Below the pieces are notes generated by a model that was given only the letters and a program-made list of their open reading frames with translations, did not search any database and was not told the origin of the DNA. The position numbers and the translations under genes were made by a program. A DNA stretch of 50,116 bases from a virus (taxonomy: Duplodnaviria; Caudoviricetes). The stretch is from positions 1 through 50,116 of the IMG/VR virus record IMGVR_UViG_3300012843_000003, one strand, 5' to 3'. Shown here piece after piece: positions 1-50,116 of this stretch (positions within the stretch are counted from its first letter, which is position 1; each line of letters starts with the position of its first letter).

Positions 1-3
1 TAC

Positions 4-300
4 TCATCCTTGCGTCCTGCACCACCACGACTGCGCATAGAGCACGCCGTCGATGTCTTCCACCCCATTGATGTTCATGCCGAGTTGGGCCATGCCGTTG
101 ACCTTGGCGTCATGCAGGCGCGGGATGATGTCCGGCCCGGGCGTCGGGTTGAACACCCAAGCCTGGGTGGCCACACGACCTAATGGCTCACTCTGGTGGT
201 CACCGATGTGGATGTCGGCGCGCAGGGGCTTGATCTTCCTGAGCTGTTCGGAGGGGATGGCCACGCCATTCACGCGGCGTCGGACGAGGAGGAAGTACAT
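4..300 (-). CDS. Hypothetical protein, probably SOS-regulated
   Basis: 98-aa ORF with a LexA box 12 bp upstream of the ATG. Confidence 0.75.
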   Translation of the reverse strand: MYFLLVRRRVNGVAIPSEQLRKIKPLRADIHIGDHQSEPLGRVATQAWVFNPTPGPDIIPRLHDAKVNGMAQLGMNINGVEDIDGVLYAQSWWCRTQG

Positions 301-312
301 AGGGCACCAATA

Positions 313-328
313 CTGTATATCGATACAG
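313..328. promoter_or_regulatory. LexA (SOS) box
   Basis: CTGT-ATATCGAT-ACAG within TACTGT...ACAGTA; matches gammaproteobacterial CTGT-N8-ACAG. Confidence 0.85.
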
Positions 329-364
329 TATCGTAATCACACTTGCGCCGCCCGGGCAACTCGG

Positions 365-886
365 TCAGCCAGGCGGCATCAGTGCGTCGTACTCACGCTC
401 GCACTGCCGGCCGGCGATTCGGGCCCGGTCAAGCGCTGTCGCCAGCTCTCCCGCTCGAGCATCAGCCCGGTCGCGCAGGTCGGAGAGCACCATGGCGGCG
501 CGGGTGGCTGCGTGGCCTCGGGCGATAGCGGCGGTATCCGTGCCGGCGCAACTGACGGTGGCGGCGAGCTTTCCGGCTTCGTCGCGCAGCCGCTGGCCAG
601 CAACATCGGCGCCAGCAGCGCCAGCATCAGCAATCGTTCGTTCTTCCTGTGCATGGGCTCGCGCCTCCTCCTGCGCCTGGGCGCGTCGTTGTTCTTCCTG
701 GCGGGCGCCGCGCTCGCCGATCACCTCGGCTAGACGCTCGCCGCTGTCTCGTTCTGCCGAAGCAGCGGAGGCTTCCGCCCTTTCTACCGACCGACCATGC
801 TGGTAGACACCGAAGTAGGACGCCAACAGCAGCAGCAGGGAAATGCAGTGAAGGGGCACGCTGTATTTTGCTACCAGTTGTTCCAT
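365..886 (-). CDS. Rz-like inner-membrane spanin (DUF2514-like)
   Basis: N-terminal TM helix, Ala/Gln/Arg coiled coil, C-terminal 'GRQCEREYDAL'; downstream of the endolysin. Confidence 0.85.
   Translation of the reverse strand: MEQLVAKYSVPLHCISLLLLLASYFGVYQHGRSVERAEASAASAERDSGERLAEVIGERGARQEEQRRAQAQEEARAHAQEERTIADAGAAGADVAGQRLRDEAGKLAATVSCAGTDTAAIARGHAATRAAMVLSDLRDRADARAGELATALDRARIAGRQCEREYDALMPPG
379..654 (-). CDS. Rz1-like outer-membrane lipoprotein spanin embedded in Rz
   Basis: Fully nested in an alternate frame; lipobox LASG-C; Pro-rich mature part; GGAGG 9 nt upstream of ATG 654. Confidence 0.75.
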   Translation of the reverse strand: MHRKNERLLMLALLAPMLLASGCATKPESSPPPSVAPARIPPLSPEATQPPAPPWCSPTCATGLMLERESWRQRLTGPESPAGSASVSTTH

Positions 887-1188
887 GCTGCCTCCCAGTC
901 AGGTAGGTCTACCGTCTGGCCAGCAAGTGGATGAGTGCTGTCGCTCAGGTACTGGATGCGACCATCGGTGACGAAGGAATGGCAGACTGTTTCCTTGCTG
1001 CCCATCCGGTAGCGGCTCAAAACGGACGGCGTAAAGGTGGGCGCCTCGGCGTTGCCGTTGTATCCCCACCGAGGGCCGGAACCCGCTCCTACGCTCAGGC
1101 TGTGCGGAAGTCTGCATCCGCTGCAGAAGAACCACAGCGAACCATCATCAGCCTGCCCCAGGCAGCGGCCGATCGTCTTGATCGTCAT
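871..1188 (-). CDS. DUF6527-like Cys/His (probable Zn-binding) protein
   Basis: FxCxGCxxxH, 'WGYNGNAEAPTFTPSVL', 'CHSFVTDGRIQY' motifs; ATGA overlap with the lysin stop. Confidence 0.7.
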   Translation of the reverse strand: MTIKTIGRCLGQADDGSLWFFCSGCRLPHSLSVGAGSGPRWGYNGNAEAPTFTPSVLSRYRMGSKETVCHSFVTDGRIQYLSDSTHPLAGQTVDLPDWEAAWNNW

Positions 1189-1622
1189 GCCAGTGCCCTC
1201 CGCACACCTTCATCGATGATCGCAGCCGGATACGGATTGCCGCCGTTCTCGTGGATGATGATGCTGACAACCATCTCGCGCAGCGTGGCCGGGTCTTTAA
1301 TGTTGATCGGGTCGGTGGTGCGCACACCAATCCGCTTGGCCACGGCGCCGGCGTAGGCCTGGGTGTCGTTCTCGTTGCTCGGCGCCCAGCGATTGATGGT
1401 TTCGAGCACGGTGTCGATACCCTTGCCGCCCACGCCGGGCATGCCGTCCTTGCCGCGGTAGTTGATCAGCAGCTTGCCCAGGGCGCGGATACCGTTCTCG
1501 GGGGTGTCGAAGATGGCGAAGCGGCCACCAGGTTCCTTGCCGATCTGGCCCTGCCAGTCGTTGCGCGGGTTGAAGTCGATGTTGCCGGGGTTGCGATTGC
1601 GTACGCCGCGTGGAGTGCTCAT
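1185..1622 (-). CDS. Putative endolysin (lysozyme-like, often annotated 'structural protein P5')
   Basis: 'RGVRNRNPGNI...FDTPENGIRA...INRWAPSNENDTQAY' motif; upstream of spanins. Confidence 0.75.
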   Translation of the reverse strand: MSTPRGVRNRNPGNIDFNPRNDWQGQIGKEPGGRFAIFDTPENGIRALGKLLINYRGKDGMPGVGGKGIDTVLETINRWAPSNENDTQAYAGAVAKRIGVRTTDPINIKDPATLREMVVSIIIHENGGNPYPAAIIDEGVRRALA

Positions 1623-1849
1623 TGGGCAGCCTCCTCTGCCGGCGCGTCGAGCTCGATGTCTGCCGCCTCCTGGGCAGTTACGCGGACCTGCGCGGAGTAG
1701 CGCTTGATCAGCTGGGCGGTTAGCACCTCGGCGCCAGGCTGGGTCTTCAGCAGCTCTCGGGCCGCGGTATCCGCCTCAGCCTCGGTGGCATACTCAACGG
1801 TGCGGATCGGGTCCAGGGCATTGGTGCGGTTGATGACGATGAAGGGCAT
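1619..1849 (-). CDS. Hypothetical phage protein
   Basis: 76-aa ORF with GGAG RBS, coupled to the lysin. Confidence 0.7.
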   Translation of the reverse strand: MPFIVINRTNALDPIRTVEYATEAEADTAARELLKTQPGAEVLTAQLIKRYSAQVRVTAQEAADIELDAPAEEAAQ

Positions 1850-1864
1850 GGGTTTTCTCCAGGC

Positions 1865-1888
1865 AAAAAAATACCGCCAGGCGGCGGT
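1865..1888 (-). terminator. Intrinsic terminator after the tail fibre module
   Basis: ACCGCC/GGCGGT stem followed by a U-rich tract on the minus strand. Confidence 0.6.
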
Positions 1889-1914
1889 TGGGGGTGTATC
1901 GGGTTTGGTGGCAA

Positions 1915-2193
1915 TTAGGTCGGGGGGACGGGCCAGTCGATTGATTGGGGGTAACCCGGTTGCTTAGGAACCCGGGTCAGGAGAATCCGGTACTGTTTCC
2001 ATTGAGTAAGCAGCGCTTCTTCTTCCGGTGTGGCCTCACCGAACTCAACCGCGTCGGCCAAAGGCGCGATCGATTGATCAGCTACCGACCTCCGGCTCTG
2101 GAGCTCCTGGGTCACCTGAGTCCTCAGCGCCTCCAGTGCCTGCGCCTCCTTCATCTCCTTCGTTACCATCCGGCTCCAATTGATGTTGCTCAT
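1915..2193 (-). CDS. Tail fibre assembly chaperone (Tfa-like)
   Basis: 'IAPLADAVEFGEATPEEEALLTQWKQYRILLTRV...IDWPVPP' C-terminal motif. Confidence 0.85.
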   Translation of the reverse strand: MSNINWSRMVTKEMKEAQALEALRTQVTQELQSRRSVADQSIAPLADAVEFGEATPEEEALLTQWKQYRILLTRVPKQPGYPQSIDWPVPPT

Positions 2194-2500
2194 CTTCTAC
2201 CACCTCGTTGTAGATGGGGAGGTCGACTGTGCCGTCCTCAGTCACGACCAGCTCGGTAGCGAACCGAGTAGACTCCGGGGCATTCAGCCCGTGGGGCAAT
2301 AGGATGGTCATCTCCAACTCGCCCCCAACTCGGGTCACTTCTCCTTTAAACCATTCGCTGCTGATCGCTTCGGCGGGCAGGGTCGCCCCCTCCAACAGGG
2401 GCGAGAAGTCGAACACCTCGCCGTTTAGCATAAGGACGTCGCCCTCACGGTCCATGTCCAGCGGGTAGTCACGAAGTGACGGGGAAAACCTGATAATCAT
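2078..2500 (-). CDS. Tail fibre-associated protein
   Basis: 'LNGEVFDFSPLLEGATLPAEAISSEWF...LLPHG' motif found after Pseudomonas fibres; start 2500 or 2509. Confidence 0.7.
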   Translation of the reverse strand: MIIRFSPSLRDYPLDMDREGDVLMLNGEVFDFSPLLEGATLPAEAISSEWFKGEVTRVGGELEMTILLPHGLNAPESTRFATELVVTEDGTVDLPIYNEVVEDEQHQLEPDGNEGDEGGAGTGGAEDSGDPGAPEPEVGS

Positions 2501-4950
2501 TATTGCCACCTCCCAACGGCCATTGCTGTCATGACAAACCCTTGTGCCGTAGCCCCGTTACGAACTGTCAAGGAACAGGAGCTAGGTGACCACGAACCCG
2601 CATGGATAAAGCCGTAGTGGTCTAACGAATTGACGGGTTCGAATTGCGCACTAACCGTATAGTAATTACCGCTAAAACTTGCGGGGAATGTCCACAAGAA
2701 CGAAAGGTAGTCGTTAGCTGCTGCTGCCAGTGTTTGCACGTTCATCGACCTGGGCAGAATGCAAACCTGCATACCGTTGGCAAACCGGAGAACGGTCCCA
2801 TTCGAGTTTTCGACAATGGACATCAGCGCGGAACCTGCCGCCACGTCTCCGACAACGGCTCTGACGGCCGCGTCCCCCAGACCGAGGTTGGTCCTCGCCC
2901 CGGCAGCCGTGGTTGCCCCGGTGCCGCCTTTGCTGATCGGGGTGGTGGCGTTGATCTGCCCCTGGAGCTTGCCGATCGCCGCCAACAAGGTGTCGGTCGA
3001 CACCACTGCCGAGTTAGCACCGACTGCATACCCGGTCAGCGGCGTGCTGGGCATCACCACCTCCTCCCAGGCCGACCAGGCACTGCTCCACAGTTGCCGT
3101 TTCCAAGCGCGGTTGCGGTTGGCGGCCACCGAGGTGGATGGGTAGGCGTACTGCACGTGGGCAGACACGCTGCTGACCCCAGGAACGTGGTTGATGACGT
3201 GACCCACGTTGACCGGGAGTCCAGCTGCCTGCGCTGCTGCAGCATCGATGTAGTACTGGCCCGAGGTGCGGATGGTCGCAGGGTCTGTTACGGCCGCTGC
3301 CGACGTCGTACCCATGCCCCAGGCCGCCAGGGTATCCAGCGATGCCTGCTCTTTCCACGGCCCCCAGGTGCCCTGGTTGCGGGTCCTGGTAAACATCCTG
3401 TTGTAGAGCGTGGCGTTGGTGGTCTGGACCGTCAGGACTGTCTGGGCGGTGTAGCCGGAAGCCCCGGCACTGTAGCCCTCGACGAAGAGCAGGCCCGACG
3501 CCGAAGCTAGCGGGTTGCCAGTCGCAGTGTTGGCGTACCGGTAGACCCCACCGTTGGTGGTCGCGTCCAGGTCCGTGACGGCCGGCGCGGCGTCGGTATT
3601 GAGGCCCGCCGACTGCACAGCCGAGTTACCCAGAAGCTCCCAAGCCGTCCAGGCACCGGCAAAGTAGCGAACCCAGACCTGCCGGGACGTGTAGGTGGCA
3701 GCGATCTGCGTCGGCCGTGCATCCCGGCTCATATGCAGCAGCGAACCGGTCATGCCATTGCCGCTAGCATCCTTGGGCGCACCGACAGCCGTTGTGCCGA
3801 AGGCGTACAGCCCGCCCTCAGTGATTGCATCGAGGTCCAGCGTGTACCCGGCTGCCCCGATGTTTGCCCCGAGGCCGATTGTGGCCAGGTAGTTCCGGAC
3901 GAACGCGGTGGTCGAGATCGAGGTATCGTTGTCGGCGGTGGTCGGGGTCGGCGCTTTCGGGTCGCCAGTGAAGACAGGAGAATCCGGGAAGACAAATTCC
4001 TGCCACGCGCCCCAAGTCGGGGTGGCCGGTGCGCCTCCATTAGCTACCCGCATCCACTGCTTGTAGGGGGCCAGGTAGCCCTGCACGATCTGCACGGCCT
4101 GGGCCGCGGTGGAGGTGTTGTTGCGGATGTAATACTGGATAGTGTTACTGGTGTTCGCCCCAGGCGGCAAGTCGGTGGTCGACCCGGCCGTGCGGTAGTT
4201 GCCGGAGGGGACGTCGGCCAGGTTGTTCAGCGACGTGTTGGGCCAGGTCGGGTTGTAGTCGGTGTTGGCAACGCCGACCGCCTTCAGCTGGGCGATGACC
4301 GAGTCGGGATCAGAAAACTCCTTCCAGTCCGACCAGACACTGCCGAATTGCTGGCGGTGGAACAGGCGAGCCTTGTTGGCTGCAACCCCTGTGGCAGGGG
4401 ACGCGATCTGCATCGCCCCGGTGCCGTGATTCTGGTGGAGGATAAACCAGCCAACAGTACCGATCTGGGGTGGGCCGTTGAGGCCACCGGCAGATGTAGT
4501 GGCCAACAGGTAAAAGCCCGATCCGGTCGGGGTGTTGGCGTCCACCAGGGCAACGGAAGAGTTGGCCCCCAGGCCGAAATCACCGACCTTGAGGATGTTG
4601 CCGACAGTGTTGTCGGTTACTGAGGTGGTGATGTTGGAGGTCGCCACTGTACCCAACCCCAGGGTGGTCCGGGCAGCTGCTGCGGTGGCGGCACCAATGA
4701 GCGCACGGCCGGTCGCGCCGGTCGCCAACATCGCCAGGGTATTCGCCCCGCTGGCCATCAGCAGCTGGTTGGCCGCCCACACGGAGTTCGCGATGGCAGT
4801 CAGCTTGGGGCTGACGGTACCGCTCGTACCGCCCATGGCGGTGTAAAGCTCCCCGAAGTTTTCATTAACTTTGGTAAAGGCGGTGCGCGCGTCGTCACCG
4901 TCCAGTCCTGCGTTTGGGATCGTTCCCAAGTTGATAGTTTGCTTTGACAT
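2500..4950 (-). CDS. Side tail fibre with five pyocin-knob-like domains
   Basis: 816 aa; 'ARTTLGLG/ARTNLGLG' and 'FTGDPKAPTP...TTAFV' shaft motifs; five units ending in WxxW; C-terminal 'AMAVGRW'. Confidence 0.85.
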   Translation of the reverse strand: MSKQTINLGTIPNAGLDGDDARTAFTKVNENFGELYTAMGGTSGTVSPKLTAIANSVWAANQLLMASGANTLAMLATGATGRALIGAATAAAARTTLGLGTVATSNITTSVTDNTVGNILKVGDFGLGANSSVALVDANTPTGSGFYLLATTSAGGLNGPPQIGTVGWFILHQNHGTGAMQIASPATGVAANKARLFHRQQFGSVWSDWKEFSDPDSVIAQLKAVGVANTDYNPTWPNTSLNNLADVPSGNYRTAGSTTDLPPGANTSNTIQYYIRNNTSTAAQAVQIVQGYLAPYKQWMRVANGGAPATPTWGAWQEFVFPDSPVFTGDPKAPTPTTADNDTSISTTAFVRNYLATIGLGANIGAAGYTLDLDAITEGGLYAFGTTAVGAPKDASGNGMTGSLLHMSRDARPTQIAATYTSRQVWVRYFAGAWTAWELLGNSAVQSAGLNTDAAPAVTDLDATTNGGVYRYANTATGNPLASASGLLFVEGYSAGASGYTAQTVLTVQTTNATLYNRMFTRTRNQGTWGPWKEQASLDTLAAWGMGTTSAAAVTDPATIRTSGQYYIDAAAAQAAGLPVNVGHVINHVPGVSSVSAHVQYAYPSTSVAANRNRAWKRQLWSSAWSAWEEVVMPSTPLTGYAVGANSAVVSTDTLLAAIGKLQGQINATTPISKGGTGATTAAGARTNLGLGDAAVRAVVGDVAAGSALMSIVENSNGTVLRFANGMQVCILPRSMNVQTLAAAANDYLSFLWTFPASFSGNYYTVSAQFEPVNSLDHYGFIHAGSWSPSSCSLTVRNGATAQGFVMTAMAVGRWQ

Positions 4951-4963
4951 CTGGCACCTGTTT

Positions 4964-5641
4964 TTAGAATCCGGTCACGTCAACCAACATGAGCGTTGGG
5001 GGTTGCATTGCCGGAGAAGAGGGTGGCGGGGGGACGCCTCCACCGCCGGTGGGTCTCGAGGATATTGGTAGCTCACCGACCCCGTACGTACCCGGCCCAA
5101 CACTTACCCCATACGAGAATTGGACCCAGTACGGCACTCCAGCCTGGGCGGCGCCTGCCCCTCTTTTGGGATAACTCCCGATGCCAGCGGCGTATGACCT
5201 GCCATCGCTGGGGTAAGACTTGGTTGTTCCGGATCCGGCACCGACCACGATGTCGGCTACCCTCATCCACCGAGCGCCCGCGTCAAACGTGAGAATCCCG
5301 GCCGAGTTGAAAGTCTGGAAACCAACGCTAGACGGGGCTATCGCCTGGTCGGCGAACCCAAAGATGTTGATAGTCCCCTGGGCAGATACCTTGAACCTCC
5401 ACGTCGTGCCAGACTTGGCCCACAGCGCGATGAACATGGGAGTGCTCGACGAGAAGAAAAGGGACGTGATGCCCGACGGCACGACCAGGTCGAAGTAATA
5501 CCCCACGGACACAAACGGACCTGTGTTGGCCGTGAACGGCCCCCCATAAGTCGTGCGGAAAGCCAGCGTCGAAACCCGGACCTCGGAGTCGATCTGGAAA
5601 GTGCCGCCTACCTCAAGATCCACCCTGAACCCCGTAGGCAT
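4964..5641 (-). CDS. Tail tip accessory protein
   Basis: Start reassigned to ATG 5641 (TAATG coupling); 'GFQTFNSAGILTFD' motif typical of genes after J. Confidence 0.7.
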   Translation of the reverse strand: MPTGFRVDLEVGGTFQIDSEVRVSTLAFRTTYGGPFTANTGPFVSVGYYFDLVVPSGITSLFFSSSTPMFIALWAKSGTTWRFKVSAQGTINIFGFADQAIAPSSVGFQTFNSAGILTFDAGARWMRVADIVVGAGSGTTKSYPSDGRSYAAGIGSYPKRGAGAAQAGVPYWVQFSYGVSVGPGTYGVGELPISSRPTGGGGVPPPPSSPAMQPPTLMLVDVTGF

Positions 5642-5964
5642 TAGAACGTCCCCGCAGAGATGTTGACGGCGCGCCGGGGCACCGGGCTGCCGGCAGTAGG
5701 GTACGAAAAGTCTACAAACGACCAACTCACTGTGGTGCCACTCACGCTCACGTTGGGGTAGGCATAAATTGACGCGAGCGTCAGGTCCGCCGAGTTGTCC
5801 TCCACAAACACAAAGGGCTGGCCACCGTCGGCTAGGGCCGGCACAACCAGCGAACCATTAGAGGTTCCTGATGAGAAGGTTGCATATATCCGGCCCAGCC
5901 GAGTGGTGGCGTCCAGTACCAGAACCCCTGAGGCATCAAACATCTGCAGTCCGCTAGGCATCAC
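5641..5964 (-). CDS. Tail tip accessory protein
   Basis: 'GLQMFDASGVLVLD' motif; coupled to the J stop. Confidence 0.75.
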   Translation of the reverse strand: MMPSGLQMFDASGVLVLDATTRLGRIYATFSSGTSNGSLVVPALADGGQPFVFVEDNSADLTLASIYAYPNVSVSGTTVSWSFVDFSYPTAGSPVPRRAVNISAGTF

Positions 5965-8900
5965 CAGGTCCCCATGCGAACGCGCAGAACGCCGTTGATG
6001 TAGACCTTGATACCGTTCCTATCCATCTCGTTGTAGGTATTGGCCATCGTCGGGTGGTGGATGGCGATCCGGCCTGTTGTGAAGTCCTGGGACATGATCT
6101 GCGGCCCCCAATTGGTGACCTGAGACGAATAGATCGTGTTACCCACCATGGCATTCTGCACGGCAAGCTTCGAGATGAACGCCGAGGCGATGACGGTCTG
6201 GCCATTTTCGACAGCGAACATCGCCTGAGGCACCCCGTTGATCGACTGCAGGACGGCGAACCGGTCGGCCAGGAACACCACCTGTGATTGCATCCCGCTC
6301 GGCGTATTCTCGATGCCGATCGCCATGCCCGCTGCGTAATAGGTGCCATTGCTGTTTACCCCGAGCTTGATGCTGTACATCAGGTTCAGCTTGCCATCCG
6401 TGCTGGCCTGGGCGCTGCTGATGGCCTGGATGTTCCCCTCAGCATTGCCGACACGAACACCAACCTGGGTGATCGATTGGGACAGCGCGCTATCAGCATT
6501 CGCCCGGGTAGTTGCCTCCGTGGCGATCGATGCCTCCGCATCACCGATGCGCGAGTTGGCCAAGGACACCTGCTGAGTCAGCGCAGTGTCGGCGTTAGCC
6601 CGGGTCAGCGCCTCTTGGCTGATCGCCGACTCAGCATTCCCCACTCGGCTACCCATTTGGGTGATCGATTGAGTGATTGCCTCGTCAGCCGTAGCGCGGG
6701 TGTTGATCTCGGTAGTGATGGACGCCTCGGCATCATCAATCCGCGAGTTGGCTTTAACGATCTGCTGGGTTAACGCAAGGTCGGCAGTCGCCCTGGTTGT
6801 GGATTCGGTGGTGATGGCAGACTCCGCATCACCGACTCGAACGCCCATTTGTGTGATCTGCTGCGCCAACGCCGTGTCGGCCGTGGCCCGTGTGACGCTC
6901 TCTTGGGTGATCTTCGATTCCGCGTCGCCAACCCGGACGCCCATCTGAGTGATGGTCTGCGCAAGTGCCTCGTCAGCATTCGCACGAGTTGACGCCTCTT
7001 GGGTGATGTCTGCCGTGTTGCCGTCCACCTTGACCCCGAGCTTCGTGATGGACTGGGCCAGAGCCTCGTCCTCAGTTGCGCGGGCGTAGCTCTCTTGGGA
7101 TACCGCGGCTTCAACGTTGCCCACGGAGACCTTCACCTCATCAACCTGGCGCGCGATGGCCAGATCTGCACTGGCGAAGGCGGAATACACGGTCCAGGTG
7201 CCGGCCTTCACGGCTGCGCCGCCAGCAAACCAATCGTTTCCACCGGCCATATCCGGATTGACTTGGGCCTCAACACCCAGCACCCGAGAAGCCACGGCCG
7301 CGAGTTCACCGTTGATCTCCTCGACACTGGTCTCGACCCCGTCCAAGCGCACGGCCAGCGCGGCGACCATATCGCCGATCGAGGCGTAATCCCCGATGTA
7401 CTCCCAATAGGTGCCATTCGTCACTGGGGTGCCGGCTGGTACGTCCTGCTTGGCCCGATACATCTTGCCGTCGAGTTTGACCAGGGAACCCGCCAGGTAG
7501 GACTTGCCCGACTCCCAGTCGGGGGCGCCAGCGATATCTGCGATTTGCGCCTGTAGGGTGTCGAGCTGCCCCTGGAGCGCGTTGTCGCCAACCGTGATGC
7601 GCTCATTCAGGTCTTCAGCAACACCCTCGATCCGCTCATTGATGGAACCAGGCCCTGTGCCGGAGATTTTTTCGATCTCGCTCAGCAGGTTCTGGCCCAG
7701 CTCGGTTTCGGTGATCTTGCCGGTGATGTAGTCGAGTATCTCGTTGGCGTCGGCACTCGACTGGCCGTGCACCCAATCTGTCCAGGGCCCGATGTTCCCG
7801 GTGCGGTCAACTAGGCGCCCACGGAAGTAACGTATGACCCCAGCAGCCATGCCGCTGTGCAGGTAGCCGGATGTGGGGTAGGCCTGGAGGCCCAGCGCCT
7901 CCGGATTCTGCCCGGTGTACTCGGATGCCATCTGCAGCTCGGTGTAGGCCGTGTCGGCAGCGCCTTCTGGAAAGCCCCAGGAAAGACGTATGCCGAAAAT
8001 CTCCGACTTCGTCCGCAGGTAAGCGAGCGCGGGCGGCGCACCTTCTTTGCCTTTGAGCTCAGTGAGCGTCGAGCTTTTCCAAATCGACGTAATGTCGAAT
8101 GAGCTGACAGCGCGCACGCGGGCCAGGTAGGCGCCGGCATAGATCCCGACCACGTCAACCGAAGTCGCCCCGGTACGCTGCAGCCGGATCCAGTTGCCGT
8201 TGTCCTTGCGCCACTCAACGTCGTATGCGACTGCGCCCTGCACTGCTGGCCAGGCAATCGTCATGGTACTGACCGCGATGCCTTGGTCCACAGCGTAGGC
8301 CGAGGTCAGGGACACGCTAGCCGGCGGCTGGACAGTTTTGACCGGGATCACGCTGATCGGGCGCTCGTCCAGCTTGGCGCCGGTGTCGATCGCAGCGAAC
8401 TTGCTCGGGTTGAACTCGAGCGCGGTGATCTCGTAGTCGCCCTCCTGGGTGCGAGTGGTCTTCAGTACTCGGAACAGCTGTACCGCCAGGTCGTCGTAGT
8501 CGATCGCCCACTGCAGCTCTGGCTCCGGCTGAACGCCATATGCGGTGGTCACCGTCACTGCACGACCGGCGACGGACTGCACCGTGCGCGCCTGGGCGGT
8601 GCCGTTCGGCAGGTTGAGGATTAGACGGTCACCAGCCTTGATCGGCGTGTCACGGTCCAGGGTCACGACGCGTCCGGCGGCTGCCGAGATCCGGCCACCG
8701 TTCGGGCGGCCAGCCACCAGCTCGTCAGCCACTGGAATGACGTAACCAGGCAGTGGGATACGGCCTTCCATGCCAGTCTTGAAGGTGACGGTGCGGTCCT
8801 GGCTGTTGCTCAGCAGCGCCCACTTACCGCGGCGCTGAGCCTCGGAGGGGCGGGTGCAGCCGATGGCCGAGATCTCGATCGGGCGATCGCGGTACCGCCG

Positions 8901-10196
8901 CTGCAGCGCCAGGTCGGTGACCGGGATGACGTCGGTGTCGTAGTTGTTGGCCGGGTTGTCGTAGCTCACCAGGGCGCGGCTGTAGTGCGTATTGCGCTCA
9001 GCGCCGCCATAGACGAACTCGCCATCGATGACGTTGGCCCGGGTGAAGACGTAGTCGATGTCCTGCGCGCGCGGCATGTCCGCCTGCATGAACAGCGAAC
9101 CGTGGGCCCAGTACACCATGCCTCGGTAGATCGCCGACAGGTCGCGCAGCAGGGTCCAGGCCTCAGCGCGGCCCTGCAGGTTCATGTCGCACAGGTAGCG
9201 CGGTTCTTGCCCGCCAATCCCGTCCGGCACCAGCTGGTCGCAGTACTGGGCGATGCGGTACATCTCCCACTTGTCTACCATCCACGACTTGATGCGCTTG
9301 CCCAGGCCGAAGCGGTCCTCGACGCACAGGCCGTGGGTCACGAATGCCGGGTTGTTGGTCCAGGCCTGCTTGAAGGTGCCGTCCCACACACCGGTATAGG
9401 TGCGGGTCGCCGGGTCGTAGTTGGTCGGTACAGGCCAGAGTTTGGCCTTGCAGTCCACGGTCACCGCGGGGATGTTCTGGAACTGCTGGGCGTCGAACTC
9501 GATGTAGAGGAGCGCGGTGTTCGGATAGCTGAGCTTCTGGTCGATGATCTCCGTGTAGCCGGCAATGGTCATCGTGTCACCCACGGTGCCGCTATTGGCG
9601 TTCGGGGTGATCCGGCGGACGCGCATCATCCAGCCGGTGGTTGCCTTAGGCAGATTGACCCGCACCGAGCGTTGGTAGCCGTTCGTGGTTTTTCCGTCGA
9701 CGGCGCCCTGGTGCTCTTCAACGTACGCCCCGCCATCAGTGGCGATATCGATGGCGTACTCGATGCGGTAGCCGTTGGTGTTGCCGCTGCTGTCCTGGCT
9801 GACCAAGCGCGGCCAGGACATCCGCACGCGCACCGCAGACAGCTGCGTGTTGCTCAGCGAGCGCGTGAACGGGCTGTCACTGCGCAGCTCAACGTTGACG
9901 GTGTTCTCGCTCTCGATCGAGGGAATGCCCTGGATATATTCCTGCTCAACGCTACCGCGGCGCCACTCCCACTTCACGCCCGGGAAGTTCACATTGCCGC
10001 TGGCGTCCATGATCGGCGTGTTGTCGAGGTAGATGTCGCGGTCGGTCGGCGTGCCGTCGAACTCCCCCTCGCCCACCGCCAACAGGATCTTGGCGATGTT
10101 CGTCGACTGCAGGCTGTCCGGTGCCTCTACGGGGGTTTTAGGCTTGCTCTCGCCGCCCTTGGCGCCGGTGATGTCCAGGTGAGCTGCTGCGCCCAT
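5961..10196 (-). CDS. J: Host specificity / central tail fibre protein J
   Basis: 'GAKGGESKPKTPVEAPDSLQS', 'WTNNPA', FN3 region, DUF1983-like C-terminus; start at ATG 10196 with GGAGGA RBS. Confidence 0.95.
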   Translation of the reverse strand: MGAAAHLDITGAKGGESKPKTPVEAPDSLQSTNIAKILLAVGEGEFDGTPTDRDIYLDNTPIMDASGNVNFPGVKWEWRRGSVEQEYIQGIPSIESENTVNVELRSDSPFTRSLSNTQLSAVRVRMSWPRLVSQDSSGNTNGYRIEYAIDIATDGGAYVEEHQGAVDGKTTNGYQRSVRVNLPKATTGWMMRVRRITPNANSGTVGDTMTIAGYTEIIDQKLSYPNTALLYIEFDAQQFQNIPAVTVDCKAKLWPVPTNYDPATRTYTGVWDGTFKQAWTNNPAFVTHGLCVEDRFGLGKRIKSWMVDKWEMYRIAQYCDQLVPDGIGGQEPRYLCDMNLQGRAEAWTLLRDLSAIYRGMVYWAHGSLFMQADMPRAQDIDYVFTRANVIDGEFVYGGAERNTHYSRALVSYDNPANNYDTDVIPVTDLALQRRYRDRPIEISAIGCTRPSEAQRRGKWALLSNSQDRTVTFKTGMEGRIPLPGYVIPVADELVAGRPNGGRISAAAGRVVTLDRDTPIKAGDRLILNLPNGTAQARTVQSVAGRAVTVTTAYGVQPEPELQWAIDYDDLAVQLFRVLKTTRTQEGDYEITALEFNPSKFAAIDTGAKLDERPISVIPVKTVQPPASVSLTSAYAVDQGIAVSTMTIAWPAVQGAVAYDVEWRKDNGNWIRLQRTGATSVDVVGIYAGAYLARVRAVSSFDITSIWKSSTLTELKGKEGAPPALAYLRTKSEIFGIRLSWGFPEGAADTAYTELQMASEYTGQNPEALGLQAYPTSGYLHSGMAAGVIRYFRGRLVDRTGNIGPWTDWVHGQSSADANEILDYITGKITETELGQNLLSEIEKISGTGPGSINERIEGVAEDLNERITVGDNALQGQLDTLQAQIADIAGAPDWESGKSYLAGSLVKLDGKMYRAKQDVPAGTPVTNGTYWEYIGDYASIGDMVAALAVRLDGVETSVEEINGELAAVASRVLGVEAQVNPDMAGGNDWFAGGAAVKAGTWTVYSAFASADLAIARQVDEVKVSVGNVEAAVSQESYARATEDEALAQSITKLGVKVDGNTADITQEASTRANADEALAQTITQMGVRVGDAESKITQESVTRATADTALAQQITQMGVRVGDAESAITTESTTRATADLALTQQIVKANSRIDDAEASITTEINTRATADEAITQSITQMGSRVGNAESAISQEALTRANADTALTQQVSLANSRIGDAEASIATEATTRANADSALSQSITQVGVRVGNAEGNIQAISSAQASTDGKLNLMYSIKLGVNSNGTYYAAGMAIGIENTPSGMQSQVVFLADRFAVLQSINGVPQAMFAVENGQTVIASAFISKLAVQNAMVGNTIYSSQVTNWGPQIMSQDFTTGRIAIHHPTMANTYNEMDRNGIKVYINGVLRVRMGTW
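6432..7103 (-). repeat. Seven tandem 96-bp (32-aa) coiled-coil repeats in J
   Basis: Consensus ITQExxTRAxADxALxQxITQMGVRVGDAES, seven copies. Confidence 0.85.
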
Positions 10197-10213
10197 GCTT
10201 TCCTCCGGGCAAT

Positions 10214-10234
10214 AAAAAACCGCCCGGAGGCGGT
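10214..10234 (-). terminator. Intrinsic terminator between I and J
   Basis: ACCGCC-TCCG-GGCGGT then TTTTT on the minus strand. Confidence 0.65.
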
Positions 10235-10251
10235 CTGTTCGCTGTGTTGGC

Positions 10252-10854
10252 CTAGGCCTTGTCTTGCGCCTCGATGGAGGCCGAGATGATCGCCCCGCCC
10301 CAGCGGCGTTTGCCGATACAGATCGGCACCGGGTTTCCGCTCGCGGTGGTGTTCTTGGCACTGCCGAAGGCGTAGCTCGGGAGGTTCTCCGGAGTGCCAC
10401 TCATGGTGAGTCCTTGAGCCTGTGGGCTTAGCATTTGGATCACACCGCCCACGGCCATTGAGCCACCGCCCATGCCAACAGCGAGAGCTGTGGCAGCAGA
10501 CCAGCCTAGCGGGTTCCACCAGGCCAAGGCCACGATCGCAACGCCGATGATGGTCTGAAGCAGGCCTGCTCGCTTGCTTCCGGTAATAACAGGGGCTATC
10601 CGGATATCACCAGTTCCCCCGAAGCCGAGCTCCTTTTCTTCAAGGTTCCTTTCTCCACGGAAGATGGCGAACTCAAGCCCCTCCGCCTTGGAATTGGCAA
10701 TAAACCGCTCGAAGCCAGGGACCTGAATACAGAGAGCTTTGATCGCTTCCGCAGGAGACCGAACGGATAGCCTGAAGGACCGCCCGAATCGGCGAAGCTT
10801 TCCGTAAAGCAGGACGTTGGTCATTGGTTGATGTTCGGCTGCAAAGGCGGTCAT
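10252..10854 (-). CDS. I: Tail assembly protein I
   Basis: 'LYGKLRRFGRSFRLSVRSPAEAIKAL', 'SYAFGSAKNTTASGNPVP...GGAIISA'. Confidence 0.92.
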   Translation of the reverse strand: MTAFAAEHQPMTNVLLYGKLRRFGRSFRLSVRSPAEAIKALCIQVPGFERFIANSKAEGLEFAIFRGERNLEEKELGFGGTGDIRIAPVITGSKRAGLLQTIIGVAIVALAWWNPLGWSAATALAVGMGGGSMAVGGVIQMLSPQAQGLTMSGTPENLPSYAFGSAKNTTASGNPVPICIGKRRWGGAIISASIEAQDKA

Positions 10855-10871
10855 TGCTTTCCTCCAGGAAC

Positions 10872-10895
10872 AAAAAAGCCACCCGAAGGTGGCTT
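10872..10895 (-). terminator. Intrinsic terminator of the lipoprotein moron
   Basis: AAGCCACC-TTCG-GGTGGCTT followed by Ts on the minus strand. Confidence 0.8.
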
Positions 10896-10911
10896 GGGAT
10901 AAGTGCGTCTT

Positions 10912-11268
10912 CTACTTGACGCACGCCTTCACCGCGTCGATGACCCGTTCAAGCGGCGACTGCCATGTGCGGTAGAAGTGATATCGAACCGTGGATCCGC
11001 CGTTGCTTGGCTCTACATCGACCAAGTGCAGAGGCGCCTGCGCGTCTGGAGCGAGAACCGAGTAACGATTGCCGGAGGACTGCAGGATTCCGCCGACGCT
11101 TGCGCCCAGAACGGTAGTGCTCTGCCAGCTATCACGAATGCATTCAGCGACGTCCTTGGCAGGCTTTTGTGATTTCAGATCTAAAAGCGACGGATTGCTT
11201 CGAGTTTCGGAAACGCTCGCACACCCGGCCAACAAAGCCAGACCCAGAGCACCGATCAGAATTCGCAT
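10912..11268 (-). CDS. Lipoprotein moron between K and I
   Basis: Start ATG 11268 with GGAGG RBS; lipobox LLAG-C; own terminator. Confidence 0.8.
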   Translation of the reverse strand: MRILIGALGLALLAGCASVSETRSNPSLLDLKSQKPAKDVAECIRDSWQSTTVLGASVGGILQSSGNRYSVLAPDAQAPLHLVDVEPSNGGSTVRYHFYRTWQSPLERVIDAVKACVK

Positions 11269-11300
11269 GTGATCCCTCCCTGAAAACTGGAAATGTACCA

Positions 11301-12056
11301 TCACTTGGCATCTCGATGCCGCAACACCAGGCGCATCCGATCAAGCCAGGGTCCGCCAAACACGATGATTTCCGAGGGCCTGCCGAGCAGGTGGTGCAGC
11401 ATGAAGGGGCCAGGACCGAAGACCTGAGCATGCTCCTCTGGCAACTGCGCCTCAGCGCCGAGATAAATGCCCGCGTGATTGGGGTGCGCCGTGCGCCCGA
11501 CGGCCATGACGATCATGTCGCCTCGCTGAGGCTCACTGACCTGGTAGAAGCCGGCAGCTTCATAGGCCTGCTCGTAAAGGCTCGGGCCGTCTGCCTGCTC
11601 CCACCATCCCTCCTCTCTGGCGTAAGCCGGGAACTCCAGTCCCCACTCGCGCTTGTACCAGTCCGCGCAAACCTGCCAGCAGTCCCAGGCGCCATGCACG
11701 AAAGGTCGGCCCAGCAGCGGCGTGTGACCGGTCGGGGTGATGGTGCGCAGGTCGCCTTCCGGCCAGGACAGGATGTACCAAGGCAAACCCGTTGCTTCGC
11801 ACATGGCCAGGTCGCGCGGCGACGGCCTGCTGGTGGCGTCGGGATGCGAGTGCACGATACCGATCACCTGGCCCTGGTCCTCGGCTGCCGCATACTGCTC
11901 CGGTGAGATGCGGAACTCCTCCGCCGGATCGGTCGCGGTATTGTCGCACGGTATGTACCGCTGGGAGCGGCCCACGGCAATGATCAGGCCGCAGCACTCG
12001 CGCGGGTATTCCGCCGCAGCGTGCGCTTGCACGGCGGCGAGGATGTGTTTGCGCAT
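11301..12056 (-). CDS. K: Tail assembly protein K (JAB + NlpC/P60)
   Basis: 'EYPRECCG', 'HSHPD...PSPRD', 'DCWQVCADWY', 'PNHAGIY'; start at ATG 12056. Confidence 0.93.
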   Translation of the reverse strand: MRKHILAAVQAHAAAEYPRECCGLIIAVGRSQRYIPCDNTATDPAEEFRISPEQYAAAEDQGQVIGIVHSHPDATSRPSPRDLAMCEATGLPWYILSWPEGDLRTITPTGHTPLLGRPFVHGAWDCWQVCADWYKREWGLEFPAYAREEGWWEQADGPSLYEQAYEAAGFYQVSEPQRGDMIVMAVGRTAHPNHAGIYLGAEAQLPEEHAQVFGPGPFMLHHLLGRPSEIIVFGGPWLDRMRLVLRHRDAK

Positions 12057-12058
12057 GG

Positions 12059-12808
12059 TCAGCTCCGTGCGATCAGGGAAACGGCCGGGAAGCCGCCGAA
12101 GGGCAACTGGTTGCCCTGGCCAAAGCGAACTGTGCAGCCTGAGTCCAGACAGCCATTGCACTGGTCCTTGGCCGGGTCGTCCGTGGCTTTTCCATCGAGG
12201 TCGAAGTAGGGGCCGGTGTATCCGCAGTTGGGGCCGCGGTAGCCGGCGGTCATCGCCCAATGGCACAGCTGGGTCATCTGCCGGCCGATGGTCTCGCCGC
12301 CGACATCGCCAGGGCTAGCGAGCTCCCAGGCGACCGTGGTACCGCTCTCCGACAGCTTCTGATCGATGTACCAGACCTCAATCGCTTCCTCGGTAGGGTC
12401 GGCCTCCGGGTTGCCGGCGGGGAAGTTTGCCGCGTCTAAGTAGCGCGCCATGGTGTGACGCATTGTCAGCTTGAACTCGAGCAGGTTGTCGAAGGCCAGG
12501 CATAGCGCTGTGATCCTGCCGTTGACGTTGCCTACGGTCAGCGTGGGTCGCACGGCGGTGCCGTCCGAGTTCGCCTCGATGCCATCGATCTGCATGGGCC
12601 AGGCGCCGTACTCGTTGCCCTGCCACCAGATCGACTTGGCCGGAAGCTGGTCGGCGTTCGCGCCAGCTGCCGCAAGCTCCTCGGGTGTATGCGGTATCGC
12701 GTGCCCGTGGAAGCGCAGCGTGTCGGCGCCAAAGTCTGAGCCATCCAGCTCGAACAGCAACACCTCGCCGCCAGGCTCCAGGGTCTGGATGTCCTTGATC
12801 AGTGACAT
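12059..12808 (-). CDS. L: Minor tail protein L
   Basis: 'CHW...YRGPNCGYTG...DQCNGCLDSGC...LPFGGFP' Fe-S cysteines. Confidence 0.93.
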   Translation of the reverse strand: MSLIKDIQTLEPGGEVLLFELDGSDFGADTLRFHGHAIPHTPEELAAAGANADQLPAKSIWWQGNEYGAWPMQIDGIEANSDGTAVRPTLTVGNVNGRITALCLAFDNLLEFKLTMRHTMARYLDAANFPAGNPEADPTEEAIEVWYIDQKLSESGTTVAWELASPGDVGGETIGRQMTQLCHWAMTAGYRGPNCGYTGPYFDLDGKATDDPAKDQCNGCLDSGCTVRFGQGNQLPFGGFPAVSLIARS

Positions 12809-12817
12809 GGTGAATCC

Positions 12818-13156
12818 TTACGGGTGAAATGCCCGCTCGAAGGTGGCGGTGACTTTGAACCGGCCACCACCGACGGGCGTGGGCTTGGGGTCGGCGCAAG
12901 TGAAGAGCCCGAGATCTCCGAGCGGTGTCGACCAGAGGAAGGCCTTGGCGCCGCCGTGCCGGTCGAAAAACTCCATGACCTTGCGGACCTGGGCTTTTGT
13001 GCCGGTAACGGTGATCGGGTAGCTGTCCTCCTTGTTGTTGGGGCCGTCGCCTACTGTTTGCCGGTAGCCACCGCCGAAGCGAGACTCGCGCACCCGGTAA
13101 CTGATCTCTGGCGTTTCGCCGCGCTGGGTGGGCCAGCTGAACTTCTCGATGGCCAT
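12818..13156 (-). CDS. M: Minor tail protein M (distal tail)
   Basis: 'FGGGYRQTVGDGPN...HGGAKAFLWSTP...ATFE'; start at ATG 13156 coupled to the H stop. Confidence 0.9.
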   Translation of the reverse strand: MAIEKFSWPTQRGETPEISYRVRESRFGGGYRQTVGDGPNNKEDSYPITVTGTKAQVRKVMEFFDRHGGAKAFLWSTPLGDLGLFTCADPKPTPVGGGRFKVTATFERAFHP

Positions 13157-16100
13157 CAGCGCCTCCCTTGTGCGTTTCGGTAGCTCACTCCGCCCGGGCG
13201 CCACGAATCTGCGACCGCCTTTTCTGCAGCAATCTGCAACTGCTTCTGCATGTTCTGTTGAAGCAGTGCTTGATCGAGCTGCATCCCCTCGTTACTACGG
13301 TCCTCCATGACCAGGCTGATCGGAGCCGACAGGCTAATAGCGGTTCCAGATCCTCCTCCGACCGCCCTGACGCCTAATTGGCCGCCGGACGTGCGGGTCA
13401 GAGGCATGACAGCTTCGTCGCCAGCCTCCCCCATCACACCGAGCTTGCCCCCGGCCATGCCGAAGGCCGTGGGCGTGCTGACGATGGAGTTGGTAAATGC
13501 GCCGCCATTGGCGAACATTTGCACGCCATTCGACCAAGCCCCGCCCAGAGCCTGGGGGAAATAGGCGCTGCCGTATCCGGCCTGCGAAGCCCCGAGATTA
13601 GAGGAAACAGCACCTGCGGAACCGGCAGCCATACCATTGCCGCTACCCCCGCCAAAATAAGCAGAGGCCGCAGTGGCGCCCCAGCTCACGAGGCTACCGA
13701 GCAAACCTGGTGCAGCCCGCTGCGTCTCGATTCTTACCATGTCGGCCAGAATCGACTTGGTGAAGTCCGCGAACGAGAACTTGCCGGTCATTGCGAAGTT
13801 CACAACCGCATCCTCCATCGAGGTAAAGGCGTTGGTGAAAAGGGTTTTCGTCTGGCCGGCGACATCACGGGCCTGCTCCAGGTAGTTTTGGAAGGCCGAC
13901 GACGCCCCCTTCCGCCAGTCGCCCTGGGCATCGGTCATCGCGTCGTAGTTGGCGATGGTCGTTTCCTGAAGATCCCTTTCGGTCTTGCCCAGGGCCGCCA
14001 GCTTCTGGTTGTACTCATCAAGGCTCATACCGCGTGAGCCGTCGCCATATTGGTTGGCTAGGTCCAAGCGCTGCTGATTCATGCGATCAGTGATGCCGTT
14101 CTGCTGATCCTGCAAGCCGCGCTGGCGATCACCGAGCCCAAGGCTGTCGGCGGAGCGCTGACCCTGCTGCCTCAGCGCCAGGACCTGCTGGTCGAGGGCG
14201 TCTGTGTAGGTCTGCACAGCCCTGGCCTGCTTGGCCAGCCGTCCTTGCTCATTGGTCGCGAGCACCGAAAGCTCGGTATCGGCGTCCTTTTGAGCCTTCA
14301 CCATGGCGGCCCGGGCGTCGGCGATCTTCTGGTCCAGCTGGATACGCTGCTGCGCGCTTGTGCTGCTGCGCCCTTTGGCGTCCTCCATGGCTTTGATTTC
14401 GGCCTCGTAGGCGTTTGTGACCTCGACCTTCTGCTGCTCAATGATCGCGGCGCGCTGGGCTGCATACGACTCCTGCGAGATCAGGCCGGCCTTCTGCGCC
14501 GCGTCCAGCTCCTTCTGCTGGTTTTTGTACTCAGCCAGGATGGCAGCCAGGGCGTTCTTCTGGTCGTTGAAGCCGGAAAGGTCGACGGGCGTGGTGCGCC
14601 CGCCGGTGTCCTTGAACTGCTTGGCGATGTCAGCCTGCACCCGAGCGATGTTCTCGGGCTTCAGCCGCTCATCATCCGGGTTGACCTTGCGGATCGCTTC
14701 GAGAGATTTGGTGTACTCCTTCAGCGCGTCCGCCCGCTTTTCTGCGTTGGTCCTAGCTGACTTCTCCAAAGCGTCGATCTTACCGATCGCCACAATTGCC
14801 GCCTGCTGCCGCTGGGCGTCGAGCTCCTGTGCCCTCGCGATGGCTTGCTGTGTGTCTCGCTGCTGGATGAGCGCTTTGAGCTCAAGGTTGGCGTCCGTCA
14901 GCTTCTTCTGTGCTGCGGTGTCGTCAGGATCACCATTCACCGCACTCTGCGCCGCTGCCAGACGCTGCTGCGTCTCGACGATACGGCTCGCTATATCCTG
15001 GTCACGGCCGATGTTCTTGACCGAGTCGACTGTTGCAGCGACCTCGCCACGCAGCGCCTTCCAGCCGCGCTCCCAGATCGAGAGGTTCTCGGTGACTTCC
15101 TTGCTGCGGTTCTTGATGGTATCGACGTAGGTGTCGGTCAGCAGCTTGGCAGCCCCGATGGTGTCGCCCTGCTCCTTCAATGCGACGATCTGCGAGTAGG
15201 TTGTTGCTGTCAGGAAGTTGTACTGCTCGTTGAGTTCCTTGGCGGCGGTCACCGGGTCCTTGCCGATCTTCACGAACTCGGCAACGGTCTCCTCTATTGC
15301 CCTTCCGGTCGCAGACCGCCATTCCAGGGCCGCCTCAGTGATCTCGACGAAGCTGTCTGATGCGATTCTGCCGCTGCCGGCCAGCTGGGTGAGCACCTCA
15401 GCCGCGGCGCCGGTGGTGCCGACGGTCGCCGCAACCTGGCGTGCCATCCCGGACATTTGGTCCGCCGTTGTGCCAGCGGCATTACCGGTCTTAATCAGCT
15501 CCTTCTGGAATCCGACCGCCTCCTCGCTGCCCGAATAGTAGGCATAGCCGAGCACGGCCATCGCGGCAGCCGCAACAGTGAAGGGATTCACCAGGCCCAG
15601 GACGTAGCCGCCGAGCGCTTGTACGGCAGGACCGATCCCACCGAACATGTCCTTGAGCTGGCCGCCCTGCTGGAGCAACACGGTCAGTGGCGCCTGGCCG
15701 CCTTGCAGGGATACCACGATGTCGGTGAACTGCGCGGGCACTCCGCGCAGCGCAGCGGCGGTAGCCTTGGCGGTCATCCCCGTCTTGTTGAGCGCGTTAT
15801 CGGCGCCGCCCAAGGCGGTGCGCGCCTGGTCAATCTTCGTTTGGTACTCGCCGAATGTCTCGGCGTCGAGCGCGCCGTTGGCGCGGAAGCCCTTGAGCTT
15901 CTGCTCCATCTGGTCCAGCCGGCTCATTGCTGCGACGGTCGGGTCGATCCTGCCTAGCAGTTCCTCGAGCGCCTGGCCTTCTTCTCGATGCGCGCCGGCG
16001 GCCTTCTTCGCCGCCTCCGCCTGACGCTCCTCCGTGGCGATGAGCGCTTGAGCCCGGCTATTGATGGACGCCTGCCGGCTGGCACTGTCCGATAGAACAG

Positions 16101-16614
16101 CGTTCGCCTGGGCGGTGACCTCGGCGCTCTGCTCGGTCGCCCGGTTCAGGGACTGCACGTACTGGCTGGCCTCCAGCGAGGCCTTGGCCACAGCCAGAAT
16201 CCTGGCCTGCTGCTCGTCCGCGGATTCGGCAGCTCGCCGGCCGGCCTGTGCACCGGCATCCGTGGCACTGGTAAGCGCCTCTTGTACCTTGCCCGCCTGC
16301 GCGGCTTCGGTCCGAAACGCCCCCATGTTCGCTGCGGCACTACTGAACGCCGTCGAGGCATTGGTGACAGCGCGGCCCACTGTGGCCATCTGCTGCGCAA
16401 GCTCAGTCTGCTTGGCGTTGAGCGCCTGCAGCTCCTGCACGATCTGCCGGGTATCACCCAGCAGGCTGCCCAGGGCAGCTTCCCAGGCCCGGCCCGTTCG
16501 ACCAGCCGACTCTTCGCTGCGCTTGCCGGCATCCGTCAGCTGGTCGAGATTGTCCTTGGCCTCAACGGCATCACCGGAGTCGATCTGAAGACCGAGAGAG
16601 GCAATGGTGGTCAT
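13156..16614 (-). CDS. H: Tape measure protein H
   Basis: 1152 aa helical; 'PAQFTDIVVSLQGGQAPLTVLLQQGGQLKDMFGG'; C-terminal 'MGEAGDEAVMPL'. Confidence 0.95.
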   Translation of the reverse strand: MTTIASLGLQIDSGDAVEAKDNLDQLTDAGKRSEESAGRTGRAWEAALGSLLGDTRQIVQELQALNAKQTELAQQMATVGRAVTNASTAFSSAAANMGAFRTEAAQAGKVQEALTSATDAGAQAGRRAAESADEQQARILAVAKASLEASQYVQSLNRATEQSAEVTAQANAVLSDSASRQASINSRAQALIATEERQAEAAKKAAGAHREEGQALEELLGRIDPTVAAMSRLDQMEQKLKGFRANGALDAETFGEYQTKIDQARTALGGADNALNKTGMTAKATAAALRGVPAQFTDIVVSLQGGQAPLTVLLQQGGQLKDMFGGIGPAVQALGGYVLGLVNPFTVAAAAMAVLGYAYYSGSEEAVGFQKELIKTGNAAGTTADQMSGMARQVAATVGTTGAAAEVLTQLAGSGRIASDSFVEITEAALEWRSATGRAIEETVAEFVKIGKDPVTAAKELNEQYNFLTATTYSQIVALKEQGDTIGAAKLLTDTYVDTIKNRSKEVTENLSIWERGWKALRGEVAATVDSVKNIGRDQDIASRIVETQQRLAAAQSAVNGDPDDTAAQKKLTDANLELKALIQQRDTQQAIARAQELDAQRQQAAIVAIGKIDALEKSARTNAEKRADALKEYTKSLEAIRKVNPDDERLKPENIARVQADIAKQFKDTGGRTTPVDLSGFNDQKNALAAILAEYKNQQKELDAAQKAGLISQESYAAQRAAIIEQQKVEVTNAYEAEIKAMEDAKGRSSTSAQQRIQLDQKIADARAAMVKAQKDADTELSVLATNEQGRLAKQARAVQTYTDALDQQVLALRQQGQRSADSLGLGDRQRGLQDQQNGITDRMNQQRLDLANQYGDGSRGMSLDEYNQKLAALGKTERDLQETTIANYDAMTDAQGDWRKGASSAFQNYLEQARDVAGQTKTLFTNAFTSMEDAVVNFAMTGKFSFADFTKSILADMVRIETQRAAPGLLGSLVSWGATAASAYFGGGSGNGMAAGSAGAVSSNLGASQAGYGSAYFPQALGGAWSNGVQMFANGGAFTNSIVSTPTAFGMAGGKLGVMGEAGDEAVMPLTRTSGGQLGVRAVGGGSGTAISLSAPISLVMEDRSNEGMQLDQALLQQNMQKQLQIAAEKAVADSWRPGGVSYRNAQGRR

Positions 16615-16617
16615 GAT

Positions 16618-16941
16618 CTACTCCATGGATTCGGCCATGACGGCCAAGGCCTCGACCTCCATGACGCGGAGATCGGGGAAAATTTCGGTGAGGCAACCAC
16701 GCTTGATGCCAAGCATTGCTGCCGTCGAGGAGATGGCGGTGTAGTCCAGCCCTGACGGCCCGCCCGGCCCCACCCTCCACTGGGTGCCCATAGCATCGAA
16801 CAGGCGGAAGGCAGGCCACGCATCCGGCCAGACCTCCACCTCTTCTTCATCGATGTCTTCCGGCGTCAGTCCCAAGGCCGCAAGTTGCTCGGCGGTAGGG
16901 CCCCGCTCGTAGCACGCCCGGGCCGCCGCCCTCAGTTTCCC
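16618..16941 (-). CDS. Tail chaperone T portion (DUF1799-like), reached by -1 frameshift from G
   Basis: The -1 frame from GGGAAAC is open into 'LGLTPEDI...VWPDAWPAF...TQWRVG...GLDY...LRVMEVEAL'. Confidence 0.8.
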   Translation of the reverse strand, partial: GKLRAAARACYERGPTAEQLAALGLTPEDIDEEEVEVWPDAWPAFRLFDAMGTQWRVGPGGPSGLDYTAISSTAAMLGIKRGCLTEIFPDLRVMEVEALAVMAESME

Positions 16942-17315
16942 AAGCGGGCCGGGCTGTAGGCAGCCTGGAAGGAATCGATAACCGCCTTCGGTGCACCGGT
17001 GCAGGTGCGCACTAGGTCGGCGATAGCCTCAGCGCTGAACTCGTCTTCCAGGTCCCAGCCTGTGACGATCTCTCCCAGCTGCTCGGCCTGTAGAGCGATT
17101 TCGCCAGTGGTTACCTCCTCCCACGTCGCCCCGTCTTTCTGCGCCTTCTCCGCCCAGGCGTCGCGCGCCTTATTCCAGCGGTCGAACATTGCGGACAAGG
17201 CCACGCGGTCCATGTAGCGGAACTCGAACTCCACCGGCACCGGATCGGCGCCAATGCGCGGGATCTGCACTAAGGCAGCGAAAGTTGGGTTCTGCGCGAT
17301 TTTGATCTTCGCCAT
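16932..17315 (-). CDS. Tail assembly chaperone G
   Basis: 'NPTF...VEFEFRY...IVTGWDLEDEF...ARLGN'; lies between tube and TMP genes. Confidence 0.88.
   Translation of the reverse strand: MAKIKIAQNPTFAALVQIPRIGADPVPVEFEFRYMDRVALSAMFDRWNKARDAWAEKAQKDGATWEEVTTGEIALQAEQLGEIVTGWDLEDEFSAEAIADLVRTCTGAPKAVIDSFQAAYSPARLGN
16935..16941 (-). other. Programmed -1 frameshift slippery site G GGA AAC
   Basis: XXXYYYZ heptamer immediately before the G stop, as in lambda GGGAAAG. Confidence 0.85.
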
Positions 17316-17324
17316 GAGGACTCC

Positions 17325-17984
17325 TTACGCGCCAGCCAGGTAACGAAGCGAACGGGCCGAGAGGCCGACGCTGATGGTGCGGGTCATGACGTTGTTCCGC
17401 TCCATGGTCGGGTCCGGTGTGATGCTCACGAAGCCTGGATACAGGATCTGGTCGCCGTTGCGGAGCTTCATGCGGATTACCGTGAGCTCTTTCGAGGCAT
17501 CGTAGCCCTCGACGGTCTCCACGTAGGCAGCGCTAGGCTGGTCCTCAACCACGATGGTCAGGGTCCGTGGGTTGCGGTTGGCCGGGTACTGCTTATCGTC
17601 GTCATCCTCGAGGTAGCCGACGGTGGTGTACTGCTGCTCACCGCCTGCGGAGTTGAAGGAGGTGACCTTGGAGATCTGCACCCAGTCGGAGACCGGCAGA
17701 ACAGAGCCAATGCCCGCGCCTGCGGTGAACAGCTCAATGTCGCTGGTGTCCAGGCCACCCAGGGAGAAAGCGTCGTCGGCAACGTTGGATGCCTTGACGG
17801 CACGGTCGTTGATCATTGCCCAGCCGGAGCTGACCAGCAGCACGGCGCCGCTCTGGATGGCATGGCCGGCAGCAGTAGCCACCGGCGGCTTGGCGTTGGT
17901 CAGCGCGGTGAATGGGACAGCAGCGCCGATGACGCGTGCGATCTCCAGCACTGCGCCGTTTGGCAGCGGGAAGCGTGCGGCCAT
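17325..17984 (-). CDS. Major tail tube protein
   Basis: 'LPNG...TNAKPPVAT...SGWAMINDR...SAGGEQQY' (Phage_tail_3-like). Confidence 0.88.
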   Translation of the reverse strand: MAARFPLPNGAVLEIARVIGAAVPFTALTNAKPPVATAAGHAIQSGAVLLVSSGWAMINDRAVKASNVADDAFSLGGLDTSDIELFTAGAGIGSVLPVSDWVQISKVTSFNSAGGEQQYTTVGYLEDDDDKQYPANRNPRTLTIVVEDQPSAAYVETVEGYDASKELTVIRMKLRNGDQILYPGFVSITPDPTMERNNVMTRTISVGLSARSLRYLAGA

Positions 17985-18023
17985 GGTTTGTTTCCTCTTG
18001 ATAACCCGCCGAGCGGCGGGTGG

Positions 18024-18452
18024 TTACGCCCCAGCGGGCAGTTGGTCCGCGACACCGCGGTAGGTGAAGCTGGCCGGCACCGTGTAGGTCGCCGACTCGA
18101 TGATGGTTGAGCCCTGGTCTACCGGCTCGGTGACAAGGCCCTCGAAGCCGTTGCGGCTGAGTGCCGAGTCCACGCGGAAGAGGCTCGAGAGCTCTTCGAC
18201 CAGGGTCTCGGCGGCAGCTAGCGGCTGTCCCGCCGGGCAAACGATGCTCACTTGGTAGACCCCGGTGTACTCGTAGGCCTCGCCGCCCAGGTAGCGGCAA
18301 GTTGTCCCCGCTGGCAGCTGAAACGCCTGCAGATACGTTTCGTCCGGCCCGGCCTCAAAGCCCTGTTCGAAGTTGGCGACCCGGATCGGGCGCGCCGCGG
18401 CCCAAGCCATCAGCTTGATCTCGATGGCCTGGCGGACTCGTGCATGGCTCAT
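18024..18452 (-). CDS. Tail terminator (DUF4128-like)
   Basis: 'YTGVYQVSIVCPAG...YTVPASFTYR'; position before the tube gene. Confidence 0.8.
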   Translation of the reverse strand: MSHARVRQAIEIKLMAWAAARPIRVANFEQGFEAGPDETYLQAFQLPAGTTCRYLGGEAYEYTGVYQVSIVCPAGQPLAAAETLVEELSSLFRVDSALSRNGFEGLVTEPVDQGSTIIESATYTVPASFTYRGVADQLPAGA

Positions 18453-19123
18453 ACGCTGTTGTTCCTGATGGCTTCGTCGACGATGCGTTGGAAGTTGGCC
18501 AGGGTCACTCTGACCATGCCGGCGGGCGCCTGCGTTGAATGTCCGTACTCGAGCGGAATGGCGTAAGGCAGGTTGTTCACGATGTACGCCGTCTGGCCGA
18601 TGGTCAGCGCCTGCACTTGGGTGATGAGCGCGGTAATGGCCTCGCTGCCGGACGGGTCTATGCGGTCGAGCTCTTCGGTCGCCGGAGAATCGATGGAGAA
18701 CTGCCAGTTACCCCGGAACCTGCCGCCGACATAGCCCTGGCCAGCGACAAGGCCATTGGTGGCGAAATTCTGCACCCGCTCGGTCTTGGTCAGGGGCTTG
18801 GCGTACTTCACGCCCTTGCGCAGCCTGCCGGCCTTGGTGAAGTTGTCCTGGTTCAGGTTGATCAGGGAGTTGCGAACCGCGACCTTGAAGTCGTAGTCAT
18901 CTGCGGCCTGGTTGGCCTTGGCCCGGTGCGCGACGTTGGCCGCCCACAGCTCGGGGTTTCCCACAGGCGACATGCGAATAACGCTGCTGCCTATCTCGAT
19001 CACGATCTCGCGGAAGGTCGCGTCCAGGGCTTGCTCCGCCTGCTCGGCGAATGCCCGGATAGCCTCAGCGAAGCCGCCCTGTTGCCCGCCGTACCGCTGG
19101 GCCATGTGTGAACCGCGCGCCAT
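18449..19123 (-). CDS. HK97 gp10-like tail completion protein
   Basis: 'SPVG...GGRFRGNWQ...NNLPYAIPLEYGHSTQAPAGMVR'. Confidence 0.85.
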   Translation of the reverse strand: MARGSHMAQRYGGQQGGFAEAIRAFAEQAEQALDATFREIVIEIGSSVIRMSPVGNPELWAANVAHRAKANQAADDYDFKVAVRNSLINLNQDNFTKAGRLRKGVKYAKPLTKTERVQNFATNGLVAGQGYVGGRFRGNWQFSIDSPATEELDRIDPSGSEAITALITQVQALTIGQTAYIVNNLPYAIPLEYGHSTQAPAGMVRVTLANFQRIVDEAIRNNSV

Positions 19124-19124
19124 A

Positions 19125-19517
19125 TCACTTCCTCAGCTGGACAGTCCAAGTCGCCTGGGCCGGGTCCTCGGACACGTTCAGTATCCGGTAGCCGCTCAAC
19201 TGGTCGCCGATCTTCGGGGCCGCTGGTATCTCGGTGACAACGCCGTTCAGTTCCTCGAACAGTTCGCTCTGAAGGACCAGTAGCTTCACGTCCTCGGTTT
19301 GGATACGCGTGCCGTCGATTTCCTTGGCCAAGTAGCTGCCGAACACCGCGCGGCCGGCGTAGTGGATGGTCGAGACCGGGACGGTGCCGCCGATCTCGGG
19401 GTCATATCCGCCCTTGACCGTGCGGCTGCCTGCAACAGGCTTCACCGTGTCGGCTAGGCCATCTGGATCATCGAACGCTTCCGCCAGCTCGTCCTGGATT
19501 TCTTCTCGCATGCCCAT
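19125..19517 (-). CDS. Head closure / head-tail connector protein
   Basis: 'YDPEIG...IDGTRIQTEDVKL...DPAQATWTVQLRK'. Confidence 0.75.
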   Translation of the reverse strand: MGMREEIQDELAEAFDDPDGLADTVKPVAGSRTVKGGYDPEIGGTVPVSTIHYAGRAVFGSYLAKEIDGTRIQTEDVKLLVLQSELFEELNGVVTEIPAAPKIGDQLSGYRILNVSEDPAQATWTVQLRK

Positions 19518-19557
19518 TCAAATAAACTCCAGCCAACCCCCCTGACAGAGATCGGAC

Positions 19558-19782
19558 ATGACAAAAAAAGCTGAATGCGAAATGGCGATACGCCAACTTG
19601 CTCACACCTGGGCGGGAACCAAGGAGCAGCCGCCAAGTTGGCATCCGAGTTTCGGAGAGTTCAAAGACTGGCTTCGATCTCAAGGTTATGGGCACTACCT
19701 AGAGTTCAAGAGCGTGATGCCCGCGAACGATGTAGCTGAGCAGTGGTTTGATCAGGAGCTGAAACAGACCTGGCGAAACTGA
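19558..19782 (+). CDS. Small antisense moron, hypothetical
   Basis: 74-aa Trp-rich ORF filling the gap between two neck genes, on the opposite strand. Confidence 0.7.
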   Translation: MTKKAECEMAIRQLAHTWAGTKEQPPSWHPSFGEFKDWLRSQGYGHYLEFKSVMPANDVAEQWFDQELKQTWRN

Positions 19783-19788
19783 TGGTAG

Positions 19789-20166
19789 TTACACCCGTTT
19801 CAGCATCACGGTGCCAGAGCGCCGGGTCCACGGTGCGATGAGGTCGAGGGCGAAGCTCTCGCCAGTCAAGCGGTCCACGGAGCCAGCGACATAGGTCTTG
19901 CTCACGGATGTCCCGGACTGAGCCGACACGGTCTTGCTTTGCACCTCGCGCTGGGTGTCCTTGTAAAGCTGACCGGCCGCAGCCAGTTTGGCCACCTGCG
20001 CGCCGGCACTCACAATGGCGTCCGGCACCGGATCAGGCACCGGTCGCTTGATCTTGGCAGTGAGCCAGGCATTGGCCATGGCCACGGCAAGGACCGCATC
20101 ACCGGTGCCGACCCAGTCCTGCCCGAGCCTCTGGTCAACATCAGCAACAGTGATGAAGTCGGTCAT
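19789..20166 (-). CDS. Head-tail adaptor
   Basis: 'FITVADVD...ANAWL...VPDAIVSAGAQVAKLAAAG'; position after capsid. Confidence 0.75.
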   Translation of the reverse strand: MTDFITVADVDQRLGQDWVGTGDAVLAVAMANAWLTAKIKRPVPDPVPDAIVSAGAQVAKLAAAGQLYKDTQREVQSKTVSAQSGTSVSKTYVAGSVDRLTGESFALDLIAPWTRRSGTVMLKRV

Positions 20167-20169
20167 GGC

Positions 20170-20610
20170 TTATTCCTTCGACGGGATCAGCGCCTGCAGC
20201 TCGGGCTTGTTGAGAGCGGGATCGAAGGTGATGCCCTGGGCCGTCAGCCACTCTTTGAGCTCCGGAACCTTCATCTTGTGAGGGTCGGTCTCGGGATCGC
20301 CGTCACCCTCCTCCTCAATCGCTTTGTCGATCTCCGCTTGACTGCTGACCGGGGCGTAGCCGTTCGGTGGATAGGCCGACGCCTTGTAACCCTTTCCCAC
20401 CCACTGAGCGACGGTAGGGCCATCCAGGCGCAGACCTTCCTCGATCTCGCTCACGCTGATGCCCTGGCGCTGGTAAGCCTCGCCGATGTGCGGGGCGTCG
20501 CCCTGCACGGACACCGAGGTTGCGCCGTCGATCACGCCGAAGAACTGGTCCAGGCGGCGATAGCAGGTGCCGCGCTCGCTACCCGGGGTGTTGGTGTAGA
20601 TGACTTTCAT
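20170..20610 (-). CDS. Head accessory protein with C-terminal HeH/LEM-like motif
   Basis: 'MKVPELKEWLTAQGITFDPALNKPELQALIP'. Confidence 0.7.
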   Translation of the reverse strand: MKVIYTNTPGSERGTCYRRLDQFFGVIDGATSVSVQGDAPHIGEAYQRQGISVSEIEEGLRLDGPTVAQWVGKGYKASAYPPNGYAPVSSQAEIDKAIEEEGDGDPETDPHKMKVPELKEWLTAQGITFDPALNKPELQALIPSKE

Positions 20611-20657
20611 GCTGATCTCCTGCGCAGGGCGCCAGGCAGGCGCCCTGCATCATGGGG

Positions 20658-21635
20658 TCAAGGGGTGGCGGTGCCACTGATGACCGCGGCGAACGGAACC
20701 TGTTTGCGGTCGAACACGCGCTTCCAGTTAGCCGCGGCAGCGTACTGGGTGGCACTCGGGCTCAGGTTGCGGTTCTCGCTGCCCTGCCAGCTGAAGCCGG
20801 CCGGCTGGAGGATGTAAGTCTTGCGCTCCCACAGCACCTCGGCACCGCCACCGTTACCGCCGTCCGGCTTGCGCTGCATCTCGACAGGCATGTGCGGATC
20901 GCCCTCGCCATAGCCGAAGGCGCCTTGGCCGAAGAACAGCGACAGGTACTGGCCCGGGGCGTAGATCAGGCCGTCATCCATAAACACCGGCTTGCCAAGG
21001 TAGGTGGCCAGGATGACCTTGCCCTGCGAGTCGCGCAGGTACTCGATCATGTCCTGCTTCACCATCTGGTTCATCACGACCGAGTGCACGCCGATCGCGG
21101 CGAACATGTCGGCGGCGTCACCAGCGGTGAAGGCAGCGTCTTGGAAGGCGTTTGCGCTGATGGATGCGCCCGCATCTTTCACCATGTCCCCGCCGTTGTT
21201 GGCGATGTTGGACGCAATCACGCCGCGGGCCGCCCCCATCAGGTAGCGCTGCCATTGGCGGGTCCAGTAGGTGCCGAAGCGGTTGCGGATGTGCTGCATC
21301 GGCTCGGAGTTGGCCAGCTCAGCAGTCAGGTCGGATACGCCATAGCCCTTGTTGAGGTACAGGGTGCGGGCGCGCATGCTGCCCTGCTCGGCCTTGCCGA
21401 CGGCGCCCAGGTCATCAGGGTCATCGTTGGAGATGTTCGGCGCCTCATCGGCGTCGAGATCCTGCCAGTAGCTGATCTCGGAAGTGCCTTGGCCGTTCTT
21501 GGCGATGCCGTCCAGAGTCGCGGAACGGGTGATGATGCCCGACTCATAAACGGCGGTCTTCTCTGGGGAGTTCACCGGCTCCAGAGTGCCGTAGTAGTCG
21601 GCAACGAAGATGTCCGACAGTTGGGTAGATGCCAT
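20658..21635 (-). CDS. Major capsid protein
   Basis: 325 aa after the scaffold; 'TQLSD...SEPMQHIRNRFGTYWTRQWQ...NWKRVFDRKQVP'. Confidence 0.9.
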   Translation of the reverse strand: MASTQLSDIFVADYYGTLEPVNSPEKTAVYESGIITRSATLDGIAKNGQGTSEISYWQDLDADEAPNISNDDPDDLGAVGKAEQGSMRARTLYLNKGYGVSDLTAELANSEPMQHIRNRFGTYWTRQWQRYLMGAARGVIASNIANNGGDMVKDAGASISANAFQDAAFTAGDAADMFAAIGVHSVVMNQMVKQDMIEYLRDSQGKVILATYLGKPVFMDDGLIYAPGQYLSLFFGQGAFGYGEGDPHMPVEMQRKPDGGNGGGAEVLWERKTYILQPAGFSWQGSENRNLSPSATQYAAAANWKRVFDRKQVPFAAVISGTATP

Positions 21636-21638
21636 GGG

Positions 21639-22412
21639 TTAGGTTCCTCGGGTGGCTTGGAGTTTTTTGAAAGCGTCGGGGTTGTCACGAGCCATCGCAG
21701 CACGCTCGGTCTCGGTGTACTCGCCCCATTTCTTCGTGGCCTTGCCACCGTTGTCGCCGGTCTGCCCGGCCCCCTGAGCCCTTGGCCACAGGTGGGTAGC
21801 GGTTTCGCGCAGCGATTCCGCCCATTCGAGGGGAGACAGCGGGGTCTTGCCGTCCTTCCCGTACACGACTTCGCCGGCACGGTCAGTGGCAACGGGCTCG
21901 CCGTCTTCGCTCAGTTTGAAGGTGCCGCGGGCGCGCAGGATGATGTCCTCGGCAGCCTCGGGCAGCGCGCCGGCCTTGATGGCAGCAGCGCGGATGGAAT
22001 CGGCCAGCACCTTGTCGCTGTACTTGGCAGCGAAGGCTTCGGCCTTATCAGCACGCTCGTTGGCGGCCTTGACCTGCTTGTCCAGATCGGTGCGCAGGCG
22101 CTCGGTGCGGCGGTTGATGACCTCGTCCAGCTTGCCCTCGGCGATCAGTTTGGTTTCTTCGTCCTGGCCAGCCTTGGCCAGCAGGCCCTTGACGGCTTCG
22201 ATGTCCAAGCCGTCGAACTGCCCTTTCAGCTTGTCCAGTTCGGTTTTGATGGCCTTGTTGGAGCCGATCAGCTCGTTGTTTTTGGACTTGAGGCCCGAGA
22301 CCTCGCCATCCAGGAATTTCTGCACCTCGCCGCCCAGCGCTGCCTTCAGCGCAGCGGTTTGGGTTTCGTCGAGAGTGAGGCCGTGGGCGGCCGGGTCGAA
22401 GTCAAAAGGCAT
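21639..22412 (-). CDS. Capsid scaffolding protein
   Basis: Coiled coil, 'VSGLKSKNNEL...ETATHLWPRAQGAG'; start at ATG 22412. Confidence 0.8.
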   Translation of the reverse strand: MPFDFDPAAHGLTLDETQTAALKAALGGEVQKFLDGEVSGLKSKNNELIGSNKAIKTELDKLKGQFDGLDIEAVKGLLAKAGQDEETKLIAEGKLDEVINRRTERLRTDLDKQVKAANERADKAEAFAAKYSDKVLADSIRAAAIKAGALPEAAEDIILRARGTFKLSEDGEPVATDRAGEVVYGKDGKTPLSPLEWAESLRETATHLWPRAQGAGQTGDNGGKATKKWGEYTETERAAMARDNPDAFKKLQATRGT

Positions 22413-22525
22413 GTGGCTATCCCCTTGGGATTGATTGGCCCGCCTGGCGGGCGTGAAAAAGCCCCGCAACTGCGAGGCTTGTTTATCGCGCCACGAACCC
22501 GTGGCCCTTCGTTTTGTGGCGCGGA

Positions 22526-23620
22526 TCAGCTGATGCCAGCCCTGTCGAACGCCAACGGTTCCATGTCCTTGAGCTGGTCCAGCGTCAGTGGCTTGAAGTT
22601 CTTGTCCAGTTGCAACGCTGCGAAGCGCTCAGCCGTCAGGCCGCCATTGCGGAACAGCTTGCCGCGCACCGGCCCCAAGGCGGCGTCTTGGAAGGCCGAT
22701 GGCTGTGTTTTGAGCCACTGGTAGTAGCTGAGGCTCGCAGAGACCTGCCCGCCGCCATCCGCGCCCACTGCTGCCCTAGTGGCGCCCTGTCCAAAGAGCG
22801 CCGAGAGCCTGGTGATCGGCGTGATGGTGGTTCGGCAGTGGATGTGGAAAGGGGGCACTGGCCCCTTGCCCATCTCGTACTCGCGCCCATCCAGGCTCCG
22901 GCACTGCACGCTGGTCTTCCGATCCAGGGTGGCAACGATCCGATAGCCCGGTACCACCTCGGCATTGGCCCTGAGTGTTTCCATGCGCGCCGTGGTGGCC
23001 ACATGCTGAACTGCGGTCTGGACAACTGCCCGGGCGCTTCGGTTCGTGACCGCCAGCACGCCGTCCGTGAAGTTCTGCGCGGCGGTGCCGCGTATGGCCT
23101 GTGTGATCTCGGCGTTGGTCTGGCCCTGCACGACACCCATCCGGATGGCATTGGTTACCCGGTCCGACTCGGTGCGCGTCCAACCGTTCAGGAAGGGCTT
23201 CAGCAGTTTGCCGCCGTCGACCCCAGCCACCTGCAGGGGTTGCGTGTTGATCGCCGCCCTGAGCAGCGAGTCTGCCGGCATGGCCGCATCGATCAGCAGC
23301 GCCTTGGCCAGGCTGCGGCCCTCGAACGCAGCCTCGTATTGCGCGATGTCCACCAGGTCGGACTGCATTCGGTCGCTGAAGGCCTTGTAGATCTCCAGCA
23401 GCTTGCCACCTACCCGCCCAAGGAGCTCTTCCAGCCTGCTCCGGCCGTAGGTGGTCAGTTCTTTGCGCGTAAGCTGGTCACGGACATGGCTGTCAGCCCG
23501 GCGCAGGTAGGTTTCGAACTTCTTGACCTCGCCGGCCTTGAGCCGCTCAAGCAGTACCGAGTGGCGGCTTACCTGCTCCAGCAGTTTCTCGTCCGCTGCC
23601 TGTTCCGGTTTCGTCGCCAT
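22526..23620 (-). CDS. Minor head protein (Mu gpF / SPP1 gp7 family)
   Basis: 'VATLDRKTSVQCRSLDG...PPFHIHCRT'. Confidence 0.88.
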   Translation of the reverse strand: MATKPEQAADEKLLEQVSRHSVLLERLKAGEVKKFETYLRRADSHVRDQLTRKELTTYGRSRLEELLGRVGGKLLEIYKAFSDRMQSDLVDIAQYEAAFEGRSLAKALLIDAAMPADSLLRAAINTQPLQVAGVDGGKLLKPFLNGWTRTESDRVTNAIRMGVVQGQTNAEITQAIRGTAAQNFTDGVLAVTNRSARAVVQTAVQHVATTARMETLRANAEVVPGYRIVATLDRKTSVQCRSLDGREYEMGKGPVPPFHIHCRTTITPITRLSALFGQGATRAAVGADGGGQVSASLSYYQWLKTQPSAFQDAALGPVRGKLFRNGGLTAERFAALQLDKNFKPLTLDQLKDMEPLAFDRAGIS

Positions 23621-24998
23621 CGTCTTTGTCCAAGTTGACGCCACCGGCGCCGTGGTCGTCGCCGATCAGTCCGGCCTCTTCGCCGTAGGGGCGCTCTGGC
23701 AGCTTGCCGGTGGTCAGGTACTGCCAGTAGGTCTCGGCACTGATGGTACCGGCCATGACGCTCTTTTGGAGCTCTGCCAACACCTGGGCGTTGACCTCAG
23801 GGATCACGAATTCAGGCTTGACCGTGAAGACCACCTCGTCCGGGTTAAAGCCTGTCCACTCTGCCGCATAACGCAGGGCCTGCTCGATGGCCGCCGCCGC
23901 AGTGATGACGATGCTATGCAGCGTGGCGTGCTGGTCGTTCTGGCGGGTCTTGCGGGCCTCGCCCGACTCGGTGCCGGAGACGTCCATCACTTTGGCGCCA
24001 GCCTCAAGGGCGGCGTTCTTCTGGTCTTCCATCGCTGTACGGACGGCTTCGATGCCGGCGCCCTGGAACTCCAGGTATCCACACTGGCCTTTCGGCCCGA
24101 GATCCCAAGCCGCAGACGGCCCGGTCACGTTAAGCTCCACGCTCTCGTCCAGGCCCGACACCCACGGCTGCGGGTGGCTGGTCTGGTGCAGCGCGGTGAA
24201 GTAGTCGGCGCTGAGTTGGTAGGACTTCAGCGCAGCCCGGGCCATGGTCAGCAACGGGATCTCGTCCACATCGGGCGAGTTGTCGGTGGAGCCGCAGTAG
24301 ATGACCGGAATGTAGTCCAGCCCGCGCACCAGGTTGTTGCTGCCGTCGACGGTACCCAGCGGGCGGTCGTCCTCGATCAGCTCGCCGGCCTCGTTGCGCA
24401 CGCCCGTGCGGCAGATCGCACCGTCCATGTAGAACTCGCGGTAGACCGTCTCGCATTCGTGGCTGTAGCGGTCCTGCTCCTTGCGCCTGAACTCGCGGAA
24501 CACCGACAGCACCAGATCCTGCCGACCGCCTTGGTCGGCGGTGTCCCAGTTGATGGCGTTGCGGACCGCGTAGGTCGCGAAGTACGGCTGGCCCGCGTCA
24601 TCGATGTTGACCACCAGCGGCACGCGACCATGGGAGATGGCCTGGCGCACGATCCGCAGGAACAGCTGGGTCAGGCCGAAGCCGTCGGCGGTGGCGTTGT
24701 CCTCCAGTTGCTTCAGCCCAGCTGGCAGCTTTACCTCGGGGATCAGCCTGGAGACCAAGCCCATCATCGAGCGCAGCGAATCCCGTACCCAGTGCTCGTA
24801 CTGAGCCCGGGCGGTGTAGTTCTGGTACAGGTAGGCATTGCCGGCGCCATCAAGCTTTTCGGCCTCGGTCATGCCGCTTGGCTTGGGCAAGTTGCGCGGG
24901 CTGCGTTTGATGGCGCCCTCGCCCTCCAGGGCGTCGTCCATCATCCGCCACTCTTCGATGTGAGCGTCGTAGTCTGGGTTGGTGGATTGAACAGGCAT
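23547..24998 (-). CDS. Portal protein (DUF4055-like)
   Basis: 483 aa directly after TerL; 'PDY...W', 'PLLTMA...YQLSADY', 'ESGEARKTR'. Confidence 0.85.
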   Translation of the reverse strand: MPVQSTNPDYDAHIEEWRMMDDALEGEGAIKRSPRNLPKPSGMTEAEKLDGAGNAYLYQNYTARAQYEHWVRDSLRSMMGLVSRLIPEVKLPAGLKQLEDNATADGFGLTQLFLRIVRQAISHGRVPLVVNIDDAGQPYFATYAVRNAINWDTADQGGRQDLVLSVFREFRRKEQDRYSHECETVYREFYMDGAICRTGVRNEAGELIEDDRPLGTVDGSNNLVRGLDYIPVIYCGSTDNSPDVDEIPLLTMARAALKSYQLSADYFTALHQTSHPQPWVSGLDESVELNVTGPSAAWDLGPKGQCGYLEFQGAGIEAVRTAMEDQKNAALEAGAKVMDVSGTESGEARKTRQNDQHATLHSIVITAAAAIEQALRYAAEWTGFNPDEVVFTVKPEFVIPEVNAQVLAELQKSVMAGTISAETYWQYLTTGKLPERPYGEEAGLIGDDHGAGGVNLDKDDGDETGTGSGRETAGAGKPPLGTA

Positions 24999-26488
24999 TA
25001 CGCCAAACCTCCGATGCGGCGGACACCGCCTGTGCGTTTGCGTCGCGCCATGGCAACGGCGAAATAACGGAACCCGTCTGCCGGGTGCGAGGACCAGTCG
25101 TGAAGGGGCTTATCCTTCCAGCACCCGCGCTTGTCGTCCCACTCCTTGCGGTAGCTTTCCAGAGCCGTGATCCCCTCGCTGCACTTGGCCTCGTCGAAGG
25201 CGCAGTTGGGGAGGATCTCGCGCGCCTGCTCGATGCCTTCATCAACGCCGAGCTTGGGCACCACTTGAAAGGTCATGCGGTACTTCTCATCGTCTATCTC
25301 GTAGCCCTCGCGCGCGAGTTCGCGCCGGGTCTTGCCGTCGCTACCAAACTCGCGGTTGTCGATGTCATGGGGGCCCCAGTGCTCGCCGTAGGTGTATCCG
25401 CGATCCTTCAGCACCTTCATGTAGTGCCGAAGGCCTTCGCCGCTGTTCTGGTAGAAGTCGATGACGTGGAATTCTTCAGCGACGATCCGGACGAACCAGA
25501 TGGCCGTGGAGTCGCCCACGCCGATGTCCCAGAACGTGTGCACCGGCAGGTGGCTGTTATCAGGCAGCTTGCCGATGCGTTGGGCGGCGTAGAGCTTGGT
25601 GAACTGCTTGGCGTAGTAGGCGCCCTCGATCGTCTGCTGGAATGCCTCGGCAGGGATCGACGGGTACTCGCGCTTCATGTCGTCGCCGAGGGTCTTTTCC
25701 TTGGCGGTGTACCAGGCGCGCTGGCCCGGGTTGGTGACGATGCCGTGCTTGGCGGCCAGGTCGTCGAAATACTTTGTCAGCCGGTCCGGGATCGTGACGT
25801 CGGTAGGGTCCAGCGAGTACAGCGGATTCCGCCACCAGCTGAAGAAGAAGAACTTCCAGTCCAGCAAACCCAGCGGCACGCCGGCCAGCTGCTGCTTCTC
25901 AGCGCTCTGCGAGTAATCGAAGAAGTAGCCCGCCCGCCCCTCCGCCGTCGACTCGATCGTAACGAAGCACTCTGCGGCGACAGCCTCAAAGGCGCCGGTG
26001 ACGATCTCTCGGGCTTTGTGAGGAAACTTGGCGCAGATCTTCCCGAACTCGGATACGTGCAGATACCGTAGAGTCCCGCCCCGAAAGGATGTGGACACGT
26101 AGAGCGATCCGCCTTTGCTGAACACAAGCTCACCAGCAGCATCGTTGCGAGCAGGGTTAGCAGCGCGTATCTCCTTGGGAAGGTGGTCATACGCATACTT
26201 GATCTTCTCGCGGAAAAGCCGCTTGGCGTCGTTCAGGGTGTGGGCGATCAGGGCGCACTTGGCGGCCTCGAACAACGCGGCATCCAGCTGGACGATACAA
26301 ACCAGCGTGGTAAAGCCAAGCTGCCGGGCCTTGAGGATGATGTTGCGGGTGTGCATCCCTTGGAAGTAGTCGACCTGCTCCTGCGTCATCCGGAAGCGGA
26401 CCTTCTTGCCCTGCTTGTCCGTGATGAAATACAGGTTGTTCAGCCGCCAGAACCGATCCCGGAGCAGTTTCATGTGCTCGGGCTTCAT
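24998..26488 (-). CDS. terL: Terminase large subunit
   Basis: 'ILKARQLGFTT' Walker A, 'LHVSEFG' Walker B, 'WDIGVGDSTAIW', 'HDWSSHPADGFRY'. Confidence 0.95.
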   Translation of the reverse strand: MKPEHMKLLRDRFWRLNNLYFITDKQGKKVRFRMTQEQVDYFQGMHTRNIILKARQLGFTTLVCIVQLDAALFEAAKCALIAHTLNDAKRLFREKIKYAYDHLPKEIRAANPARNDAAGELVFSKGGSLYVSTSFRGGTLRYLHVSEFGKICAKFPHKAREIVTGAFEAVAAECFVTIESTAEGRAGYFFDYSQSAEKQQLAGVPLGLLDWKFFFFSWWRNPLYSLDPTDVTIPDRLTKYFDDLAAKHGIVTNPGQRAWYTAKEKTLGDDMKREYPSIPAEAFQQTIEGAYYAKQFTKLYAAQRIGKLPDNSHLPVHTFWDIGVGDSTAIWFVRIVAEEFHVIDFYQNSGEGLRHYMKVLKDRGYTYGEHWGPHDIDNREFGSDGKTRRELAREGYEIDDEKYRMTFQVVPKLGVDEGIEQAREILPNCAFDEAKCSEGITALESYRKEWDDKRGCWKDKPLHDWSSHPADGFRYFAVAMARRKRTGGVRRIGGLA

Positions 26489-26490
26489 GG

Positions 26491-27090
26491 TCAGGCATCC
26501 TTCGATAATTCATCCATCAGCTGCGACAGTTCGTCGGCGTCTTTCGACTGCTCCTTGTCGTCCAGGCCGAATGCGGTGCGTTCGAGCACCTGCAGATTCT
26601 TCATGGCCGAGGACAGCTGGAAAAGGGTCTTGGCGTTGCTGGGCAAGGCCACAGCGGAAAGCATGGAAGCCCGGCGGAAACCGCTCTCGTCGTCGGCCGT
26701 CTCGCGCTCAATCTCGTCTTCGATCTCTTCGCGCTTCTGGATTGTGGTCAGCAGATCATCCATCAGCAGGTTCGCAAGGTTCGTGGCCTTGCGAATGTCA
26801 CGGCGATGGCTGCGAACAACCGTCGCGCCCTCTTCTGCCGCCTCCTCGATGATCTCGGCGTCGCGCTCAGGGTTCGCGCATTGGTCTTCGCGAACCTCGC
26901 CGCGAACCAGCTTATTGCGAACCTCTTTCCGGACCTGCTCGGAAAGGTCCCGCTCCCAGCCTAAGGCTTTGGCCTTCTTTCTGATTGCGGTGTCGCTCAC
27001 TCCATTACGGTCGGCGATGGTTCGGATGGAAAGCGCGCCGGCCCGGTAGGCTCGTTCGATCGCCTCCCAGTCGGGTTGCTTAGCTGTCAT
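26491..27090 (-). CDS. terS: Terminase small subunit
   Basis: 'PDWEAIERAYRAG...IRKKAKALGWERDL' HTH; immediately upstream of terL. Confidence 0.85.
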   Translation of the reverse strand: MTAKQPDWEAIERAYRAGALSIRTIADRNGVSDTAIRKKAKALGWERDLSEQVRKEVRNKLVRGEVREDQCANPERDAEIIEEAAEEGATVVRSHRRDIRKATNLANLLMDDLLTTIQKREEIEDEIERETADDESGFRRASMLSAVALPSNAKTLFQLSSAMKNLQVLERTAFGLDDKEQSKDADELSQLMDELSKDA

Positions 27091-27101
27091 AAAGATTCCG
27101 C

Positions 27102-27521
27102 TTAGAAAATATCGTACTTGACCAAAATTTTTGCAGCCACGAATCCCATCAGGCTCAGCATGAGCAGTAGATTCCTTAGGCTGTAGTAACCACCCGACCT
27201 ATCACTCGCTCTCTCTGCGTATGCTTTTTGCTCAGGGAACGCATTGCCTGGGTATTGAGAGCACAACTGCAGGTACGCAGCGTTCAATTTAACGGTGTGG
27301 ATAGAGGCCTCGATTCTCTTGAACCCAAAGTACGCAGCCAGCGCCATCAAAAGTAACGGCACTAACTGAACCGTCGCAGGGTTCCACCCTAGCTGATCAT
27401 AGGCAATTGTCTGAGCGAGATATGCGCAGCCGGCAAGGGTAGCGCCCAGCACAAATTGATCGAAACCAAATGAGCTTTTGTAGTATGTGTCATTGAGGAG
27501 CTGGAGATTTTGAGCGGACAC
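27102..27521 (-). CDS. Multi-TM membrane moron, hypothetical
   Basis: AT-richer ORF, GTG start, about three hydrophobic helices. Confidence 0.7.
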   Translation of the reverse strand: MSAQNLQLLNDTYYKSSFGFDQFVLGATLAGCAYLAQTIAYDQLGWNPATVQLVPLLLMALAAYFGFKRIEASIHTVKLNAAYLQLCSQYPGNAFPEQKAYAERASDRSGGYYSLRNLLLMLSLMGFVAAKILVKYDIF

Positions 27522-27617
27522 TTTCTCATCCTGTTAATGGGAAAAGACCATTCTTCCCAAGCAACAGACCTCTTGTCTACGGCTACTCCCTCGCCCGGCC
27601 CACAGAACGTTAACAGA

Positions 27618-27847
27618 TTCTGATCCGCCTGGCCGAGTATCACTCGTCCCTCCTTTGCGAACCCTGTCGACCCCCACAGCACATCGATGTTGGCGTCGAT
27701 CAATTGAGCATGCTCTAGGTTGTGGATGCTGCCAGTGTCGGCGAGGATCTCTCTTTGTACCCAATCCCATACCTCGGGTACAGGAGACAGATGCACTAAC
27801 GCCTGTTTTTCGGCCGTCATCACAGACGGCGGAGCTGGTCTCTCCAA
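27618..27847 (-). pseudogene. 5' remnant of a putative phage metallopeptidase gene
   Basis: 'RPAPP...PVPEVWDWVQREILADTGSIHNLEHAQLIDANIDVLW...GRVILGQADQ', then unrelated sequence with no HExxH. Confidence 0.6.
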
Positions 27848-27910
27848 CCCTCACCGCGAGATTGATAAGATGTCGTTTAAGCAACCGCTCAATCTAATCA
27901 GGGATTTCAG

Positions 27911-28453
27911 ATGGCGTTTAGCACATCACCTATGTTAAGAAAAATCGTTCAGGGCAGCCTTACCTTATTAGGTGCCGCAGGCTCTGTAGCGATTCTATCG
28001 CTCGTTTACACGATGTGGCACGACTCCCGGGAGGAGTCCGCTGCTAACGGCGAAAACAGAGCCGCTCTTGCCTTTACGAAAGGCCGTCTCACTGAGACGA
28101 CTGCAGAGAATCTCAAGCTGAAAGACGAAGTGGCGGCTTTGCAGAAACGGATCGATGAAGCTCGACAGGAACTAACTACCGAGCAACTCAACAATCGGTA
28201 TGACAAAAGGTTGCTTGAAGAAAGCACCACCAGACAAAAGCAACTGGAAACACAGGTTGATCAGCTTCGATCATCGCTCGCCAAATCAGACCCCTGCGCA
28301 CCTCTTCACGCTGCCATTGACGGTCTTGAGCGCGCTCTTCAAGTGCCTACATACAGGCTCCCACATCTGAACGGGATGCAGAGGAAGCAAGCAGAAGAAA
28401 GCTTGGCGAAGAAGTACCGATCGCTTGATGTTTGCCTATCAGCGAGCCGTTAA
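27911..28453 (+). CDS. Membrane-anchored coiled-coil moron
   Basis: N-terminal TM, long heptad region, two C-terminal Cys; antisense to late genes. Confidence 0.7.
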   Translation: MAFSTSPMLRKIVQGSLTLLGAAGSVAILSLVYTMWHDSREESAANGENRAALAFTKGRLTETTAENLKLKDEVAALQKRIDEARQELTTEQLNNRYDKRLLEESTTRQKQLETQVDQLRSSLAKSDPCAPLHAAIDGLERALQVPTYRLPHLNGMQRKQAEESLAKKYRSLDVCLSASR

Positions 28454-28630
28454 TAGGCACGCGGACACCAGCGACGATCAGCTCCTGAGGCAAGCCGACG
28501 CCCTTGGCTTCAGCAATCGCCTTCACCACCGCAGCGTCGAGCGCATTGATTGTAGCCACCACAGCAGCCGGGAGCAGCCGGGAGTAGCCGGGAGCAGCAA
28601 GGCATGGTGCAGCCGGGTTACATTGCTCAT
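28452..28630 (-). pseudogene. Frameshifted small phage gene (MSNVTRLHHAL...GLPQELIVA)
   Basis: 5' and 3' halves lie in different frames separated by a 10-bp tandem repeat; the 3' end runs into the antisense moron. Confidence 0.55.
28563..28598. repeat. 10-bp tandem repeat (AGCCGGGAGY) x3
   Basis: agc-agccgggagc-agccgggagt-agccgggagc-agc. Confidence 0.85.
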
Positions 28631-28690
28631 GCCTACTACTCGCAATATTCCAGTAACGGCTGATGATCTAAGGGCAGAAGCCTAATGTGA

Positions 28691-29170
28691 TCAGTTCCAC
28701 GCATCCAGTGCGCGTAAGCGCTGGAGGGCGTGCCGGTACTTACAGAACAGGGCATACGTGGCGCGAGCGGTCCCAGCTGCACTCTGTGCACCTATTCCGT
28801 CGCAGTCTGCTTTGACGTATTGCTTCCACCTTACCTGAGATTCCTCAAGCAAGACCGGAACCGTCTCGAATGTCGCAAAGGCGCTTGGATGCTCGGCTGC
28901 ATCTCGAGCAGTGACCAGTTTCTCCTGGTGCTTCTGTTCGACCGCTTCGTTACTCGATCGCACCATAGCGGAAAGACACATATCGCTATCGTTCGTAGTA
29001 CGCACGTCAGGCCTCTTAAGGCACTGCTGCCAGTCGGATTCCAGCTTCGCCGCGAACTGGCGCACCGCCGCGTCCAGTTCTTCCTCACGGCCAACATCAG
29101 CATGGGCAGCGCTCATCGCGAGCAATGATCCTATGCAGATCGCTTTAAACAACTTATTCACGCTTCTCAC
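28691..29170 (-). CDS. Secreted LprI/DUF1311-like lysozyme-inhibitor family protein
   Basis: Signal peptide ending AAHA; C...C, 'LEESQVRWKQYVKADC...ALFC...QRLRAL'. Confidence 0.7.
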   Translation of the reverse strand: MRSVNKLFKAICIGSLLAMSAAHADVGREEELDAAVRQFAAKLESDWQQCLKRPDVRTTNDSDMCLSAMVRSSNEAVEQKHQEKLVTARDAAEHPSAFATFETVPVLLEESQVRWKQYVKADCDGIGAQSAAGTARATYALFCKYRHALQRLRALDAWN

Positions 29171-29256
29171 TCCTTGAGATGTCTATTTAGGGATTGCATG
29201 GTGCAGCATATGGAACCCGCGCGCCACGAAATTGCGCGCCCTAATTTGTGGCGCTG

Positions 29257-29529
29257 CTATTTGCTTTTGCTGCGCTGGATCTGCGCATCGACCTGGTCAG
29301 CGCAGGTGTCGAGCAGGTTGATGGCCCGGTCCTTCAGCGCCCACAGGTCGCCGTTCAGGCGCAGGTCTTCGTCATCGTCCACCCGCTCGCACGGGACCAT
29401 CTCAGGGGGTTCGAGCCTTACCGCTGTTGTCTTTACTGTCACCGGCTGAGGCTTTGCCGCGCAGGCCGTCAGGAAGAGGCTGAGCAGCCCAGTCACGAAC
29501 AGGTTTGCTGTTGCGTTTGAGGTCTTCAA
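29257..29529 (-). CDS. Rz1-like o-spanin (LysC-like)
   Basis: Lipobox LTAC; 'PPEMVPC...NGDL...LDTCADQVD'; overlaps the i-spanin. Confidence 0.8.
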   Translation of the reverse strand: MKTSNATANLFVTGLLSLFLTACAAKPQPVTVKTTAVRLEPPEMVPCERVDDDEDLRLNGDLWALKDRAINLLDTCADQVDAQIQRSKSK

Positions 29530-29791
29530 AGTTCTTCTCCGCCTTACGCGCTTTCGCCTTGCTGGCCTCCAGGCGCTTGTTCAGGTCCTTGAGATAGTCG
29601 GCGTTGCGCTGGGCTTCGGCCCGCAGGGTGGTGATGGTGGCCTGGCTTTCGGCGTTGGCGTCGATGGCCTTCTTCTTCTCGCCGGCTTCGAATGCCACCT
29701 CACCGCGGAGGGCGACGACGCGATATTGCTGAATACCAACGAGCAGCAGAGCAACCAGGCTGATGAGCAGTGCGGCGGCAATGGCTTTCAT
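29402..29791 (-). CDS. Rz-like i-spanin (LysB-like)
   Basis: N-terminal TM, coiled coil, 'VRDWAAQPLPD'. Confidence 0.85.
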   Translation of the reverse strand: MKAIAAALLISLVALLLVGIQQYRVVALRGEVAFEAGEKKKAIDANAESQATITTLRAEAQRNADYLKDLNKRLEASKAKARKAEKNFEDLKRNSKPVRDWAAQPLPDGLRGKASAGDSKDNSGKARTP

Positions 29792-30105
29792 GCGGCGTCC
29801 ACCTTTCTGCCCAGGAAGCGAGTGACAAGCTCACGAATGGCCGTCACGCCGAGGAAGCCGATCGTGCCACCCGCAGCTACCGATAGGCTGGGCGGCCAGC
29901 TCATCCACTCGATCAGGCTCGACGCTACCAGGCTCAGCGACCCACAGATCAGCGACTCGAAAATGATCCGGCGCTTACTGGTTTCTTTCGCGTCGTAGAG
30001 GACGCGCAGTAGGGAGACTGTGACGGCCATTATTGCGCCCTGCCATAGCGGGTTCGAAAGGGCCAACCAGATCTGCGCCCATGTGTCCGGGTTCTTGTCA
30101 GGCAT
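29788..30105 (-). CDS. Lambda-family holin
   Basis: 'MPDKNPDTW', three TM helices, 'GGTIGFLGV'; start reassigned to 30105. Confidence 0.88.
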   Translation of the reverse strand: MPDKNPDTWAQIWLALSNPLWQGAIMAVTVSLLRVLYDAKETSKRRIIFESLICGSLSLVASSLIEWMSWPPSLSVAAGGTIGFLGVTAIRELVTRFLGRKVDAA

Positions 30106-30184
30106 GGGGATAATCCGGCTTTCGTCCCTTTCGGGGTTGAACGATGACAGCCCCGCTGGGTGCGAGGCCTCGAATGAACAAATA

Positions 30185-30224
30185 AAACATAAGTGTTTAC
30201 ACAACACATTTATGTTTATATAAT
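30185..30224 (+). promoter_or_regulatory. hicAB promoter with overlapping inverted-repeat operator
   Basis: TTTACA (30196)-17 bp-TATAAT (30219); AAACATAA...TTATGTTT inverted repeat. Confidence 0.7.
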
Positions 30225-30252
30225 GAACCCATCAACACACAACGGAGGGTTG

Positions 30253-30435
30253 ATGAAGTACAGCGAGTTCAGGAGATGGTTGGAGGCCCGAGGGGTCGAG
30301 TTTTCGAAGTCAGCCAACGGCAGTCACTTCAAGATTCGCTACAAGGACCGCCAGACGATCTTCCCAAGCCACGGATCCAAGGAGATTGGTGAAGGGCTTA
30401 GGAAGGAAATCATCAAGCAACTGGGCCTCAAATGA
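30253..30435 (+). CDS. hicA: HicA toxin
   Basis: 60 aa, 'NGSHFKI...FPSHGSKEIGEGLRKEIIKQLGLK'; GGAGG RBS. Confidence 0.92.
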   Translation: MKYSEFRRWLEARGVEFSKSANGSHFKIRYKDRQTIFPSHGSKEIGEGLRKEIIKQLGLK

Positions 30436-30483
30436 GGCCCCACCACCCTGAACAGACGTCCAGTCAGCCCCATGAGAGGAAAC

Positions 30484-30909
30484 ATGTACGACTACAAAAT
30501 CGTGGCTCACGAGGAAAACGATCACTTCTGGTCGTCTTGCCCAGACATCCCCGAGGCACACAGCGTTGGCGACAGCCTGGAAGAGCTACTTGCGAATGCG
30601 GTAGACGGGCTCACCCTGGCGCTGTCGATCTACGTTGACCAGAAGCGGGCGATTCCACCTGCCACCGAAGCCGGCGATCACATCGTCCGGCTTTCTGGCG
30701 TCACGGTCGCAAAAATTGCGCTCTGGAATGAATTGGTCCGCGCCGGCAAGACCCGGGCTGATCTCGCCTCGATGCTGGGTGTATCACCTACCGCGGCCGG
30801 GCGCCTGGTCGATTTCGAGCACACCTCCAAACTCGAAAGCCTGGAAGAAGCTCTGGCGAAGTTCGGGGTCCGACTCCAGGTGACACCTACCGCGCTGCGG
30901 GCTGCTTGA
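30484..30909 (+). CDS. hicB: HicB antitoxin with C-terminal HTH
   Basis: 'CPDIPEAHSVGDSLEE...', 'AKIALWNEL...RADLA...RLVDFEHTSK'. Confidence 0.92.
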   Translation: MYDYKIVAHEENDHFWSSCPDIPEAHSVGDSLEELLANAVDGLTLALSIYVDQKRAIPPATEAGDHIVRLSGVTVAKIALWNELVRAGKTRADLASMLGVSPTAAGRLVDFEHTSKLESLEEALAKFGVRLQVTPTALRAA

Positions 30910-30966
30910 TCGCACTCTAGGGGGTCGGAACACTCTCCGGCCCTTTTGAGGTCCTCTACGAGCAAC

Positions 30967-30991
30967 AAAAAACCCGGCTTTGTGGGCCGGG
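30967..30991 (-). terminator. tR'-like late leader terminator
   Basis: CCCGGC/GCCGGG stem plus T6 on the minus strand, shortly after the PR'-like promoter. Confidence 0.75.
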
Positions 30992-31017
30992 CTTTGTATG
31001 TTTTCGCCAAAGGCGAA

Positions 31018-31064
31018 ATTATGACGATGGCGAAATAGTGCCAAAACACTCCTCAAACTGTCAA
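31018..31064 (-). promoter_or_regulatory. PR'-like late promoter with a downstream -10-like element
   Basis: TTGACA overlapping the Q-like stop, TG-G-CACTAT 18 bp later, then CATAAT in the initial transcribed region. Confidence 0.55.
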
Positions 31065-31747
31065 GCAGCTATTTCCTGATCCCCGCTGCTGCGCTCACGC
31101 AGCCTTTCCACAACCCGCGCGACAGGTTTCAATGCCTGCTTGTCGAGCTTGTCCACCTGGCTGCAGAGGGCATCCCACACCTCCTGCCAATCCCTTGCCC
31201 AGTTCTGCGGGTTCATCTTCTCGCCGGTGCGGTCCTCGACGAACATGCACACCGCACCAGGGCCCATCGCCTCGCCGCCGTGGACGAGGATCTTGTGTGA
31301 TTGGAGGGCAGCCATGGCCATCCAGTAGGCGCGCTGCTTCTTGCGGTCTGTTAGCGCTTCCAGGCCGCTCCCGAGCCATACCAGGCCATGGGAGATGCTC
31401 AGGTCGTTACCGCTGGCGACGGGCGAGTACAAGAAGTGCCCAAGGTGGCGCAGCGACTTCGGCAAGGAGTCGATCGCCTGAATCACGAGGCCGGCGGTCA
31501 GCATGTGCGCGCAGCGGTCGTTGGTGAGGCGGCGACCTGGGCGAGTCTCCTGCACACCCTCCTTGCGGACTTCGTACACCTTGCACACCTCCTGCCCGTC
31601 GTGATTCTCCAGCATGACCATGATCTTCACATCGCCGGAGCCACCTTTCTTGCCCAACGCTGCCTGCTCCGCGGCTACGGCCAGAGCGGATGCGCGATTC
31701 TCGTGCAGTGCGTCGTGCCAAACTTGGCGAGCGCTGATTACTTTCAT
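31061..31747 (-). CDS. Late regulator / Q-like antiterminator
   Basis: Last gene before the promoter-terminator-holin unit; 'ISARQVWHDA...FLYSP'; start at ATG 31747; function inferred from position. Confidence 0.65.
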   Translation of the reverse strand: MKVISARQVWHDALHENRASALAVAAEQAALGKKGGSGDVKIMVMLENHDGQEVCKVYEVRKEGVQETRPGRRLTNDRCAHMLTAGLVIQAIDSLPKSLRHLGHFLYSPVASGNDLSISHGLVWLGSGLEALTDRKKQRAYWMAMAALQSHKILVHGGEAMGPGAVCMFVEDRTGEKMNPQNWARDWQEVWDALCSQVDKLDKQALKPVARVVERLRERSSGDQEIAA

Positions 31748-31893
31748 GGCTGTTCCCCCTGGATGTGATTTTTCTTCTTCAGCAAAAATTCTTCGTAGCT
31801 GCGCTTGCGGCGCACTGCGCCAGCCCACGAAAGCGCCCCGTCCGAGACCACGCACAGCGTGGCCAAAATCAGAAATGCCCATGCTGGCGTCAT
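31744..31893 (-). CDS. 49-aa membrane peptide (not in ORF track)
   Basis: MTPAWAFLILATLCVVSDGALSWAGAVRRKRS...; ATGA overlaps at both ends. Confidence 0.65.
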   Translation of the reverse strand: MTPAWAFLILATLCVVSDGALSWAGAVRRKRSYEEFLLKKKNHIQGEQP

Positions 31894-32471
31894 GCTGCCT
31901 TCTCCTTCAGCTGCTTGATCTTGTCGCGGTACTCGGCCTTCAGGGCCTTGAGCTCGTCGATGGTGTAGCGCTGGGCCTTATGAGGGCCTTCCAGCCAGGC
32001 AACCTGCTCGGCACCTATGCGCTGCACCAGGTTGATCCGGTAGTTAACGATGTCGCCCGACTTGTGCTGGTTGCAGGGCACGCACTGCTTGTGGCAGTTG
32101 AGCGGCTCGAAGCGCAGCTCCGGGTTGCCGCCCACGGTGCGGTAGTGCCCGGCGTCGTATTTGCCCTGGTGGTGCCGACCGCAACTGATGCATGGCTGTG
32201 CCTCATCGCGCAGGCGCACCCACTGGTTGAACACCGCCTGGGCTTCGCGCACGTAGTCGGCCCGGCTCTTGAGCTTCTGCTTGCGCACTTGGATCTCGCG
32301 GCGCTCACGCTGGGCGATCGCCTTCCGCGCTACCGCCTGGTTCTCCGGCCTCTTCGCCAGCTCCAGCGCGCACTGCACGCCGCAGGCCTTCTGCGTTGAC
32401 AGCGATGGCCGAAACTTCGTACCGCAGGCCTTGCAGGTCTTCTGCTTCACTTCCTTGAGAGCTGTCCTCAT
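31890..32471 (-). CDS. ninG: NinG/Rap recombination endonuclease
   Basis: 'PCISCG...YDAGHYR...ELRFEPLNCHKQCVPCNQHKSG'; start at 32471. Confidence 0.92.
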   Translation of the reverse strand: MRTALKEVKQKTCKACGTKFRPSLSTQKACGVQCALELAKRPENQAVARKAIAQRERREIQVRKQKLKSRADYVREAQAVFNQWVRLRDEAQPCISCGRHHQGKYDAGHYRTVGGNPELRFEPLNCHKQCVPCNQHKSGDIVNYRINLVQRIGAEQVAWLEGPHKAQRYTIDELKALKAEYRDKIKQLKEKAA

Positions 32472-32833
32472 GCCATGAACTCCCTCGTGGGCCGCTCTTT
32501 CCCGGTGCGCCGGATGAACTCGTGACGTTTGGCGACAGCCAGCAGGTAGCACTGCGGGCACGAAGAGTCAGGGGCCGCCTGGCGGACTGCTGCTGATCGC
32601 CTGATGACGTAGTTGCTGCATGTGCAGCGGCACACCCAGCGCCCGCGAAGTTCCGCGCTGAAACCAACGACGGTGAGACGACCGAACTTGCGGTCACTCA
32701 GGTCCTCGATACCATCAGGAACAGACCTTGTTGGCAGCGGCAGGCCAGAGCAGACTTCCGTGGGCAGAGCCCGAAACTCGAAAGACTCGCCATTTGCAAC
32801 AACTCGAGCTGCGACTTTGTTGACTGGTCTCAT
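32468..32833 (-). CDS. Hypothetical Cys-rich protein
   Basis: 'DLSDRKFGRLTVVG...WVCRCTC...CPQC'; ATGA coupling; start at 32833. Confidence 0.7.
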   Translation of the reverse strand: MRPVNKVAARVVANGESFEFRALPTEVCSGLPLPTRSVPDGIEDLSDRKFGRLTVVGFSAELRGRWVCRCTCSNYVIRRSAAVRQAAPDSSCPQCYLLAVAKRHEFIRRTGKERPTREFMA

Positions 32834-33300
32834 GCCGCCTCCTCGCTCAGCAGGTCGCTGAAGAACACACCCTGCGGCGCGAACTCGGCCACGATGCGGT
32901 CGGTGTACTGACAGCCCTGGGCCCGGTCGAACAACCGAGTAACTGGGAACCCATCTGGCCCGAACATGGCGCACGGGCCCATCAGGCGCAGCTTCACGTC
33001 GTAATCCAGGTGGATGAACGACTCAGCCCAGCCGGTGCGGAACTCGGCGCAGCCGGCGCGCATGATCGGCACGCCCAAGTGCAGCTTGCAGTAACGACGC
33101 ACGTCCTCGATGTCGCCCATCTCGGTGCTCTTGGCGATTCGCTCATACATGGCGAACCACAGCGCGTTTTGATCCAGAGTGCGGTCCTTGCCTGGGCGCA
33201 TGCTGACCACGACGAACTTCTTCTCGCGGAACAGCCGGCTCATCATGGTGATGGCCTCGGAAAGCTTGGCCTGGCTGTTTACGCTGATCTTCTCGCTCAT
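32830..33300 (-). CDS. ninB: NinB/Orf-like protein
   Basis: 'RTLDQNALWFAMYERIA...YCKLHLGVPI'; nin position. Confidence 0.7.
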   Translation of the reverse strand: MSEKISVNSQAKLSEAITMMSRLFREKKFVVVSMRPGKDRTLDQNALWFAMYERIAKSTEMGDIEDVRRYCKLHLGVPIMRAGCAEFRTGWAESFIHLDYDVKLRLMGPCAMFGPDGFPVTRLFDRAQGCQYTDRIVAEFAPQGVFFSDLLSEEAA

Positions 33301-33584
33301 GGCTTCACCTTCAGGCCCTGGGCCTCAATCGCCTTGCGCACGTCGCGGATGTAGGCCACCTCGTTGAAGCTGCCGCCCTCCACGTCGTCGAACTCCTCGC
33401 AGTAGGCCTCAGCTGCTCTGTTCGGCAGCTCAACCACCACGGCCTCGCGAGAGAGCTTCCAGGCTTCTTCCCAGCCCCTTCGGAACGCGTCTTTGAAATA
33501 AGGGTGAAGACCTTGGCCTTTGTCATCGCCCAGACGGGAGAACGCATTCTCAAGGAGGTCGTCGCGCATCTTGTTAGTGTCCAT
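33297..33584 (-). CDS. Hypothetical nin-region protein
   Basis: 'MDTNKMRD...SREAVVVELP...AIEAQGLKV'; start at 33584. Confidence 0.7.
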   Translation of the reverse strand: MDTNKMRDDLLENAFSRLGDDKGQGLHPYFKDAFRRGWEEAWKLSREAVVVELPNRAAEAYCEEFDDVEGGSFNEVAYIRDVRKAIEAQGLKVKP

Positions 33585-33814
33585 CAGTGCTTCTCCTGCT
33601 CTGCTGGCCTGCTGACCAAGGTTTCGCCCCAAGCTCTGTAGTTGGGCGTCTTCCTGGCCCAACGAAATAGTCCGTTGCACCTCGCCCACATGCTGTTGCC
33701 GTACAGGTTTGTGTAGGCATACGGCTTGCTCTCGAACCAGTGCCAGTTGCCGTCCGCATCCTGAGCAAGCCATTCGGCCCATTTCGGTGCGTCATCCCAG
33801 TGCGGAATCGCCAT
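33584..33814 (-). CDS. Hypothetical Trp-rich phage protein
   Basis: 'WDDAPKWAEWLAQDADGNWHWFESKP'; start at 33814 coupled to the P stop. Confidence 0.7.
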   Translation of the reverse strand: MAIPHWDDAPKWAEWLAQDADGNWHWFESKPYAYTNLYGNSMWARCNGLFRWARKTPNYRAWGETLVSRPAEQEKH

Positions 33815-34575
33815 CACACCCCCTCCCCGGCCAGCTGTCCGGCGCGCTTGATGTTCAACTTGGCCAGCAGGTGTGCACGGCACGCGGCGACGCTCGAAGG
33901 GATCTGCTGCAGGTCCAGCAGGCGGGCCTGGCGTTGGCTTGCGTAATCGTCGGCCAGCTCGATCAGGCTCTTCTGGCTGTCGTGGCCGATGCCGGTGGCG
34001 ATGTCGCCCAGTGGCTCGCCGGCCACCAGCATGCGGATGGTGATGTCGTAGGCCCGGGCGAACACCTTCTCCGCGCGCTCCACCTCCATCGATCCCAGGT
34101 TCTGCGCCTCGCACTGCAGGGCCGCGTGGCGCACCGCTGCGTGCGTCCAGTGGCGTGCGCCTGCCCTGCTGGGGTGGAAGTTCTCCAGCGCTTCTGCCAG
34201 GGCCCGCGCAAGTGGCGGAATGCCCATCTCTTCCGGCGTCGGCTGGCACAGCTTGATGAACTTGCCGCTGCTCGGGGCGAAGTCGGTACCCAGCACCCGG
34301 CACTTCTGGATGCCGAAGCGGATCTGCTCGAGCGTGTTGATGCCTGCGGCGACGAAGGACTTGATCCAGCTGCGCTTGGCAGCCTTCAGCGCTTCGTCGT
34401 CCGGCCAGGCCTGCTTCCACGCTGGGAAGATGGCCTGCAGCTCCTTGAACAGGGCGTTGACCACTTCGGTGGTGCCTGGGTCCAGCTGCTTTGCCGGGGC
34501 CTGAACCTCGGCAGGCAGGTTGCCGGCCTTGGCCATGATCTCCGTCACGCTGCGCAGTTTCGGTTGTGCGCTCAT
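33814..34575 (-). CDS. P: Replication protein P (helicase loader)
   Basis: 'NALFKELQAIFPAW...AKRSWIKSF...FAPSSGKFIKLC'. Confidence 0.88.
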   Translation of the reverse strand: MSAQPKLRSVTEIMAKAGNLPAEVQAPAKQLDPGTTEVVNALFKELQAIFPAWKQAWPDDEALKAAKRSWIKSFVAAGINTLEQIRFGIQKCRVLGTDFAPSSGKFIKLCQPTPEEMGIPPLARALAEALENFHPSRAGARHWTHAAVRHAALQCEAQNLGSMEVERAEKVFARAYDITIRMLVAGEPLGDIATGIGHDSQKSLIELADDYASQRQARLLDLQQIPSSVAACRAHLLAKLNIKRAGQLAGEGV

Positions 34576-35327
34576 AAGCCCCCCAGGTCATCAGCCCAGC
34601 TGGTGTCGTTGAAGTCGGGGCCGCTGGCCGGGCGGCGGGATGCGAACGGGGCGGCGCCTGCTGGCTGGGGCAGTTCGTCTTCCCAGCGCTTGCCGTTCAG
34701 CCAGGTGGATGCGTGCGGGATGAACTGGCCGCCGTCCTTGGTCCAGTCGGTCGACACGGTCCAGGCAGCCAGGGCTTTGGCCATCAGGTCGAACAGATCA
34801 GCGGTGACCTTGATCTTCGCCCAGGCTTTCTTGGCGTCGGCCTTGCTCACCTTGCGCGGGTACAGCGACCAGAACCGTTCGAAGTCGACCAACTCGCCTT
34901 CGCGAGAGTCAGTCCTTACTCCCTTCAGTCCTTGCTTACCTTCAATACTTACTAGTGTCGGATTTGCCGGATACGGCTGAGCCGGAAGCGGTTCAACCGG
35001 ATACGGCAAAGCCGGAAGCGGTGTTTCCGAGACGACGTAGTGGGTTTCGCCCAGCAAACCGGACTCGCCACGGTCCTGGCGACGCTCGACGTAGCCGGCG
35101 GCAATCAGCTCTTGCAGCAAGCCGTACACGCCATCACGACCAGTAGGCTTCGACGACTTGGCAGTCTCGTTGCGCAGGTGGGTGACGGACACGGCCCAGT
35201 GGTCCGGCTTGCCCAACAGGAAGACCAGCAGGCCGCGGGCAGCCCAGCTCAGGCGCCCGTCCTCGCTTATCGACTTGTTGAGCATGTAGAAGTTGGCCTC
35301 AGGGCGAGGCGCGCGGATGATGCTCAT
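34572..35327 (-). CDS. Replication initiator (O-like, HTH)
   Basis: 'EDGRLSWAARGLLVFLLGKPDHW', 'FERFWSLYPRKVSK...HASTWLNGKRWED'; internal iterons; start at 35327. Confidence 0.85.
   Translation of the reverse strand: MSIIRAPRPEANFYMLNKSISEDGRLSWAARGLLVFLLGKPDHWAVSVTHLRNETAKSSKPTGRDGVYGLLQELIAAGYVERRQDRGESGLLGETHYVVSETPLPALPYPVEPLPAQPYPANPTLVSIEGKQGLKGVRTDSREGELVDFERFWSLYPRKVSKADAKKAWAKIKVTADLFDLMAKALAAWTVSTDWTKDGGQFIPHASTWLNGKRWEDELPQPAGAAPFASRRPASGPDFNDTSWADDLGGL
34935..35025. other. Phage replication origin: four 15-bp iterons plus an AT-richer flank
   Basis: GCCGGATACGGCTGA / GCCGGAAGCGGTTCA / ACCGGATACGGCAAA / GCCGGAAGCGGTGTT at 34966-35025, inside the initiator gene. Confidence 0.75.
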
Positions 35328-35692
35328 GCTGCACGCTCCGCCCTGGCCGCTGCACCGCGGCGCCGCATACCCACGACGTGCCGGTAAGCCCGGAACTTCA
35401 AACCTGAACCTGATGGCATGTCGTACGCAGCCTCTTGCAGATCGCAGCAGACATCGCCGTAGCAGAAGGCACCCCACTCGCTTTCCCGGAAATCGGTCGA
35501 ATCGAGTTCGTCGACGTAGAAGTCACGCGCCGCTTCGCAGTGGGCACAGGTCTTGTAGGTCGACACGCCTCCCTCCCAGAGCCCAGAGACGAACTCGTAG
35601 CGGTCGCCTGGCTCGATGTAGCCCCGGCATTCGGTGCACGTGTGACGCTTGCGCGCGACGCGGTGCGTTTCTGTGTGGAATTCTGGATTCAT
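35324..35692 (-). CDS. Hypothetical Zn-finger phage protein
   Basis: 'ARKRHTCTECRGYIEPGDRY...KTCAHC'. Confidence 0.75.
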   Translation of the reverse strand: MNPEFHTETHRVARKRHTCTECRGYIEPGDRYEFVSGLWEGGVSTYKTCAHCEAARDFYVDELDSTDFRESEWGAFCYGDVCCDLQEAAYDMPSGSGLKFRAYRHVVGMRRRGAAARAERAA

Positions 35693-36489
35693 GCCGCACC
35701 TCGCACAGCCTTGTCGTGGGTGTGCAGGCCGTCCCAGTTCTTCTTCATGGGCAGCTCGCCGGCCAAGTACAGCTCGTACAGGCGCACGGCGCCCTTGCGC
35801 AGCAGGATCGGCGTGTAGCTGATGAACGACTCCTTCCCGTGCGGAGCGATCGTCTGCTGATGCTCGGTCATGTACTTGTCGCGGGCGTAGGCGGCGACGC
35901 GGTAGCGGGTACCAGACTTGCTCTCGTTGTAGAGCCAGTTGCGGCCTTCAAGGAAGTGGCCCACCTGCATGACGTTGACCCCGTTGAGGCCTTTGCAGAA
36001 CTGGACGTGGCTCATGCCTTCCTTGAACAGGTTCTCCAGGTGGTCGATCTTCTTGGCCTGGGCCTCGACCTGGACTGTGAGCAGCACGCGGGCCTTCTCC
36101 GACTCCAGGGCCATCTGGAGAATCTCCAGCTTGCTCAGGTCGGCGGGCGTGGGCTGGGCAACATGCGCCTCCAGTTGCTGCCAGCGGTCTACCAGCGCGG
36201 CAGTGAACTCCGGCGACAGCTGCGCAACAACGACGAAACTGTCGCGCTTCCCGATCAGATACTGCTTGATGCAAAGGGGGCCGGGCCCTGGGTTTGGGAC
36301 TTCCTCAAATTGAGGGAGTCCGATCAAGCCTTTGGCGTGCAGTGATTCAATGGTGCGCCACACGTTGTCGTGCCGCTTCTGGGTGACCTCGGCGATCTCC
36401 CGCGACGACATGCGCGCCACGAAATCGCGGTTTGCATTTTGTGGCGCGGTCCTTTGCAGGGCCTGTACACTGGTGGTCTGCATATGCAT
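35689..36489 (-). CDS. rha: Rha-family regulator with C-terminal antirepressor (KilAC-like) domain
   Basis: 'MSSREIAEVTQKRHDNVWRTIE...VVAQLSPEFTAALVDRWQQLE'. Confidence 0.85.
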   Translation of the reverse strand: MHMQTTSVQALQRTAPQNANRDFVARMSSREIAEVTQKRHDNVWRTIESLHAKGLIGLPQFEEVPNPGPGPLCIKQYLIGKRDSFVVVAQLSPEFTAALVDRWQQLEAHVAQPTPADLSKLEILQMALESEKARVLLTVQVEAQAKKIDHLENLFKEGMSHVQFCKGLNGVNVMQVGHFLEGRNWLYNESKSGTRYRVAAYARDKYMTEHQQTIAPHGKESFISYTPILLRKGAVRLYELYLAGELPMKKNWDGLHTHDKAVRGAA

Positions 36490-36521
36490 AATTCACCTCA
36501 GATGTTTTGTGTTTTGCAGAG

Positions 36522-36547
36522 AGCCGGGCCGCAATCCCGGCTTTTTT
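36522..36547 (+). terminator. Plus-strand intrinsic terminator (antisense to the PR operon)
   Basis: AGCCGGG-CCGCAAT-CCCGGCT followed by Ts. Confidence 0.7.
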
Positions 36548-36612
36548 GTCTCTGCGATTTGGCGTCCCTTATGAGGGACTGGCGTCCGGGTCCCTAATTA
36601 GGGATCGGACGG

Positions 36613-36822
36613 TTACCTTGGCGCCGCGAACGGCACCACGTTGTCGCTCTTGGGTTTGCCCCTCATCGAGAGGAAGCGGGTGGCCATGCCGACGATCTGC
36701 GATGCAAGTTCGTCGGGGGTAAGGCCGGCCTCCTCCGCCCAGGCTTCCAGCTCCTGGAAGTCGGAACGGCGGAACTGCTCGACCTTCACGTCGTGCTGTA
36801 CTGCTTCGTTTGCAGGCGACAT
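36613..36822 (-). CDS. Small RHH-like protein B2
   Basis: 'ELEAWAEEAGLTPDELASQIV...VVPF'; GGAGG RBS. Confidence 0.7.
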   Translation of the reverse strand: MSPANEAVQHDVKVEQFRRSDFQELEAWAEEAGLTPDELASQIVGMATRFLSMRGKPKSDNVVPFAAPR

Positions 36823-36842
36823 TCGTCCTCCCCTGGACCTAT

Positions 36843-37049
36843 TCAGGCCCTGGCCTTCTTCTCGTTGATCAGCGGCAAGTGGCCGTGCTCTTTCTTGAAC
36901 GCCAGCGCGGCCAGGATGATTTCCCGGGCCAGCACGCTGTGCTGCGCCTTGAGCTCCAGGGCAAAGTCCTTGAGCTCGTTGAAGTCCTCGTCATCCAAGC
37001 GGACCTTGACCTGATGGTCGTGGCGGTGAGCTTTGTCGTCGTAGGCCAT
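36843..37049 (-). CDS. Small RHH-like protein A2
   Basis: 'HRHDHQVKVRLDDEDFNEL...QHSVLAREII'. Confidence 0.75.
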   Translation of the reverse strand: MAYDDKAHRHDHQVKVRLDDEDFNELKDFALELKAQHSVLAREIILAALAFKKEHGHLPLINEKKARA

Positions 37050-37110
37050 CGGGTGTCCCCTGCGCGCTGGGTAGATCGTTCGGGCTTATCAGTTACGCGT
37101 CAGGGCCGGT

Positions 37111-37290
37111 TCAGGCCCTGCGATGAAACGGTGTTACCGGTCCCCGTGGATTACGGGGCTTGGTTCGGCTGGCCAGTTCTCGACGAATCAACTCGGCGGC
37201 GAGCGCTTCGGGGCTGACGCCCCTTCTTTCCGCTTCCCGCTCAAGCTGTTCCATCAGTCCCTGGTCCAATCCGATTTCTTCAATCGGCAT
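37111..37290 (-). CDS. Small RHH-like protein B1 (59 aa, not in ORF track)
   Basis: MPIEEIGLDQGLMEQLEREAERRGVSPEALAAELIRRELASRTKPRNPRGPVTPFHRRA; AGGAGG RBS. Confidence 0.75.
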   Translation of the reverse strand: MPIEEIGLDQGLMEQLEREAERRGVSPEALAAELIRRELASRTKPRNPRGPVTPFHRRA

Positions 37291-37308
37291 GGGGCCTCCT
37301 ACGGGCCT

Positions 37309-37497
37309 TCAGGCCACGTGCTGATCGCCGGTATTCTCCGAAGACAGGGCGGCCAGCTGAGCTTCCAGCAGCTCACGGCAGAGCACAGCGCGCTGAGTGC
37401 GATGGAATTTCGCCAGCGCCTGAATCAGTTCGAACGTGTCCTCATCGACCCGGACCTTGATCTCGCGGTCATGCAGGTGCTTGGGATTGGCGTACAT
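37309..37497 (-). CDS. Small RHH-like protein A1
   Basis: 'HLHDREIKVRVDEDTFELI...QRAVLCRELL'; AGGAG RBS. Confidence 0.75.
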   Translation of the reverse strand: MYANPKHLHDREIKVRVDEDTFELIQALAKFHRTQRAVLCRELLEAQLAALSSENTGDQHVA

Positions 37498-37527
37498 GCG
37501 GGGATTGCTCCTTGCTATGGAAATTGA

Positions 37528-37764
37528 TTAAGCCGCGCCCTTCAGCGCTTTGCGTGCAAACGGGATGAGGTCTGGGCGAAGACCGGCGATGGTGATTTCG
37601 CCGTCGGATGCGTCCTGCAGGCGCTCAGCAAGATCAACAGAGGCCTTCCGATGACCACCTGCGAGCTGCCAGAGATGGCCAACAGTGGTCTTCGCCTCAG
37701 CAGCTACGTCCCGCCGGCGATCGTTGGTGGCGGTGGCCAACCATTCACGGAGGTGATCATTCAT
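37528..37764 (-). CDS. cro: Cro-like repressor (YdaS type)
   Basis: 'TTVGHLWQLAGGHRKAS...LRPDL'; divergent from cI; start at 37764. Confidence 0.85.
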   Translation of the reverse strand: MNDHLREWLATATNDRRRDVAAEAKTTVGHLWQLAGGHRKASVDLAERLQDASDGEITIAGLRPDLIPFARKALKGAA

Positions 37765-37790
37765 GTGGGTTCTCCTTACACATATGGCGG

Positions 37791-37857
37791 AATTTAGCTC
37801 ATGGCTAATGCTTGAGCAAGGAGAATTTAGCTTTGCGCACATTTAGCACTGAGCTAA
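37791..37857. promoter_or_regulatory. OR operators and PR promoter
   Basis: TTAGC-N5-GCTAA at 37794 and 37843, degenerate copy at 37827; minus-strand TTGCTC-17 bp-TAAATT. Confidence 0.8.
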
Positions 37858-37877
37858 ACGCTGGCATTCTTCGCACC

Positions 37878-38717
37878 ATGGATATCTACGAAATTCGCAA
37901 GCACAACCTGGTCAAGCTGATTGGCAGCCAGAGAAAGGGATCCTGCGCGGAGCGCTGGGGGATGGCGCCTGCGCACCTGAGCCAGATCCTTTCGGACAAG
38001 ACGGCCAAGAACCTGGGCGACGACGTAGCCCGCCGGATTGAGGAAGTGGAGAAATTGCCGCGAGGCTGGTTCGACTCAATTCCTGCAAGTGATGACGCTC
38101 TACCGCACGGCGAGGCCCTGGACAGCAAGCTGTCTGCTGCCGAACTGGTGAAACAGATGCTCGCGAAAAGCGGGAAAGGTATTCCAGAGGAGACGCGGCA
38201 GCGGTTGCTAGCTGCCGCCGAGGCGCCAGTAGATGGTAAGCCTGGCGACGCCAGCCTTGTGAAAGCTGATCTGAATCGGCCAGGACTGGTCGGCGATGAG
38301 GTGTGGATCGCTCACTACGATGTCCGCGGCGCCATGGGCGGCGGTGAGGTGACTCATGATTTCCCGGAAATGCTCCAAGACGTCCGCGTCAGCCCTAAGC
38401 ACCTGCGCGAGCTCGGTGTCGAGTTCAAAGAGCACTACCACCTGAAGCTAGTCACCGGCTGGGGCCAGTCGATGGCACCCACGATCAAGAGCCGCGACCC
38501 GCTCATCGTGGACGTGAGCATCCGTGAATTCGTGGGTGACGGGATCTACTACTTCTCCTGGGGCGGACACGAGTACATCAAGCGACTGCAGATTGCAGAC
38601 GAGGACTACTTCGAGATGATCTCGGACAATCCTCAGCACAAGGATCGGATGATCCGCCGGGAAGAGACGTACATCCAAGCCCGGGTGCTGCTGGTCTGGA
38701 ATGCGCATCTGGTGTAG
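37878..38717 (+). CDS. cI: CI repressor (HTH + S24 autopeptidase)
   Basis: N-terminal HTH; 'GAMGGG' cleavage region, 'GQSMAPTI' Ser, 'YIKRLQ' Lys; start at 37878. Confidence 0.92.
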   Translation: MDIYEIRKHNLVKLIGSQRKGSCAERWGMAPAHLSQILSDKTAKNLGDDVARRIEEVEKLPRGWFDSIPASDDALPHGEALDSKLSAAELVKQMLAKSGKGIPEETRQRLLAAAEAPVDGKPGDASLVKADLNRPGLVGDEVWIAHYDVRGAMGGGEVTHDFPEMLQDVRVSPKHLRELGVEFKEHYHLKLVTGWGQSMAPTIKSRDPLIVDVSIREFVGDGIYYFSWGGHEYIKRLQIADEDYFEMISDNPQHKDRMIRREETYIQARVLLVWNAHLV

Positions 38718-38785
38718 CAGCAGACTGCTGCCATGCGGGAAACAATTGGACGGTGCAACCATAGATTTTAATTGGGAGGGATGCC

Positions 38786-39358
38786 ATGCGAGGGCTGGGG
38801 ATAGCGATACTTGTGACAGGGGTGGTGGTCATCCTTGGTGCGCTGGTGATGGATGTGACCGTTTACTCAGGCGCCGGTCGCGTAAACAACTTGGGCTTGA
38901 TGGCTGATCGCCAGAACTACACCATCATCGGCGGCATACTTTTGATTACCGGGCTGTTGCTGACGCTATTCGCCCGGCGACAGGAGCATGCCATGCAGCA
39001 ACCTGGCCTTGATTCCAGGCCTTGCCCAAGCTGCGCAGAAATCATCAAAACTGCAGCGATCAAATGCAAGCACTGCGGAACTGATGTGCAGCCAGCACCT
39101 CCGGCCAGGTTGATAGAGGGATGGGTTGCATCGGTACCCTGCAGAGAGGGCCCAGAACAAATCAGGGCTGTTGAAGCGATTGAAGCCTTGGGCTTTCATG
39201 CTGTGCCCATGGAGGGGGCGAATGTTGGAGCTGGGCCATTCTTCACCAAGGATGATGCTAAGCGGGCTGTTCGCCAACTTTCTGATCAATACAAGCTCTT
39301 CGCGGATGTGGATTACCGTGATCGGGCAAGCGGAAAATTCCCACCCTTACCTGAATAA
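38786..39358 (+). CDS. 2-TM protein with Zn ribbon and SPOR-like C-terminus
   Basis: Two TM helices, CPSC...CKHC, 'VGAGPFFTKDDAKRAVRQL'. Confidence 0.75.
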   Translation: MRGLGIAILVTGVVVILGALVMDVTVYSGAGRVNNLGLMADRQNYTIIGGILLITGLLLTLFARRQEHAMQQPGLDSRPCPSCAEIIKTAAIKCKHCGTDVQPAPPARLIEGWVASVPCREGPEQIRAVEAIEALGFHAVPMEGANVGAGPFFTKDDAKRAVRQLSDQYKLFADVDYRDRASGKFPPLPE

Positions 39359-39372
39359 TGATCCCTGACGAG

Positions 39373-39396
39373 AGCCCGCCGACTGGCGGGCTTTTT
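39373..39396 (+). terminator. Immunity operon terminator
   Basis: AGCCCGCC-GACT-GGCGGGCT-TTTT. Confidence 0.8.
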
Positions 39397-39404
39397 CATG
39401 CCCA

Positions 39405-39731
39405 TCAGAAAGGCGCCGCCTCCTTCTCGGCCTCCTCCTCCTTATCGCGCTCAGCGAAATAGTCGTCCCGCTCCTCGTTGGCCTGGAGCTCCCACCGGAC
39501 AGTCACGCTCCCGTCGTCGTTGAACGTCAGATCCAGCTCCGGCGTTTCAGCGAGCAAGCCCATCACCTCTTCCCATTCAGCTTCGCCGTCCGTGTCCAGG
39601 CGATGGATCGTCACCCAGCGCTGCGTCTGCGCGAGCGGGTGGTTGATCATCGACGAGACTCGAAGCCCCAGACGCTCTACTCCGGACATTTCCTGGCGCT
39701 GCTGCGGTGCCGATTTCTTGTGCTTGGACAT
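39405..39731 (-). CDS. DUF1654-like protein
   Basis: 'ERLGLRVSSMINHPLAQTQRWVTIHRLDTD...WEEV...DDGSVTVRW'. Confidence 0.8.
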   Translation of the reverse strand: MSKHKKSAPQQRQEMSGVERLGLRVSSMINHPLAQTQRWVTIHRLDTDGEAEWEEVMGLLAETPELDLTFNDDGSVTVRWELQANEERDDYFAERDKEEEAEKEAAPF

Positions 39732-39748
39732 AGCTCCCTCCTCTTAAG

Positions 39749-39764
39749 CTGTATATTCGTACAG
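39749..39764. promoter_or_regulatory. LexA (SOS) box
   Basis: CTGT-ATATTCGT-ACAG just upstream of the DUF1654 RBS. Confidence 0.85.
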
Positions 39765-39777
39765 TAATTTCAGAAGC

Positions 39778-39902
39778 ATAGCTCAGTGCTAAATCCGAGG
39801 TAAATACCCGCAGCTCGATTTCTTCGCCGGGATGTGATTTGTCGCCCAGCGAAATTTATTTAGCTCTGAGCTATTGACTAAGCTTTAGCGCATGGCTAAA
39901 TT
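39778..39902 (+). promoter_or_regulatory. OL operators and PL promoter
   Basis: TAGC-N5-GCTA at 39778, 39860 and 39885; TTGACT (39874)-17 bp-TAAATT (39897). Confidence 0.8.
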
Positions 39903-39952
39903 TCACCTCAAGCAGTCACTCACGAGGGACTGCAGAGGCCCTCACTGGCCGC

Positions 39953-39964
39953 CGCTCTTTAACA
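39953..39964 (+). promoter_or_regulatory. boxA antitermination element (nutL-like)
   Basis: CGCTCTTTAACA, the consensus boxA, about 45 nt after the PL start. Confidence 0.75.
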
Positions 39965-40332
39965 GCCAGCGCCATGCACGACTACCCGGCCCCGCCGGTT
40001 AGGTCACTCCCGGCTCCATCGGTGGGAGGTCAGTAAACCGATGAACAAAACCGCACTTGCCTCTACCGGCGACCGGCGATCCGACAGGCCCGAAAGCCTG
40101 CCCACGCGCAGCCCACTGCGACGGCGGACGAGGTGGTGACCGAACTGAGTGAATGACCTGGTAAGCGAGTGCGGAGAAAGACAGAACGATTTAGTGATGC
40201 CGTCTCGATGAGGCGGCATTACGCAGCATCACCTGAGCCCACTCGAAGAGCTGGCTGAGGGATGCGAGAGCGCATCCAGGCAGTAAAGGCAATCGTGCCA
40301 GACCATGATTTTTATCGTCAGGAGACATACCC

Positions 40333-41007
40333 ATGACCGTAAACATCAGCAATCTAACGATCACGACCCCAGTGGCCACTTCATCCACCAACCCCGTAGC
40401 TCTTGAGCTCAGCGGCGCCGAAGCGATCGCTCAGTACCCAAGCGTGGTGACTGTCCTGGCCGATGGCTCAGTTCAGTTTTCGGCGCCAACCAAAGGCGCG
40501 TCGAGTAAAAGCACCCACCGCACGCGCTGCGAGTGGAAAGAGGCCAGCTACTGGTCTTTGGCCAGCGCAGCCGAGCACATCAACATGCAGGAGATGGCGC
40601 TCACGAAGGTCAACTCCGCGCAGAAAGTGGTGATCTCGCAACTGCACGTGAAGGACGATGACAGCCCGCCAGTGAAGGTCTTCTGGAGCAAAGGGAACAT
40701 CACCTTGGGCTTCCGCGAAACGTTCAACCAGGCCACGCCGAACAACACCACCCTTCTCAAAGGCGTGCCTCTGGGTTCGAAGTTCACCGTCACTATCCGC
40801 GTGCTCGCCTCGGGCGCTTTGACCGTGACCGCCAGTTGCAATGGCAAGGCCGGGTCGTCCGGCAGCCTCCACATGGACAGTTCCTGGCGCTCATCGCTGC
40901 TGAACTTCCACGGCGGCGTTTACAACCAGGTCGATTACACCGACGCCACTCCAGCTGACGACGGCTCAATCTGCATCGTGAGCGACCTAGCACTCACCCA
41001 TACGTAA
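40333..41007 (+). CDS. Polysaccharide lyase family 7 (alginate lyase-like)
   Basis: 'RTRCEWKE', 'VISQLH', 'NFHGGVYNQ' correspond to PL7 RxELR / QIH / YFKAGxYxQ; AGGAG RBS; no signal peptide. Confidence 0.8.
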   Translation: MTVNISNLTITTPVATSSTNPVALELSGAEAIAQYPSVVTVLADGSVQFSAPTKGASSKSTHRTRCEWKEASYWSLASAAEHINMQEMALTKVNSAQKVVISQLHVKDDDSPPVKVFWSKGNITLGFRETFNQATPNNTTLLKGVPLGSKFTVTIRVLASGALTVTASCNGKAGSSGSLHMDSSWRSSLLNFHGGVYNQVDYTDATPADDGSICIVSDLALTHT

Positions 41008-41204
41008 TCTGCTGGCACGCCAGCATGCAGGCGAATCCGGGGCCTACCCGGCCAGACCAGATGCTTCCCGGGCGGCTCCGGGCGCCTGCACCCTTCCCTT
41101 CACTTCGACCGCATTGGCAGGCGCCAGGCCACCTTTCACGGTGGGTTTGGTCACCCGCGCCTGGCTCCTGGCCAATGCGGCCGCACAACCCCCAGGAGGA
41201 CGCC

Positions 41205-41618
41205 ATGGGCGCACTTCGAGCAGCACAGTTTGAGTACGACAACCGGATGCCGCCGGCGGTGAGTGAAAGCTCGCCCGAGGAACGCTGGATCGACGACGGC
41301 ATCGCTGAGCTGATGGCGCGCCGCGACTTCGTGTTTCAGCGCCGCCTGCGGCCGCAGCAGGGTGTCACCTTCGAGCGCTTCGCCCAGGCGGTTGATGAGT
41401 TCGTGATGGGCCAGTTGGGCCAAACAGGCATAAGCGGTTCGGTTCTGGGCCGGCTGGTCCTGGCCGCGCGGTGTAAATCATCCGGCGACGCGGCTGCCGC
41501 AGCGGACGAGGCTATGAACGTGCCAAACCCTGAATCCATGCTGCAGGAGATCGCCCGGACGCTGCTCAAGCCCTTCGCGAAAGAGGGAGTGCTGGCCCAG
41601 GCCGAGGACGCGCAATGA
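41205..41618 (+). CDS. Hypothetical early protein
   Basis: AGGAGG RBS before ATG 41205. Confidence 0.75.
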   Translation: MGALRAAQFEYDNRMPPAVSESSPEERWIDDGIAELMARRDFVFQRRLRPQQGVTFERFAQAVDEFVMGQLGQTGISGSVLGRLVLAARCKSSGDAAAAADEAMNVPNPESMLQEIARTLLKPFAKEGVLAQAEDAQ

Positions 41619-41809
41619 GAAGCCCGCACGTCCTGATCGACGAAGAGCTCGACGCCCTGGCACACCCCGGCACCGACCTGAGCTGGCAAGTGATGGTGCA
41701 GAAGCTCCTGACCGAAATGCTGGCCGACCAGCGCATCACCATCGAAGAGTTCAACCACTACTGCGGGCGCCTCAACAAGATCGTTGATGGGCGCAAGGAG
41801 GTCGCGTGA
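41615..41809 (+). CDS. Hypothetical early protein
   Basis: Translationally coupled 64-aa ORF. Confidence 0.7.
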   Translation: MRSPHVLIDEELDALAHPGTDLSWQVMVQKLLTEMLADQRITIEEFNHYCGRLNKIVDGRKEVA

Positions 41810-42378
41810 TCAATATCCCCGAAGGCACACAGTTCATCGAGTCCGGTTGCGGCAACAAAGGGTTCCGGAAGTACGAGAAAGGCCAGTGGTGGTTCTTTGA
41901 AGGTTTCTGGCGTGTGGTTGACTGGAAGATGGGGGATCTAACCCCTGTTAGCAGCCACCCAGACTACGCCGCGCCAATCGAATCGTGGGATGGCAAAGGC
42001 ATGCCCCCAGTTGGAACTGAGTGCGAGTTCACGGGGCACAGTCCAAGTGAGTACGACAAAACGGACCCAGATCTGCATGTCGGCGACAAGGTGAAGATTA
42101 TCGCGCACTTCCATGTCGAAGGCGGATTCAAGATGGCGGCGTTCTTGTTTAATGCCCAGCTGCACAACAAGAACCGGGGGCCTGCCTACGTAGAACAGGG
42201 CGGGGCTGGATGTTTCCGCCCAATCCGCACTCCAGAGCAGATCGCGGCAGAGGAGCGCGAGCAGGCCATCAAGCAGATGATCTCGGACACTCACATCCTC
42301 GCTGGAACAATGGGCAATCGCCAAATGATGGCAGAGCAGCTCTACGACGCCGGCTACCGCAAGCAGGAGGCATCATGA
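41806..42378 (+). CDS. Hypothetical early protein
   Basis: 'WDGKGMPPVGTECEF...FRPIRTPEQIAAEERE...LYDAGYRK' phage motif. Confidence 0.75.
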   Translation: MINIPEGTQFIESGCGNKGFRKYEKGQWWFFEGFWRVVDWKMGDLTPVSSHPDYAAPIESWDGKGMPPVGTECEFTGHSPSEYDKTDPDLHVGDKVKIIAHFHVEGGFKMAAFLFNAQLHNKNRGPAYVEQGGAGCFRPIRTPEQIAAEEREQAIKQMISDTHILAGTMGNRQMMAEQLYDAGYRKQEAS

Positions 42379-42596
42379 CCACGCCAATCGTGAAGACGCT
42401 CATCGACGAGCAGGTCGCCGAACTGCCCGAGGCTCAAGCCATGCCGGCCGACCGGGTCTTGATGCTGTTCAAGGGGCCGACGTTCGCCGCCGCGGTGAAT
42501 GAGGCGGCGCTGGCCAGCATCGAGAACCCGCAGGCCTGGAAATGCCGAGCCTGCATTTGCGGCGAGTGGACGGTCGGCTATGAGGTTCGGGCTTGA
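42375..42596 (+). CDS. Hypothetical early protein
   Basis: 'MTTPIVKTLIDEQ...CRACICGEW'; AGGAGG RBS. Confidence 0.7.
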   Translation: MTTPIVKTLIDEQVAELPEAQAMPADRVLMLFKGPTFAAAVNEAALASIENPQAWKCRACICGEWTVGYEVRA

Positions 42597-42709
42597 CCTC
42601 TTACCGGCGGGCCCGTCGCTTTGTCACCTGGCGCGGCTCCTTCATCGCCCTCACCTTCTGCACCGGCTGGCTCCTCCTGAGCGCCCTGGCAGGAACCATC
42701 ACTTCCTGA
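42593..42709 (+). CDS. 38-aa membrane peptide (not in ORF track)
   Basis: TTG start overlapping the previous TGA; (M)TSYRRARRFVTWRGSFIALTFCTGWLLLSALAGTITS. Confidence 0.55.
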   Translation: MTSYRRARRFVTWRGSFIALTFCTGWLLLSALAGTITS

Positions 42710-42882
42710 ATTCACACCCGGCGCACGGCGGGCCTTCGGGATAACCGTACCCCTTCGGGAGCGTAAGCGGCGAGAGCGCGCAACCATCCACCGCAGCCAG
42801 GGCCTGGGCGGCACCTCCAATCTGGGTGACCTGGCATTCCCCTATTCCAACTGACGGCGCCGGCCTGGCGCGAGGTTTTCCA

Positions 42883-43980
42883 ATGTCCGCACAAACCGAA
42901 CTGGCCGCTGTGCCGCCGAAAGAAACAGCCCTGCAAGTGTTCCAATCGCCGAACGGCCTGGAGCCGTACCTGCAGAAAATCCGCGATGAGATCGACGCCT
43001 TCGTCCCGGACGTATCCACCCGCAAGGGCCGCGAGGCCATCGCCTCGATCGCGTACAAGGTGGCCCGGTCTAAGACCGCGCTGGACAACGTCGGCAAGGA
43101 TCTGGTGGCCGATCTCAAGGAGATCCCGAAGAAGATCGACGCCGAGCGCAAGCGGATGCGCGACACCCTGGACGCCTGGCAGGAAGAGGGTCGCCGGCCG
43201 CTGAACGATTGGCAGGCCGCCGAGGATACCCGAGTTGACCGGCACCAAGCGCGCATCCAGCAGCTGCGCGACTTGGTGGACGTTGAAACGCTGTTTGCGG
43301 AGGGCATCCGCTTCAAGATCGACAACGCCGAAGCAGTCGTTATTGACGAAGGCTTCGAAGAGTTCGAGGCAGAGGCGCACCAGGTCAAAGCAAGAACGCT
43401 GGAGTCCCTACGCGCATCACTGGCCAGGCAGGAGAAGTACGAGGCGGAGCAGGCAGAGCTGGAGCGCCTGCGCGCCGAGACTGCCGCCCGCGAGCAGAAG
43501 GAGCGCGAGGAGCGCATCGCACGGGAAGCAGAAGAACGCGCCCGTCGCGAGGCTGAGCAGAAGGCCCAGGCAGAACGAGAAGCCGTGCTACGCCGCGAGC
43601 AGGAAGCCAAGGCCGCCTCCGAGCGCCGGGAGTTGGAGCTGAAGCTGCAGGCTGAACAGGCCGAGCGCGCCAGGGTGCAGGCCGAAGCCGACCGCGTGGC
43701 CGCCGAGCAGCGGATGGAGCAGGAGCGCCAGGCAGCAGCACTGCAGGCTGAGCGCGACATTGAACTAGCCCGCGAGGACGAGCGCCGCCGCGCCGATGCC
43801 GCTGCCGCCGAGATCCTCAGGCAGCAAGAGGCCCGCGAGCGCGACCAAGCCCACAAGACCAAAGTCATGGGTGAGGCCAAAACCGCTTTGATGTCACTGA
43901 ACATCACCGAGGAGTTGGCCAGGGCCATCGTGCTCAAGATCGCCCGCCGCGAAGTCCCGAACATCACTATCAACTTCTGA
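42883..43980 (+). CDS. Long coiled-coil phage protein (often mis-annotated TolA-like)
   Basis: 'KGREAIASIAYKVARSKTALDNVGK', long E/A/R-rich helix. Confidence 0.8.
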   Translation: MSAQTELAAVPPKETALQVFQSPNGLEPYLQKIRDEIDAFVPDVSTRKGREAIASIAYKVARSKTALDNVGKDLVADLKEIPKKIDAERKRMRDTLDAWQEEGRRPLNDWQAAEDTRVDRHQARIQQLRDLVDVETLFAEGIRFKIDNAEAVVIDEGFEEFEAEAHQVKARTLESLRASLARQEKYEAEQAELERLRAETAAREQKEREERIAREAEERARREAEQKAQAEREAVLRREQEAKAASERRELELKLQAEQAERARVQAEADRVAAEQRMEQERQAAALQAERDIELAREDERRRADAAAAEILRQQEARERDQAHKTKVMGEAKTALMSLNITEELARAIVLKIARREVPNITINF

Positions 43981-43987
43981 GGTCGCC

Positions 43988-44746
43988 ATGAGCCAATTAG
44001 CCAGGGTCGAAACCCATTCCCAGCCGCCGGCCGTTGCCGCCGAGTCGGTGACCATCCTGCAGATCATCCAGCAAGTCGCAATGTCGCCCAATGCAGACAT
44101 CGACAAGATGGAGCGATTGATGGCGATGCACCGCCAGCACCAAGCGCAACAGGCGCAGCAAGCGTTCGATGCCGCCCTAGCCGCCATGCAGGAAGAGCTT
44201 CCGGTTATCCGTGAGCGCGGCGCAATCAAGGACAAGTACAAGAATGTCCAATCTACCTACGCCCTGTGGGAGGACATCAACGAAGAGCTGAAGCCCATCT
44301 TGGCGAGGCATGGTTTTGCACTGACCTTCCGAATTCCACGCGCCGAAAAAGGCATCGAGGTTGAGGGCGTGCTTAGTCATCGAGACGGCCACAGGGAAAC
44401 GACATCAATCCTCCTGCCAGCCGATGCTACCGGTAGCAAGAATGCCGTCCAGGCTGTTGCCAGTTCAGTCAGCTACGGGAAGCGCTACACGGCAGGCGCT
44501 CTTTTGAACTTCACCACCACCGGCGAAGACGATGACGGCCAAGGAGCCGTACCGACGCAGGTGGCTGACGAGCCGGTCATCACCCCGCGCCAAGCCGCCC
44601 AACTCGACGAGCTGCTGAAAAAATGCAGCCAGGTGCTGGTCGACAACTTCAACGCAAAGTACGGCTGCGCTGCCAACGTCTACAAATCCGAGTTCGACGT
44701 TGTGCTCGCTCGCCTCACCAAGTCGGCAAACCGGCCGCAGGAGTAA
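43988..44746 (+). CDS. erf: ERF-family single-strand annealing protein
   Basis: 'YALWEDI...KNAVQAVASSVSYGKRY...EDDDG'. Confidence 0.9.
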   Translation: MSQLARVETHSQPPAVAAESVTILQIIQQVAMSPNADIDKMERLMAMHRQHQAQQAQQAFDAALAAMQEELPVIRERGAIKDKYKNVQSTYALWEDINEELKPILARHGFALTFRIPRAEKGIEVEGVLSHRDGHRETTSILLPADATGSKNAVQAVASSVSYGKRYTAGALLNFTTTGEDDDGQGAVPTQVADEPVITPRQAAQLDELLKKCSQVLVDNFNAKYGCAANVYKSEFDVVLARLTKSANRPQE

Positions 44747-44749
44747 ACC

Positions 44750-45367
44750 ATGCAGATCATCTCAGATGTCGAACAAGGCACCCAGGCCTGGCTTGACCTG
44801 CGCCTGGGCATCATCACCTGCAGCGAACTTGACTGCCTGCTGGTGAACGGCAAGGGCGAGGCCGGCTTCGGTACTGGCGCCTTCACCTACATGAATACGC
44901 TGATCGGCGAGCGTATCACCGGCGAAGCGGCCGATCCGTTTAGCGGCAACCGACATACAGAGCGCGGCCATGAGCTGGAAGGCGTCGCCCGCAACCTCTA
45001 CCGCGATAGCGAGGAGGTCGAAACGACAGAGGTTGGGATCATCCTCAACCACGGAATCGGCTACTCGCCGGACGCCCTGGTAGGCGACAAGGGTCTGACC
45101 GAGATCAAGACCAAGCTGCCGAAGCTGCAGGTGGACGTGATCCTGGGCGGAGAGATCCCGAAGGAGCACGTCGCCCAGTGCCAGGGCGGACTTTGGGTGT
45201 CCGAGCGCGAGTGGATCGATTTCATCTGCTACTGGCCGGGCATGCCGCTGTTCGTGAAGCGCGCATACCGGGACGAAGCAATGATCCGCAAGCTCTCGGA
45301 GCGTGTGAAGACCTTTTACGAGATCCTCGACGAGCGCATGAACCGCGTTCTCGGCATTGCAGCATAG
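44750..45367 (+). CDS. YqaJ / lambda-type exonuclease
   Basis: '[13 protein letters not shown]...GYSPDALV...EIKT...QCQGGLWV'. Confidence 0.9.
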
Positions 45368-45375
45368 GAGGCCTC

Positions 45376-45903
45376 ATGGCCCGCGGAGTAAACAAAGTCA
45401 TCCTGGTAGGAACTTGCGGCCAGGACCCCGAGGTCCGTTACCTGCCCAACGGCAACGCGGTCACCAACCTGAGCCTGGCTACGAGTGAATCCTGGAACGA
45501 CAGACAGACCGGCCAAAAGGTCGAGAAGACCGAATGGCACCGCGTGGTGCTGTTCGGCAAGGTCGCTGAGATCGCCGGCGAATACCTGCGCAAAGGCTCT
45601 CAGTGCTACATCGAGGGCAAGCTGAAAACCCGCGAGTGGGAGAAGGACGGCATCAAGCGGTACGCCACAGAGGTGCACGTCGACATCAACGGCACCATGC
45701 AGCTGCTTGGCGGCCGGCCTGACAACCAAGGCGGCGGCCAGCAGCAACAGCGCCAGCCTCAGCAGCAACGGCAGCAGCCTCGCCAGCATTACAACCAGCA
45801 GCGCCAGGCGCCGAACCAGAACCAGCAGGCCGCGCCGCCCGACCACGAAAGCTTCGACGACGACATCCCGTTCGCCCCGCTCCACCATCTGGTAGGTGCA
45901 TAG
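45376..45903 (+). CDS. ssb: Single-stranded DNA-binding protein
   Basis: '[12 protein letters not shown]...EKTEWHRVV...DDDIPF'; start at 45376. Confidence 0.95.
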
Positions 45904-45905
45904 CC

Positions 45906-46094
45906 ATGCCCCTCGCCCCCATCCTCGACCTGCTCCAGCGCCGAAAGGAACTGGAGCAGAACCTGCAGTTGCTGTTCAACCGTAGCTGCCAGTGGAGCCG
46001 CGCCGAACGTGTGCGCGGCGCCGCCACCATCGAGAACCTGACTCAGCAGTTGTTCGAGATCACCGAGCAGATCGACTCGGTGCGCGCGGCATGA
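45906..46094 (+). CDS. Hypothetical protein
   Basis: 62-aa helical ORF coupled to its neighbours. Confidence 0.6.
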   Translation: MPLAPILDLLQRRKELEQNLQLLFNRSCQWSRAERVRGAATIENLTQQLFEITEQIDSVRAA

Positions 46095-46175
46095 GGCGGA
46101 TCAACAACCTGGTCTGCCAGCGCCGGCGCCAAGAACAGTTCCACCTGCCGCCCAGCGGCCTCACGGAGCACAGAC

Positions 46176-46541
46176 ATGCAGAAAGCACCCTCTGGAGTCG
46201 TAACCCTGCCGGCCTGGATGCATCGGCCGGTCAAGAAGCTGTACAACACCCGCAGCGGCGGCCAGTACCGGCCTGATGATGTGGCCCTGGCCTTTGCGCT
46301 GAGCCTGCGCGAGCACGACAGCGCCGACCACCTGCGCAGACTGGCCCGGCGCCTGGTCGACAAGGTTTGTTTGGAGCATCAGCCAAACATGAAGCGCGTG
46401 GCCCGCGAGCCGGACGACGCCAAGGTGTTCGACGCCGCGCTCAAGATCATCAACCGGGTGTGCGACCTGCTCGATATCGGGCCGGGCGCCACCTTCGTGC
46501 GCAATGGAGGCGATGATGGCTCTGACGCAGCAGCAGCGTGA
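46176..46541 (+). CDS. Hypothetical protein
   Basis: 121-aa ORF with GGAG RBS. Confidence 0.7.
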   Translation: MQKAPSGVVTLPAWMHRPVKKLYNTRSGGQYRPDDVALAFALSLREHDSADHLRRLARRLVDKVCLEHQPNMKRVAREPDDAKVFDAALKIINRVCDLLDIGPGATFVRNGGDDGSDAAAA

Positions 46542-46827
46542 CGAGAAGCGCAGGGCCAAGGCCGAGCGCCTGCAGGAAGAAGACCTGCGCTTGAAGGTTC
46601 GACCAGGGACTAAACAGGCCCTGCTGGAGCTGATGGAGTGGGCCGGAATCGAGGAACAGGGCGAGGCGATGACGCTGATGATTCACCACCTGCACGGGCT
46701 TGGACCAGGTGGCGCGCTTCCGCTGCTGGAACCTCCGCGCCACAAAATCACGGTTTCACCTGCTGTGGCGCGAAAGCTTCATCTATTCAGAGCTAGGGAG
46801 GAGCTCAGAATTTCTACGGTAGAGTGA
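46513..46827 (+). CDS. Hypothetical DNA-binding-like protein
   Basis: 'MALTQQQRDEKRRAK...LRLKVRPGTKQALLELMEW'; GGAGG RBS. Confidence 0.7.
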   Translation: MMALTQQQRDEKRRAKAERLQEEDLRLKVRPGTKQALLELMEWAGIEEQGEAMTLMIHHLHGLGPGGALPLLEPPRHKITVSPAVARKLHLFRAREELRISTVE

Positions 46828-46835
46828 ATCGCAGA

Positions 46836-46976
46836 CTACCCGCACTTCGGCTTAGGGGCTGGAGGTGCGTTTGGCGCCTTCGGCCGATTGGCTCTTGCAA
46901 CAGGCTGAGCTCCGTTCGAATCCTCGAAAGATGGCTGCCCATCCTGATCGGTCGTAAAGATTGCGTACGTTCCCAT
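46836..46976 (-). CDS. 46-aa proline-rich peptide 2 (not in ORF track)
   Basis: MGTYAIFTTDQDGQPSFEDSNGAQPVARANRPKAPNAPPAPKPKCG; GAGGT RBS. Confidence 0.65.
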   Translation of the reverse strand: MGTYAIFTTDQDGQPSFEDSNGAQPVARANRPKAPNAPPAPKPKCG

Positions 46977-47010
46977 TTAGTTTCGACCTCTGATTGATAT
47001 TGACTAGATC

Positions 47011-47148
47011 CTATTTTTTTGGCGGCGGTGGTGCTGCCGGAGCTTTCGGCCGGACATTGATAGGCTTGCCGGGATTGGCATTGTTGATTTTTACGTCAGA
47101 ATCTGGACGAACAACGCGAGGGATAGGGCGTGGTGCTTCGCTTGACAT
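47011..47148 (-). CDS. 45-aa proline-rich peptide 1 (not in ORF track)
   Basis: MSSEAPRPIPRVVRPDSDVKINNANPGKPINVRPKAPAAPPPPKK; starts 6 nt after the DUF6338 stop. Confidence 0.7.
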   Translation of the reverse strand: MSSEAPRPIPRVVRPDSDVKINNANPGKPINVRPKAPAAPPPPKK

Positions 47149-47154
47149 AATTAC

Positions 47155-47751
47155 CTACCAGGTTTTTTCCGTGAATTCGACCCACTGTACCCGAGATGCT
47201 TCAATCGTGAACAGGTCAGCGCTGAGAGAGGTTTCCTCGCCTTCATCGTCCAACCATGCGGGATCTTGCAGTACGAACTGTCCCTCTTTGGGCTCCGTTG
47301 GAAAATGCAAAGGCCACCCATAGATTCGGCGCTCGTCGACTAGGTGCAATACAACATAGCGCTCAAACTCTGTGAACGCAGCGTACCACTCCGTCGGATA
47401 TGAGGTTTTCTTGGTGAATTTCTTATCTCTGAGCCATTTGTGCAGCCTATCCCGCGAAGCTAGATAGCATGCAGCCGCTCCGAGGCTCAGAGCGACCAGA
47501 GCAGACCAGATGGATTTAGTATTGCTCGTCCACTTGCCAAACGAATAGAAATGGTTGCCGCTCCATAAGGCCAACGACTCTATTAGACCTACGATTATCT
47601 GGATGACAAAGGTAAAAATCAGAGCCTGCACAATCTGCCCAAAGGTGTCGGGCCGCTTGAAAGCGGTAAAGGAATAAAAGATCCAGGCTGTTAGAAATCC
47701 AGGGATCAAATACTGCAGGAGAGGTATCACCTCTTTTACTAAATCATCCAT
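47155..47751 (-). CDS. DUF6338-like membrane protein
   Basis: 'LLQYLIPGF', three TM helices, 'YPTEWY...VVLHLVDERRIYGWP...WVEF'; AT-richer; start at 47751. Confidence 0.75.
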   Translation of the reverse strand: MDDLVKEVIPLLQYLIPGFLTAWIFYSFTAFKRPDTFGQIVQALIFTFVIQIIVGLIESLALWSGNHFYSFGKWTSNTKSIWSALVALSLGAAACYLASRDRLHKWLRDKKFTKKTSYPTEWYAAFTEFERYVVLHLVDERRIYGWPLHFPTEPKEGQFVLQDPAWLDDEGEETSLSADLFTIEASRVQWVEFTEKTW

Positions 47752-47856
47752 GAGCAACCACTCTTCAACTCTTGCGACTCTTAATACCCCATCCCAAGCC
47801 AAATTGCCACCATGCCGCATCCGGCCACGGAGGGCGGCGCATGCATGGAGAAAGCC

Positions 47857-48480
47857 ATGACCCTGTTCTACCTGCAGGACAGTCGTACCGATGTCGGTGA
47901 TGGTCTGATGTTCTGGGCCCTGGGCGGTGGTTACACCACCAACCTCGACAGGGCCGAACTGTTCACCCAGGAGCAAGCCTGTGGCCACCGGGATACAGAC
48001 ATCCCCTGGCCAAAGAATTACGTCGATGCCCGCGCACATCTCGGCGTCGACCACCAGTACATCAGCATGGAAGAAGCTCGCGACCAGCTGAAGGCGGGAT
48101 GCACTGTGGTCCTACAGATCCCAGGGCACTGGAATGGGAATGACATTGCCTTCGCCAGGTGGCCAATAGGCCACACGTACCGATTCGAGAAAGCACACCA
48201 CCTAACCCTTGAGGCTGCCGAAGCGATCGGCAACGCGCCAGAGGAAGCAGTGATTTGGCCTTTGGCTTACCTCAAGGAAAAGGCAAGGCGCCTGGTGCAT
48301 AAGCGGGATGTGAACATCAAAGAAGCCCTGCACGGTACCGGCATCGCGCTGGTGAAGCCACGGAAGCAGCGCAAGGCCTGGCAGCGACCGCTCAATTGCC
48401 ACGGCTGCGGACGCTTCATCAGCTGGGACGGGCGATTCCTCAACGACTGCCAGAACTGCGGCGCGAACAACTGCCCCTGA
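47857..48480 (+). CDS. Hypothetical phage protein with C-terminal Zn ribbon
   Basis: 'FYLQDSR...FWALGGGYTTNLDRAELFT...CHGC...CQNC'. Confidence 0.75.
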   Translation: MTLFYLQDSRTDVGDGLMFWALGGGYTTNLDRAELFTQEQACGHRDTDIPWPKNYVDARAHLGVDHQYISMEEARDQLKAGCTVVLQIPGHWNGNDIAFARWPIGHTYRFEKAHHLTLEAAEAIGNAPEEAVIWPLAYLKEKARRLVHKRDVNIKEALHGTGIALVKPRKQRKAWQRPLNCHGCGRFISWDGRFLNDCQNCGANNCP

Positions 48481-48558
48481 ACCACCCGCGCTGCCCGCCA
48501 GCGCCTTCCCCTATTCAACGATAACGCCTCCCGGCGAGGCGCTTTTCATCACATAGGC

Positions 48559-49146
48559 TTAGGGGCTTACAAACGCGCCATAAAGAACAAAAGTAAATAA
48601 TCCTACGAGCCCCGCTACCCCCGCGAGAAAAACCGCCACTGCGCCATATTTCATGCGGCGAAATACAGTTTCACCTTCTTTGACTCTACGCCATTCCACC
48701 TTGAGGATAACTGCGAAGTCTCGTACTAACTCACGGCACAACTCTGCCGATTGATCCTGTCCGTTGCCAACAGAACCCTCTAGCTTGTCCAACTTTTCGA
48801 TCAGGGCTGCATGCTCTTTTGGATTGAGTCTAAGCATGATTCGATTACACAGCAAGTCTATTTTCGCATAGTCCTTTTGATGTAACTTCCAGAACTCTTT
48901 AACCTGCTCATTGAATTCCTCTTCCGGCAGCGCACGATCGATCGCGACATCGAACACACCTTCCAGTACGTTAAACTCACCCAGCAGCTCTGAAACATCG
49001 TTGCGGAGGGACTCTATCCATGACTGGCGAAATTCAGAAGTTTTATTTTCCTTAGCTAACACCGTGACAACGAATGTGATTAACGCGGCAATTAACGCCG
49101 CTACTATTGGACCGAGTACCGGAATAAAACTGCTAATTTTTTCCAC
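48559..49146 (-). CDS. AT-richer membrane moron (N- and C-terminal TM)
   Basis: GTG start with GGGAG RBS; 'SEFRQSWIESLRNDVSE', 'LRLNP', 'LKVEWRRVK'. Confidence 0.7.
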   Translation of the reverse strand: MEKISSFIPVLGPIVAALIAALITFVVTVLAKENKTSEFRQSWIESLRNDVSELLGEFNVLEGVFDVAIDRALPEEEFNEQVKEFWKLHQKDYAKIDLLCNRIMLRLNPKEHAALIEKLDKLEGSVGNGQDQSAELCRELVRDFAVILKVEWRRVKEGETVFRRMKYGAVAVFLAGVAGLVGLFTFVLYGAFVSP

Positions 49147-49198
49147 AAAAAACTCCCTAAAAAACCTACATGCGTAACTATACCGGCCAGGAGCCATC

Positions 49199-49963
49199 AT
49201 GCCCAATCGAATCGTCTGCCAGTTCAGTTGCGGCGCCGCGTCGGCGGTGGCCACCAAGCTGGCCTTGGCCGAATACAGCGACACCCATGACGTCCAGATC
49301 GTGAACGCCTTCCTCGCCAACGAGCATGAAGACAATCGTCGGTTCGCCCAGGACTGCGAAGCATGGTTCGGCCAGCCGATCACAGTCCTACGGGACGAGA
49401 AGTATGGCGCCGACGCCCATGAGGTGTACCGACGCGAGCGCTATATGAAGGGACGCACCGGCGCGCCCTGCACCAAGATCCTCAAGCGCCGCTTGCTCGA
49501 CTCTTGGAAGCAGCCCGGTGACGTGATGGTCTTCGGCTACACCGCCGAGGAGGCCGACAGGCTCGATGACTTTCGCGAGCGTAATCCAGATCGACCAGTG
49601 ATCGCCCCACTGATCGACCGCGGGCTGGGCAAGGACGACTGCAAGGCGATCCTGCTGCGCGCCGGTATTGAACTGCCGCTGATGTACCGCATGGGCTACG
49701 AGAACGCCAACTGCATCGGCTGCGTGAAGGGCGGCGAAGGCTACTTCCGGGCGATCCGCCAGGACTTTCCGGAGCAATTCGAGGCGCTGTGCACCATCCA
49801 GGATGAACTGGGCGAAGGCTCCTACCTGTTCCGCAATCGCACTACCAACGTCCGCTTCTCCCTTCGCGATCTTGGCGACGGCCCGGTGCGCCGCAACGAG
49901 AAGCTGCCGGCCTGCTCCTTCTTCTGCGAGCTCGCCGAAGCCGACATCATCGCCAAAGCCTGA
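49199..49963 (+). CDS. PAPS-reductase-like (adenine nucleotide alpha hydrolase) protein
   Basis: 'FSCGAASAVA' PP-loop variant; 'CTKILK', 'NANCIGCVKGG', 'CSFFC'. Confidence 0.75.
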   Translation: MPNRIVCQFSCGAASAVATKLALAEYSDTHDVQIVNAFLANEHEDNRRFAQDCEAWFGQPITVLRDEKYGADAHEVYRRERYMKGRTGAPCTKILKRRLLDSWKQPGDVMVFGYTAEEADRLDDFRERNPDRPVIAPLIDRGLGKDDCKAILLRAGIELPLMYRMGYENANCIGCVKGGEGYFRAIRQDFPEQFEALCTIQDELGEGSYLFRNRTTNVRFSLRDLGDGPVRRNEKLPACSFFCELAEADIIAKA

Positions 49964-49976
49964 CACGGGACTCACC

Positions 49977-50116
49977 ATGACCACTGCAATAGACCTGTTC
50001 GCCGGCCTCGGCGGATGGAGTACCGGCGCGCGCGCCGCAGGCGTCCAGGTTCTCTGGGCGGCAAACCACTGGCCGGTGGCCGTTGAATGGCACAGCGCCA
50101 ACCACCCCGACACGCA
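49977..50116 (+). CDS. DNA cytosine-5 methyltransferase, 5' part (runs off the window)
   Basis: MTTAIDLFAGLGGWSTGARAAGV...AANHWPVAVEWHSANHP; FAGxGG motif I. Confidence 0.85.
   Translation, partial: MTTAIDLFAGLGGWSTGARAAGVQVLWAANHWPVAVEWHSANHPDT

Follow-up and report, generated by a model that had tools for sequence, protein, structure and literature searches.

Proline-rich microproteins and a DUF6338 membrane protein with a predicted Sm fold form a conserved two-part module

The cassette and its membrane protein

The window, meaning the whole stretch of 50,116 bases that was analyzed, is a virus record, and the nearest relatives of its DUF6338 protein come from Pseudomonas. On its minus strand, between two plus-strand phage genes, lies a cassette of less than 1 kb with a GC content of 50.5% compared with 61.3% for the window, in agreement with the first-pass annotation, which had described an AT-richer antisense cassette of three ORFs. 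Its features and the flanking genes are the following:

47155..47751, minus strand: DUF6338 gene, 198 aa from ATG (P0001), Pfam PF19865
P0001, predicted parts: membrane helices at residues 2-28, 36-67 and 76-99, a short basic helix at 102-109 and an Sm fold at about 115-196
47153..47159, minus strand: Shine-Dalgarno-like GGTAGGT of peptide 1, overlapping the DUF6338 stop codon (from the sequence)
47011..47148, minus strand: peptide gene 1, 45 aa (P0002), based on the ORF, the family alignment and the family-wide pN/pS of 0.13
46987..46990, minus strand: Shine-Dalgarno-like GAGG of peptide 2 (from the sequence)
46836..46976, minus strand: peptide gene 2, 46 aa (P0003), based on the ORF, the profile score and a counterpart in locus L013
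46504..46827, plus strand: flanking phage gene phrog_5439, context only, marking a variable accessory slot
47851..48480, plus strand: flanking phage gene phrog_2457, context only

Both small ORFs are preceded by a Shine-Dalgarno-like site, in line with the ribosome binding sites that had been assigned to them, and the Shine-Dalgarno-like site ahead of the DUF6338 gene is weak. No clear promoter or terminator above chance was found at the cassette. P0002 consists of the family N-terminal motif, an NNANP anchor and an RPKAP-polyproline-KK end; P0003 has an NGAQP anchor and an RPKAP-Pro-rich end and lacks the N-terminal motif. The C-terminal motif said to be common to both peptides is borne out by a Smith-Waterman score of 60, equalled by none of 10,000 composition-preserving shuffles. 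The N-termini do differ, as had been stated, in that the family motif is absent from peptide 2, but its front is not arbitrary, since by eye it is similar along its length to the second peptide of Pseudomonas paralcaligenes (L013). On the family profile P0003 reaches 19.3 bits, with 0 of 1000 shuffles as good, and six of the eight differences listed against near-identical copies are synonymous (the table showed 40 of 57 sites). A cassette about 95% alike is present on contigs from three soil RNA libraries; reads of three RNA runs, however, extend over 23-26 of 30 bins in the 19 kb around it as well and thus do not single out expression of the cassette.

Several other genes of the window were recorded. 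Another antisense accessory gene of low GC content lies at 48559-49176 (minus strand); both of its ends are hydrophobic, and Pfam, PADLOC, PHROGs and NCBIfam returned no family for it. By eye, a similar-looking gene occupies the phrog_5439 slot of L350. An Alginate lyase 2 gene (40333-41007, plus strand, PF08787, E 4e-46) is found in the prophage early region, and a phosphoadenosine phosphosulfate reductase-like gene (phrog_424) at 49199-49963 on the plus strand.

The assignment of P0001 to DUF6338 was confirmed with PF19865 (E 8e-15, 55.4 bits against a curated cut-off of 26.5, residues 8-196). In its AlphaFold2 model (pLDDT 87) three long helices are followed by a short basic one and then by a domain of five strands; the three membrane helices, taken from the model helices and their hydrophobicity, fit the earlier description as a 3-TM protein. 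The best match of the Sm domain in VIA is the archaeal SmAP 1th7 (Z 10.1, rmsd 2.5 over 74 residues), and the superposition covers residues 116-194 with an N-terminal helix and five strands. Foldseek agrees on Sm proteins for two independent models, P0001 and the fusion P0137 described below, and heptameric archaeal Sm entries are among the fold matches listed. The soluble part of the DUF6338 protein is thus predicted to adopt an Sm fold. Of the small Sm/SH3-like barrel proposed before, the Sm half is retained in the predicted models, whereas the top fold matches among those listed are Sm structures rather than SH3. Basic residues occur in the loop between helices 1 and 2 and again behind helix 3, which by the positive-inside rule suggests that the Sm domain faces the cytoplasm, the compartment in which peptides lacking a signal sequence would be expected.

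Aromatic residues at positions 122, 146, 150, 159 and 166 of P0001 are kept in 91-100% of the alignment rows, and several tryptophans belong to the most conserved residues of the Sm domain. Residue 150 (47302-47304) is Phe in the window and Trp in 85-99% of relatives. The near-invariant columns consist mainly of Gly, Pro and aromatic residues and do not suggest a catalytic site. Arg-Gly is part of the Sm2 RNA-binding motif and was not seen, by eye, at the aligned position in the DUF6338 alignments; aromatic surfaces are known to bind polyproline. A complex prediction of two DUF6338 proteins with peptide 1 (alignments used, controls not folded) gave scores of 0.24 and 0.27, below the mark of 0.32, which count neither for nor against binding.

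P0001 has no match in GenBank phages, NCBIfam or PDB sequences, reaches only E 0.07 as its best PHROG value, matches nothing outside PF19865 in the ESM Atlas and has one full-length, uncharacterized match in BFVD. PF19865 itself comprises 905 clusters at 50% identity and is sporadic in its spread; within one phylum, 15 of 301 genomes gave a match that passed the cut-off. A match above the cut-off was also recorded in Haloferax volcanii, which served as a control genome.

Pairing of peptide genes with DUF6338

Loci were drawn from IMG/VR, GTDB genomes, metagenomes and one plasmid, and 264 loci with a DUF6338 match gave 206 distinct ones, of which 194 have at least 250 nt downstream. With a first adjacency rule a Pro-rich ORF was found beside 162 of these 194 loci and beside 40 of 1178 controls, namely other long ORFs of the same loci. 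As the misses were peptides that start inside the end of DUF6338 or belong to a distant clade, the rule was changed after they had been seen (wider window, new Pro and Cys thresholds, a distant-clade pattern), and under this widened rule a Pro-rich short ORF adjoins 188 of the 194 distinct DUF6338 loci compared with 47 of the 1178 control genes. The first-pass annotation had named homologues without such neighbours as the observation that would speak against it, and the 188 positive loci do not bear this out. Inspection by eye of the six rule-negative loci revealed a family peptide in five (one running long) and a frameshift in L082. Wherever DUF6338 is whole, a peptide gene is present (178 of 178 loci, 174 by rule and four by eye). 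Beside a broken DUF6338 an intact peptide is kept in eight of nine loci, and the sole broken peptide adjoins a broken DUF6338; this 9:1 asymmetry of decay is largely predicted by the 4:1 difference in gene size, and errors of sequencing may account for some of the breaks. The sample is weighted towards Pseudomonas (79 of 80 GTDB loci in one set) and towards one DUF6338 clade, and the named taxa beyond this focus are one alphaproteobacterial genome and the planctomycete Paludisphaera. The motif is common to Pseudomonas prophages and a planctomycete plasmid. DUF6338 and its peptides are a conserved two-part module with near-obligate linkage that is widespread among the loci examined. The cassette had been proposed as a three-gene system; the peptides indeed belong with DUF6338, but their number varies, and because most loci have one peptide the third gene is not a fixed part.

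The start of the peptide gene is most often offset by -4 or -8 (76 of 188), and one to seven copies follow a DUF6338 gene, with one copy at most loci. Arrays of different peptide genes behind one DUF6338 were seen on prophage contigs, with seven in L140 (4602-5606), five in L144 (4602-5305), four in L136 (4608-5155) and three in L133; by eye, eight of the 25 rule-called later array copies look spurious. By rule, 13 of 193 loci have an extra peptide gene upstream of DUF6338 (L128, L130, L131, L135, L137, L139, L141, L142, L145, L146, L148, L277 and the doubtful case L175). Three DUF6338 proteins (P0136, P0137, P0177) possess an in-frame peptide-like C-terminal tail and may be true fusions or the result of lost stop codons. 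In the AlphaFold2 model of P0137 the core has a pLDDT of 83-98, the linker of 51-57 and the proline tail of 82-84, bearing in mind that polyproline often gets a good pLDDT by itself. The tail contains no strand in this model, which gives no support for the N-x-N motif being added as a beta strand.

First peptides have a median length of 46 aa, a net charge of +6 and 29% Pro, and they start with M-x-K-K-x-x-N-PPP, continue with a spacer that varies and with the anchor G/N-x-N-(x-N)-P, and end in R/K-P-x-polyproline-K. PPP is present in 170 of 188, and the N-terminal family motif in 145 of 188 compared with only two of the 25 later ones (eight of which look spurious), which keep anchor and tail and vary in their front part. 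Peptides of the distant DUF6338 clade carry another motif, GYQP...NPxxPPKGGSG, and are missed by the main profile (in L110, 698 of 1000 shuffles were as good). In 37 disjoint pairs of equal length the differences fall on codon positions 1, 2 and 3 in the numbers 96, 66 and 438, and pN/pS is 0.13 in the peptide frame, while the two remaining forward frames give 1.8 and 2.7. The short reading frames are therefore genes under selection, as had been argued from the two window peptides; for the window peptides themselves, the codon-position pattern suggests translation. A signal sequence was not found in the peptides. An amyloid-signalling reading of the stretch N-x-G-x-N-V-N, prompted by a preprint (10.1101/2024.11.07.622273), was dropped because the stretch is missing from many peptides.

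Translation of homologues, also named beforehand as a check, is documented by mass spectrometry in Pseudomonas stutzeri, where, according to PMC10433244, a DUF6338 gene is followed by the genes of three Pro-rich proteins (36, 47 and 41 aa), detected from cells with 85, 114 and 44 spectra and 98-100% coverage. The DUF6338 protein itself gave no spectra there, as membranes were not analyzed. In the same text the peptides are called unconserved beyond the species and possibly de novo genes; since they share the motif described here, this statement does not hold. In the literature searched, mostly outside subscription journals, DUF6338 was named in PMC10433244 only, no paper gave the accessions concerned, and no description of such a system was found. 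Going by the available text of this paper, the module is already in print for one species, without family, fold or function.

Genomic context and lone motif genes in phages

No third gene recurs beside the cassette in a survey of 136 directly adjacent genes from 92 loci; this applies in particular to modifying enzymes, peptidases and transporters. At 81 of 154 loci the following gene is convergent, and at only 29 is it co-oriented and less than about 100 nt away. Judged by eye from the flanking gene, six viral loci occupy the same slot as the window cassette, and in related prophages this slot holds a low-GC antisense ORF in 45 of 71 cases. From 39 distinct candidate occupants 25 were scanned after near-duplicates and likely shadow frames had been dropped, with the NCBIfam search covering 13 proteins; 23 of the 25 have no family in the libraries tried and none matches PADLOC. 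One occupant is an 8xMP octameric membrane protein (L375, 4125-4829), and another gave a weak SLATT_4 match below the cut-off (L318, 3981-4484).

The cassette matches no profile of a known system, with no PADLOC 2.0 family at E 0.1 for DUF6338 and both peptides. PADLOC-profile matches were obtained for 14 of 135 neighbours compared with 10 of 113 ORFs taken from genomes at 19 arbitrary places (Fisher p 0.83), so that enrichment in defence islands is not shown; a stricter cut-off, chosen afterwards, gave 10 of 135 versus 3 of 113 (p 0.15). At single loci the cassette is located inside a BREX operon between brxC (BrxC) and pglX (PglX) (L214) or beside IetS, a CBASS cyclase or DruA, and directly 3' of pglW in L105. 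Cassettes of the GYQP clade follow grpE in L104, L109 and L110, and the gene after them is HSP70 by Pfam in L104 and dnaK-like by eye in L110. In the P. fluorescens group (L018-L092) many copies sit at a few fixed chromosomal sites, their peptides have diverged (GPDGK, NGGPPPPG) and several of the DUF6338 genes are frameshifted.

The peptide motif also exists without DUF6338. Searching IMG/VR with DNA patterns for it returned 33, 61 and 25 stretches, and in the last two pattern sets 19 of 86 stretches have a second motif at the right distance. Eighteen of these 19 are in ORFs of at most 115 aa with no DUF6338 within 1.5 kb, 13 of them in one family. Members of this main family (80-114 aa) follow an endolysin and a spanin gene, as checked in L419, L413 and L391, and combine an N-terminus of hydrophobic residues with the main motif in two copies, after which a GYQP stretch and a Cys-rich end often come. 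One lone phage family, beside a spanin gene, thereby joins the motifs of two peptide clades. Family members were recorded in L413, L419 (1333-1656), L421, L422, L437, L440, L443, L449, L459 and L464, and homologues are named from Serratia. In seven records of this family PF19865 found no match, and the same applies to all 15 lone-motif phage records searched, including the eight that are at least 90% complete.

A different arrangement was seen in prophages of 66% GC (L382, 1456-1566; L397, L408, L488), where an ORF of 37 aa with a ribosome binding site and little more than the motif stands directly after an Rz-like spanin gene; the differences are nearly confined to third codon positions. The motif also opens, or lies within, other lone short ORFs or small proteins in L478 (two, 1489-1665 and 2235-2375), L489, L490, L494, L407 and L386, and no lone motif gene was found elsewhere in the 50,116 bases of the window. 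The lone genes have RBS-like sites and a third-position bias (14, 8 and 47 differences in five pairs). On the cassette profile eight of nine score above all 1000 shuffles, a test that is partly circular because the genes were picked by the motif. Their proteins matched neither a PHROG nor a GenBank phage protein with the low-complexity filter on.

Possible function and comparison with known systems

The likeliest logic is toxin-antitoxin-like, with parts that are new to such systems. We tentatively prefer, at somewhat less than an even chance, that the peptides bind and restrain a ring-forming membrane effector and that the lone phage genes are decoys. Docking of the polyproline motif on conserved tryptophans in the Sm part would keep the effector inactive, and coupled translation together with additional gene copies would provide peptide in surplus. 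Upon infection the peptide might be lost or displaced, and the freed DUF6338 protein would assemble into a ring, damage the membrane and stop the infecting phage, unless the motif-only phage genes held it off as decoys. More specifically, the membrane Sm ring might be a pore shut by arrays of Pro-rich microproteins, an immune switch answered by multi-motif decoys of phages, which we regard as doubtful. Linkage, selection, variation in copy number, the lone phage genes and the translation of homologues in one species are established by the data above. The near-universal adjacency, the intact peptides beside broken DUF6338 genes, the apparent fusions, the start offsets, the conserved aromatic residues, the rings that Sm proteins form, the slot context, the single loci with defence genes alongside and the motif-only genes of phages speak for a restrained effector taken as a whole, and DUF6338 and the peptides are, as is typical of toxin-antitoxin genes, a co-oriented and coupled pair that always occurs together. 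We also count in its favour the 44-114 spectra for each peptide and none for DUF6338 in the P. stutzeri data (PMC10433244), although the missing DUF6338 spectra are accounted for by the membranes left out there. Orphan antitoxins as counter-defence have a precedent in DarTG1 and AdfN (PMC11825919).

Several observations argue against this restrained effector. Toxin gene first and antitoxin second is the less usual order in toxin-antitoxin pairs, and the peptide genes are mostly 3' of the putative toxin gene DUF6338. Defence-profile matches among the neighbours show no clear enrichment over arbitrary stretches, neither the 25 scanned slot occupants nor the cassette proteins match PADLOC, and the fixed-site copies of the P. 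fluorescens group with their diverged peptides look more like domestication than an arms race. As for the decoys, the lone genes are largely in late lysis regions and could have a host target of their own.

In a rather unlikely reading the peptide itself is active as a cationic polyproline inhibitor of a conserved host or phage target, DUF6338 is a membrane anchor that would sequester or deliver it or give immunity, and the lone phage genes use the same motif against the same target. It would account for the motif in phages without DUF6338 with no need for mimicry; size, charge and Pro content of the peptides fit, and the different N-termini within an array could allow a broader set of targets to be reached. 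Proline-rich antimicrobial peptides act on the ribosome or on DnaK, and in three loci, possibly of one lineage, the cassette lies between grpE and dnaK. An antimicrobial role is also raised by the P. stutzeri authors (PMC10433244). However, peptides that are abundant in growing P. stutzeri and stay intact beside a broken DUF6338 are unlikely to be toxic to their producer, and no export route recurs beside the cassette. The same persistence beside broken DUF6338 genes is not readily explained if the peptides are activating ligands or structural subunits that gate or build a ring of DUF6338, such a ring being a channel or receptor for superinfection exclusion or membrane homeostasis and not part of a toxin-antitoxin scheme; nor are the motif-only phage genes or arrays of up to seven different peptides. 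We consider such a ring unlikely, even though near-obligate linkage, coupled translation and apparent fusions fit it equally well, the layout of helices plus Sm domain recalls MscS-type channels, and the P. fluorescens-group copies at constant chromosomal sites and the lack of a clear defence enrichment agree with it. MscS is absent from the fold matches listed, which are filled by Sm proteins.

It is improbable that the peptides are RiPP-like precursors or cargo, with DUF6338 as their exporter, protease or modifying protein. In later array copies the C-terminal motif is retained while the N-terminus changes, as it might in such precursors, and DUF6338 reportedly also occurs in biosynthetic clusters, a statement attributed to the P. 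stutzeri microprotein paper. Against this, the conserved columns of DUF6338 offer no obvious catalytic residues, and no modifying enzyme, peptidase or transporter recurs among the 136 neighbours. The near-complete coverage from P. stutzeri cells (PMC10433244) suggests intact products. Peptide export or display, put forward in the first-pass annotation, is poorly supported for related reasons, namely the missing signal sequence and the lack of a recurrent transporter or modifying enzyme. The absence of a recurrent third gene together with the convergent next gene argues against a RiPP cluster as well as against a leader peptide. Cis-acting polyproline stalling leaders, or species-specific de novo genes unrelated to DUF6338, are very improbable and already largely refuted. 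The frequent PPP would suit a stalling leader, and the de novo idea is raised in PMC10433244, but a co-oriented gene close downstream is rare, the neighbours are unrelated, and a motif reaching from Pseudomonas prophages to a planctomycete plasmid with the pN/pS given above speaks against this reading.

What is new is a family and a testable job for microproteins that are mostly missed by gene callers and that a proteomics study had taken for species-specific new genes (PMC10433244), together with selected motif-only genes in phages that have no DUF6338 match. If the restrained effector is true, the Sm fold, known for RNA binding, would be a membrane receptor of polyproline peptides, and prophage arrays and lone phage genes would stand for a defence and its counter-defence that have not been described before.

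The closest known relative is operon 9 of P. stutzeri ATCC 14405 (Pstu14405_RS12030 with SEP1, SEP5 and SEP2), which is the same module as in the window, with co-oriented short Pro-rich ORFs, the G/N-x-N-P anchor and the RP-polyproline-KK end; it has three peptides instead of two, and in the available text its authors propose no mechanism, fold or phage link (PMC10433244). With the Sm/Lsm proteins (SmAP1 1th7, eukaryotic Lsm) and Hfq, DUF6338 shares the predicted five-strand Sm fold and the N-terminal helix, yet its Sm part sits behind three membrane helices and has a peptide-gene partner. The small-conductance channels of the MscS type combine three helices and an Sm-like beta domain with a further cytoplasmic domain; the order of parts is the same in DUF6338, which lacks the further domain and has the peptide partner, and P0001 has no MscS match among PDB sequences. 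SLATT and Cap15-type effectors, the latter being 2TM-barrel membrane effectors, likewise have few membrane helices and a small soluble domain and are found in accessory prophage slots, but DUF6338 differs in its fold, gives no match to their profiles and has no nucleotide-cyclase partner. In logic the module would resemble type II toxin-antitoxin anti-phage systems with orphan antitoxins in phages, such as DarTG1 with AdfN (PMC11825919), with which it shares a two-gene design and possibly a lone small partner in phages. There both parts are enzymes of shown function, whereas here, going by genes and models, a membrane protein with a predicted Sm domain is paired with putatively disordered polyproline peptides in variable arrays.
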